Below are positions 1 through 40,469 of a stretch of DNA of 40,469 nucleotides, piece after piece. This DNA is from a virus (Duplodnaviria > Caudoviricetes). The translations under genes were made by a program, and so were the position numbers. Within the stretch, counting starts at the first letter, position 1. Every line of letters starts with the position of its first letter. A model generated the notes under the pieces. It made no database searches. It saw only the letters and a program-made list of their open reading frames with translations, and had not been told where the DNA came from. The stretch lies in the IMG/VR virus record IMGVR_UViG_3300049924_000013, positions 1 through 40,469 of that record, one strand, 5' to 3'.

Positions 1-143
1 CTGCACTGTTATGGTGCGCACCAGGTTGGTGCATAGGTAGACTGCACAGTCTAGGCTGTGACTATACCGTTCAGTCACCGACTGCACAGGCTATACAGTG
101 ACTGCACAGTCTAGTATAGGGGGGGGGTGGTAGAGGCTGTGCT
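1..143. repeat. Terminal direct repeat / circular overlap, left copy
   Basis: Matches 40328-40469 except the poly-G run (9 G here, 8 G in the right copy). Confidence 0.95.
2..33. promoter_or_regulatory. Two overlapping NtrC-like boxes (left copy of the repeat)
   Basis: TGCACTGTTATGGTGCG (2-18) and CGCACCAGGTTGGTGCA (17-33) vs NtrC consensus TGCACY-N5-GGTGCA. Confidence 0.6.
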
Positions 144-216
144 GTTGAATTTTGCTGAAGCCTCATAGCCATACGAAAAAGACTGCACAGGCTTTATCAC
201 TGCACAGGCTGCACTG
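38..216 (+). repeat. Cluster of short CTGCACAG/CTGCACTG repeats
   Basis: CTGCACAG at 42, 82, 102, 183 and 200; CTGCACTG at 1 and 209; TAGACTG-CA-CAGTCTA dyad at 38-53. Confidence 0.85.
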
Positions 217-242
217 GATAAAAAAGAGCACAGACTACACAG

Positions 243-259
243 ATTTCACCGTATGAAAT
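243..259. promoter_or_regulatory. Palindrome ATTTCA-N5-TGAAAT (IclR-family-like operator)
   Basis: ATTTCACCGTATGAAAT; the family assignment is by resemblance only. Confidence 0.35.
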
Positions 260-265
260 TAGCTT

Positions 266-284
266 AATGAGAACAGTTCTCAGT
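266..284. promoter_or_regulatory. Fur-box-like 7-1-7 palindrome
   Basis: AA-TGAGAAC-A-GTTCTCA-GT; perfect 7-1-7 dyad resembling the AATGAGAATnATTCTCATT form of the Fur box. Confidence 0.5.
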
Positions 285-296
285 TAGCCCAGGTGG

Positions 297-314
297 TGTT
301 GTTTAAATACAACA
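297..314. promoter_or_regulatory. Operator-like palindrome TGTTGT-N6-ACAACA, copy 1
   Basis: TGTTGTTTAAATACAACA; recurs at 507 and 10079. Confidence 0.65.
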
Positions 315-506
315 ACACAGCTAGGGCCAGCATAAACACACAAAAGAGTGCTATCAATATGTTAAATAACTAAAAGTAATATACAACAAACAAAGAACAC
401 CTAAAAGGCTCTTAAGAGTGTTCTTAATCGATAGTGATGTTAGTGACTACTGACGTAGATTCTAAACACTCTATAGGAGCTTCTATATAGCCTGTGTTAA
501 GTAATG

Positions 507-524
507 TGTTGTTAAAATACAACA
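507..524. promoter_or_regulatory. Operator-like palindrome TGTTGT-N6-ACAACA, copy 2
   Basis: TGTTGTTAAAATACAACA, 19 bp upstream of the -35 at 544. Confidence 0.65.
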
Positions 525-543
525 ACTTAGGTAAAGAAAAGAC

Positions 544-572
544 TTGACATTGGTTTTGTATTTTGGTATAAT
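544..572 (+). promoter_or_regulatory. Consensus sigma70 promoter for the packaging/structural arm
   Basis: TTGACA (544-549), 17 bp spacer, TATAAT (567-572), with an extended -10 TG. Confidence 0.9.
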
Positions 573-683
573 ACCTACTATGTAGTCTTTAACTTCTACG
601 ACAGTAATCATTAAGGTTCTACATAAAGGTTAAATTGACTAAGGGCTGTAAAGACTTCACAGCCTATATAGGGGAATTCCGTC

Positions 684-1043
684 TTGACTCTTGATAGTGG
701 TATAAAAACAACACCTGCTAGAAAAGGCCGTCCACCTAAAGCAGCCATTGAGGCTAAGAAGCATCGTGGCGCTGTAGGCCGTCCTGCAGGAGATGCTGCT
801 CGTATTCAGGAGTTCAAGGCTAGGTTGCTTGGCACAAGCGGTGAGAAGGTTATAAATACCATCCTCCGTAAGGCTCTGGACGACACAGACAAAGACCAGG
901 CAGCAATGCTCAAGATGTGTATTGACCGTATCCTACCTATGTCGGCTTTTGAGGCTGTGAAGAAAGAATCGATGCCTCAGATTAGTATTAACATTACAGG
1001 GCTGCAAAGCCCCTCTGTCTCTGGTGAAGTTGTAGATGTCTGA
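684..1043 (+). CDS. terS: Putative terminase small subunit
   Basis: Small basic protein (RKGRPPK, GRP motifs) directly upstream of and overlapping the large terminase. Confidence 0.65.
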   Translation: MTLDSGIKTTPARKGRPPKAAIEAKKHRGAVGRPAGDAARIQEFKARLLGTSGEKVINTILRKALDDTDKDQAAMLKMCIDRILPMSAFEAVKKESMPQISINITGLQSPSVSGEVVDV

Positions 1044-2298
1044 ACTAAACTTTCAGCTACTCAAATGGCAGCAGAAGGTTTTTTCAGACCGACATAGGTT
1101 TAAAGTGGTGGCAGCGGGTAGACGCTGTGGTAAGTCTAGGTTGGCTGCAGTGACCTTAATCATCAAAGCCTTAGAAGCTCCAGAAGGCTCTGCTGTGTTG
1201 TATGTATCTCCAACACTAGGGCAGAGTAGGCAGATCATTTGGGACTTGTTGATGGACATTGGCAGACCTGTTATTAAGGCTGCACACATCAACAACATGG
1301 ATATCACTCTTGTCAATGGACGTAAGATCCATGTACGAGGAGCAGATAACCCTGACACCCTGCGAGGCTTATCGCTGTACTACGCAGTCCTAGACGAAAC
1401 AGCCTTTATTAAGCCTGACACTTGGGAAAAGATTATCAGGGCTTCGTTGTCTGACAAGAAAGGGGATGCCTTGTTCATCTCCACACCAGACAAGCGCAAT
1501 TGGTTCTATGACCTGTACAAGCTGGGGTTAAGTGGTGACGATGAAGAGTGGGCTGCATGGCACTTTACCACCAAGGATAATGAGACTATAGACCCCAAAG
1601 AGGTTGAAGCGGCTAAACGGACATTGTCCACATTCGCTTTTAAGCAGGAGTATGAAGCCTCCTTTGATAACGCAGGCTCTGACATCTTTAAGCCAGAGTG
1701 GTGGAAAGAGAAAGAAGAACCTAAGACGGGTGACTACATAGTCGCTATCGACCTTGCTGGTTTCTCTGAGGTTGAAGCCTCCAATGCCTCTGCAGCTAAG
1801 AAGCGTCTGGACGAAACAGCCATTGCCATTGTGAAGGTTGAGGATGACGGTAAGTGGTGGGTTGACGACATCATCCACTTTAGAAAGTCTGTAGACGCTA
1901 CAGCCGCTGAGATCTTTAGAGTCATTGCAGAGTATAAACCTCGGATGATAGGGATAGAGAAGGGAATAGCCCGTAACGCTGTCCTAGGGCCTCTAGAAAC
2001 CCTTATGAGGCAGTATAACAAGTGGTGTCACCTTGAGCAGCTTACGCATGGCAACAAAGCCAAGATAGACCGTGTGGTCTGGTCTTTGCAGGGTAAGATG
2101 GAACATGGTCGGGTTTCCTTCAACAAGGAAAAGGACTGGTCAGAGTTTATGGATCAGTTGTGGATGTTTCCAACAGCAGGTGTCCATGACGATATGGTGG
2201 ATGCATTGGCTTACATCTCTCAGCTTGAGACTTCAGCTTATGTCTCAGACTATGAAGAAGAAGACTACGAAGTTGCTGACGTAATAGCTGGCTATTAA
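1036..2298 (+). CDS. terL: Terminase large subunit
   Basis: Walker A AGRRCGKS, Walker B AVLDE, motif III ISTP, RNase H-like nuclease IDLAG...HDDMVDA. Confidence 0.97.
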   Translation: MSELNFQLLKWQQKVFSDRHRFKVVAAGRRCGKSRLAAVTLIIKALEAPEGSAVLYVSPTLGQSRQIIWDLLMDIGRPVIKAAHINNMDITLVNGRKIHVRGADNPDTLRGLSLYYAVLDETAFIKPDTWEKIIRASLSDKKGDALFISTPDKRNWFYDLYKLGLSGDDEEWAAWHFTTKDNETIDPKEVEAAKRTLSTFAFKQEYEASFDNAGSDIFKPEWWKEKEEPKTGDYIVAIDLAGFSEVEASNASAAKKRLDETAIAIVKVEDDGKWWVDDIIHFRKSVDATAAEIFRVIAEYKPRMIGIEKGIARNAVLGPLETLMRQYNKWCHLEQLTHGNKAKIDRVVWSLQGKMEHGRVSFNKEKDWSEFMDQLWMFPTAGVHDDMVDALAYISQLETSAYVSDYEEEDYEVADVIAGY

Positions 2299-2307
2299 GG
2301 AATCTAT

Positions 2308-3066
2308 ATGAGTGTTGTTGGTGGACTATTTAGTGATGTCTTCAAAAGTCAGGGAATGGTTGTCCCTGGTTCTGAAGGCTCTATCGATTGGTCTAAGGCA
2401 GCTGGAATGCCTGCTGACCTAAACTGGTCTGCTATAAAGCCTTTTGAGGTTATAGCACCTATGTCTTGGGCACAGACTAACAAGGATGCTACAGCCCCTG
2501 AAGAGGCTAAGGCTAAATTGGACAGCATAGCCTCTACCGACACCCGTAGTGAGTATCAGAAGTGGCTAGATGGGCAAAGCAGCACAGACGGTAGCCGTGG
2601 TCGGGACAGTGATGGTAAAGGTGGTGTTGCTGGTAACGGTACAAACTTCACTGATGCTCAGTGGGGGTCTATTCGACAGATGAATGATGAGTATGGCTTG
2701 ATGGGTAATCCTGTTAACCAAGCATCTATGAAGGGTTTGTCAGGGTTGTTCACTAAGAACATGAATGATGTATTAGCAGCACAGCCTAACTCTATTGCTG
2801 CCATCAATTCATGGGATGCTATGCAGGCTGCACAGCGGGATGCCTTTGCCAATCCTTATGCTTATGACTCTCCTATCGGGCAGGCACTTGCTGCTGGATA
2901 TGCTCAAGGAGGGCCTAGCATCGGCGCTTACGGCACTCCCACAGCACAGCAGGACACTGTGAATGCTGCTGTTCAAAACAATTCAGACTTCAACTATAGT
3001 TCTAACGGTGTAACAGACGGTAGTGATGGAAGAAGCTACGGCATCAGCGGCAGCGAAGGAGAATAA
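2308..3066 (+). CDS. Hypothetical low-complexity (G/S/A/N/D-rich) protein between terL and portal
   Basis: 252 aa ORF with AAGGA RBS that fills the gap between terL and portal; no recognisable domain. Confidence 0.7.
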   Translation: MSVVGGLFSDVFKSQGMVVPGSEGSIDWSKAAGMPADLNWSAIKPFEVIAPMSWAQTNKDATAPEEAKAKLDSIASTDTRSEYQKWLDGQSSTDGSRGRDSDGKGGVAGNGTNFTDAQWGSIRQMNDEYGLMGNPVNQASMKGLSGLFTKNMNDVLAAQPNSIAAINSWDAMQAAQRDAFANPYAYDSPIGQALAAGYAQGGPSIGAYGTPTAQQDTVNAAVQNNSDFNYSSNGVTDGSDGRSYGISGSEGE

Positions 3067-3067
3067 G

Positions 3068-5122
3068 TTGGAAGAAATTAACACAGCAGAGTTTGCTACT
3101 CCCACTGCCAATGAAATTGAGTTGGTAGCGTGGATTACAGACCACACAGACCGTTGGCGCGACAACCGCAACCAGAACTACTTGAAGTTGTGGGACGAGT
3201 ATGAGCGGATCTTCCGTGGTCAATGGGATTCCTCTGATGCTACACGCAGCACAGAGCGTAGTCGCCTTATGTCTCCAGCGACTCAGCAGGCTGTTGAAAC
3301 CCGTCATGCTGAGATTGTAGAGGCTGTATTTGGATCTGGCGACTTCTTTGACATTGAAGACGATGTCGTAGATGCTAATGGAAGCCCTCTGGACATCGAA
3401 CAGATCAAGAAACGGCTGTCTGAGGACTTCAAGCAAGACAAAGTACGTAAGGCTATTGAACAAATCATCCTGTTGTCTGAGATTTACGGCACAGGTATTG
3501 GTGAAATCATTGTTAAAGAGGCTGTAAAGGTTGTTCCAGCCACTCAAGCCATTCCAGGAATGCCTCAAGCAGCCTTTGGGACGATGGAATCTGACCGCTT
3601 TGCCGTGACGCTGAAGCCTGTCAACCCTAAGAACTTCCTTATTGACCCTAATTCTGACTCTGTTGAAGAGGCAATGGGCTGTGCCATTGAGAAGTTTGTC
3701 TCAATTCACAAGGTTGTGGAGAATATGGAGAAGGGTGTCTATCGCAAAGTCGATATTGGCACTGATTCTGACGATGAAGACCTAGATCCTACACAGGAAA
3801 TCAGCCAATTTAGCGATGATAAGGTCAAAGTCCTCACTTATTACGGTTTAGTCCCTCGTGAGTTGCTGGAATCCATCGACAGTGAAGAAGAAGTTGAAAC
3901 TGTTGACCTTTTCCCTGAAGAATCTACGGCTGATGAGTATTCTGACCTCATAGAAGCCATCATTGTTATTGGCAATGACGGAAAACTGCTTAAGGCAGAG
4001 GCAAATCCCTACATGATGAAGGATCGCCCTGTTGTAGCTTACCAGAATGACATCGTTCCTGGACGCTTTTGGGGCCGTGGAACCGTTGAGAAGTCCTACA
4101 ATATGCAGAAGGCCATTGATGGGCAACTCCGCGCTCATATGGACTCTCTAGCCCTCACCACAGCCCCTATGATGGGTATGGATGCAACGCGCCTTCCTCG
4201 TGGAATGAAGTTTGAGGTAAAACCAGGTAAATCTATCCTTACCAACGGCAATCCTGCTGAAATCCTGATGCCATTCAAGTTTGGCACTACGGATGGCTCC
4301 AACATCACCACTGCACAGAACTTTGAGCGGATGTTGCTGCAGGCTACAGGGACAATGGATTCTAACGGATCTGCATCGCCCACTAGCCGCGATACAGGTG
4401 GTGGACAGGGTATGTCTATGGCTCTGTCTGGGGTCATTAAGAAGTACAAGCGTACTCTAACGAACTTCCAAGAGGACTTCCTAGTCCCGTTCATCAATAA
4501 GTCCGTCTATCGGCGTATGCAGTTTGACTCTGAGCGTTATCCTGCTGTTGACATGAAGTTTGTTGCTACTGCCTCTTTGGGCATCCTTGCTCGTGAGTAT
4601 GAACAGCAGCAATTCATTGCCCTCCTACAGACTCTTGGCCCTGATACCCCTGTCCTTCCTGTCATCCTCAAAGGCATCTTGTCCAACAGTGGCCTGAGCA
4701 ACCGTGAAGAGATGATTGCAGAGCTGGATAAGATGTCTCAGCCCAATCCAGAGGCTCAGGCAGCACAACAGGCTCAGCAACAGAGCTTAATGGCCCTACA
4801 GCAGGCTCAAACTGCCAAGGTGCAGGCAGAGGGTCAACTCGCTGCCGCAGAGGCTCAAAAGGCCGTTGTAGAGGCTCAGTTGGCCCCTGAAGAGACTAAG
4901 GCCAAGGTCTTGTCAGCTATTTCCCGTAACCTGCCTTCTGAAGATGACCAAGCCAACCAAGAGTTTGACCGTAGGGTTAAGGTGGCTGAGTTGATGATGA
5001 AGGAAGAGGAAGTGAAAACCAAGAAGGCTATGGTGGATGTTCAGATGGCTGGTAAAGCCGCTAAGAATGAAGATCAGGCCAAGGTAGATAGCCTCGTTAA
5101 AGCATCAATGGGAGGTGAGTAA
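3068..5122 (+). CDS. Portal protein with long C-terminal Q/A-rich coiled coil
   Basis: Size and position; podovirus portal motifs (YGTGIG, PGRFWGRG). Start moved to TTG 3068 after AAGGAG RBS. Confidence 0.92.
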   Translation: MEEINTAEFATPTANEIELVAWITDHTDRWRDNRNQNYLKLWDEYERIFRGQWDSSDATRSTERSRLMSPATQQAVETRHAEIVEAVFGSGDFFDIEDDVVDANGSPLDIEQIKKRLSEDFKQDKVRKAIEQIILLSEIYGTGIGEIIVKEAVKVVPATQAIPGMPQAAFGTMESDRFAVTLKPVNPKNFLIDPNSDSVEEAMGCAIEKFVSIHKVVENMEKGVYRKVDIGTDSDDEDLDPTQEISQFSDDKVKVLTYYGLVPRELLESIDSEEEVETVDLFPEESTADEYSDLIEAIIVIGNDGKLLKAEANPYMMKDRPVVAYQNDIVPGRFWGRGTVEKSYNMQKAIDGQLRAHMDSLALTTAPMMGMDATRLPRGMKFEVKPGKSILTNGNPAEILMPFKFGTTDGSNITTAQNFERMLLQATGTMDSNGSASPTSRDTGGGQGMSMALSGVIKKYKRTLTNFQEDFLVPFINKSVYRRMQFDSERYPAVDMKFVATASLGILAREYEQQQFIALLQTLGPDTPVLPVILKGILSNSGLSNREEMIAELDKMSQPNPEAQAAQQAQQQSLMALQQAQTAKVQAEGQLAAAEAQKAVVEAQLAPEETKAKVLSAISRNLPSEDDQANQEFDRRVKVAELMMKEEEVKTKKAMVDVQMAGKAAKNEDQAKVDSLVKASMGGE

Positions 5123-5466
5123 TGGCTAGTTTGACTGAAATTGCAGCCAGCGGAGCCTCTATTGAAGTTGTTGTGGAGCTAATGGCTAAACAGATTGAGA
5201 AGCGACTTAAAGCCCTTGAGGGTGGAGGAATGTCCAGTTATGAAAGTAAGACAGAACTTCTATTGGCTGATGTTGTGGCTAATATGTCTAAACTTCAGCC
5301 TATCATCAAAGTTGCGCCATCTACAGCGAACATTACGACACCTCCTGCACAGGTTACAGTGATGGAGAAGGAACCTAAAGAGAAATCTACCAAGTTTACA
5401 ATGACCTTTGAGAGAAATCTTGCAGGGGCCATTGAAAATGCAACCATTGTTAAAACGGAGAACTAA
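5122..5466 (+). CDS. Hypothetical virion-associated protein
   Basis: TAATG coupling to portal, GGAGG RBS; N-terminal helix, P/T linker, short C-terminal beta motif. Confidence 0.7.
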   Translation: MASLTEIAASGASIEVVVELMAKQIEKRLKALEGGGMSSYESKTELLLADVVANMSKLQPIIKVAPSTANITTPPAQVTVMEKEPKEKSTKFTMTFERNLAGAIENATIVKTEN

Positions 5467-5468
5467 GA

Positions 5469-5888
5469 ATGCCAACAGCAAGTTACGTGAAAATCCCCGC
5501 AGCGATTGAGAAGCTGGTCGAGGGTATCAACAGCGGTACAGACCAGTGGGCCATCGCGCTGACCAACAGCGTCCCTGGCAGTGATGCCTTCGTGTCTGGT
5601 ACAACTGACCTAGCAACCTCTGGAGGCTACACCGCAGGAGGGGCTAACGTCAGCACCACATCCAGCGGCATGAATGGCTCAGACTTTGTTCTGGTGCTGG
5701 CAGACCCTGCCGTGTGGACGGCAACGGGTGGTGGCTTCACCTTCCGCTATGCTTTGCTGGTCAACAAGACTGCCAACATCATCCCTGGATATTGGGACTA
5801 CGGTTCATCTCAGGTGGTAGCAGTCGGTGAGACTGTCACGGTTGACCTTGACCAGACCGCCACCGTTGGCGTTTTCAAGATTACCTAA
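5469..5888 (+). CDS. Beta-rich structural protein of a fibre module
   Basis: Resembles widespread ~140 aa phage proteins (GYTAGG...WTA...FRYA...YWDYG...GET) that precede fibre genes. Confidence 0.65.
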   Translation: MPTASYVKIPAAIEKLVEGINSGTDQWAIALTNSVPGSDAFVSGTTDLATSGGYTAGGANVSTTSSGMNGSDFVLVLADPAVWTATGGGFTFRYALLVNKTANIIPGYWDYGSSQVVAVGETVTVDLDQTATVGVFKIT

Positions 5889-6238
5889 TGCCTTACTTAG
5901 CCGACAGGGTTCAAGAGACCACTGCAACAACTGGCACGGGCGCTGTGACGCTTGCGGGCGCTGTTACGGGCTATCAGTCCTTCGCTTCTGGCTTCCCTAA
6001 CGGGGCTTGCGTGGTGCAGTACCTGATTGTCAGTGGAAGCAACTGGGAGGTTGGCAAGGGTACGTTCAACGGCACTACTGGCCTGTCAAGAGACAACGTG
6101 CGCTCAAGCAGCAACAGCAACAACCTGATAACCCTCTCGGGTACGTCAAACGTGTTCTGCACCGCCGCTTCTGAACTATTGGAAAACTCAAACATCGGCC
6201 TGCAATCCGCACAGATTCGCGGCTTGGCAATGCCTTAA
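5888..6238 (+). CDS. Stand-alone fibre N-terminal (DRVxETT) domain protein
   Basis: ADRVQETTATTGTG...WEVGKG...SSSN...VFCT pattern typical of N-termini of environmental phage fibre proteins. Confidence 0.65.
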   Translation: MPYLADRVQETTATTGTGAVTLAGAVTGYQSFASGFPNGACVVQYLIVSGSNWEVGKGTFNGTTGLSRDNVRSSSNSNNLITLSGTSNVFCTAASELLENSNIGLQSAQIRGLAMP

Positions 6239-6247
6239 GGAGAAAAT

Positions 6248-6994
6248 ATGGCAGCGAATAACGACCCCATCTACAGTCGCCGTGGTGCTATCACCCGCGC
6301 AGCATTGCTCAAGACCGCAGCAGCAGACTACACAGGTATCAGCCCATACAACAAGGAAGTGTTTGCCGCTGATGCAACCAACGGAAGCTACTTGCAACGC
6401 CTGCGCTTCAAAGCGTTGGGTACAAACGTGGCAACCGTTGTGCGTATCTACCTGAATGACGGCGACCAAAGCGAGAACTTCGGCGCTGCTATTGGCGCTC
6501 CTACAGGTACGCCATCCGGCACAGGCGGCACGGTATGGGCAGGAACCTACTACGGGATGATTGTCGCCGTTGATGCTGCTGGTCGGCTGACTCCCGTTGG
6601 AACCATCTCCACAGGTGTAGTGGTGACAGGTACGACAGGCTCTATCGCTTGGTCGTGGACTGCGCCGTCCAACGTCAACGTGGTGTCTTACCGTATTTAT
6701 GTCGGTGTCACCAACGCGGTTGAGGCGCTGACCCGATATTTCACCAGCGCGACCAACAGCTACTCGCAGACGACGATGTACACCAATGGCACGTTTGACG
6801 ACTCCGGTGTCGGAAACTCCAAGCTGTACGGCGAACTGACACTGCCTGCCACAACGGCATCGGCAACAGCAGCTACCGTGGACATTGACTACCCCATGAA
6901 CATTGCACTGCCTCCTAATTGGGAGGTCTATGTGGGCCTTGGCACTACGGTGGCAGCAGGCTGGGTTGTCGTTCCAATCGGCGGAGATTACTGA
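6248..6994 (+). CDS. Putative structural/fibre protein, beta-rich
   Basis: AAGGAG RBS; T/G/A/V-rich; central Ig/FN3-like segment (WSWTAP...SYRIY). Confidence 0.6.
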   Translation: MAANNDPIYSRRGAITRAALLKTAAADYTGISPYNKEVFAADATNGSYLQRLRFKALGTNVATVVRIYLNDGDQSENFGAAIGAPTGTPSGTGGTVWAGTYYGMIVAVDAAGRLTPVGTISTGVVVTGTTGSIAWSWTAPSNVNVVSYRIYVGVTNAVEALTRYFTSATNSYSQTTMYTNGTFDDSGVGNSKLYGELTLPATTASATAATVDIDYPMNIALPPNWEVYVGLGTTVAAGWVVVPIGGDY

Positions 6995-7413
6995 TGCAAT
7001 ACATCCTGCTAGACATTGGCTATCAGGAGATTCTTAATGGCTACGTTGTCCGTCACACCGACATGGACGGCAACACCATTTCTCCGCAAGGCTACGGCGG
7101 CACTGTGGTGGACGCAAACCCACCCGCTCCCGCATGGGCGCTTCCTGACCCTGTGGCTGAGGAGCCAGCACCTTACGTCCCTCCCGCACGAATCATCAGC
7201 AAGCTGGAGTACATGAACCGCTTCACTGATGCAGAGCTTCAGACAATCTACTCCACGGCAAAGACTGTGGTGGCTATTGAGGTGTGGCTGGCTAAGTTCA
7301 ACGCCACGACAGACATCGACTTGGATGACCCGCGCACAATATCTGGCTTGGCCTCAATGGAAGATTTTGGACTGATTGCGTTGGGACGGGCGCAGGAGAT
7401 TCTCAGTGCTTGA
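6994..7413 (+). CDS. Putative fibre assembly/chaperone-like protein
   Basis: Start set at ATG 6994 (TGATG overlap); C-terminal RFT..E...IDLDDP...GR..EIL pattern seen in small fibre-adjacent proteins. Confidence 0.55.
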   Translation: MQYILLDIGYQEILNGYVVRHTDMDGNTISPQGYGGTVVDANPPAPAWALPDPVAEEPAPYVPPARIISKLEYMNRFTDAELQTIYSTAKTVVAIEVWLAKFNATTDIDLDDPRTISGLASMEDFGLIALGRAQEILSA

Positions 7414-8329
7414 TTTCAGCCACATCCCTACGCCTTACGGGGCGGCTACGGTTGAGACTTTTGTTGGCTCCGCTACGGTAACTGCGCTGCAATGGCGGAC
7501 ATGGACTAAGCCTCGCGGTAAGTCGATGGCTCATATTCTGTTGGTTGGCGCTGGTGGAAGTGGTGGTACTGGCGTAGTTGGGGCAGCGGGAGGTGGAGGC
7601 GGCGGCGGTTCGTCTGGAGCGCAGGTGTCACTAATGGTCCCTCTATGGGCTATCCCTGACACTCTGTACCTTCAGTTAGCCAACGGCGGCTCTGGTGTCA
7701 TCAGCTATATCTATATTGCCCCTTCTGCAATTGTAGCTAACAACTGTCTCGCTATCGCCGCCGCTGGCGGCGCGGGAGGCAACGCTGCTACTACAACAGG
7801 AGGCACGGCAGGCACAGCGGCGGCTGCTCCTTCTGCCGCTGGTATGCCTTTGGGATGGCAATGGTTAGACTCCGCACTTGCAGGACAAGCAGGCACAGCA
7901 GGCGGTGCAGGAACAACCACAGGCACAGTTGGTGGTGCGCTCACTCTACCTGTCACAGGATTGCTGGTAACAGGGGGCACAGGCGGTGGCGCTTGCCCGA
8001 CCACGGTAGGCGCAGGCACTGCTGGCGGCTTGTTCACTGTCGCAGGAGTATTCCCCGCAAATCCAGCACCCGCAGGCGGCACGGGTACAACTCCTCCTGC
8101 AAACGGCGCACACGGGTACACACCTATTGCCAACCTACTCTACGGCTACGGCGGTACAGGGGGCGGCGGTGTAGGCTCTAACGCCACAGGCGCAGGCCTT
8201 GTGCAGTCGCGTGGTGGCAACGGCGCTCCCGGTTGTGGAGGTGGCGGCATGGGTGGTGGCTTCACAGGCAGCACAGCCGGTAATATTGGTATAGGCGGCC
8301 CAGCCTTCTGCGTCATCACGACATGGTAA
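7406..8329 (+). CDS. Glycine-rich fibre-like protein, paralog A
   Basis: GTG start after AGGAG; WTKPRGKSM..ILLVGAGGSGG glycine-rich domain; ends CVITTW. Confidence 0.8.
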   Translation: MLDFSHIPTPYGAATVETFVGSATVTALQWRTWTKPRGKSMAHILLVGAGGSGGTGVVGAAGGGGGGGSSGAQVSLMVPLWAIPDTLYLQLANGGSGVISYIYIAPSAIVANNCLAIAAAGGAGGNAATTTGGTAGTAAAAPSAAGMPLGWQWLDSALAGQAGTAGGAGTTTGTVGGALTLPVTGLLVTGGTGGGACPTTVGAGTAGGLFTVAGVFPANPAPAGGTGTTPPANGAHGYTPIANLLYGYGGTGGGGVGSNATGAGLVQSRGGNGAPGCGGGGMGGGFTGSTAGNIGIGGPAFCVITTW

Positions 8330-8333
8330 TGCC

Positions 8334-9251
8334 ATGCTAGACATATCTCACATCCCTTCGCAGTACCCGAACGCTGATGTTCAGGTGTTTGTGGGGCAAG
8401 GCGGAACAACAGCCGTACCTTTTGTGACTTGGCAAAAGCCGCGCGGTAAGTCTATGTGCCACATCTTACTTATTGGTGCTGGTGGTAACGGTGGGGCAGG
8501 GGTCATAGGCGCAAACAGCTTGGCTGGCGGCGGCGGCGGCGGCGGTTCTGGGGGGCAGACCTCAGTGCGGTTACCCTTGTGGGCAATCCCTGACATCCTC
8601 TATGTGTATACCCCAAACAACGGGCAGTGGGCCACTGTCAGCATAGCCCCTAGCACTGTCGCTAACGATAGGCTTGTGCAGGCTGTGAACGGAGGTGTTG
8701 GCGGTAATGGCACAGCAGTGCCCGCAGGAGGTACGGCTGGAGCAGCAGGAACAGTGGCTACAGTGACTCAAATGCCCCTCGGCTGGCAGTGGGTACAGCA
8801 GGCGATAGCGGGGCAGGCTGGGAGTGCTGGAGGTGCTTCGGTGTCTGCTGGTGCGTTGACGCTACCAACAACAGGTCTGTTGGTTACTGGAGGGTCAGGC
8901 GGCGGTGGTCTACCTGCCGCAGCTACAGGAAATACAAACGGAGGGTCTTTAGCAGGTCCCGGTGTAGCCCCTTGGATTTCGATAAACAACGTCAGTCTGC
9001 AACAAGCAACACAGCCTGCTGAATCAGGGTCATCGGGGCATATGCCTGTTGCCAACCTCTTGTATTTCTACGGCGGCGTTGGTGGATGCTCCACGCATGG
9101 TTCAGCCACAGGCGCAGGACTCACGCAGTCGTCAGGGGGAAATGGAAACTACGGCTGCGGAGGCGGTGGCTCTGGTGCTGCCCTGACAGGTTCAACGGCT
9201 GGTGTCGCTGGTAAAGGCGGCCCAGCTATTTGCATCATTACTTGCTGGTGA
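8334..9251 (+). CDS. Glycine-rich fibre-like protein, paralog B
   Basis: Collinear with paralog A (SHIP, W.KPRGKSM, PLWAIPD, MPLGWQW, GLLVTGG, ANLLY, C.I.T.W). Confidence 0.8.
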   Translation: MLDISHIPSQYPNADVQVFVGQGGTTAVPFVTWQKPRGKSMCHILLIGAGGNGGAGVIGANSLAGGGGGGGSGGQTSVRLPLWAIPDILYVYTPNNGQWATVSIAPSTVANDRLVQAVNGGVGGNGTAVPAGGTAGAAGTVATVTQMPLGWQWVQQAIAGQAGSAGGASVSAGALTLPTTGLLVTGGSGGGGLPAAATGNTNGGSLAGPGVAPWISINNVSLQQATQPAESGSSGHMPVANLLYFYGGVGGCSTHGSATGAGLTQSSGGNGNYGCGGGGSGAALTGSTAGVAGKGGPAICIITCW

Positions 9252-9259
9252 ACTAAATA

Positions 9260-10084
9260 ATGCTCGGCTTCGGCGCAATTGCTCAAGGTTCGGTTGCTGA
9301 CAGTCCGGTATCGGGCGTTGCTGGCGCGTACACACTAACGGCCCTCGGTGGTTCTTACACCTTCACAGGCGCAAGTGCGGTACTCACCAAGTCAACCACT
9401 GCGGTCAACTACACCCTGACGGCCCTCGGTGGCTCTTACGCCCTGACAGGCGCGAGTGCCAGCCTAAACCGCAACCGCAAGCTGACCGCTACGGGTGGAA
9501 CGTATGCATTGGCGGGTCAGAGCGCCATCCTGCTAAAGACCAAGCGAATCGTATCCACAGGCGGCACATACGCCATCACAGGTCAGCAGGCCACGCTCCT
9601 GAAGAGCAAGGTTCTTGTTGCCTCTGGCGGCAGCTACGCGCTATCCGGTCAACAGGTTGTCATCACCTACACAGGCACGGCAGCGGCTTACACCCTGACG
9701 GCTCTAGGTGGCTCTTATTTGCTGACAGGCCAGCAGGCCACACTGCTCAAGTCAAAGACGCTGGTAGCTACTGGCGGTGCATACGCCTACACGGGCGGTG
9801 CTGCAATTGTCGAGAAAGACCGCAGGCTGACGGCACAGGGTGGCTCCTACGTTGTCACAGGGCAGCAGGCGACGATTACCAAGACAACCCCTGGTTCTTA
9901 TGTTCTGACGGCTTTGGGTGGTAGTTATGCTATTACAGGGGCTTCAGCCACTATAACGGCTAGTTCAAGTGCGATAGCTCGTGGAGGTAGTTCTGCTAGA
10001 CCAAAACAGCCTAAACAGCAAGTCTGGATTGATGATGATGAAGTAATTGAGATTATTTCTATGTTTATGCTTGAAATGTGTTGA
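9260..10084 (+). CDS. Repeat-containing structural protein
   Basis: MLGFGAIA N-terminus; about ten ~21-25 aa L.A.GG.Y...G..A repeats; acidic-hydrophobic tail DDDEVIEII. Confidence 0.75.
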   Translation: MLGFGAIAQGSVADSPVSGVAGAYTLTALGGSYTFTGASAVLTKSTTAVNYTLTALGGSYALTGASASLNRNRKLTATGGTYALAGQSAILLKTKRIVSTGGTYAITGQQATLLKSKVLVASGGSYALSGQQVVITYTGTAAAYTLTALGGSYLLTGQQATLLKSKTLVATGGAYAYTGGAAIVEKDRRLTAQGGSYVVTGQQATITKTTPGSYVLTALGGSYAITGASATITASSSAIARGGSSARPKQPKQQVWIDDDEVIEIISMFMLEMC

Positions 10085-10109
10085 CTTTTTACAACACTTA
10101 GAGTATAAT
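10079..10109 (+). promoter_or_regulatory. Sigma70 promoter for scaffold/capsid operon with operator copy 3 over the -35
   Basis: TTGACT (10081-10086), 17 bp spacer, TATAAT (10104-10109); TGTTGA-CTTTTT-ACAACA at 10079-10096. Confidence 0.85.
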
Positions 10110-10136
10110 TGTGGTATAGAAACAACTCTTATTCCA

Positions 10137-10364
10137 ATGGATAAAGAACTTCAACGGTATTACGAGGCGCGCTTCAGCACTTTAGCCACAGAAGGCTGGT
10201 CAGACCTGATGGAGGACACTAAAGCCCTCCTAGACTCAGTCTCCTCAGTCCCTGACATCAAAGGTGTTGAGGACTTGTATTTTAAGCAAGGTCAGATAGA
10301 CATTCTTAATTGGCTACTAAACCTCAAAGCCATCAGTGAACAGGCTTACGAGGAGTTGCAGTGA
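10137..10364 (+). CDS. Small conserved head-morphogenesis-region protein
   Basis: Start at ATG 10137 downstream of the promoter; helical EGW.DL...F.QGQ pattern; upstream of scaffold. Confidence 0.65.
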   Translation: MDKELQRYYEARFSTLATEGWSDLMEDTKALLDSVSSVPDIKGVEDLYFKQGQIDILNWLLNLKAISEQAYEELQ

Positions 10365-10606
10365 TTAGAGTGTTTGACTTTGAATGTGAATTAGGGCATC
10401 TGGAAGAAGTGTTTTGTGATGACAAGACAACTCAGAGGGAATGTCCGATATGCGGTAGTGTTGCTCACCGCTTGGTTTCTAAGCCTAATTTCAAGCTAGA
10501 CGGTATTACGGGTTCATTCCCATCCGCAGCTGACAAATGGGCCAGGAACCATGAAGAGGCAGCCCGTGTTGCTAACAAGAAGCATCTTGAACACGGTAGT
10601 TTGTAA
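10361..10606 (+). CDS. FmdB-like zinc-ribbon protein
   Basis: FDFECxxGH...CPICG...RLVS motif. Confidence 0.75.
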   Translation: MIRVFDFECELGHLEEVFCDDKTTQRECPICGSVAHRLVSKPNFKLDGITGSFPSAADKWARNHEEAARVANKKHLEHGSL

Positions 10607-10647
10607 GCGACAGATTTGAAACCATCCTATAACCGAAAGGCAGGAAC

Positions 10648-11430
10648 ATGATTGTTGAACCGCAAGAGACAGAGTCAGTAGAGTTTACTTCATTGGAAGC
10701 TCAAGAGACTACGAAGGTTGAAGAACCTAAACAGGCCCCTCAACCAGAAGAAGTTATCCCAGAGCGTTACAGAGGTAAATCAGCAGCTGAATTGGTGCGT
10801 ATGCACGAGGAAGCTCAGAAGTTTATTAGCCGTCAAGCTAATGAGGTTTCTGAAGTCCGTAAATTGGCTGATGACCTAATCAAGCAACAACTCAACAAGA
10901 AGGCCGAACAGCCTTCGCAAGTGGTTGAAGAACCTGACGTAGATTTCTTTGAAAATCCTCAAGAGGCCGTTAAACGTACTCTGCGAGATAGTCCTGAGAT
11001 GCAGGAGCTACGGGAGATGAAGAAGCAGGCTAAGGCGCAGGCAACTGCGGCTCAGTTGGCTAAGAATCATCCGGATGCTTTTGACATTGCTCGGAGTGCT
11101 GACTTTGCAGATTGGGTTAAAGCCTCTAAAGTAAGACTTAGTTTGTACGCACAAGCTGACGGTGACTATGATTTTGATGCTGCTAACGAGCTTATCCTGT
11201 CCTACAAGGCACAGAAGCAGATTAGTAGTAAGGCCGTAGAAACAACTATGACCTCTCAGAAGAAGGCACTTAATGCTGCAACTGTAGATACTAACGGGTC
11301 AAGCGAGAGCCGATCACAGAAGATTTATCGACGGGCTGATATTATGAAGCTCATGCAAGTTGACCCTGACCGTTACCAACTTATGCAGCCAGAGATTATG
11401 TCGGCGTATGCAGAAGGTCGAGTGCGGTAA
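10648..11430 (+). CDS. Capsid scaffolding protein
   Basis: Acidic, helical/coiled-coil protein (IPERYRGKS...AYAEGRVR) immediately upstream of the major capsid gene. Confidence 0.8.
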   Translation: MIVEPQETESVEFTSLEAQETTKVEEPKQAPQPEEVIPERYRGKSAAELVRMHEEAQKFISRQANEVSEVRKLADDLIKQQLNKKAEQPSQVVEEPDVDFFENPQEAVKRTLRDSPEMQELREMKKQAKAQATAAQLAKNHPDAFDIARSADFADWVKASKVRLSLYAQADGDYDFDAANELILSYKAQKQISSKAVETTMTSQKKALNAATVDTNGSSESRSQKIYRRADIMKLMQVDPDRYQLMQPEIMSAYAEGRVR

Positions 11431-11465
11431 GTGTCGAAACCTTTCAATTTAAATAGGAGTTAATC

Positions 11466-12419
11466 ATGGCAGTAACAGCAGGTGCTTATGGCACAGCCAA
11501 TGGCGTAACAACCACAACGGCAGCAACATTTATCCCTGAGATGTGGAGTGACGAGATCGTCGCTGCATACAAGAAGTCTCTGGTTATGGCAAACCTGGTT
11601 CGTAAAATGAGCCAAAAAGGTAAGAAGGGTGATACCATCAATATCCCCATGCCTTCCCGCGCAAGCGCACAAGCTAAGACGGCTAACACTGTTGTCCGTA
11701 TTCAGCAGGATACTGAGTCGAATGTTCAGATTCTTTTGAACAAACACTTTGAAGTGTCGCGTCTGATTGAAGACATCGTGACGGTGCAGGCTTTGTCCTC
11801 GCTGCGTAAGTTCTACACTGATGACGCAGGCTATGCCTTGGGCCGTCAAGTGGATACTGACCTCATCCTGTTGGGTCGTGAAGCCAACAACGGTGCAGGC
11901 ACTGCCGCCTACGCTACCGCCTACTGCGCTCAAGACGGAGCTACGCTGTACACTTCTGGTGCACCTAACCAGACTGCACTGACCGATATCGGTATTCGCC
12001 GTATCATTCAGCGTTTGGACGATAACGACATCCCTATGGATCGTCGCCACTTCGTTGTGCCGCCTTCTACCCGTAACACCTTGATGGGCATTGCTCGTTT
12101 CACTGAGCAGGGCTTTGTTGGTGATGTAGGTGCTGGTAACACCATCCGTAACGGTAAGATTGGTGACCTGTACGGTATTGATGTGTTTGTAACACCTCAG
12201 TGCGACACAGCTACCGGTGCTGCTCGTATCGGCTTGATGTTCCATGAAGACAGCTTGGTATTGGCAGAGCAGATGTCTGTCCGTACTCAGACTCAGTACA
12301 AGCAAGAATACCTTGCTGACCTGATGACTGCTGACTGCCTGTATGGTACTCAGATTATCCGTAAGGGTAATGATGCTGACGTGCCTACTGGCGTGTTCTC
12401 CGTCGCTCTTCCTGCCTAA
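11466..12419 (+). CDS. Major capsid protein
   Basis: FIPEMWS, GDTINIP, G.IG.LYGIDVF, D.LYG motifs of podovirus HK97-fold capsids; strong AGGAG RBS; followed by a terminator. Confidence 0.93.
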   Translation: MAVTAGAYGTANGVTTTTAATFIPEMWSDEIVAAYKKSLVMANLVRKMSQKGKKGDTINIPMPSRASAQAKTANTVVRIQQDTESNVQILLNKHFEVSRLIEDIVTVQALSSLRKFYTDDAGYALGRQVDTDLILLGREANNGAGTAAYATAYCAQDGATLYTSGAPNQTALTDIGIRRIIQRLDDNDIPMDRRHFVVPPSTRNTLMGIARFTEQGFVGDVGAGNTIRNGKIGDLYGIDVFVTPQCDTATGAARIGLMFHEDSLVLAEQMSVRTQTQYKQEYLADLMTADCLYGTQIIRKGNDADVPTGVFSVALPA

Positions 12420-12430
12420 CAGTTAGAACC

Positions 12431-12466
12431 ACAGGGGATTCTCACAAGGAGTCCCTTGTACTTTTC
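12431..12466 (+). terminator. Hairpin terminator after the capsid gene
   Basis: ACAGGGGATTCT-CACAA-GGAGTCCCTTGT stem (with G-U pairs) followed by ACTTTTC. Confidence 0.6.
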
Positions 12467-12479
12467 ACTGGAGATTAAC

Positions 12480-12644
12480 ATGAAATTTAAGTGCAAACAA
12501 ACCGGAAAGATCGTTGAGTTTACACAGCCATCAGATATTGAGGCTATGCTCAAGGAATCACATTATGAAGCTATTCAGGAAGAAGTAGTTCCTGAAGAGA
12601 AAGCTACAAAGCCTAAGAAGCCTACTGCACCTGTAGGGGCTTAA
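12480..12644 (+). CDS. Small hypothetical protein
   Basis: GGAG RBS, ATG 12480; fills the gap before the tail adaptor gene. Confidence 0.65.
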   Translation: MKFKCKQTGKIVEFTQPSDIEAMLKESHYEAIQEEVVPEEKATKPKKPTAPVGA

Positions 12645-13289
12645 ATGACCTACTTAGAGGCCGTTAACAACGTGCTGACACGGCTGCGTGAAAGCACTGT
12701 TACGTCTGTGCAGGATACAGCATACAGCCGCCTAATCGGTGTGATGGTTAATGATGCTAAGTCTCAGGTTGAGAATGCCTACAACTGGAATGCTTTAAAC
12801 GCTGATATTCTCGTTACAACGGTATCTGGCACTGCAGAATATTCCTTGGTAGGTAGTGGTCAACGCTTTCGTGTCATCGATGTTTTGAATGACACCAATG
12901 ATCAAGAGCTGGTAGTTAAGCAATGGGGCGAGATTAGCCGCCTGAGCCGTACAGGTGCTTCAGGTAACACAACCCCTTCAGCTTACTGCTTCCACAACAC
13001 AGACAGTAATGGGGACACCAAAGCCCTGCTGTGGCCTACACCAGACGGTGTCTACTCTATCGCCTTTGTCTGCACAGTACCACAGGCTGATTTGTCTGCA
13101 GACGCTGATGTCATTGCTGTCCCTTCACTCCCTGTAATCCTTGGTGCTTATGCTAGGGCTGTTGCAGAGCGTGGTGAAGACCAAGGCTTTGTATCTTCAG
13201 AGGCTTATGGGCTGTACAAAGATTCGTTGTCAGATGCTATTGCCATCGAGAGTAGCCGTACATCTGAAGACGCTGGCTGGAGTGCTTAA
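12645..13289 (+). CDS. Tail tubular protein A / head-tail adaptor (T7 gp11-like)
   Basis: MTYLEAVNNVL.RL.E N-terminus, W.W and LWPTPD motifs; position after the capsid gene. Confidence 0.8.
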   Translation: MTYLEAVNNVLTRLRESTVTSVQDTAYSRLIGVMVNDAKSQVENAYNWNALNADILVTTVSGTAEYSLVGSGQRFRVIDVLNDTNDQELVVKQWGEISRLSRTGASGNTTPSAYCFHNTDSNGDTKALLWPTPDGVYSIAFVCTVPQADLSADADVIAVPSLPVILGAYARAVAERGEDQGFVSSEAYGLYKDSLSDAIAIESSRTSEDAGWSA

Positions 13290-14830
13290 TGCAGGCTCTG
13301 CAGCCCTATTCAGTAACCGCTCCTGGTTTCTTTGGTTTAAATCTTGAGGATTCACCAACAGACCTGCAGAGCGGCTATGCTCTAATTGCTCAGAACTGCA
13401 TCATTGACCAATATGGCAGGGTAGGTGCACGTAAGGGATGGACTAAGGTTAATACAGCCTCTGGAACCCTTGGAAGCAATGCTGTAGAGGCTATTGGTGA
13501 ACATACAGCTAATGATGGGACATCCACAACCATCGTAGCAGGCAACAACAAGATATTCAAACTCTCCGGTACTTCCTTGGTTGAATTAACCTATGGCGGT
13601 GGCGGTGTAGCCCCTACCATCACAGCTTCTAATTGGAGCATGGTGTCATTGGATGGTTACTTCATTATGTTCCAGATAGGACATGATCCTCTGGTTTACA
13701 TCCCTACGGTATCGACTACAGAGTATCGTAGATTGAGTGAGGCAACAGGATATGCGGGGACGGTACAGCTTGCTAATGTTGGTATTAGTGCTTTTGGTCG
13801 GGTATGGAATGCTGTGACAACGACTGATAAAGTGACCATACAGTGGAGCGATACAAAGAACCCTGTTAAGTGGAATACAGGTACAGCAGGGACATTAGAC
13901 CTCACATCAGTATGGCCTTCTGGCGGTGATGTTATTGTCGGACTAGCAGCTCACAATAACCGTCTATTCATCTTCGGTAAGCAGCACATCCTTATCTACA
14001 AGGATGCCTCTACACCGTCTACAATGACCCTAGAAGACGCTGTAAACGGAATTGGTGCTGTGGGTAGGGACTCCATAGCCGATACAGGCACTGATGTCAT
14101 CTTCCTGAGCCGCACAGGGGTTCGCAGTCTTGCTCGTACCATTCAAGAGAAGTCTGCACCGATACGTGATATCAGCAAGAATGTCCGTACACAGGTTATA
14201 CAGTATACGCAGCTTGAAGATGAGAATAAAATCCTCTCAACCTGGAATCCTGTTGAAGCCTTCTATCTTCTGCATTTCCCAACATATAACATAACCTACT
14301 GCTTTGACACTAAGCAGACTTTGCAGGACGGTTCTGCCCGTGTAACCACATGGACAGGTGTTAACCCTACAGCATTGTTCAGTAAGGTTGATGGAACATT
14401 GCTGATTGGTAAGGTTGGTTATGTAGGTACATATTCTAGCTATCTGGATGACACTACCGCTTATAGGATGATGTATTACACCACCTATACAGACTTTGGT
14501 TCTCCTCTTGCAACATCAATGCTTAAGAAGATTGGTGTTGTTGTCATTGGTGGTAGTGACCAAGTGATAACAACTAAGTGGGGATATGACTACGCTGTTA
14601 CATATCAATCACAGCAAGACGTAACAAAGTATGAAGGGCCAGTAGGTGAATATGGCATAGGGGAATACGGCAGTGCTGAGTACAGTTCAGGTCTTGTTAT
14701 AAACATACTGAAGTACCAAGCAGGAGGCAGCGGCAAGGTTGCACAGGTAGGCATTGAGACAGATATTGCAGGGGCTTCTTTGTCTATACAGAAACTAGAG
14801 ATATACGCTAAACAAGGAAAACTAGCATGA
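13289..14830 (+). CDS. Tail tubular protein B / nozzle (beta-propeller, P22 gp10/T7 gp12-like)
   Basis: 513 aa beta-rich protein after the adaptor; GLN...N.IID..G....RKG N-terminus. Confidence 0.75.
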   Translation: MQALQPYSVTAPGFFGLNLEDSPTDLQSGYALIAQNCIIDQYGRVGARKGWTKVNTASGTLGSNAVEAIGEHTANDGTSTTIVAGNNKIFKLSGTSLVELTYGGGGVAPTITASNWSMVSLDGYFIMFQIGHDPLVYIPTVSTTEYRRLSEATGYAGTVQLANVGISAFGRVWNAVTTTDKVTIQWSDTKNPVKWNTGTAGTLDLTSVWPSGGDVIVGLAAHNNRLFIFGKQHILIYKDASTPSTMTLEDAVNGIGAVGRDSIADTGTDVIFLSRTGVRSLARTIQEKSAPIRDISKNVRTQVIQYTQLEDENKILSTWNPVEAFYLLHFPTYNITYCFDTKQTLQDGSARVTTWTGVNPTALFSKVDGTLLIGKVGYVGTYSSYLDDTTAYRMMYYTTYTDFGSPLATSMLKKIGVVVIGGSDQVITTKWGYDYAVTYQSQQDVTKYEGPVGEYGIGEYGSAEYSSGLVINILKYQAGGSGKVAQVGIETDIAGASLSIQKLEIYAKQGKLA

Positions 14831-16101
14831 GTAACTACACACCCGCAACGGACTTTGCATCCAAGGATTCCCTCCTTACAGGAAACCCATTAAAGGTTGT
14901 TAAGGGTGCAGAAATCTCTGCTGAGTTTGCTCTTATTCAGACGGCTATAACATCTAAATATGATGCAGCCTCTGTTGTCCCTATTACAGCAGGAGGAACA
15001 GGGGCTACCCTTGCTGCAACGGCTTTGACCAATCTAGGGGCTGCAAAGTCTGGAGCAAATACAGACATCACTAGTCTAGGATCTGTTACAACCATCTCAG
15101 GAACTCCTAACTTTTCTGGAGCGGCTACAGGCGTCACAGCAACAGCAGGGGATAACAGCACCAAACTAGCAACAACAGCATTTGTGTCAGCATCATCGTC
15201 CCCACAGGTTCAGAGCATCAGCGCGGTAGCTAACACACCAGCTAATGGAATGACGATTAGTGCAGGGGCTTTATCCCTTGATTTCCGCGCATCAACCCTA
15301 AGCAGCGGCACTGTTACTCGTGTCTCAGGAACCCCGTCAAACTTGGTTATCTCCAGCGGTTCAACGCTAGGTACTGTTAGTGGTAAGGCATCTCGCATTG
15401 TTGTCTTGGCAATCAATAACGCTGGTACGATTGAACTGGCTGCAGTGAACATCACAGGCGGTAATGACCTGTCCGAAACAGGAGTGATTACAACGGTTGC
15501 AGAAGGCGGTGCAGGCGCTGCTGACTCCGCAAACGTCATCTACTCCACAACCGCACGAACAGGCGTGGTATATCGGGTTATCGGCTACATCGAAAGCACA
15601 CAAGCCACCGCAGGCACATGGGTATCAACTCCTACAACAATACAAGGTGCTGGTGGGCAGGTTTTGGTGCGCCCATCTAGTGGCAGCATGGTGCGCCTTG
15701 ACACCAGCGCAGGACTAGGCAGCTCTAGTACAGGGGTTCGGCGCTTTACTAACGTAAGAGCCAACATCGGCACAGACATCACCTACAACAGCGGCACTGA
15801 AGCCTCTCTTGGAGCAACCTTCACAATCAACACCTCTGGTGTGTATGCGGCAGTGTGGTCAGAGTGCTTTGCAGCTGGTAATGATTTTGGCCTTACTCTT
15901 GATTCCACGACATTGAATGTGGCCTATAACAGCTGTGCAGCAGATCAGCAATTAAGCGGAGCCACCGCATCTGCAGCCAACTACGCTAGTACCGTTCAAT
16001 GGACGGGCTATGTTGCGGCAGGCAGTGTAATCAGACCCCAGACAACAGGTGGAACAGGGGCTGGTCGTATTGCTTTGTTCACCATTGCTCGGGTGGCCTA
16101 A
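14827..16101 (+). CDS. Tail fibre protein
   Basis: MSNY...TDFA.KD.L N-terminal anchor; GGTGAT..A.A..NLG and D.STKLATTAFV fibre motifs. Confidence 0.8.
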   Translation: MSNYTPATDFASKDSLLTGNPLKVVKGAEISAEFALIQTAITSKYDAASVVPITAGGTGATLAATALTNLGAAKSGANTDITSLGSVTTISGTPNFSGAATGVTATAGDNSTKLATTAFVSASSSPQVQSISAVANTPANGMTISAGALSLDFRASTLSSGTVTRVSGTPSNLVISSGSTLGTVSGKASRIVVLAINNAGTIELAAVNITGGNDLSETGVITTVAEGGAGAADSANVIYSTTARTGVVYRVIGYIESTQATAGTWVSTPTTIQGAGGQVLVRPSSGSMVRLDTSAGLGSSSTGVRRFTNVRANIGTDITYNSGTEASLGATFTINTSGVYAAVWSECFAAGNDFGLTLDSTTLNVAYNSCAADQQLSGATASAANYASTVQWTGYVAAGSVIRPQTTGGTGAGRIALFTIARVA

Positions 16102-16135
16102 GAATTATGAGTGCAAATCACATTAAGGCCGCAGT

Positions 16136-16495
16136 ATGACAGCAGGATTTACAGAGTTTGAACCAGAGCCTTACCGTAGAATTACTGACCCGTCTATTGA
16201 CATCATTGTCCACAAGGTAACTCGTATGGCTACTGATATGGACAAGATGGCTGGGAGTGTTGAAGCATTATCTCAGAGTATGGGGAGAATTGTTTTGGTG
16301 GAAGAGAGAATTGGCAACATGGTTGCTAACCTTGAGAGAATCCATAAGAGATTGGATGAAGGGGACAAGCGTATGCAGAGTTTAGAGCTTGCAGCCTTAG
16401 CGGCATCATCGTCATCTAAATGGGTTGATAGGGGGCTGGTGGGTGCGTTGTCGGCCTTAGCTGTCTATGTCGGTCATAAACTTGGTTTAATGTAA
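16136..16495 (+). CDS. Coiled-coil protein with C-terminal membrane anchor (holin/XhlA-like)
   Basis: Heptad region followed by one hydrophobic C-terminal helix. Confidence 0.5.
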   Translation: MTAGFTEFEPEPYRRITDPSIDIIVHKVTRMATDMDKMAGSVEALSQSMGRIVLVEERIGNMVANLERIHKRLDEGDKRMQSLELAALAASSSSKWVDRGLVGALSALAVYVGHKLGLM

Positions 16496-16504
16496 GGAAT
16501 TATC

Positions 16505-17428
16505 ATGGGAATGTTTGACTCATTAGGTGATTGGGGCAGCGTAGCCGCTACAGGGCTAAATTGGCTTGCACAGAACAACACAGCCCAAAACACAGCCAAC
16601 AATCAGAATGCTGCTAATGCTGCTGCCTCGGCACAGGCTACAGAGGCGGCTAAACTGGCTGCACAGCAAAGCCGCTTCACTCCTGTTGGAATGACCAATG
16701 CTTTTGGCACTAGCAACTTCACCCTCGATAAGAACGGGATGGTTTCTAGTGCAGGTTATGAGCTTAATCCCTACCTAGCGGCTACACAGCAACGCCTGAT
16801 GCAGGGAATCCCTGGTCAGGTAGCTGGTGCTGAAGCTCAACAAGGTGCTGCTGCACAGCTTTACGGGCTTGGTAATCAATATCTAGCTACATCGCCTGAG
16901 CAGGCTTCACAGCAATGGATGCAGCAGCAGCAGGCTCTGATGAAGCCACAGCAGGATGTCCAGATGGCTGAACTGCAAAACCGTCTTGCTCAGACAGGGC
17001 GTAGCGGGTTGTCTGTTGCTCAAGGAGGTAACCTCGGTGCTGCTAATCCTGAGTTGCAAGCCTACTACAATGCACAGGCTCAACAGCAAGCTCAGATGGC
17101 TCAACAGGCTGATGCTTATGGGCGTGATCGTACCAGCTACGGTGCAGGGCTGTTCCAAACAGGCACTAACCTCGCCGCAGGCGCTTATGCTCCTCTCACT
17201 AGCAACTTGGCTACCAATCAAGGGGTTAACGAGTTGGGTCAATCTGCTTTCAACACTGGTGTTATGCTGGGTGGTAAGAATGCTAATCCTACAGGAGCTA
17301 GTGCATTGGCTAATGCAGGGGCTTTGCAGGCTGGCTTTACGGCTAAGTCCCCACAATACTCTACTAACTGGGCTGCACCTGCTGCAGGGGCTTCTAGCTG
17401 GTTCAGCAGTGCATTGGGAGGTAAGTAA
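16505..17428 (+). CDS. Internal virion / ejection protein
   Basis: A/Q/G/N-rich, low charge, amphipathic termini; first of three genes typical of podovirus ejectosomes. Confidence 0.7.
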   Translation: MGMFDSLGDWGSVAATGLNWLAQNNTAQNTANNQNAANAAASAQATEAAKLAAQQSRFTPVGMTNAFGTSNFTLDKNGMVSSAGYELNPYLAATQQRLMQGIPGQVAGAEAQQGAAAQLYGLGNQYLATSPEQASQQWMQQQQALMKPQQDVQMAELQNRLAQTGRSGLSVAQGGNLGAANPELQAYYNAQAQQQAQMAQQADAYGRDRTSYGAGLFQTGTNLAAGAYAPLTSNLATNQGVNELGQSAFNTGVMLGGKNANPTGASALANAGALQAGFTAKSPQYSTNWAAPAAGASSWFSSALGGK

Positions 17429-18603
17429 TGAACTTATTTGATATGACTCCAGAGGCTTTGCTGCAGCAACGTGCTGCAGCCCTTGATGCAGCCTCTCAGA
17501 ACTATGCCAAGCAAGATGCACAGTCTCGTGCTGATGCTGCTGGTTATCAGTTTGGTAATATAGCTGCTAGAGGGCTTGGCAGTGCTATGGGTGTTGAAGA
17601 CAAAGAGTTGCTAAAGGTAAGGGATATTCAAGGGATGATGAAGGGCATTGACCGTAATGATCCTGAACAACTGCTTGCCTTGTCTAAAGCACTTGGAACT
17701 AAAGGATACATGGCAGAAGGTGAGATGGCATGGCAGAAGGCACAGGAGATGAAGAAAGTAGCTGCTGAACTGGCGGCTAAAGGAGCTACGGCGGCAAAAG
17801 ACACTTCAATTGCTCAAAAGAACAAGGATGAATCAGCCGCAGCCGTAGCTAAGGCAGAGTCCCGTAAGAAGGCGTTGAAAGCCCTTAAAGTACCTGAAGA
17901 CCAGATTGAAGGAATAGCTTCATCCGACACAGCCTTCACTGACTACGTCAAACAAGCAGGCACTAAAGTTGTAACAGCTAATGGACGCGAGTTACTTATC
18001 AATGAACGAACAGGAGCTACTATTAAGGATTTAGGAGCTGCTCCGGATAGAGGAACACGAATCACCAACGTAATGGGCGGTGGTACTGCTAAACTGTCTG
18101 ATATTCTTCCTACACTTACTGCTGTACGAGCTGAACAAGGGGCCACAAAAGATTCGATTACACAATCATCTCAAGCCTTGCGGATGCTGGAATTGAATAA
18201 CCCTAAAGCAGATGCACAGGTTGATCGTGCCTTGGCAACATTGTCAGGAGATAAACAACTGTCTCAGTCTGAGGTAACTTCTGTTGCAACGGCAGGGTCA
18301 TTCCCGCAGCGGGTTGTGGATAATGTGTCTAAATTCTTTACAGGCCAGGCGGCTACTCTAAGCACTGAAGAAAAGAAAGAATTGCTTCAGCTTCTTAATA
18401 AAGCAGCAACCGCATCATATAACAAAAATAAAGCACGTTTGAAGACTGTTTTGTCCTCATCTGAGTTGTCAAAAGAACAAGTTGATGGTATACTCGGAGA
18501 TGATGTAACTGAATACGTTCCTAAAGGGACTCCAAAGGCTTCAAAGGCTGATGGTGACGGTTACAGAACAACTAAGAGTGGTGTAAAATATAAAGTGGAA
18601 TAA
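17428..18603 (+). CDS. Internal virion / ejection protein
   Basis: Helical A/K-rich protein, TAATG-coupled; position. Confidence 0.65.
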   Translation: MNLFDMTPEALLQQRAAALDAASQNYAKQDAQSRADAAGYQFGNIAARGLGSAMGVEDKELLKVRDIQGMMKGIDRNDPEQLLALSKALGTKGYMAEGEMAWQKAQEMKKVAAELAAKGATAAKDTSIAQKNKDESAAAVAKAESRKKALKALKVPEDQIEGIASSDTAFTDYVKQAGTKVVTANGRELLINERTGATIKDLGAAPDRGTRITNVMGGGTAKLSDILPTLTAVRAEQGATKDSITQSSQALRMLELNNPKADAQVDRALATLSGDKQLSQSEVTSVATAGSFPQRVVDNVSKFFTGQAATLSTEEKKELLQLLNKAATASYNKNKARLKTVLSSSELSKEQVDGILGDDVTEYVPKGTPKASKADGDGYRTTKSGVKYKVE

Positions 18604-18605
18604 TA

Positions 18606-21170
18606 ATGCCAACCTATACTATCAACGGTAAGAAAGTAACAACTGAGCAAGCATTAACTGAAGATCAGATTGATGAAATTGCTTCTGAGATAGGTACGTC
18701 AAAACGTAGTTTGGTAGAAGAGGCCGTTATTGGAGCTAAGAAAGGTATTAGCAACGCACCTTCAGCCCTTACAGCAGGATCTGCAGCCGCTACCGGAACC
18801 TTTGCAGGGGCTTTCCCTCAGATTGATGAACTAGAAGGGGTTACCTCTGATGTAGTGCGTAAGAAACTGGTAGGAGATACCCCTGAAGCAGCTTCAACCG
18901 CAGGACGGTACACACAAGCAACAGCAGAGGCTGTCTTTGACCCTCTGAGCTACTTTGGCTTAACAGGTGGCCCTATGATGAAAGCCACGCAAGCAGGGTT
19001 AACAGGTGCAGGAGCCACTGCAGGAGGCGATCTAGGCGCTGCTACTCAGAAAGCCATTACAGGCGAAGAGGGTATTATTGGGCGCATCTTTGGTAGTTTA
19101 GTCGGGGGAACCACAGCGGCTAGGGCTTCACAGGCTGTGGGCGCAGGTGGCTCTACTGTTGTAGGTACAGGTAAACAGCTTCTTGACAAACGTAAGGCTA
19201 TCGTAGAAGGCGCAGGGGCAGCGGAGACTGAGATAGCTCAAGGGTCTGCTAAACGGCTCTTAGAAGCCGCCGCAAAGTCACAAGGTGCTGATAATATTGA
19301 AGCGTTACTTGATGATGTACAAAAGGCTTCACAATATGTGACTAAGGCTGATGCTCCTTTACTGGTAGGGGCTGTTGATAATCCTGTGTTACGCGCAGAA
19401 GCTATTAAGTTGGCTAAGAGTAATCCTGCCTACCGTCAGAAACTTGATGAAGAGTTAAAGCGGATTGCAGCAGCTATTGATGCTAAAAAGGAATCTGTAT
19501 TTGGTACTCGGTATACGTTGATCCCTGCTTCTCAAAGCATTGTTGTTGAGAATGCAGCAAAGCGCATCAGGGCTATTGATAACCAGATTGAACAACGAGC
19601 TAACGCCATTACAAAGACAGCAGGAAAGACTGACACAGGCGTTGCTGTAGAGAACCTAATAGAGGCTAAGAAGAACGCTGTTAAGGCTGAATTGAGTCCC
19701 CGTTATCAAGCCTTAGCGGATCAAGCTCGTGATGAAAAGATTGTGATGCCTCCAGAGGCTACAAAAGAGTTGTTTGATTTTGTTGAAGCCAACAACATTA
19801 TGGACATCTTTGGGCGAAATAGTAAAGCAGAGCGCGATATTATGCGTCTGTTGAAACCTGTTGACAAAGCGGTAGATAATGTAGACCCTAACATAGCTGC
19901 CCTGGAACGGGCTGCTGGCATTGCGCCATCCACTACTCGTGAGTTTGGTCAAATGACGTTTGACAATGTTGATAGTTTGAAAAAGGCTATTAACACACAG
20001 CTTAGGTCAACTAAAGATGCTGCACAAGTGCAGAAGCTACAGCAGCTAAAAGAGCATTTGAATACGGTTAGAGAGACTCATTTAAAACCTGAGTTTAACA
20101 CAGCCTTGAAAGAGCTAGACGGGCTTTATTATGAGAAACTTGGTGTTCCTTTCTCAGCACAAGGTGTTAAGGACATTGATGCTAAGAAGTATGCCTCGCA
20201 AGTTGCCCCTGTCATTCTGAAGAATAAACAGGCTTATACTGACTTCATTGCTGTTGCGGGGGATAAAGGTAAGCAGATAGCCTCTGATGCGCTACTGTCT
20301 AAAGCCTACGATGACATAATCAAAGACGGTGTTGTCAGTCCTAAAGCTGTGTCTACCTTCCTTAAAAAGAATGAAGAGATTCTGGAGCAACTCCCTGACG
20401 TTAAAAAGACACTGCAGGAAGCTGCTTTTGACACTACAAAGCTCATGCAACGCAAGGTTAAACTTGAAAAGGCTTATGAATTAGCACAGAAGCGTGTAGC
20501 AGATAACTGGATTACTAAAACAGAATATCCAGACTATGCTGCTATTACGACTCAGTTTCTGAATAGCGGGCAGTCTCGTGCTAAGATAATGAAGGACATT
20601 AAAGACTTGGCCCCTGAGACTGCTGATGCGGTTAGGCAGAATATCCGGTCTGAGGTTGTTAATAGAGCATTAGCCAATCCTAGTGGCGCTATCGCCTTCT
20701 TAGAGAATCCTGCAAATAAAGCAGCTATTGACGCTGCTATGGGTACAGGTTATCAAGAGGCTTTGCGTAAGATTGGTAAGTTGTCAGATAATCTTAAGAA
20801 AGCTGATATTAGTAAGCTAAGTATTGAGATGGATAGAAGCTCAGTCGATGCTCTCGGTAAGATAGTCCCTGGGTTGGACATTCCGTATGTTACATCAACA
20901 CTGCGTGACCGTATCTCATCTAACGTACAAAAGGCTGTAAGGCTTATTAGTCGAGTTAATACGACACAGCTTGATAAAGCATATCAGGAACAGGTGCTTA
21001 AACTGCTGACTGACCCTAATGGTGTTAAAAACCTTGCTAATGTTGCTACGGATCTTGACTTCAGCATTAAAACACCTGAACAGGCTAAGAAGTTCCTAAA
21101 AGGGATGATAACTAGTTTACCGGCTACTGCATATACCTCACTTCAAACAGGCAATGAACCGGCTGAATAA
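18606..21170 (+). CDS. Large internal virion / ejection protein
   Basis: 854 aa helical protein with a G/A-rich membrane-interacting segment near the N-terminus; position. Confidence 0.7.
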   Translation: MPTYTINGKKVTTEQALTEDQIDEIASEIGTSKRSLVEEAVIGAKKGISNAPSALTAGSAAATGTFAGAFPQIDELEGVTSDVVRKKLVGDTPEAASTAGRYTQATAEAVFDPLSYFGLTGGPMMKATQAGLTGAGATAGGDLGAATQKAITGEEGIIGRIFGSLVGGTTAARASQAVGAGGSTVVGTGKQLLDKRKAIVEGAGAAETEIAQGSAKRLLEAAAKSQGADNIEALLDDVQKASQYVTKADAPLLVGAVDNPVLRAEAIKLAKSNPAYRQKLDEELKRIAAAIDAKKESVFGTRYTLIPASQSIVVENAAKRIRAIDNQIEQRANAITKTAGKTDTGVAVENLIEAKKNAVKAELSPRYQALADQARDEKIVMPPEATKELFDFVEANNIMDIFGRNSKAERDIMRLLKPVDKAVDNVDPNIAALERAAGIAPSTTREFGQMTFDNVDSLKKAINTQLRSTKDAAQVQKLQQLKEHLNTVRETHLKPEFNTALKELDGLYYEKLGVPFSAQGVKDIDAKKYASQVAPVILKNKQAYTDFIAVAGDKGKQIASDALLSKAYDDIIKDGVVSPKAVSTFLKKNEEILEQLPDVKKTLQEAAFDTTKLMQRKVKLEKAYELAQKRVADNWITKTEYPDYAAITTQFLNSGQSRAKIMKDIKDLAPETADAVRQNIRSEVVNRALANPSGAIAFLENPANKAAIDAAMGTGYQEALRKIGKLSDNLKKADISKLSIEMDRSSVDALGKIVPGLDIPYVTSTLRDRISSNVQKAVRLISRVNTTQLDKAYQEQVLKLLTDPNGVKNLANVATDLDFSIKTPEQAKKFLKGMITSLPATAYTSLQTGNEPAE

Positions 21171-21717
21171 CTATACAGCCCTTATCATCTTCCTACTCCC
21201 GACAACCTTAATAGACCTACCCAAACCTCCTATGAACTTTGAAGCCTCATTCAACAACTTAATGGTACACGAGGGTGGTTATAGTAATGTCAAGGCCGAC
21301 CCAGGCGGTGAGACTATGCTTGGGATTACGAAGTCTGTGGCGGCTGAACATGGCTATACTGGTGAAATGGCTAAGTTGCCTGTAGAGGTGGCTAAATCAA
21401 TATATAAGTCATCGTATTGGGATAAGGTGAAGGCTGATAGGCTTCCAGAGCCTCTTAAGTTCCATGTGTTTGATGCTGCTGTGAATAGCGGTACGACACA
21501 GGCTATTAAGTGGCTGCAACGCTCTGTAGGTGTCAAGGACGATGGTGTCTTTGGTGACCAGACACTAGCGGCTGTGCTGTCTGTAAACCCTCAACAACTG
21601 GCTGCAAAGTTCAATGGTGAGCGATTGGAATTTATGACCAGATTGAAGACATGGCCTGTCTTTGGTGCTGGATGGGCTAGACGCATTGCAACGAACATTA
21701 AGATGGTGGAGGTCTAG
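21154..21717 (+). CDS. Endolysin, glycoside hydrolase family 108 with PG-binding C-terminus
   Basis: HEGGY...DPGGET..GIT, FDAAVNSG, DG.FG..T, F..GW..R motifs; alternative start ATG 21232. Confidence 0.92.
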   Translation: MNRLNNYTALIIFLLPTTLIDLPKPPMNFEASFNNLMVHEGGYSNVKADPGGETMLGITKSVAAEHGYTGEMAKLPVEVAKSIYKSSYWDKVKADRLPEPLKFHVFDAAVNSGTTQAIKWLQRSVGVKDDGVFGDQTLAAVLSVNPQQLAAKFNGERLEFMTRLKTWPVFGAGWARRIATNIKMVEV

Positions 21718-21718
21718 A

Positions 21719-22129
21719 ATGGTTTTAGAGTCAATACTCGCAGTAGGCGGGAAGTTAATAGATAAACTTATCCCTGACCCTGCACAGAAGGCAGAGGCGC
21801 AGCTAAAGCTGGCTGAATTGGCTCAGAACGGTGAGTTGGCTGTGATGGCTAACGAGTCTAAGCTGTATGAGGTAGAGCAGGTTAATGTGACAAAGAGGCA
21901 AGAGGCTGATATGGCCTCAGATAGCTGGTTGTCTAAGAATATCAGACCAATGACCCTTGTGGCTATATTCACAGGATACTTCACCTTTGGTATTATGGAC
22001 GCTAATGGCGCTACCGTGAATTCCTCTTATGTCACACTACTAGGTCAATGGGGTATGTTGGTTATGTCCTTCTATTTCGGTGGACGTAGTCTGGAGAAGA
22101 TTATGGAGATGGTGTACAAGCCTAAATAA
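21719..22129 (+). CDS. Holin (GTA-type 3TM family)
   Basis: LIDKLIPDP..KAEAQL...SWLSKNIRP...FYFGGRS.EK; GGAGG RBS before ATG 21719. Confidence 0.85.
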   Translation: MVLESILAVGGKLIDKLIPDPAQKAEAQLKLAELAQNGELAVMANESKLYEVEQVNVTKRQEADMASDSWLSKNIRPMTLVAIFTGYFTFGIMDANGATVNSSYVTLLGQWGMLVMSFYFGGRSLEKIMEMVYKPK

Positions 22130-22134
22130 TCTAC

Positions 22135-22184
22135 GACAACTAAAAAGCCTACACAGTTTAGTCGCTGTGTAGGCTTTGTTGTTT
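22135..22184. terminator. Bidirectional rho-independent terminator between the two arms
   Basis: AAAGCCTACACAG-TTTAGTCG-CTGTGTAGGCTTT with an A-tract on the left and T-rich tail on the right, between convergent genes. Confidence 0.9.
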
Positions 22185-22331
22185 CTAGTCTATCTTAGCT
22201 AGTTTGGCTATGTAGTCCATCAGGAGCTTATTAACCCCAACCTCAATAAGCAGCTTACGCTCCTCATCTGACATTTCCAAGATGACAGTGGCACTACCAT
22301 CTTCATGCTCCTTTAGTTCTTCGACTTTCAT
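22185..22331 (-). CDS. Small hypothetical protein (48 aa, not in ORF track)
   Basis: Manually translated MKVEELKEHEDGSATVILEMSDEER...; ATGA overlap with the upstream gene. Confidence 0.65.
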   Translation of the reverse strand: MKVEELKEHEDGSATVILEMSDEERKLLIEVGVNKLLMDYIAKLAKID

Positions 22332-22492
22332 GTCAGTATCATCGCTATGGTTATAACACCTAAATGGAGGTAGATAACCTTATTAGCTTGCTCCTCAAAG
22401 TTTGGTGTATCCTCCTCATTCTCAACCACGTAGACGGTATCGACATTCAAGCCAAACACCAACCCTGCATTGAATTCAATATCAAACACCAC
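22328..22492 (-). CDS. Small hypothetical protein
   Basis: GTG start after AGGAGG, overlapping the RNR stop. Confidence 0.6.
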   Translation of the reverse strand: MVFDIEFNAGLVFGLNVDTVYVVENEEDTPNFEEQANKVIYLHLGVITIAMILT

Positions 22493-24122
22493 AGGAGCCT
22501 CCTTTTCCGCTAATGTCACAGATGTCCAGCTCTTCATAGACAACGTCTTTGTGCTTCAAAGCCTCTTCATAAGGCACTGCAGTCAGAGGCTGACCGCCAC
22601 GGCTACCATCAGGATAACAAGTGAATCCACGCAGACGAGGAGCATACTTAGCCAATGTCGCTGTAAAGGCCTCTACCGTCCCTTCATTGTTATTCTTGCT
22701 TCCCCATGCAGGCAGGTTAATGGTTGACGAGATGGACATATCTACGTAGTCCTGAATGTCAGCCTGAAACTTTATGCGTTGCTCGTATCGGTCTGCGAGG
22801 TCGAGGGCAGATTCAATTGCGTCTGGCTTGACTCCGTATTCGTTGATGAGAAGGTCGGCTGTTCCGTCAACAACATATTGATACTTCCATTTTGTACCCT
22901 CAGTGAGAAAGCGGCGTTTATAAGCAACTGCAAAGAGAGGCTCAATTCCAGTAGTCGTACCAGCAAGAATCCCGATACTTCCTGTGGGGGCAATTGCTCG
23001 ATATGCCGCTGGACGGCTAATAAAGAATCGGTCACAATGTTCATCTGCTGCTCGTTTTGACTCATCACGGTATACTCCTAACCATTTATGCAATTCAGGT
23101 GTTACTTCATATTTGTAGCCTTTCTTCAGCAGCCACTCGTGGATGCCCATAAGACCCAAACCTAGACGGCGGTTCTTCTCACGAACCTTGTAGATTTTCT
23201 CGTAAGGCAGATCAGCCCGCAGGGTTCCGCACACAAGGAACTTGCTACCCAACTCTACAACGGCTTTAAACTCCTCCAGAGAGGTGATATTACCCATGTT
23301 GATAGAGCCGAGGTTACAGACATCACTGTCATCTTCTGAGGTCACTTCAGTGCAGGCATTACGCAGGGTTTCATTCTGTTTAGCCCCAAAGTTGAATGAG
23401 AAACCAGGCTCTGCAGTCTCCATAGCCTGACGCACATTCTGCTTGAATACTTCATTGTTTTCCAAGCCACCCAACAACGATTCATCATCATAATTGACAC
23501 TGATGTTGGTCATGTCAAGAGGCGCAGAGGCATTGAAGTCTTTGAGCTTCATAGCTTTGATGTCTTCATTCCAGTTCTTCACTGTCAAGAACTTCTGGAT
23601 GTCATCATGTTTCCAGTTGAGGGATGCATAGATGGCAGAGCGGCGGCTTCCGCCCTGCATCACATTACGTCCAATTTCATTGATTGCTGACATCAGGGGG
23701 ATTGGGCCTGAAGCAGTTCCTCCAGTGCGGCTAAGAGCTTTACCGGCAGGGCGAAGACGGGAGTAGTCAATACCGATACCTCCTCCCGTCATCAAACAAG
23801 ACATTGCCCGCCATGTAACATTGCTCCACTCCTCACGGGTATCCTCTTCAGCACGAAGCAGGAAGCAGTTGTTATAGGCTTTGAAGGGACGGCCTGCATA
23901 GTACAGGTAGCGACCTCCTGGAATAAACTTCATGTCTTTGATGTATTGTGTCAGCTGCTTACGGTCTGCATCAGACATAAGGATAGGCAGCTCACCGTTA
24001 CGGCTACCGCAAACGTCTTCAACCAACCGCTCAGACAGTTTAGCCCATGTATCTCCTGGCCCCTGTGCATATTTAAAGCGGAATACATTCTCTGCAAAGC
24101 TATTACGGAATTCTTTAGTCAA
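22482..24122 (-). CDS. nrdJ: Ribonucleotide reductase class II (adenosylcobalamin-dependent)
   Basis: PGGR, NNCF, GGSRRSA, NACTE, CNLGSIN, APTG motifs; C-terminal Cys pair; no beta subunit gene in the genome. TTG start after GGAG. Confidence 0.88.
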   Translation of the reverse strand: MTKEFRNSFAENVFRFKYAQGPGDTWAKLSERLVEDVCGSRNGELPILMSDADRKQLTQYIKDMKFIPGGRYLYYAGRPFKAYNNCFLLRAEEDTREEWSNVTWRAMSCLMTGGGIGIDYSRLRPAGKALSRTGGTASGPIPLMSAINEIGRNVMQGGSRRSAIYASLNWKHDDIQKFLTVKNWNEDIKAMKLKDFNASAPLDMTNISVNYDDESLLGGLENNEVFKQNVRQAMETAEPGFSFNFGAKQNETLRNACTEVTSEDDSDVCNLGSINMGNITSLEEFKAVVELGSKFLVCGTLRADLPYEKIYKVREKNRRLGLGLMGIHEWLLKKGYKYEVTPELHKWLGVYRDESKRAADEHCDRFFISRPAAYRAIAPTGSIGILAGTTTGIEPLFAVAYKRRFLTEGTKWKYQYVVDGTADLLINEYGVKPDAIESALDLADRYEQRIKFQADIQDYVDMSISSTINLPAWGSKNNNEGTVEAFTATLAKYAPRLRGFTCYPDGSRGGQPLTAVPYEEALKHKDVVYEELDICDISGKGGSCGV

Positions 24123-24270
24123 CTTGATTCTCCAATTGTTCAAACTTATCTTCAATGATGTCTTCAAAGGCTTCTACGATTTGATCTGAGGTGACACCTA
24201 GCATATCAATCAACTCAGTCTCCTCAATACTAGCCAGCTTCTCTTTAAGCTCCAGTAGGGTGCTTGTCAT
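24115..24270 (-). CDS. Small acidic hypothetical protein (51 aa, not in ORF track)
   Basis: MTSTLLELKEKLASIEETELIDMLGVTSDQIVEAFED...; ATGA coupling. Confidence 0.65.
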   Translation of the reverse strand: MTSTLLELKEKLASIEETELIDMLGVTSDQIVEAFEDIIEDKFEQLENQVD

Positions 24271-24605
24271 ACAGCATCAATCATCTTATTCAAATACCAC
24301 TGTGCTTTCTTCATGTCCTCCTTACCATTCTTTAGAGCTTCGCGGCTCAGGTACTTGAAGACATTACCTTTACAGAATCCGATAAACTCCTCTTTGGACA
24401 GTTTAGCCTTGAGGTAGTCAATGGTTTCAATACCTCCTTGAGTGTAGTGGGAAGGGTTGTTTACCTTATCATCTGGAAGTTTATTCTGGATAGAGGCAAT
24501 GTAGTTCATCACCATCTTCTCCTCCTCTGTTGGTGTGTATTGAGGTACGCAGTCTTTGTTATCCCACCAATGTTTCATATTATCCTCAAGCGGTTTGTGT
24601 TGCAT
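24267..24605 (-). CDS. DUF3310 / T7 gp1.7-like nucleotide kinase domain protein
   Basis: D.VN.PSHY..GGIETID...FCKGNVFKYL.R...KNG.ED..KA.WYL. Confidence 0.85.
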   Translation of the reverse strand: MQHKPLEDNMKHWWDNKDCVPQYTPTEEEKMVMNYIASIQNKLPDDKVNNPSHYTQGGIETIDYLKAKLSKEEFIGFCKGNVFKYLSREALKNGKEDMKKAQWYLNKMIDAV

Positions 24606-25359
24606 ATTTCTTCTCCAAGTATTCAATTGATAAAAACATTTCATCAAAGTGCCCATCATTAACCTCATTCAAAACTACTAGGCCTCGCCAATGACGGTTG
24701 CTGAGTTGATCCATGTAGGATTCATCGTGAAGGTAATAACTACCTGCTATTATAGCACAGATTGGCTGCCCGTCAGCCCTTTTTCCATAAGCTACCGATT
24801 TCCCTTGTTGGTGTCCTGCAACACATGACATATGCAGCTTAGAAATAATAGCAGCAGGAGTAGCAGCAGGGCGACCCATAGCTCCAACAGGCCAGTAATG
24901 GTTAAAACCGACACCACCAATAAACACTGGATGAAGGAACTGATGTACTTCCCAATCTTTGGCATACTGTAGGTCAGCAGTGCTAATAAGTCCTTCAAGT
25001 GTAGGGTTATTGTTGATAGCGCGGTCAATGCGGTTCTCGTGATTCCCCAAACAAAAAACCATACGGGGTTTATATGCCTTCTCCTTGTTACGTTTTAGCC
25101 TGTCTTGTTCATCTTTGAGTGGTTTAAGTAGCTTTGCCATGCCCTCTTTAGCCACTTCAATGTCTTTCTTGTAGCGTAGTCCTTCAAAGTATTTAGACCC
25201 CACTTTATCGTGAGTAGAAAGGCTAGGCATATCAGCAAAGTCACCGATATTAACCACCACATCAGGCTTATAATCCACAATAGCCTTTCCAGCCCACTCC
25301 AGATGTTCAAGAGAAACTCCTTCTTTGACTTGACAGTCAGGGATGATTAAGATCTTCAT
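24586..25359 (-). CDS. Calcineurin-like metallophosphoesterase
   Basis: IPDCQ, GDFAD, GNHE and GH motifs. Confidence 0.88.
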   Translation of the reverse strand: MKILIIPDCQVKEGVSLEHLEWAGKAIVDYKPDVVVNIGDFADMPSLSTHDKVGSKYFEGLRYKKDIEVAKEGMAKLLKPLKDEQDRLKRNKEKAYKPRMVFCLGNHENRIDRAINNNPTLEGLISTADLQYAKDWEVHQFLHPVFIGGVGFNHYWPVGAMGRPAATPAAIISKLHMSCVAGHQQGKSVAYGKRADGQPICAIIAGSYYLHDESYMDQLSNRHWRGLVVLNEVNDGHFDEMFLSIEYLEKKYATQTA

Positions 25360-25580
25360 ATTCTATTTCCTGGAACAGCGTAGAAATTGTAGGTTGTTTT
25401 AAGACCCTTAATAAGTTTATTAACCTGCTTTATATCCTCTTTAACATCTGTGGAATACATAACAGACTGTAAACTGCCGTGTTCACGCATATCAATGTAG
25501 TCCAGCAAGTCATCTATTTGCTTTCGTACTGAAGCGGCTACAATAACCTCTACAGTGTCTTCATCTATATCTACCTTCAT
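25356..25580 (-). CDS. Hypothetical protein
   Basis: ATGA-coupled on both sides within the operon. Confidence 0.65.
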   Translation of the reverse strand: MKVDIDEDTVEVIVAASVRKQIDDLLDYIDMREHGSLQSVMYSTDVKEDIKQVNKLIKGLKTTYNFYAVPGNRI

Positions 25581-25885
25581 CGCTCATCTCCACTTCCTTG
25601 AATAACACCACGCTCCATCCTACTCTTCAGCTTACTCAGATTTCCCTGAGCAATATCGTCCAGATCAATGTCATAATAGTCTGCAATGGCTGCACAGAAC
25701 CACAACACATCACCAACCTCCTTCAGGATCAGGTCTGTTTTGTTAACATTGTCCCTGACCTGTTTGGCATAGTGTCCAGCAAGCTCTCCAGCTTCAGCAC
25801 ACATACCAGTGATGAGGTAGCTAATGCTCTTAGCACTCTTAAGCTGGAACTGCAAAGCCTCTTGTTGATATTCATTTAAGTTCAT
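25577..25885 (-). CDS. MazG-like nucleoside triphosphate pyrophosphohydrolase
   Basis: G..AEAGEL...KEVGDVLW...N..KL..R..RG...GSGD.R. Confidence 0.9.
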   Translation of the reverse strand: MNLNEYQQEALQFQLKSAKSISYLITGMCAEAGELAGHYAKQVRDNVNKTDLILKEVGDVLWFCAAIADYYDIDLDDIAQGNLSKLKSRMERGVIQGSGDER

Positions 25886-26501
25886 AATACTCCATTACGT
25901 TAGGAAACTGTTTCATCATTATACCCTTAATACTGTTGGCTACATCCCTGTGTTCACGTTGTGTCTCTTTTCCGCAACGTATTTCAATGTAGTGCATCCA
26001 GCTGCGAAGGCTCCCTGTCATATACATCTTAGACTGTGTCATCCCTTCCGGTAACAGCGCCCTAGCAACCTCTTTAGCTACACCGTGGTTTAGGGCATCC
26101 TTGTAAGAGCGCATAGCCACTGCCAACACTTCATTCTGCATACTGTGCCACATATCATCCATGTCAGAATTGAGGCTAGGAAGACTATTCTGCCTATCTA
26201 CAGGGTCTTGCATCCTACATTCCCGAATAGCGAATCTGTCAGCCTCTGCATACCGCTGACTAAATTCCTGGAAGCTGAAGCTACGATGCCTGATTATCTG
26301 CCTTGCCACATCTCTGGTAGTGTTAATTTCAACACACATGGACACCATCTCAAACGGACTCCAATGCTTGTGGTCGATTAAATACTTCAGTAGCTTAGGG
26401 CTTGATTCACCTGCAATGGCTTTTGGGTTGGACACCCTAGCCATGTAAGTTAACAAACCTTCAGCGTCTGGAGTAACCCACACTAAATCTACATCATTCA
26501 C
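25872..26501 (-). CDS. thyX: Flavin-dependent thymidylate synthase
   Basis: RHRSFSFQEFSQRY signature; HWSPFE, EVAR.LLP, TQ.EHR. Confidence 0.96.
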   Translation of the reverse strand: MNDVDLVWVTPDAEGLLTYMARVSNPKAIAGESSPKLLKYLIDHKHWSPFEMVSMCVEINTTRDVARQIIRHRSFSFQEFSQRYAEADRFAIRECRMQDPVDRQNSLPSLNSDMDDMWHSMQNEVLAVAMRSYKDALNHGVAKEVARALLPEGMTQSKMYMTGSLRSWMHYIEIRCGKETQREHRDVANSIKGIMMKQFPNVMEYYELK

Positions 26502-26554
26502 AATATACTCCTTACTATATAGCCTATCGCGTTAAGCTATATTATTGTTTAGCC

Positions 26555-26995
26555 TTACGTAGTATAGCTATCTAAATAATCTGCCGCCTTTCTGAGGAGT
26601 TCAGAGCTATCCCTTAAAAGCCCCATTCCTCTATTACACTCATTACACAACAAGCCTCTTACTTTGTTTGTAATATGACAGTGATCCACAGCAAAAACTT
26701 TCCATTTTCCAGTGGGCTTATCAGTCCCGCATATTTTACAGCAGCCTGATTGAGCCTTTAACATCATATCATAGTCTTCAGGCGTTAGACCATACATAAG
26801 TTTTAACTGAACTTTACGGCCTCGTTCACGTAATGATTCTTTAGTTTGTTTAGCCTTCCAGTTTGCTGTACTTTTCTTGTTCCTTTCAGGATGACGTATC
26901 CGGTATCTTTTACCTCTATTAAAAGAGGCCCATTCTTCATTAGAATACCCATAGAGCAGTCCTTCATTTTCTTTTATAACTTTTCCTTTTGGCAT
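26555..26995 (-). CDS. Endonuclease VII-family (homing-type) endonuclease
   Basis: YGLT..DY..M...Q...C.IC...VDHCH....VRGLLC..CN.G.G; start at ATG 26995 after GGAGG. Confidence 0.88.
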   Translation of the reverse strand: MPKGKVIKENEGLLYGYSNEEWASFNRGKRYRIRHPERNKKSTANWKAKQTKESLRERGRKVQLKLMYGLTPEDYDMMLKAQSGCCKICGTDKPTGKWKVFAVDHCHITNKVRGLLCNECNRGMGLLRDSSELLRKAADYLDSYTT

Positions 26996-27350
26996 TTTCC
27001 TCCTTAGTTTTTTCAGAGTGGCAGGATTTACATAAACACTGCAGATTATTAGTCTCACAGAACAATCTATCTATATAAGTATCCCAACTAATAAACCCTT
27101 CTTTACCTACAACTGGGTCTCGGTGGTCTACCTGTACATCAGCTAGAGGAAAGATTTCTGTACAATGGGCACAGAGATAGTGGTTAGCCATCTTACCTGT
27201 CTTAGCGTTGATATAACGGCCTTGGAGAGCATAACCCAGCACCTTGTACTTAGGAGGCCATCGTCGGGCTGCAGCGCGTAGGGAAGAGGTTATAAAGGCA
27301 TTGTACCTGCCCTCTGTCCACTCCCCGCCATTCCACTCCTTTCTTGTCAT
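26964..27350 (-). CDS. HNH endonuclease
   Basis: C..C...VQVDH..P...NLQ.LC..CH..KT. Confidence 0.88.
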   Translation of the reverse strand: MTRKEWNGGEWTEGRYNAFITSSLRAAARRWPPKYKVLGYALQGRYINAKTGKMANHYLCAHCTEIFPLADVQVDHRDPVVGKEGFISWDTYIDRLFCETNNLQCLCKSCHSEKTKEENAKRKSYKRK

Positions 27351-27613
27351 TTCGCCGTCTTCATAAACTGATGTAGCAGGTGAGCCATCAACTCCACTTC
27401 CTTCTCATCATGGTCGTTAAGATGTCCCATTGTGTATTTCATAACATGGAACAGTTCATGTAGGAACGTCTGCTCTTTGCTTTGCTTTGGCAACTCCTTC
27501 CTGAGCAATATCACAGCATCGTCCCTATATGTGATTCCACAATCATCCAGCTTAGGTACTTCCTTCACTGTCCATGTAGTACCTCCCATCTCAAATGTCT
27601 TTGGTATTTTCAT
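27347..27613 (-). CDS. Small HExxH metallopeptidase-like protein
   Basis: TFLHELFH...E motif; ATGA coupling to the exonuclease. Confidence 0.7.
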   Translation of the reverse strand: MKIPKTFEMGGTTWTVKEVPKLDDCGITYRDDAVILLRKELPKQSKEQTFLHELFHVMKYTMGHLNDHDEKEVELMAHLLHQFMKTAK

Positions 27614-28281
27614 ATGGGAGGGGTCCATAGTTGAAAAGGTTCTCGTCTAAGCCAAAGAAGTCTAGCATTCTCAAGCAAAACAGCATCGTCAGCATATCCC
27701 AACTTAGCCACATTATACATTTCCTCCTCTGTTATAGCATCCTTCAACATCTTCTCAGCCTTCTTCGGACCAATGCCTGGAATACCTTGAATGTTGTCGG
27801 TACGATCACCAGTGAGTAACTGAGTGTAGAAGAACCGCATAGCCTGTTCTTCCGTGACATAGTTAAACTCTTTCTTGACAAAGTTGTAATGCTTTCCACG
27901 CAGCATATTCAGGTCTTTGTCGGTGGTAATGATTGTGTAGTCTTCAGGATCTGTAGTGTAAGCAGCGATACCAATGGCATCATCAGCTTCCTGCCCCTCT
28001 ACAACCACACATCCCATCTTAACCAAGTGCTTACGTAAGGCTTCATAGTGCTTAGGCTTTGGCTGCTTCCTGTTGCCTTTGTAGGGCTGAGTCTTTGCAA
28101 TGTCCTTGCGGAAGTTACCAGACCCTGTCAGGAAGCCGTCAAAACTGTCACACTTAGCATCAAAGAAGACTACCTCAGTGACAAGGCTGGTGCACCTGTG
28201 CAGTGCAAGAGCCTCGTCTTCATCTTCTGATGCAAAGCCTACCCGATAGCAGATGATGTCAGCATCAAGTAGAGCTTTCAT
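27610..28281 (-). CDS. 5'-3' exonuclease / RNase H (T7 gp6-like)
   Basis: LDAD, YKGNR, EADD, DKDL, GD.TDNI.GIPGIG.K.A (H3TH) motifs. Confidence 0.93.
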   Translation of the reverse strand: MKALLDADIICYRVGFASEDEDEALALHRCTSLVTEVVFFDAKCDSFDGFLTGSGNFRKDIAKTQPYKGNRKQPKPKHYEALRKHLVKMGCVVVEGQEADDAIGIAAYTTDPEDYTIITTDKDLNMLRGKHYNFVKKEFNYVTEEQAMRFFYTQLLTGDRTDNIQGIPGIGPKKAEKMLKDAITEEEMYNVAKLGYADDAVLLENARLLWLRREPFQLWTPPI

Positions 28282-28283
28282 GC

Positions 28284-28691
28284 TTACAGGGCTTCAGATT
28301 CTTCTGCAGACTCTTCCTCCGCACCCCCAAAGACAACCAAGTCTGTGATGACCAGCTTCTGCGGTGAAGGGCTACGGCCTTCTTTGTTCTTAAACTTCCA
28401 GTCGTAATAACCTACGACACACTGAGCTTTAGAACCATTACCAACATTGTCTTCAATACGGCTACCGTCAGGGTTAAAAGCAAAGATAGGACGGTTGGAT
28501 TTCATCGTGATAAACGAACCCTTCTCAGGATTACGGTCAGATGTTTTCACTTCCAAGCCCAACTCTTCAATGGCTGCACAGGCCGCTTTAGACAAGTTGC
28601 ACAGGTCAAACATATACTTGTCGGACATTTCATTCTTCTTTTCCAGGAATGCCCACATAATAGTACCACCAACTTTAACTGAATTTGCCAT
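28284..28691 (-). CDS. Single-stranded DNA-binding protein (gp2.5-like)
   Basis: OB-fold-like pattern with VGNGS and an acidic C-terminal tail; replication module. Confidence 0.75.
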   Translation of the reverse strand: MANSVKVGGTIMWAFLEKKNEMSDKYMFDLCNLSKAACAAIEELGLEVKTSDRNPEKGSFITMKSNRPIFAFNPDGSRIEDNVGNGSKAQCVVGYYDWKFKNKEGRSPSPQKLVITDLVVFGGAEEESAEESEAL

Positions 28692-28766
28692 GATATAGAT
28701 CCTTAAGTTTGTTTAAAAAAGAGGTTAACAACCTGTTTCCCTCTATAGTCATTATACTCGATTTCT

Positions 28767-28916
28767 TCAATTCAACACTTGTTTCTCCTTCTTTTCTAAC
28801 ATTTCTAAGCAATGTTGTAGTATTTTTACAACAATGTCCTCTGAGAACCCAAACGGGGCTGCTAAGGTTATACCGCCCTCTTCAGTGACGGTGATGACTA
28901 CATCAAGACTGTTCAT
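28767..28916 (-). CDS. Small hypothetical protein (49 aa, not in ORF track)
   Basis: MNSLDVVITVTEEGGITLAAPFGFSED...; ATGA overlap with the upstream stop. Confidence 0.55.
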   Translation of the reverse strand: MNSLDVVITVTEEGGITLAAPFGFSEDIVVKILQHCLEMLEKKEKQVLN

Positions 28917-29719
28917 ACAAAGCACTCACAAGGAAGACCCATCTGGTCATCATTATAGTCCCTGAAGTGCTTACGAACACGAGCAAAGAATGTGCGACCA
29001 TCTTCATGCTCTGTTGTCGTGATTCCAAGTTTGTTCATGCTTTCAAACATTTCCTCTAGCTCCTCAAGATAGGTGTCTTTCAGAATAGAATACCCGATAA
29101 CCTCTTCTGACTTCTTAGCCTTTTCCCACAGGTCTTTACGGTTTAGGTAGACAATGTACCAATGCTGCCTCCCTGCCTTAAGACACCCTGTACAATTTGC
29201 GTGTCTAAACAGGTTGTAAGTGTTTGGCGGCTCTATGCCAATCTCTTTGGTGCTGTAGATTGTACGCTCAGGCCACAATGCCAACGGGTAGTCTGTCTTA
29301 AAGCCCCTAGCACCTAGGATTCCTGACCTTCGCTGTACACGGGCAATCTCGTTCTTGTCAAAGCCGTAATAGATGATGCAGTCTTTGTCTGGGACATTCT
29401 CTTCCAACCACTTATCAAAAGGCTCTGTCTTCAGTCGGTGAGTGCACAACGCAGTGCCGTTACCTACCTTGAAGGCTCTGGCATCAATCACGACATCAAA
29501 CTGATCCTTTGTATCCCAATTCTTATGGTTGGCGTAAGTTACAGGGATGCCAAGGTACTCTGCCACTTCCAGTTTAAACCGCTTAATGTCCTTCTCCTCT
29601 ACGCTGGGGTTTATGTCGTGGTTCAGCAGCACCAGATCGTCAACACCATACTTACGAGCTACCTCAATAGCCACCAACGCACTTGAGTGTCCTCCTGAGT
29701 AGCAGACAATGTGTTTCAT
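28913..29719 (-). CDS. PP-loop / PAPS-reductase-like (adenine nucleotide alpha-hydrolase) protein
   Basis: IVCYSGGHSS PP-loop; CT..LK, G....E..R, HANCTGC.K and C-terminal CEC. Confidence 0.8.
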   Translation of the reverse strand: MKHIVCYSGGHSSALVAIEVARKYGVDDLVLLNHDINPSVEEKDIKRFKLEVAEYLGIPVTYANHKNWDTKDQFDVVIDARAFKVGNGTALCTHRLKTEPFDKWLEENVPDKDCIIYYGFDKNEIARVQRRSGILGARGFKTDYPLALWPERTIYSTKEIGIEPPNTYNLFRHANCTGCLKAGRQHWYIVYLNRKDLWEKAKKSEEVIGYSILKDTYLEELEEMFESMNKLGITTTEHEDGRTFFARVRKHFRDYNDDQMGLPCECFV

Positions 29720-29895
29720 ATGTATTTCCTAAAAAAGTATCTGACGTAGTAGGCTTTGATAAACGATATGACAGAGTTTAGAACCACCATCGATATATTT
29801 AATGTGAACCCAATGTTAAAAATAAAATGGTTGGAGATGAAAATTAGGATAGACCCGATAATCACCTGTGCCCATGCTTCATAGACTGCCTTCAA
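29716..29895 (-). CDS. Small two-helix membrane protein
   Basis: TTG start overlapping the polymerase stop after GGAGG; hydrophobic, AT-rich; ends S....Y..R.FF. Confidence 0.6.
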   Translation of the reverse strand: MKAVYEAWAQVIIGSILIFISNHFIFNIGFTLNISMVVLNSVISFIKAYYVRYFFRKYI

Positions 29896-31562
29896 TGTGT
29901 TTCCCTCCAGTTCCTTCCTACTTTGTACTCCCCATCCAAGGGGCACTTCATTTTAAAAGCCTCACCAGCGGCCTTTATAGCCTCCACAGCAGCTTTTCCT
30001 ACTAGGTCTGCATGGCGGGTAGCCACTTCCATCTGGAACTCGTCATGGACGTTAGCTACAAAGAGAGCGTCCCACTTGTTCTTCCTGATTTCAGCGTCCA
30101 GAATAACCAAGGCTTTCTTCATAATGATGGCTCCAGCACCCTGCAGCAATGTATTCAGTGCGGCGTGTTCACTGCGAACCCATAGTTGCCTTTTATCTAT
30201 CGCAGAAACTTTACCAGTTTTAGCATTATGTGCAACCTTCTCCATAAGCCGCTTAAGAGAGGGAGTCTGCTTAAGAAACTTGGTTTTAAGGGCTTTACCC
30301 TCACCAGCTCCTCCACCAACAATGCTACCAATCTTAGAATCTCCTGCTCCGTAAAGGAATGCGTAGATAAATGTTTTCGCATTGTCTCTAGTAGGTAGAC
30401 CCGCTGCCTTTTGGTTGACAGTATGAATGTCGGTTCCGTCTTTACTGGAGCCACTGATGACTGTTTTAACATATCCTTCATCTTCCATATAGTGAGCTAA
30501 CATACGCAGTTCCAGACCACTGGCATCTGCACCAACCAACACCTTACCTTCAGGGACGGTGAAGCACTGACGGCACTCAGGACCATACTCAGATCCTGCA
30601 TTGGGTATCTGAGCCATGTTAGGCTTACTATGCGTCATTCGCCCCGTCACTGCACCTAAAGTGTTCACACGGCCTCGGATACGCCCATCAGCCTCCACAG
30701 CCTCCAGCCACTGTTCAACCTGACTAACCCGCTTTGTCAGCATCAGGTAACGCAGCACAGCCTTGGCTTCAGGGATGTCACAATCCGACAAAGTCTCCTC
30801 GTCTACCGCGGGGTTACCTCCTGGAGTTTGCTTAGTAGGCTTCCAGCCAGCTTCAATCAACTTCTCAGCCACTTGTTGCCTGCTACCAACATTGAAGCGG
30901 ATAACCTCTTCCTTTAGCGGCTTTCCGGTGGTCTTATGGAACCGCTGAATACGCTGCTCAGGCCATCGGAGCTGCATAGCCTCATCAACCTCTGCAACCT
31001 CACCATTCAGCTTACTGAGTAGGGTATTTGCATACGCTACATCCAGCATAAATCCGTTAGTCTCCTGCTTCTTGATGATGGCTGCAACGTCCATCTCAAG
31101 CTGGACACACTCGTCGCTAAAGCCGTGCGTAGCCTTTTCAGCCATCAGCATATCGTAGACCTTGTGCAGGGCTTCAATGTCCTGTACGCAATAGTCAATC
31201 AAGCTCTGGAGATCAGACTCAACCAGATCATAGTCGGTGAAGTCAATCTTGAAACTCCCTGCGCTCTTGCTTAACTCGGCTAGACTGTGCCCATTCTCTC
31301 TGTTTGGATTTAATAGGCGACTCAAGACGAGAGTATCGTAGGCTTGCTTCCGTACTATCCTCGTATTCCATAGCTTGTTCAATAGAGGAGCATCGAATCC
31401 AATTAGATTGTGACCGATTATTGTAGATGCCTCCTTTAGATACTCCGACAGGCCGCTTGCTTCTTTCCATACCTTCACCTCGTTTGTTTCAATGTTCTTT
31501 GTCACACAGCACCAGATGGTTTTGTGATCCATTGTTGTTTCAATGTCAAGTAGTAGTTTCAT
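29892..31562 (-). CDS. DNA polymerase family A (T7-like) with 3'-5' exonuclease
   Basis: LDIET, GHN.IGFD, DASGLELR (motif A), AKTFIYAFLYG (motif B, Tyr at the 762-equivalent position), NVHDEFQ (motif C). Confidence 0.97.
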   Translation of the reverse strand: MKLLLDIETTMDHKTIWCCVTKNIETNEVKVWKEASGLSEYLKEASTIIGHNLIGFDAPLLNKLWNTRIVRKQAYDTLVLSRLLNPNRENGHSLAELSKSAGSFKIDFTDYDLVESDLQSLIDYCVQDIEALHKVYDMLMAEKATHGFSDECVQLEMDVAAIIKKQETNGFMLDVAYANTLLSKLNGEVAEVDEAMQLRWPEQRIQRFHKTTGKPLKEEVIRFNVGSRQQVAEKLIEAGWKPTKQTPGGNPAVDEETLSDCDIPEAKAVLRYLMLTKRVSQVEQWLEAVEADGRIRGRVNTLGAVTGRMTHSKPNMAQIPNAGSEYGPECRQCFTVPEGKVLVGADASGLELRMLAHYMEDEGYVKTVISGSSKDGTDIHTVNQKAAGLPTRDNAKTFIYAFLYGAGDSKIGSIVGGGAGEGKALKTKFLKQTPSLKRLMEKVAHNAKTGKVSAIDKRQLWVRSEHAALNTLLQGAGAIIMKKALVILDAEIRKNKWDALFVANVHDEFQMEVATRHADLVGKAAVEAIKAAGEAFKMKCPLDGEYKVGRNWRETH

Positions 31563-32068
31563 ACCATCATTCCATTATCTTTTAGTGTCTTCCACCTAGT
31601 AGCCATCATAAAAAATTCCTCAAAAGATGAATTACTTTTCATGCTGTTTGCTTTCATCGAAATAACCCATACATTTCCTTTTATATATCCTTTAGAAGAA
31701 TCTATACGATCTAAGCTAGGGGAGTTATATTTTACAACCTTTTGACCATCGGCCACTTTTAATTCTACTCCCAGAAGAGGGCAATATTTTGGTATTTTTA
31801 TATCCTCTCTCTCGATATTGAACTCCATCCCTGCTGTTTTGGCTCGATGCCTTGCTGCTCCTAGCATTCGTACTTCAGTGCTTCTACGATAATAGGCTTT
31901 ATCCTTAACCCTCAGCAACTCTCTGTTTTCATTCCGATATTTTTCAACTGTTTCCAAAACCTTCTCGGTGTTATCTTTGTAATACTGATTAGCCTTGGCT
32001 TTAACCTTCTCCTTATGTTTCTCGTAATAGGCTGTGTTGTACTGTTTAGTTTGCTCTTTAGTTCTCAT
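31559..32068 (-). CDS. HNH-type homing endonuclease
   Basis: CPLLG...PSLDRID...GY..GNV.VIS..AN.MK; AT-rich; free-standing between helicase and polymerase; GGAGG RBS. Confidence 0.85.
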   Translation of the reverse strand: MRTKEQTKQYNTAYYEKHKEKVKAKANQYYKDNTEKVLETVEKYRNENRELLRVKDKAYYRRSTEVRMLGAARHRAKTAGMEFNIEREDIKIPKYCPLLGVELKVADGQKVVKYNSPSLDRIDSSKGYIKGNVWVISMKANSMKSNSSFEEFFMMATRWKTLKDNGMMV

Positions 32069-32087
32069 AAGTTCCTCCAAAAGCATA

Positions 32088-32116
32088 ATTATACACTAAA
32101 TAACAGAACAACACAA
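32088..32116 (-). promoter_or_regulatory. Putative sigma70 promoter ahead of the HNH gene
   Basis: Minus strand TTGTGT-N17-TATAAT. Confidence 0.5.
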
Positions 32117-32130
32117 CACTATTCTTTAAA

Positions 32131-33729
32131 TTAGAGTGAATTATCCACCTGTTTCATACGTCCTGTTGCTTTATTGTAAAGAAGGGAGCCAGCATCGCCT
32201 GTGTCTCCACTAAACCTTGACTTTAACACCCTAATATGTGTTGTGTTGCGGCTAACAAGGTCTTCATCCTGTCCATTCCGCTCCAGCCCTATCACCATAT
32301 CGCTCAATTGAGCAATAGCTGCACTCCCTCGTAGCTGTGAAAGTGAGGTACGCGCCCCATCTTCGTGGCCTTTGCCCTCACCACGGCGTAGGTGCGACAC
32401 ACAAATTAGGCTAATGTTAGTTTCCTGCACCAACGTGCGTAGTTTTGTCATCAATTCATCAATCGCCTTACGTTCATCTGCGTTTGCCCCGTCAGAAACC
32501 AGGAGTGAGAGGTGATCTAAAAAGACATAGCCACACTCTAGTCCCTTCGCCATGTATTTGATACGGGAGATTACGTTGTCAATTCCTAAGCTGCCGAAAT
32601 GGTCAAACATGAACACCTTACCACTTCCAATAGTAAGGTCATACGCCTTCTTCAATTCATCATCAGTGACGGCAACATCAGGTAGATGAATAGGTTTATC
32701 TAAGGCCAGTGACATCAAGCTCCGCGCTGTTTTATGGATGCCTTCCTCAAGAAACATAAGCCCGACATTATCACTTGTCTTCTGGAGGATATGATAAGCA
32801 ATCTCCCGCACAAACTGGCTCTTACCTAGTCCTGACCCTGCGGTTACAGTTACTAACTCCCCTTTGCGAATACCGTAGGTGAGCGTATTCAACTCAGACC
32901 AAGGATACATTACATCTGATTTAGTAATGGGCTTATTAACCAACTCCCAAAGGGCTGTACCTGCGACGATACCGTCAGGGACATAGGATTCTGCAGCCCA
33001 CCAGTTTTTATTCCATGCTTCAACGTCACCGGCGACAAGGTAGTCACAGGCATCCTTATGCTTCTGGTGCTTAATCACCTTGGCTTTATTCCCGAATAGC
33101 TCTGCAACCTGCGCAGCCGCCTTTTTCCCTGGTTCATCACCGTCAAAGGCAATGACAATGTTGTCAAAGCTATCCAGCCACTCGTACTGCTCTTTACAGC
33201 CCTTCAGAGCCGCTGCAGCACCGTTCTTAATAGACACCACAGGCCACTTGCTGCCCATCATCTGGTAAGCCGCCAGCGCGTCAAATTCACCCTCTACAAT
33301 GGTGATGTACTTTCCACCTTTAGTGAACAAGTGTTGACCGAATAGCGCAGCCTCGGATGCCGACCCGTCAAAGCTAAACTGCTTGTCAGGGTAACGGGTC
33401 TTTACAGCCACCAACGCACCGTCCTTGTTCTGGTATGGGAATAACACCTTACCCTTGCTGGTCTTTACACCATACTTCTGAACGGTGGTATAGGTGATGT
33501 TACGGTCTTTGACGGCTTCGATGTCGGCTTCGTTGTATTGCTGGTGGTTCATTGGTTTCTTTGTAGGTGTTGAAGGTCTGACTATTTCTTTGTTGTCGTA
33601 ACTTAGCTGCTCACAGGCAAAGCAGTAGGCTTTACCGTCTGAGTAGGTGGCTCTGGCATCACTGCTTCCACAGTCTGGACATCCTGTGTGGCCTGTGAAG
33701 TTTGCTTTGCCCCGAAAATTGTGTCCCAT
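32131..33729 (-). CDS. Primase-helicase (T7 gp4-like)
   Basis: Zn finger CPDC...CFAC, Toprim EGEFDA/FDGD, Walker A AGSGLGKS, LDHL, SHL.R, LRGS. Confidence 0.97.
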   Translation of the reverse strand: MGHNFRGKANFTGHTGCPDCGSSDARATYSDGKAYCFACEQLSYDNKEIVRPSTPTKKPMNHQQYNEADIEAVKDRNITYTTVQKYGVKTSKGKVLFPYQNKDGALVAVKTRYPDKQFSFDGSASEAALFGQHLFTKGGKYITIVEGEFDALAAYQMMGSKWPVVSIKNGAAAALKGCKEQYEWLDSFDNIVIAFDGDEPGKKAAAQVAELFGNKAKVIKHQKHKDACDYLVAGDVEAWNKNWWAAESYVPDGIVAGTALWELVNKPITKSDVMYPWSELNTLTYGIRKGELVTVTAGSGLGKSQFVREIAYHILQKTSDNVGLMFLEEGIHKTARSLMSLALDKPIHLPDVAVTDDELKKAYDLTIGSGKVFMFDHFGSLGIDNVISRIKYMAKGLECGYVFLDHLSLLVSDGANADERKAIDELMTKLRTLVQETNISLICVSHLRRGEGKGHEDGARTSLSQLRGSAAIAQLSDMVIGLERNGQDEDLVSRNTTHIRVLKSRFSGDTGDAGSLLYNKATGRMKQVDNSL

Positions 33730-33794
33730 GCTTTGCTATATGCCTCGTGGTTGGTTGGACGTTGTTTACTTCCCTTTCCTGCCTCTCTTGTCAT
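33603..33794 (-). CDS. Small protein with GKGS..RP...W..IFG motif
   Basis: AAGGA RBS, ATGA coupling; motif familiar from small phage proteins; overlaps the primase 5' end. Confidence 0.55.
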   Translation of the reverse strand: MTREAGKGSKQRPTNHEAYSKAWDTIFGAKQTSQATQDVQTVEAVMPEPPTQTVKPTALPVSS

Positions 33795-33976
33795 TGTTCA
33801 ATCCTTGAAAGTGTTTCACAGACTTCATTATACAACGCCTCTACATAAAACAACTGGTCATGCTTAATATTACTTCGTAGGGTGTTGCGTATTTCAGACA
33901 GCATAGCCCAGGCTTCTGCTGCATGGTGAAGCATATCAGCTTCTGCTCTGTCTTCTGTTGAGAAGGTATAGTTCAT
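33791..33976 (-). CDS. Hypothetical protein
   Basis: Start at ATG 33976 (ATGA overlap). Confidence 0.6.
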   Translation of the reverse strand: MNYTFSTEDRAEADMLHHAAEAWAMLSEIRNTLRSNIKHDQLFYVEALYNEVCETLSRIEQ

Positions 33977-34254
33977 ACACCCCCCAGCTGTGCGCGGAGA
34001 GCTTCGCAAGACCAATCCAAGTCTTGAGCAATGCTGCAAAAGTCACCGCATTCTGGAACTCTTGCCTTCGCCGTATTTATCATCGCTGTATTGCAGGCAC
34101 GTTCTATAGCTTCAAGCGCCTCCCGCATCAACGCTTCGTCAGCACGGCGGCTGTCCAGCAAAGCATCACGCTCACCTTGCAGCCTCGCGCATCCAGCGCT
34201 TAAGTCAGCCGCCGCCTTGTTTACCATGTGGTACTTCATTTCCCATTCAGTCAT
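33973..34254 (-). CDS. Hypothetical coiled-coil protein
   Basis: AAGGAG RBS, ATGA coupling. Confidence 0.65.
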   Translation of the reverse strand: MTEWEMKYHMVNKAAADLSAGCARLQGERDALLDSRRADEALMREALEAIERACNTAMINTAKARVPECGDFCSIAQDLDWSCEALRAQLGGV

Positions 34255-34463
34255 TCTGGTTTCTCCTTCATGGCTGCGGCAATGTCTAGGTCAAGGTTTG
34301 GATGCGCTATGAACGCCATGTCAAGCATCTCCCTCGTCCTCTCAGCATCCTGCACAACAGTACGCACCGCATCGGATAGAGCCTTGCGCTGGCTTGTAAC
34401 TTGTTCAAACGGCCATGCTCTTGCATACGCATCAGCCAGCGCCATCAATTCGGTGTGGGTCAT
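34251..34463 (-). CDS. Hypothetical protein sharing its N-terminal module with 34460-35122
   Basis: MTH..LMALADAYA.A...R.ALSDA shared; AAGGAG RBS. Confidence 0.7.
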   Translation of the reverse strand: MTHTELMALADAYARAWPFEQVTSQRKALSDAVRTVVQDAERTREMLDMAFIAHPNLDLDIAAAMKEKPE

Positions 34464-34474
34464 AGTTTCTCCTT
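34423..34474. repeat. 52 bp direct repeat, copy 1 (RBS + gene start)
   Basis: 47/52 identical to 35082-35133. Confidence 0.85.
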
Positions 34475-35122
34475 TGGGCTGGTGTACAGCGGCTCGAACC
34501 CGTTGCGTGGGTACACACTGAATTCATATTCAACATCGCCGTACTCGTCATGGGAAATGTCGTAGTACGCTACCGGCGGTGCTTTCTGGCGCAGTTCAAA
34601 GATGTGGTTTATCTTCCGCATCTCGTCTTGCAAGTCTCCGTTTTCCAGACCAAGTTCCATGTTCGCTTTGTGCAGTTGTTCAATCTCTGCTTGCATGGCG
34701 TTCAGGGTGTCGGCGTTTACTTCGTGCACAGCTTTCCACTTCTCAATCTCGGCTTCCGCTTCATTCAGCGCCTCGTCCCTGCGTAGGTCTGCGTTGTCGG
34801 CTTTGAGTTTTTCAATATCAAGTAGCCGCTCTGAGTAGGCTCGGTCTCCTTCGTCAAGCAATCGGCGATAGTTGTTGGCTGCGTATGTCTGCACACCTAA
34901 TTCTTTCTTCAAGCGTCCTGTTTCTGCCTCAAGTTCAATCGCCTTTCGCATGAATGAGTTCTCTGATTTGTCGAAGGCATCGAGGTCATCGCACACCTGT
35001 TTCAGCGCATCGGATAGGGCGGCTCGGGTGTCACGACGATTTGTTGTGGTGTCGCTCAATGGAAAGTATTGAGGTGCAGCGGCATACGCATCAGCCAGTG
35101 CCATCAAATCTTTGTGGGTCAT
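34460..35122 (-). CDS. Modular coiled-coil protein (Ea22-like architecture)
   Basis: Shared N-module, long heptad region, C-terminal PVAY...PLY module. Confidence 0.65.
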   Translation of the reverse strand: MTHKDLMALADAYAAAPQYFPLSDTTTNRRDTRAALSDALKQVCDDLDAFDKSENSFMRKAIELEAETGRLKKELGVQTYAANNYRRLLDEGDRAYSERLLDIEKLKADNADLRRDEALNEAEAEIEKWKAVHEVNADTLNAMQAEIEQLHKANMELGLENGDLQDEMRKINHIFELRQKAPPVAYYDISHDEYGDVEYEFSVYPRNGFEPLYTSPKEKL

Positions 35123-35133
35123 GGTTTCTCCTT
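35082..35133. repeat. 52 bp direct repeat, copy 2
   Basis: 47/52 identical to 34423-34474. Confidence 0.85.
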
Positions 35134-35568
35134 GGTGTAGTAGTGCGTCTGGTAGTCCCGCATTGGCTCACTAGGTGCGTCGAGGGCGGCACGGGCTTGG
35201 TCAAACGTAGGTTTATTCCACTCGTCTTCATCCATGCCAAACTGCGTAAGCATTGCATTCAGAGCAGAGCGCAACTTCCCTCCAGATGGCGTGACAAGCT
35301 CATCCCAATGGCAACGTGGGCACTGACCGTTTTTGTCGGTGCTGGTGCCTGAATACCCACACACTCCACAGATTGCAGGCTCACTCGGTGCGTCGAGCAG
35401 GGCGCAGATTTCATTGACCAATGCGTTGAACGTTGCCAGTGTTGCGTCAGACCGCTTGTTCTCGCTCCATGATTCGCTGTCAGCCTGTTGCCAGTATGTT
35501 TGTCCAAGATTGAATGCTTGTTTCAGCACCTGCTCCAGCACCTCGCGGTCAACTAAGATTTTGGTCAT
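35119..35568 (-). CDS. Modular hypothetical protein with CxxC...CxxC finger and duplicated LDAPSEP linker
   Basis: CGVC...CPRC; LDAPSEP twice (19/20 nt identity, 35165-35184 vs 35378-35397). Confidence 0.65.
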   Translation of the reverse strand: MTKILVDREVLEQVLKQAFNLGQTYWQQADSESWSENKRSDATLATFNALVNEICALLDAPSEPAICGVCGYSGTSTDKNGQCPRCHWDELVTPSGGKLRSALNAMLTQFGMDEDEWNKPTFDQARAALDAPSEPMRDYQTHYYTKEKP

Positions 35569-35762
35569 TTCATACTCCTGATAGCTTGGCGTACATGGGC
35601 TTCCATCTGCACACTGCCGCCGTTAAATGCAACTTCGCCACAAGCCGCTTCCGCACAAGCCTCAACCACGGCATCGCGGTAGGCAAGCATTTGGGCTTCG
35701 GTGTAGATGTCGCCGTATCCACGGATGTAGTCGCGGGGTTCTGGTAGTGGCGGGAGTGTCAT
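35565..35762 (-). CDS. Hypothetical protein
   Basis: LPPLPEP...YTEAQM.AY pattern; coupled ORF. Confidence 0.6.
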   Translation of the reverse strand: MTLPPLPEPRDYIRGYGDIYTEAQMLAYRDAVVEACAEAACGEVAFNGGSVQMEAHVRQAIRSMK

Positions 35763-35944
35763 TATTTCACTTCTTTCCTGGTTAATTCATCCATGATGTC
35801 TGCAAACACAGTCAGTACACCATACTTAGCTACAAAGTCTCTAACACTCCATAGCATAGTCTGATACGAAAGAGCTTCATAGACTGCATAGTCTTCATAG
35901 CCTTTGTCTTCAATGCCAATCATCATTTGTTTTACTTTACCCAT
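35762..35944 (-). CDS. Hypothetical protein
   Basis: MGKVKQ start after GGAG. Confidence 0.6.
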   Translation of the reverse strand: MGKVKQMMIGIEDKGYEDYAVYEALSYQTMLWSVRDFVAKYGVLTVFADIMDELTRKEVK

Positions 35945-35945
35945 C

Positions 35946-36140
35946 TTAGTTCTCCAAATAGGTATCATCACCTATATAGGTTATTATACCAGCAGAGTCT
36001 AAGATTTCACTAACACTTTCAGCATCTTCCTCATAGAGTGTTGTACAACTACAACATACATCTAGGTATTCATCAGTTTTTGTGTCAACCATAGTGGCTT
36101 CATAGTCGGTCAATAGGGCGTTGCAGTGTATGCATCTCAT
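35946..36140 (-). CDS. Small zinc-finger protein
   Basis: MRCIHCN.LL.D.E...YLD.C..C; GAGG RBS. Confidence 0.7.
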   Translation of the reverse strand: MRCIHCNALLTDYEATMVDTKTDEYLDVCCSCTTLYEEDAESVSEILDSAGIITYIGDDTYLEN

Positions 36141-36264
36141 TTAAGGGCCTCTTTATCAGTTAAGGTAGGGTGGTATAGGCTTCATTGGTTTGAAGCCTTC
36201 TAGGTGTGTTTAAACGCTTATGAGCGCCATAGTTTAACAAGGGCTAGTATGATGGCTGCAAAAC

Positions 36265-36345
36265 TCATAGCCAGCTCATCAAAATAGCTTGCAGGAGTAT
36301 GGTGGCAACAATGATTGATGCCGCAATGATGGCTTCGTAGATCAT
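36265..36345 (-). CDS. 26 aa hydrophobic peptide
   Basis: MIYEAIIAASIIVATILLQAILMSWL; GAGGG RBS, ATGA overlap. Confidence 0.5.
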   Translation of the reverse strand: MIYEAIIAASIIVATILLQAILMSWL

Positions 36346-36524
36346 AGGTTCCCCTCAATGTTCTTTTTCAAGGCTTCGCACTTGCTGGCAATATTAGCCA
36401 GTGCAAGCATGGCCTTCTCTGCCTCCTCCACTGTTAGCGTTTTGTTCAGGGCTATGTAGTCAATACCCGCCACAAGGGCTTCAATGTGGCCGAACCAGTA
36501 GCTGTTTAAATTTCGGTTATCCAT
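36342..36524 (-). CDS. Hypothetical protein
   Basis: Start MDNRNL after AAGG. Confidence 0.6.
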   Translation of the reverse strand: MDNRNLNSYWFGHIEALVAGIDYIALNKTLTVEEAEKAMLALANIASKCEALKKNIEGNL

Positions 36525-36528
36525 TTTC

Positions 36529-36792
36529 TTACCTTTCGTAATTGGTTTCGTAGTCACGCTTCCAGGAATCGTCGTAATCATCATCTTCATCTTCCGTTAC
36601 GGATTCTAAGATCCTTTCCTCCCACAGTGCAATCATTTTAGGGTCAATGTAGTCGATCATCTCTACTGTACCAGCCCTAACAGAATAGATGTCAATAGAG
36701 GCCTCATAGCGTGGCTCATTCCAGCCATCGCCTCCAGCCTCGGTGTAATCGTACTCTACCACAATGCCATCATCAACCGTGTATGCGTTCAT
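36529..36792 (-). CDS. Acidic hypothetical protein
   Basis: GGAG RBS; D/E-rich. Confidence 0.65.
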   Translation of the reverse strand: MNAYTVDDGIVVEYDYTEAGGDGWNEPRYEASIDIYSVRAGTVEMIDYIDPKMIALWEERILESVTEDEDDDYDDSWKRDYETNYER

Positions 36793-36794
36793 TT

Positions 36795-36926
36795 TCAATT
36801 CTCCAGATCAAAATAAGATTGTACCTTTTCCCACAAGTACAGCAAGGCCGTACCGTGTAGGAGATCATACTCCATTAGTGCCAAATCCATGTCACTCTTT
36901 TGCAACAGCTCTTCTAATTCGTTCAC
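36795..36926 (-). CDS. Small hypothetical protein (43 aa, not in ORF track)
   Basis: GTGA overlap with the methyltransferase stop; fills the gap. Confidence 0.5.
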   Translation of the reverse strand: MNELEELLQKSDMDLALMEYDLLHGTALLYLWEKVQSYFDLEN

Positions 36927-37525
36927 AATGAACCCCACTGATCCGCCATTGCGGCTGCGATGCCTTTGAATGTAGTGCTTCGCAGTTTCCAGCGATCTGC
37001 ACTGGGTGGTAGCATATGGATGCGTTGTTGTTCTTTCATTGGTAGCTTGTTTGTCTCTTCCAATAGGTTGGTCGTAGGCTTCAATAGCGGGAGATTCTTA
37101 AGCCAGAGCCCTGTGCCCTTTTTCTCCATGTGCCCGAACATCCACGGCTGAATAACCTGGTTTTGTTTCCCTGCCCCGGTGCGTTCAATTGCGTACTTGT
37201 GCATTATCGGATTCTCAAGGGCTATTTTGTCAATCGGAGCATTCCAAAGGGCTTTGAAGAATGCCGCTCCATCATCCAGCTGCGCCCACCTTTCTGGCCT
37301 CCGGTGAAGCCATGAAACCCCGCTATTGGTGAGATAGGTGCACGGCGGGTGACCGATAAGCATATCCCAACCATCATCGATGATATCGAATACATCACCT
37401 TCGTAGTGTGGGCCGTTCAATGGGGCATCACTTGGCAATAGGTCGCACGATACCGCGTCATGACCCTTTGCAATGAACGCATCACGCACAGTACCGCTAT
37501 ATTCGCAAGCTACTAGGATTCTCAT
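36923..37525 (-). CDS. Short C5-cytosine DNA methyltransferase-like protein
   Basis: VACEYSG (degenerate motif I), HPPCT (motif IV), ENP (motif VI), RS.TF.GIA.AMA.QWG C-terminus. Confidence 0.8.
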   Translation of the reverse strand: MRILVACEYSGTVRDAFIAKGHDAVSCDLLPSDAPLNGPHYEGDVFDIIDDGWDMLIGHPPCTYLTNSGVSWLHRRPERWAQLDDGAAFFKALWNAPIDKIALENPIMHKYAIERTGAGKQNQVIQPWMFGHMEKKGTGLWLKNLPLLKPTTNLLEETNKLPMKEQQRIHMLPPSADRWKLRSTTFKGIAAAMADQWGSL

Positions 37526-37728
37526 TTGTTACTCCAAAGGGTTTCGACGTTAGCACAAGCTGGACTATTTTCATAGCGCATTTGGTCTTCGTGCGGGTAT
37601 ACGATAGCGTATGAGCGCCCGCCAAAGGCATTGTCGTATGCCACTATTTTGCTGCATGGCTGATCATCAGCATAGCGCCCATTGTTTGCTATCATGTGCA
37701 TAGCTGTTGCCTTGTCAATTGTTGCCAT
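37522..37728 (-). CDS. Hypothetical protein
   Basis: Start MATIDK after AAGGGG. Confidence 0.6.
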   Translation of the reverse strand: MATIDKATAMHMIANNGRYADDQPCSKIVAYDNAFGGRSYAIVYPHEDQMRYENSPACANVETLWSNK

Positions 37729-37729
37729 G

Positions 37730-37939
37730 TTAAACCCCTTTGCTAAAGTTGAAAAGCCGTTCTGATACTGGAATAAAACCATCCCATGCGTTTATAAAGT
37801 ATTCCATAGATTGAAAACCCTCAAGCTGTACGATGGCAACACATTCCCGGAAACTGCTGCAGGTTTTACCGTTGACGGTAAAGTGTCCTTTTTTGGGTAG
37901 AGGTTTCCAATCTACCCTACTAAGTGTTGATGTTACCAT
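37730..37939 (-). CDS. Hypothetical protein
   Basis: AAGGGG RBS, operon context. Confidence 0.55.
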   Translation of the reverse strand: MVTSTLSRVDWKPLPKKGHFTVNGKTCSSFRECVAIVQLEGFQSMEYFINAWDGFIPVSERLFNFSKGV

Positions 37940-38025
37940 GTTATCCCCTTAATAGTTTCAACGATAAACGGAATGGATAGCACTAGTGCCACCAGAAAAG
38001 CCTGGAAATAGTCTTCATTATGCAT
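37933..38025 (-). CDS. 30 aa single-TM peptide (not in ORF track)
   Basis: MHNEDYFQAFLVALVLSIPFIVETIKGITW; AAGGGG RBS. Confidence 0.5.
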   Translation of the reverse strand: MHNEDYFQAFLVALVLSIPFIVETIKGITW

Positions 38026-38027
38026 GA

Positions 38028-38285
38028 TTAAGCCCCTTTGTAGAGTGTTTCACCTTGATACGATACTGATACGATTGTTTCCCGATTGATCGAACGATAC
38101 CCTTCGGATTGCACATCATAGGCAATGATGTACTTTTCACGGTCTACAGTGCACATTCCACCCGCTAGGTGCTTTGTAACCCCCAGTCGAGCCGTCATTG
38201 TCCTAAGTGATCCATCGCGTTTTACAAATACGACAGTGAAAAACCGGCCGTTGCTATTGTCGATGATGTTAGAGAGTAGAGACAT
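38028..38285 (-). CDS. Sm-like/SH3 beta-barrel (WYL_2-like) protein
   Basis: FFTV.F.K.DGS.R.M.ARLGV...YD....GYRSI pattern. Confidence 0.65.
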   Translation of the reverse strand: MSLLSNIIDNSNGRFFTVVFVKRDGSLRTMTARLGVTKHLAGGMCTVDREKYIIAYDVQSEGYRSINRETIVSVSYQGETLYKGA

Positions 38286-38298
38286 GATAATTTCCTAT

Positions 38299-39018
38299 TT
38301 AGATTGCTTTGATGTTGATAATTTTACGTGCCACGCTATCGGCACGTTTAGCACCTGTGCCATGTGCAGGGAACCCGACAATTACGCTTCTATCGGCGCG
38401 TGAGCATAGCTGGCAAGTGAAGCATGAAACATTTTCCCGAATAGCCGCAGGACAGACTACTACCTTGTTCCCTGCTGGTGTTGTAAGGTTCTCTTCCTGA
38501 GTGATTGGCAATACAACGACAACGGGTAAACCTGTACTGTATAGGGTGTCAGCATGGTCTAGATCATTCGCCGATAAATTCACAGTAAAGCCCCCAATAT
38601 TGCACTCTTCCACAATCGACAGGTTCTCCTCTATGGTCATATCGTGGTGAGTGTATGTAAACCCTTTAAGGTGCTGTGAAGCTTCGCACAGTAGGCGCAT
38701 GGCTCCAGCATCGATTAAACCGCCCACATGGGGTAAATCACCGGCTTGGTTGTATCTGTAGATACTGCCCTCTTCAATCGATGCAATGGTGGCACAGTGC
38801 TCATAGAAGCCCTCACCACGTTGGTTAGCCGTTACTGCGTTCCAATGAATCCGCAGAGGGCCTGATTCGGCATAGCATCCATTTCCAAAGAATGGGCATA
38901 CCGGGCTACAGGATTCCCGAGACGACGTGGTAACGGGCATTGGACCTGTTTTCATATTGGTACTCACCATAGTGATATGGTAGGACATGGCTAGGGTGAT
39001 TTTTGATGGGTGAAACAT
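38299..39018 (-). CDS. Cys-rich, Gp88-like / radical-SAM-like Fe-S protein
   Basis: CxxxCx6CYA, R....GD, YTH, VNLS and C-terminal CPA...CxxCxxC, F.AHG. Confidence 0.65.
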   Translation of the reverse strand: MFHPSKITLAMSYHITMVSTNMKTGPMPVTTSSRESCSPVCPFFGNGCYAESGPLRIHWNAVTANQRGEGFYEHCATIASIEEGSIYRYNQAGDLPHVGGLIDAGAMRLLCEASQHLKGFTYTHHDMTIEENLSIVEECNIGGFTVNLSANDLDHADTLYSTGLPVVVVLPITQEENLTTPAGNKVVVCPAAIRENVSCFTCQLCSRADRSVIVGFPAHGTGAKRADSVARKIINIKAI

Positions 39019-39019
39019 T

Positions 39020-39142
39020 TTACCAATTCCCTGTAAGAGTGATTGTAAGGGTTGCATGATGGGCTACGAACCCGAGCCCGTCCATAGTTAGCTTACGAAT
39101 TCCTGCATAGAATGCGCTGTCGGTATCGTATACGATTTTCAT
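39020..39142 (-). CDS. Small hypothetical protein (40 aa, not in ORF track)
   Basis: MKIVYDTDSAFYAGIRKL...; AAAGGG RBS; fills the gap. Confidence 0.5.
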   Translation of the reverse strand: MKIVYDTDSAFYAGIRKLTMDGLGFVAHHATLTITLTGNW

Positions 39143-39145
39143 GGC

Positions 39146-39334
39146 TTACCCTTTCTTGTTAAGTTTGGCGATAGCTTGCTCGGTGAGTTTGTAGCTATCG
39201 AATTCAATGTTATAGCCCAACACGTTGAGCGCTTGTTCTACTGCCTTTGCATTATCTAATGTAGGGCTAGACTGTTTAATGAGCTTGGCCACGTTGATAA
39301 GGGCCGTTACTGTGTGCAGTGATTTAGGTACCAT
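39146..39334 (-). CDS. Early hypothetical protein
   Basis: Start MVPKSL after GGAAAG, just downstream of sigma54 site P3. Confidence 0.6.
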   Translation of the reverse strand: MVPKSLHTVTALINVAKLIKQSSPTLDNAKAVEQALNVLGYNIEFDSYKLTEQAIAKLNKKG

Positions 39335-39359
39335 GATTTTCTTTCCAAAGGTTAAAGGG

Positions 39360-39491
39360 TTATTCTGCTTTAGCTTGCAATTGTTGTGCCAACTTTGCGG
39401 CCAGTGCAAGCCATTGAGAATAGCCCATAGGCTTTGCTTTGATCTTGATCATCCGGGCGCAATAGATAAAGTATTGGTTGGATTGTGACAT
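39360..39491 (-). CDS. Early small protein (43 aa, not in ORF track)
   Basis: MSQSNQYFIYCARMIK...LAQQLQAKAE; GAAAG RBS. Confidence 0.5.
   Translation of the reverse strand: MSQSNQYFIYCARMIKIKAKPMGYSQWLALAAKLAQQLQAKAE
39376..39391 (-). promoter_or_regulatory. Sigma54 promoter P3
   Basis: Minus strand TGGCAC-AACAA-TTGCA. Confidence 0.7.
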
Positions 39492-39529
39492 GGTTTTTCT
39501 TTCGTTAGTGCTGGAAATTAAATTCTATC

Positions 39530-39877
39530 TCAAATTGAGTACATTTTACGACCATATCCGACGATAGTGGCTGCGCTGTCTAATGGCTTTTCTGTTTCAG
39601 CCACTACAAAGCAGTCATAGCGGTATGGATCATATGTAATGCGAGTGCCTGCAGTCTCGACACAGTCCAATGCTACTAGAGTGCCCACAATGCCTGCGTG
39701 CACATTCTTTTGTTTCTCACGCAGAACACGTTGCCGTCCCGCTTCGCTAACCTTGAAGGTGCAATTTGCAAGGGTGATCTTATCGCTATGGAAAATCACC
39801 TTACCCTTGTTCTCACCTTCCATAGCCTTTACAGACCACTTCTTGAGCTTGAGATTCATGTAGACAAAAACTTTCAT
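39530..39877 (-). CDS. Conserved phage early protein of unknown function
   Basis: VY.NL....WS.K...F.VSEAGRQRVLREK.KNVHA...Y.PY pattern familiar from many phages. Confidence 0.75.
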   Translation of the reverse strand: MKVFVYMNLKLKKWSVKAMEGENKGKVIFHSDKITLANCTFKVSEAGRQRVLREKQKNVHAGIVGTLVALDCVETAGTRITYDPYRYDCFVVAETEKPLDSAATIVGYGRKMYSI

Positions 39878-39902
39878 ATAGGCTTTCGTAGGTTGGTGTT
39901 AA

Positions 39903-40100
39903 TTACAGAGCAATGATCGTGCCATTGATTGATTTGAATAGTGACTGTGTGTTTGTCTGTTTGATTATCTGATCAATCTCTGCCTGTGTCTTAGCGTTAC
40001 CTGAACGATAGATGCAGGCCACAGTAGCTGCAAAGTATGATGGATAGCAGCCTACAAGGGCCACTGCTTTGTTGATTTGTTTCTGGTCGGCTTTGTTCAT
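39903..40100 (-). CDS. First early gene, hypothetical
   Basis: GAAAG RBS, about 32 nt downstream of the predicted P1 start site. Confidence 0.65.
   Translation of the reverse strand: MNKADQKQINKAVALVGCYPSYFAATVACIYRSGNAKTQAEIDQIIKQTNTQSLFKSINGTIIAL
39909..39924 (-). promoter_or_regulatory. Sigma54 promoter P2
   Basis: Minus strand TGGCAC-GATCA-TTGCT. Confidence 0.72.
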
Positions 40101-40142
40101 GATAGCGCTTTCTAAGGGTTAGGGTTAGGACTGCTTAGACTA

Positions 40143-40158
40143 TGCAATTGCCGTGCCA
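40143..40158 (-). promoter_or_regulatory. Sigma54 promoter P1 heading the early arm
   Basis: Minus strand TGGCAC-GGCAA-TTGCA; intergenic, 42 bp upstream of the first early ATG. Confidence 0.82.
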
Positions 40159-40206
40159 CGTCCAAATGCAGGGTTTTATAGGGTGTTTTGGTAGATATTG
40201 GCGAAT

Positions 40207-40266
40207 AGTGACATTTTTGTCCAGACAATATTGTCACTTCACTGACTAACCTGTCACTTAGTGACA
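40207..40266. promoter_or_regulatory. Cluster of GACA/TGTC dyads (candidate upstream activating sequence)
   Basis: GACA-TTTT-TGTC (40210-40221), GACA-ATAT-TGTC (40224-40235), TGTCACT-T-AGTGACA (40252-40266). Confidence 0.55.
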
Positions 40267-40300
40267 ATGCCTGCAGCATAGCCCTACACACTGCATAGCC

Positions 40301-40360
40301 TGCACCACTATGGTGCACAGCACAGGCCTGCACTGTTATGGTGCGCACCAGGTTGGTGCA
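40301..40360. promoter_or_regulatory. Three NtrC-type enhancer boxes
   Basis: TGCACCACTATGGTGCA (40301-40317), TGCACTGTTATGGTGCG (40329-40345), CGCACCAGGTTGGTGCA (40344-40360). Confidence 0.7.
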
Positions 40361-40469
40361 TAGGTAGACTGCACAGTCTAGGCTGTGACTATACCGTTCA
40401 GTCACCGACTGCACAGGCTATACAGTGACTGCACAGTCTAGTATAGGGGGGGGTGGTAGAGGCTGTGCT
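40328..40469. repeat. Terminal direct repeat / circular overlap, right copy
   Basis: Matches 1-143 with one fewer G in the homopolymer. Confidence 0.95.

Follow-up and report, generated by a model that had tools for sequence, protein, structure and literature searches.

The window analysed here, that is, the entire stretch of DNA under study, spans one virus record from end to end (40,469 bases), with its genes arranged in two converging arms. The plus-strand arm (684-22129) carries the structural and lysis genes. The minus-strand arm (40100-22328) carries small unknown genes together with genes for a DNA methyltransferase, a primase/helicase, a family A DNA polymerase, an exonuclease, ThyX, MazG and a ribonucleotide reductase. 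A terminator-like, bidirectional hairpin (22144-22177) lies at the meeting point of both arms. Positions 40328-40469 overlap positions 1-142 with a single difference, which is one extra base in a G run; this 142-nt overlap would be either a terminal repeat or an overlap from circular assembly. Around it (40290-40469 and 1-250), where the G run is also located, five CTGCACAG repeats are found as against 0.3 expected. In 17 of 85 relative contigs a contig end falls 800-1300 nt upstream of terL, and the region of the terminal overlap may be a physical genome end or an assembly break.

Among the 64 ORFs scanned, no RNA polymerase, sigma factor, integrase or repressor was identified, which suggests that the phage is probably a lytic podophage relying on the host polymerase. 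Four sequencing runs contain at least 90% of the sampled words; all are metagenomes from freshwater or freshwater sediment, and one of them is possibly the source of the record. Contigs from runs X2 and X3 align to the stretch with zero substitutions, and the sequence is therefore not an assembly artefact. No close cultured phage was found: a methyltransferase gene, in seven phage records, was the sole match to the early region, and the best TerL and polymerase matches among cultured phages are about 27% and 46% identical, respectively. A DUF7227 query found no viral locus. A search for the host, in which the right 20 kb was compared with 401 Comamonadaceae-type genomes, returned two methyltransferase matches only and no spacer.

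The head of the minus-strand arm contains three sigma-54 -24/-12 motifs, P1 to P3, defined as exact matches to TGGCAC-N5-TTGCW with GG and GC ten bases apart. P1 (40143-40158, minus strand) has a predicted transcription start at 40132 and heads the first ORF of the arm (40100-39903, 65 aa), for which a near-length homolog search returned only itself. P2 (39909-39924, minus strand; predicted start 39898) lies in the last codons of this ORF and heads an ORF of 115 aa (39877-39530) matching Pfam PF25735 (L5 gp82-like), a family of unknown function. P3 (39376-39391, minus strand; predicted start 39365) lies in the last codons of an ORF of 43 aa (39491-39360) and heads an ORF of 62 aa without family match (39334-39146). 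The motifs are in sense orientation 42, 31 and 41 nt before the ATGs at 40100, 39877 and 39334, and each of the three leaders has a GAAAG element, which we take to be a ribosome-site element typical of the Comamonadaceae-type family.

An earlier note on this DNA had reported three exact motifs on the coding strand, each 31-42 nt ahead of a start codon, and a pattern search found them at these positions and nowhere else in the genome, with no match in the backwards-read control. Its estimate of about 0.1 chance matches per genome is close to the mean of 0.09 (maximum 1) obtained from 400 first-order Markov resamples, and its predicted starts agree with the -12 positions. When one mismatch was allowed, 7 matches were counted against 2.5 expected, a number reached in 1 of 100 shuffles. 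By a scoring matrix trained on 49 host pilA and glnA sigma-54 sites, P1-P3 have the top three scores of the genome (18.4, 16.7 and 14.1; the next is 12.8), the training sites having a minimum of 12.0 and a median of 21.4. The further claim, that the early arm is headed by three tandem promoters, holds for the location at the arm head and for the sense strand; P2 and P3 lie inside gene ends, so that not all three are ahead of the first gene. The statement that no activator is encoded was also upheld, as GAFTGA is absent from all six frames and PF00158, the sigma-54 activator domain, has no match in the genome. As a sequence pattern P1-P3 are a real feature, a variant of a known promoter type. 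Their function is graded separately: they are very probably functional sigma-54 promoters.

The region upstream of P1, on which the earlier note is silent, is crowded with palindromes of two types. The nearest are of the type found in pilin promoters, GACA-N4-TGTC, and are likely PilR sites. Two are exact, at 40210-40221 (51 nt upstream of P1, centre -83.5) and 40224-40235 (65 nt, centre -97.5), and a third with one mismatch is at 40244-40255 (85 nt, centre about -118); an extra half-site lies at 40266-40261. All three centres fall in the interval of about 80-150 nt before the start in which activator palindromes of sigma-54 promoters are expected. Two exact palindromes within a given 200 nt of this genome are expected by chance with a probability of about 1e-4. 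Farther upstream are three boxes of the NtrC type, scored against the consensus TGCACC-N5-GGTGCA. The first (40301-40317, 142 nt upstream of P1) has no mismatch and is the only perfect one in the genome. The second (40329-40345, 170 nt, two mismatches) and the third (40344-40360, 185 nt, one mismatch) lie inside the terminal overlap and are also present at 2-18 and 17-33. These NtrC-type boxes are embedded in DNA rich in the CTGCACAG repeats, which supply half-sites. No strict IHF site was found between the boxes and P1. P2 has no activator-type palindrome within 230 nt upstream, and the region upstream of P3 has one weak match with one mismatch and no box set of its own. Judged by these host-type enhancer boxes, P1 is likely to be a target of PilR and possibly also of NtrC.

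Host promoters were sampled for comparison in the Comamonadaceae-type family, which was picked from a motif match (L225) and from the presumed GAAAG habit; the comparison is thus not motif-independent, and the host of the phage may differ. The sample consisted of the best 30 pilin loci from 61 genomes and the best 30 glnA loci from 41 genomes, of which 26 and 23, respectively, were kept after loci without a sigma-54 motif had been dropped. Exact GACA-N4/5-TGTC palindromes occur within 200 nt upstream of 13 of the 26 pilin sites (mean of 0.12 and maximum of 2 in shuffles) and of none of the 23 glnA sites. Without the discovery locus the pilin count is 12 of 25. Conversely, NtrC-type boxes are found at 19 of the 23 glnA promoters and at none of the 26 pilin promoters. 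The short N4 spacing, which is also that of the phage, is seen in 11 of 15 exact host palindromes.

A genome-wide search of 301 genomes for a palindrome 40-70 nt from a motif yielded 25 matches, spread over 24 of the genomes, while the control yielded 6. A pilin gene follows 7 of the 25, at gaps of 52-54 or 64 nt (51 and 65 nt in the phage), and 18 do not precede pilin; these gaps come from the 40-70 nt search pattern, whereas the unbiased pilin set spans 52-148 nt. In other phyla, similar palindromes stand ahead of genes other than pilin, so that a different activator might read them. Tandem palindromes were also scanned for across bacterial genomes: among the 119 loci obtained, of an estimated 3,900, 6 have a sigma-54 motif within 250 nt, and 2 of these 6 loci head a type IV pilin, one of them in a Ramlibacter MAG. 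L079, a locus from a tandem-palindrome scan, was rejected as a chance match, probably in coding sequence.

In the one family genome checked in full (G008), six PF00158 matches include only two high-scoring activators. The first passes the NtrC cut-off; the homologs of the second are named PilR, and it adjoins a kinase with a PilS-like membrane domain. The pilin promoter of this genome has two exact palindromes. A plasmid search for named PilR gave no match. In Pseudomonas aeruginosa, the SELEX motif listed for PilR, GTGAC-N7-GTCAC, is the N5 form of the same half-site, and the N4 boxes of the phage are one base shorter (PMC8041468, supplementary file 9). The same table gives for P. aeruginosa NtrC a motif other than TGCACC-N5-GGTGCA, and a different PilR consensus is quoted in PMC8035640. 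No DNA homology between the P1 region and a host promoter was detected in the 401 genomes, and P1 may therefore be convergent rather than captured.

Relatives of the phage were collected by TerL searches, which returned 17, 80 and 14 loci; the 54 loci whose upstream sequence reaches about 2 kb or more were scored. In the interval 0.6-2.7 kb upstream of terL (107 kb in total), 29 motifs are on the outward strand and 8 on the other strand, and the background is 8 motifs in downstream DNA (twice 258 kb) and 6 in DNA farther upstream (twice 159 kb). A matrix scan of the genome and its relatives had been proposed in the earlier note. Its result is favourable in the genome, where P1-P3 rank highest, and mixed among the relatives: the motif occupies the same arm head in 20 of 54, some of them redundant (L005/L007; L014/L447/L448), and its number varies, whereas 34 of 54 lack it in the stretch examined. 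The TerL tree used for ordering them is a quick version, and the label 'none' means only that no motif is present 0.6-2.7 kb upstream of terL. In L005 and L007 the motif is weak and its status doubtful. Among unrelated viral contigs, a palindrome 40-70 nt from an exact motif was found in 49 records (36 clusters), as compared to 19 records (9 clusters) for a control pattern whose spacing was off by one base.

The nearest relative, L001, whose TerL is 88% identical, carries two exact motifs and, 121-155 nt upstream, three exact palindromes; the NtrC-type box is absent from it. Its second motif corresponds to P3, with changes in the spacer only and in the same small gene. This relative lacks P2 as well as the two genes between P1 and the P3-bearing gene, the latter (39491-39360 in the window) being its first gene after P1. 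Variation is also found among strains. The X6 strain contig keeps 40300-40469, and 452 other letters replace 39380-40299; the NtrC-type boxes are retained (three of four listed changes lie in a spacer and one goes toward the consensus) and the pilin-type block is replaced. A minor contig of X2 has a similar replacement. NtrC-type boxes without a pilin-type palindrome lie 94-129 nt upstream in L112, L120, L136 and L453. Other repeated palindromes precede the motif elsewhere, namely TGTC-N8-GACA in L014, L118 and L445 and CGGCAA-N4-TTGCC in L145, both read by eye. In the quick tree the TerL proteins of L118, L120 and L445 are nearly identical. The triplet is not fixed: the number of motifs and the boxes upstream vary even between near-identical phages.

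Several side observations were made on other loci. The TGTC-N8-GACA palindrome is also present in L313 and resembles the DdaR SELEX motif; no host gene could be assigned to this box, since 3 of 201 genomes matched against 1 control match. L175, L176, L177, L183 and L185 have tight arrays in which two or three sigma-54 motifs follow one another, mostly at 26-54 nt, with no recognised enhancer. In L536, L541, L543 and L544, repeated NtrC-type boxes accompany head-to-head sigma-54 motifs, and the first clear gene is about 280-510 nt away. An inverted sigma-54-like motif stands beside enhancer boxes or a forward motif in L001 (473-488), L044, L098, L122, L136, L165 and L175; it might function for the opposite arm or else as a blocking site. 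Clusters of DnaA-type boxes, searched as TTATCCACA, number 53 in 107 kb of inter-arm DNA as against 4 in 450 kb elsewhere and occur in 19 of 54 loci. Examples are L010, L014, L114, L120, L122, L127, L163, L453 and the end of the X6 contig at 40300; no DnaA-type box was found in the inter-arm region of the window. These clusters might mark an origin, form a DnaA-gated promoter or serve for titration.

Sigma-70 promoters are also present in the genome. A perfect (12/12) sigma-70 promoter with a TG extension heads the structural arm (544-572, plus strand). Many relatives have a promoter of this kind as well, about 570-700 nt ahead of terL; such a promoter is unusual for genes that should be late. 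On the minus strand above 22000, no sigma-70 sequence reaches 5/6 in both hexamers. The replication arm contains two TG-extended TATAAT sites (36010-35983 and 24776-24749), which could drive parts of it via sigma-70. A sigma-70 match on the strand of the arm is seen in some relatives without the motif (6 of the 35 loci scanned). Given these sites in the replication arm and on the structural arm, the infection may not depend fully on RpoN.

The usual view is that phage early genes are transcribed from constitutive sigma-70 promoters or by a phage polymerase. In the T7 genome, the A1-A3 promoters are read with sigma-70, need no activator and all lie ahead of the first gene. The earlier note had drawn an analogy with this triplet. 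The likeness consists in three promoters for the host polymerase that lie near one genome end, within about 1.1 kb of it, and the analogy is not supported otherwise: P2 and P3 are inside gene ends, the count varies from 0 to 3 in relatives (two motifs in L001 and one, a tight array or none detected in others), and no phage RNA polymerase was detected. A published precedent is the Pseudomonas phage YuA, which has no RNA polymerase of its own and has been reported to depend on host sigma-54 (bioRxiv 10.1101/2023.10.13.562163; PMC5053324). Its record NC_010116.1 annotates three -24/-12 promoters, all in the structural region, and exact canonical sigma-54 motifs, N4 palindromes and NtrC-type boxes are all absent from the YuA genome. 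In the window phage, by contrast, canonical motifs accompanied by host-type enhancers stand at the head of the replication arm, and a perfect sigma-70 promoter heads the structural arm. In the literature searched, where few subscription journals are covered, no publication on activator-gated phage early promoters was found, and YuA was the one precedent for phage promoters read by sigma-54. The mentions of sigma-54 in PMC3391216 and PMC7693777 concern phage-encoded regulator-like genes, not promoters.

Among cellular systems, a PilR-type activator is reported to drive pilin genes with RpoN in Azoarcus, for which a pilR mutant of strain BH72 has been described (PMC3262810), and PilR-type control of pilin with RpoN is proposed as a model in Ralstonia (PMC4371752). 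P1 resembles the pilA promoters of PilS-PilR (PehS-PehR)/RpoN systems in that its sigma-54 motif is preceded, at similar gaps, by two or three GACA-N4/5-TGTC palindromes; unlike them, it is located on a phage, heads small unknown and replication genes, and adds NtrC-type boxes and two downstream relay motifs. It shares with the NtrC/RpoN glnA promoters the TGCACC-N5-GGTGCA boxes upstream of the motif, but these lie 142-185 nt from P1 (host range 25-173 nt), behind the pilin-type boxes, and are absent in L001.

The sigma-54 holoenzyme binds the -24/-12 elements, and the opening of DNA requires an AAA+ activator bound upstream. At P1-P3 the holoenzyme would stay closed until a host activator bound upstream opens it. 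As the phage has no activator gene of its own, it would borrow one from the host, PilR and perhaps NtrC. P1 would be opened by PilR, the host regulator of type IV pili, bound to the palindromes; the borrowing of PilR at P1 is a rather likely part of this proposal, and a second input from NtrC a tentative one. P2 and P3 would act as relay promoters, brought in on gene cassettes and activated either over 0.3-0.9 kb from the P1 enhancer or from solution. Taken as a whole, it is reasonably probable that P1-P3 are host sigma-54 promoters of the early/replication arm, P1 being opened by PilR on its palindromes with NtrC as a possible second input. A piliated host would have to have active PilR and RpoN, and so, if the pilus is the receptor, which is a guess, the activator would be ready in every cell that the phage can enter.

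Other readings of the same features deserve consideration. The sigma-54 promoters may be real and P1 opened mainly by another host activator, either NtrC alone or a Fis-type protein reading the same half-site. The presence of a perfect NtrC-type box speaks for this reading, which also accords with the four relatives that carry NtrC-type boxes without pilin-type palindromes, with the X6 contig, where the former are kept and the latter replaced, and with the occurrence of GACA-N4-TGTC ahead of non-pilin genes in other phyla. It is nevertheless unlikely, because the pilin-type boxes are the nearest to P1, at the gaps of host pilin promoters, and are the sole boxes kept in L001. A phage protein that escaped recognition, injected or made early, might instead activate or bypass sigma-54, with the host boxes being secondary. 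The lack of nearby boxes at P2 and P3, the many ORFs without family match and the several relatives having a motif without recognisable boxes are in keeping with such a protein. The genome has no GAFTGA and no PF00158 match, however, and host-type boxes at host-like distances would be needless if the phage supplied its own activator, so that this possibility appears highly improbable.

Quite improbable, and somewhat less so than a phage activator, is a role of the boxes as decoys or docking sites near the genome end, where replicating DNA would titrate the sigma-54 holoenzyme, PilR and NtrC (for example, to stop pilin synthesis and prevent superinfection) and the arm would be read by sigma-70 or a phage factor. 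Such a role would suit the repeated arrays of sigma-54 motifs and NtrC-type boxes that are not closely followed by a gene (L536, L541, L543 and L544), the motifs merely 26-54 nt apart in distant relatives, the inverted motif beside boxes in many relatives and the crowding of DnaA-type boxes into the same region in 19 of 54. Against it, each motif of the window is sense-oriented 31-42 nt before an ATG with a ribosome site in the leader, P3 persists within coding sequence with spacer changes only, and no strong sigma-70 promoter is found at the arm head. That the motifs are chance matches or non-functional relics is hardly credible: two of the three do lie within coding sequence, but the chance expectation is 0.09, the motif is enriched by strand and position in relatives, and matching enhancer boxes stand upstream of P1.

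The preferred reading, in which host PilR opens P1, can be extended to the family in a speculative manner, and the extension is doubtful as a whole. This podophage family would keep a sigma-54 promoter at the head of the early arm and swap the cassette that senses the state of the host (PilR boxes for piliation, NtrC boxes for nitrogen limitation, boxes of another activator, or DnaA boxes), the window phage being a PilR and NtrC dual-input form. A lytic phage would in this way time the start of its programme by host signalling, and gating by PilR would tie expression to receptor display. If true, an enhancer-gated sigma-54 early arm makes the start of infection hinge on host signalling, and pilR, ntrC or rpoN mutants could resist via transcription as well as adsorption. 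Enhancer gating may also help to explain the lack of cultured members among such freshwater phages. The P1 module covers 0.3 kb and is testable as a reporter apart from the phage, and the natural cassette variants of near-identical phages provide a ready comparison set.

Three minor observations concern other sequences. The three annotated promoter fragments of YuA (NC_010116.1; L545, L546) contain no canonical sigma-54 motif, and that precedent may merit a re-check. Extra ORFs, absent from the window and HNH-type by eye, flank terS in L001 and L002 (L001:952-1417, upstream of terL, and within terS-terL). An endonuclease-like ORF of the replication arm (31559-32086, minus strand) has weaker PHROG matches to an anti-sigma factor family (E 4.5e-9), which probably reflect a shared domain.

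Follow-up and report, generated by a model that had tools for sequence, protein, structure and literature searches.

NtrC-type boxes upstream of a sigma-54 early promoter in a phage genome: a likely far half of a two-input enhancer for host activators

The window, by which we mean the whole stretch of DNA analysed here (40,469 nucleotides), is a whole phage record of 40.3 kb. Terminase, portal, capsid, tail and lysis genes are read from the left on the plus strand, and the small early genes, a primase-helicase, DNA polymerase A, ThyX and ribonucleotide reductase are read from the right on the minus strand. A scan of 65 ORFs against PHROGs and Pfam revealed no RNA polymerase, sigma factor, AAA+ activator (bEBP) or integrase. 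The genes used below are the following.

684..2298, plus strand: putative small terminase (by position) and large terminase, which served as clade markers
39903..40100, minus strand: first early ORF (ORF1), 65 aa, without a named family
39530..39877, minus strand: second early ORF, 115 aa, Phage_L5_gp82 family (PF25735)
39146..39334, minus strand: third early ORF, read from the ATG after the sigma-54 site P3, 62 aa, without a family

Searches for a cultured relative gave no match with terS among 50,697 phage records, a best match of only about 25% with terL, and a best match of 46%, to Pelagibacter phages, with the DNA polymerase. The 340-bp regulatory stretch returned 25-bp chance matches only, and searches with the endolysin and with ORF1 homologs yielded no host assignment. 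Apart from the two runs that may be the source of this DNA, the sequencing runs that contain the early region come from freshwater or freshwater sediment, and no RNA run is listed among them. Elsewhere in the window, a putative tail-fibre ORF contains five imperfect 35-nt repeats (9303-9939). Two relatives carry extra ORFs around terS that look by eye like homing endonucleases (L001 at 1270-1730 and 2158-2690, L009 at about 943-1283 and 1728-2208).

The exact sigma-54 pattern TGGCAC-N5-TTGC occurs three times in the window, against a shuffle mean of 0.20, always on the minus strand and each time ahead of a small early ORF. These sites are given here together with a sigma-70 match on the structural side.

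40144..40158, minus strand: sigma-54 site P1, exact -24/-12 elements; the leader to the first early ORF is 32 nt
39910..39924, minus strand: sigma-54 site P2, an exact match located at the 3' end of ORF1; without a box of its own
39377..39391, minus strand: sigma-54 site P3, exact; without a box of its own
544..572, plus strand: sigma-70 promoter-like site, 12/12; precedes the terminase genes and points away from the early arm

In a relative from run X6 the spacer of P3 is the only part of that site to change, and it does so in sequence while keeping its length. Over the early arm (33500-40469) the number of sigma-70 matches is what chance would give, 11 against an expected 9.6; no strong one stands before the first three early genes, and none upstream of P1 scores above 9/12. 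As for the site at 544-572, the consensus is perfect, and late timing of the structural arm would then need either late entry or repression.

Upstream of P1 lie three matches to the 17-bp NtrC consensus TGCACCAnnnTGGTGCA, which was taken from the accessible part of PMC8743547. Their distances are counted from the inferred P1 start near 40132; for P2 and P3 the predicted starts are near 39898 and 39365.

40301..40317, no strand assigned: NtrC-type box 1, 0 mismatches to TGCACCAnnnTGGTGCA; centre at about -177 from the P1 start
40329..40345, no strand assigned: NtrC-type box 2, 3 mismatches; centre at about -205; 28 bp from box 1 and 15 bp from box 3, out of phase with both
40344..40360, no strand assigned: NtrC-type box 3, 1 mismatch; centre at about -220; spaced 43 bp, or about four turns, from box 1
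2..33, no strand assigned: second copies of boxes 2 and 3, which lie within the duplicated end

At up to one mismatch the window holds three matches, including the duplicate copy at 17-33; the shuffle mean is 0.02 and none of 100 shuffles reaches three. An earlier note on this DNA had described one perfect box and two near-consensus 17-mers at about 177, 205 and 220 bp from P1, and this description is confirmed and stands above shuffles. Boxes 2 and 3 share 2 bp, and the outer pair is the one in helical phase, the adjacent spacings being off-phase. The region shows the sequence features of an NtrC-activated sigma-54 promoter: at least two boxes, -24/-12 elements facing an ORF, and an enhancer distance between them. 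Between the enhancer and P1 there is no IHF consensus, the best match having 3 mismatches; an IHF site belongs to the IHF-dependent subclass only, and glnAp2 does not need one. Of the complete glnAp2-like unit that had been proposed for the boxes and P1-P3, the pairing of the boxes with P1 is supported, but P2 and P3 lack boxes of their own and the IHF consensus is missing.

Neighbouring CTGCAC, CTGCAT and CTGCAG units differ from the box at 5-10 positions, and the putative NtrC boxes are more than plain CTGCAC repeats. In a relative from run X8 the box region is kept, with 9 differences, and the P1-P2 segment is replaced. Among the in-box differences listed, those at 40334/40335 (box 2) go towards the consensus and two fall in the spacer.

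Two further features of the window ends have to be considered with the boxes.

40328..40469, plus strand: duplicate of 1-143 with one G fewer, probably an assembly overlap
116..172, plus strand: clade-conserved G-run element bordering the variable regulatory zone; may mark packaging or a genome end

The earlier note had placed two of the boxes inside a terminal repeat. Boxes 2 and 3 are indeed duplicated at the two ends, but the duplication is exact for 126 nt and then shows a single-G difference in the G-run, and a contig from run X3, possibly the source of this DNA, continues beyond the window end with the longer G-run. Since the repeat breaks at the G-run and a contig reads through, the duplication is probably an assembly overlap and less so a physical terminal repeat. 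The G-run (window 116-172 and 40443-40469), followed about 30 bp further on by TTT(G/A)C(T/A)G(G/A)AGCC and an A-tract, is conserved upstream of terS. All 25 viral matches to this element are clade members, and 24 have terS inside the fetched locus; the element may possibly signal packaging or a genome end. Another family of metagenome contigs (L047, L054, L056, L061, L064 and similar) has a G-run pattern without terS of the window's family.

Between the NtrC boxes and P1 sits a second set of palindromes (40209-40256), of the kind found ahead of pilin genes, which the earlier note overlooked.

40243..40256, no strand assigned: box of the pilin-promoter type (TGAC-N6-GTCA) with 1 mismatch; its start lies 98 bp upstream of the -24 hexamer
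40223..40236, no strand assigned: box of the pilin-promoter type with 1 mismatch; its start lies 78 bp upstream of the -24 hexamer
40209..40222, no strand assigned: box of the pilin-promoter type with 1 mismatch; its start lies 64 bp upstream of the -24 hexamer

A search for a promoter with a box of this type gave matches in 26 of 41 genomes of one Burkholderiales genus, with 0 in the control. All ten loci read in that genus were pilA, with the box 107-109 bp before the pilA sigma-54 site. A pattern search across the order gave four matches, one of which is a pilA promoter, from this genus; the other three were dismissed, not being pilin promoters. Among 30 pilin promoters sampled across the order, an N7 form occurs in 12, the N6 form in three and a TGTC-N8-GACA form in two, and none has an NtrC box. 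Unseeded motif finding in the same 30 recovered an A/T tract only. Exact combined patterns for the second motifs were found in 0 of 31 genomes and, for the exact phage form in a sample of another family, in 0 of 151. The TGTC-N8-GACA form stands ahead of prepilin-type genes in five of its seven host matches. UAS-dependent control of pilin by RpoN has been described (PMC6528607, in the part available), and we name the candidate activator PilR because the regulated gene is a pilin gene. For P. aeruginosa the accessible portion of PMC8035640 gives a PilR consensus of TGT-N11-ACA, with divergence reported in another genus. Inspection by eye of window positions 40209-40268 found no TGT-N11-ACA, and the motif does occur in the relative L001 and in the host sequence L351.

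Relatives were gathered by terS alignment, which gave 157 terS loci. Of these, 105 had the anchor and at least 450 nt of early side and fell into 75 clusters; the 72 clusters with at least 650 nt were scored, counting an NtrC box at up to 2 mismatches and a forward sigma-54 site if 200 nt or more separated it from the anchor. With about 3200 terS stretches of this kind in the collection, the sample is biased to the best matches. Use of the anchor pattern alone in metagenome contigs was dropped: its matches were mostly chance or unrelated sequence, and therefore only terS-matching loci were retained.

Among the 72 non-redundant relatives, 18 have an NtrC box, 20 a forward sigma-54 site and 13 both. 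In all 13 paired loci the sigma-54 site lies 70-200 bp beyond the box and faces the first early gene, and no reverse-facing pair was seen in the 18 box-bearing relatives. The association exceeds chance (Fisher OR 17.5, p 5e-6; cross-locus permutation mean 2.8, with 0 of 10000 reaching 13), although these p-values overstate independence since the 13 paired loci are related. Shuffled controls gave 1.6, 1.15 and 0, coding sequence 1 of 72 and late-side non-coding sequence 3 of 72. The spacing of neighbouring boxes is near whole turns in 18 of 21 cases (10, 19-23, 30-31 or 52 bp), the exceptions being the 15 and 28 bp of the window and one of 78. In nine of the paired loci an ORF begins 29-48 nt after the inferred start, and one locus has a perfect sigma-70 site further on. 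The earlier note had named as evidence against its reading boxes that belong wholly to the CTGCAC repeat field and are not conserved with the sigma-54 sites. What we find instead is nearby units with 5-10 mismatches and 13 of 18 box-bearing relatives paired.

The pairing is scattered on a terL tree made by the quick method from 63 of the 72 rows, with 11 of the 13 paired loci among them; it changes nine times, with at least seven changes forced by strong branches. Five of the 18 box-bearing relatives lack an intact paired sigma-54 site, and orphan sigma-54 sites occur in 19 of the 72. At twelve of the 13 paired loci the NtrC boxes come without any pilin-type box in the interval 30-170 bp from the promoter, which leaves NtrC as the sole candidate activator there. 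The window is the only one of the 13 with both enhancer types on one promoter. In two relatives with NtrC boxes, L192 (early-strand 447-473) and L246, the sigma-54 site is broken. L192 also has a sigma-70 promoter overlapped by a weak NtrC-like box, a layout that could serve repression.

The closest relative, L001 (terL 88%), keeps the sigma-54 sites and the pilin-type set and has no NtrC box; CTGCAC repeats are present there without boxes. Besides window/L001, swapped pairs are L253/L241, L013/L014 and L204/L214. Identity between L013 and L014 is 99% over the late side and 48% over the early side, L253 and L241 have near-identical terL and differing cassettes, and L204 and L214 have near-identical first proteins behind different cassettes. 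In L014 and L241 three TGTC-N8-GACA boxes stand in place of the NtrC boxes. L214 has a third enhancer-like triplet, of the GGCA-N5-TGCC type with a period of about 21 bp, 60-110 bp before its sigma-54 site, and the gene behind it follows NtrC boxes in L204. At the level of sequence, the putative enhancer cassette is exchanged across the clade while its flanks stay. Since L001 keeps the sigma-54 sites and the pilin-type set without an NtrC box, nitrogen would be one swappable input and not the gate.

The picture is different when all viral contigs are considered. With an exact NtrC box and a sigma-54 site at 83-143 nt in either orientation, 34 stretches had the sigma-54 site facing away from the box and 40 had it facing back; by cluster (35 in all), 10 were forward only, 14 reverse only and 11 both. 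No orientation bias is thus seen across viral contigs. Many of the viral-contig loci are dense arrays beside G-runs with back-to-back sigma-54 sites and Fur-like, IHF, DnaA and parS consensus motifs, many have no ORF behind the sigma-54 site, and 13 of the 74 have terS of the window's family. The variable zone of the clade itself contains some host-type site in 53 of 72 relatives, with at least two DnaA boxes in 24, Fur-like sites in 15 and parS in six. DnaA, Fur-like and parS sites were absent from the coding controls, and none was found in the window's own zone. The absence of orientation bias, the other host-type sites, the orphan sigma-54 sites and the unpaired boxes together suggest that some of the sites serve something other than promoter activation. 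Two to five DnaA boxes and parS-like and Fur-like sites were seen in the 650 nt left of the G-run in L028, L031, L037, L200, L204, L230 and others. Next to the G-run, and without a gene following closely, sigma-54 sites stand in tandem or back to back in L023, L036, L044, L229, L235 and L243 and in the clusters of L281, L285 and L301.

Eight genome bins contain relatives, of which two are labelled Burkholderiaceae or beta proteobacterium; the rest carry unrelated labels, and binning errors are likely. In the two betaproteobacterial bins an NtrC box stands ahead of torF, urease, cyanophycin synthetase and amidase genes. The torF gene, in a torF-glnK locus, has two boxes 35 bp apart and then an exact sigma-54 site. 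Two genomes of the Burkholderiales genus have a pair of boxes, spaced by 22 bp and lying at about -186 and -208 relative to the sigma-54 site, ahead of a gene which we take to be glnA from its N-terminus and its position upstream of ntrC. In enterobacteria the UAS is usually 100-150 nt upstream (PMC5491218, in the part available), so that the window boxes at -177 to -220 are farther. For such hosts, however, the far box distance is normal, given the glnA boxes at about -186/-208. An ntrC match above the cut-off was found in all four genomes searched in the candidate genus, itself a putative host, and bin G001 fell below the cut-off. The exact NtrC-plus-sigma-54 pattern occurred in 0 of 5 host genomes because the distance range and the -12 element were too strict for glnA promoters. 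The hosts are probably freshwater Burkholderiales. A phage-like contig in the Burkholderiaceae bin (L271, G001:C223) has an NtrC box among small divergent-looking ORFs.

Sigma-54 polymerase requires an upstream-bound AAA+ activator, and NtrC serves in this role under nitrogen limitation (PMC5491218, available portion). Because sigma-54 promoters need an activator, the early start of the phage would depend on host signalling. The boxes match NtrC, and we think it rather likely that they are the more distant half of an enhancer with two inputs, used by host activators to switch on P1. Once the early end is inside the cell, host sigma-54 polymerase would bind P1 as a closed complex. In nitrogen-limited cells phosphorylated NtrC at the in-phase boxes 1 and 3 (-177 and -220) could loop to P1 and open it. 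Alternatively, in cells building type IV pili, the activator of pilin genes, probably PilR, could do so from the nearer boxes (about -84 to -118). P2 and P3 may share the same enhancers from a greater distance. The likely outcome would be an OR gate giving dependable early expression in starved or piliated hosts, and not a nitrogen lock. L001 without NtrC boxes, and the sister pairs that swap enhancer types, make it likely that P1 has two inputs and that nitrogen is not its sole gate. The nitrogen-coupled infection put forward in the earlier note thus keeps its basis in boxes that resemble an NtrC enhancer in geometry and pairing, but loses nitrogen as sole gate, given L001 and the pilin-type set.

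A wider reading, which we hold to be possible but doubtful, is that a large aquatic podophage clade carries a swappable sensor of host state at the end that enters first. Activator cassettes (NtrC, PilR-type and others) would be exchanged before the same early genes, and the window would carry two of them as an OR gate. In T7, host transcription pulls the genome into the cell. If P1 transcription did the same here, entry would await a nitrogen-limited or pilus-building host.

Other explanations deserve attention. The abundance of host-type sites could mean that the zone collects sites for host proteins (NtrC, sigma-54 holoenzyme, DnaA, Fur, ParB, PilR) whose binding ratchets, tethers or masks the first-entering DNA, or titrates the proteins, with P1 activation incidental. 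Such sites in 53 of 72 relatives, with DnaA, Fur-like and parS sites at 0 in coding controls, would fit this, as would the lack of orientation bias across viral contigs and the back-to-back sigma-54 pairs by G-runs. A precedent has been proposed in the eight DnaA boxes at the T5 injection stop (10.1101/866236, available part). Yet pairing in the clade is one-way (13 against 0), limited in distance, phased and ends at an ORF, and the window zone has no DnaA, Fur-like or parS site, so we regard this explanation as conceivable and on the whole improbable. It is also possible, though we consider it unlikely, that the pilin-type boxes are the real enhancer and that the outer NtrC boxes damp or tune it, by loop competition or by repression through unphosphorylated NtrC, so that nitrogen modulates. 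The nearer boxes are at textbook UAS distance (PMC5491218, in the portion available) and suffice in L001, and box 2, which overlaps box 3, lies on the opposite face of the helix from it. Against this explanation stand the 12 of 13 paired loci that have NtrC boxes only, and host glnA has the same far distance.

NtrX-like or Fis-like regulators have a helix-turn-helix similar to that of NtrC. The candidate hosts have several NtrC-like regulators, and such a family member, or a phage protein, might occupy the boxes instead. However, the box in candidate hosts precedes glnA, torF-glnK, urease, cyanophycin synthetase and amidase genes and is found in 0 of 30 pilin promoters, and a phage activator was not found among the 65 ORFs; a different binder is thus a quite remote prospect. 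Least probable of all, to our minds, is that the boxes are vestiges of CTGCAC repeats or of recombination and no longer matter. Two boxes do start with a CTGCAC unit, L001 has the repeats without boxes, and the zone is hypervariable. But the pairing in the clade largely refutes this, boxes are also found in relatives that lack the repeats, shuffles give an expected 0.02 matches, and the changes in the run X8 relative, among those listed, go towards the consensus or lie in the spacer.

The literature searched, a collection with few subscription journals, yielded no account of NtrC or PilR enhancers in phage genomes, and the earlier note knew of no described equivalent. If confirmed, the arrangement would tie phage success in nutrient-poor waters, in a way readable from sequence, to nutrient status or piliation, and the hosts and receptors of uncultured phages would become predictable from non-coding DNA. 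Sister pairs with exchanged enhancers are natural material for direct tests.

Several known systems can be compared with the locus. Phage T5 has DnaA boxes in non-coding DNA near its genome end, in the injection-stop region, with a role proposed (10.1101/866236, in the part available). T5 has one site type in a conserved array, whereas the window's clade has a hypervariable mix and the zone of the window no DnaA box. The Pseudomonas phage YuA is virulent and is reported to depend on both sigma-54 and sigma-70, with one sigma-54-like promoter mapped, and the words 'enhancer' and 'NtrC' are absent from the available text of PMC10914365 on this phage. Unlike YuA, the window opens its early arm with three exact sites and has identifiable activator boxes. 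CtrA, another host regulator with sites in phage genomes, is not a sigma-54 enhancer-binding protein. Its sites cluster in intergenic regions of pilitropic and flagellotropic alphaproteobacterial phages, where 'lytic deferment' is discussed, and link phage genes there to the state of the host and the making of its appendages (PMC9437464, accessible part); the window's sites would do likewise. In contrast to the CtrA phages, the sites in the window putatively act on the earliest promoter, and their type swaps between close relatives.

The nearest likenesses are to host promoters. As in PilS-PilR (Nps-Npa) and sigma-54 control of pilin, the nearer boxes match the palindrome found 107-109 bp before pilA, although the phage boxes are about one to four turns closer to the sigma-54 site than in host pilA. 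As in NtrC/sigma-54 promoters such as E. coli glnAp2 and the glnA of Burkholderiales, several 17-bp consensus boxes lie upstream of -24/-12 elements, and the distance is that of Burkholderiales glnA. Unlike the glnA systems, this arrangement is on a phage in which no integrase was found and drives small early genes without known function; a second enhancer type lies between the boxes and the promoter, and three promoters accompany one box cluster.
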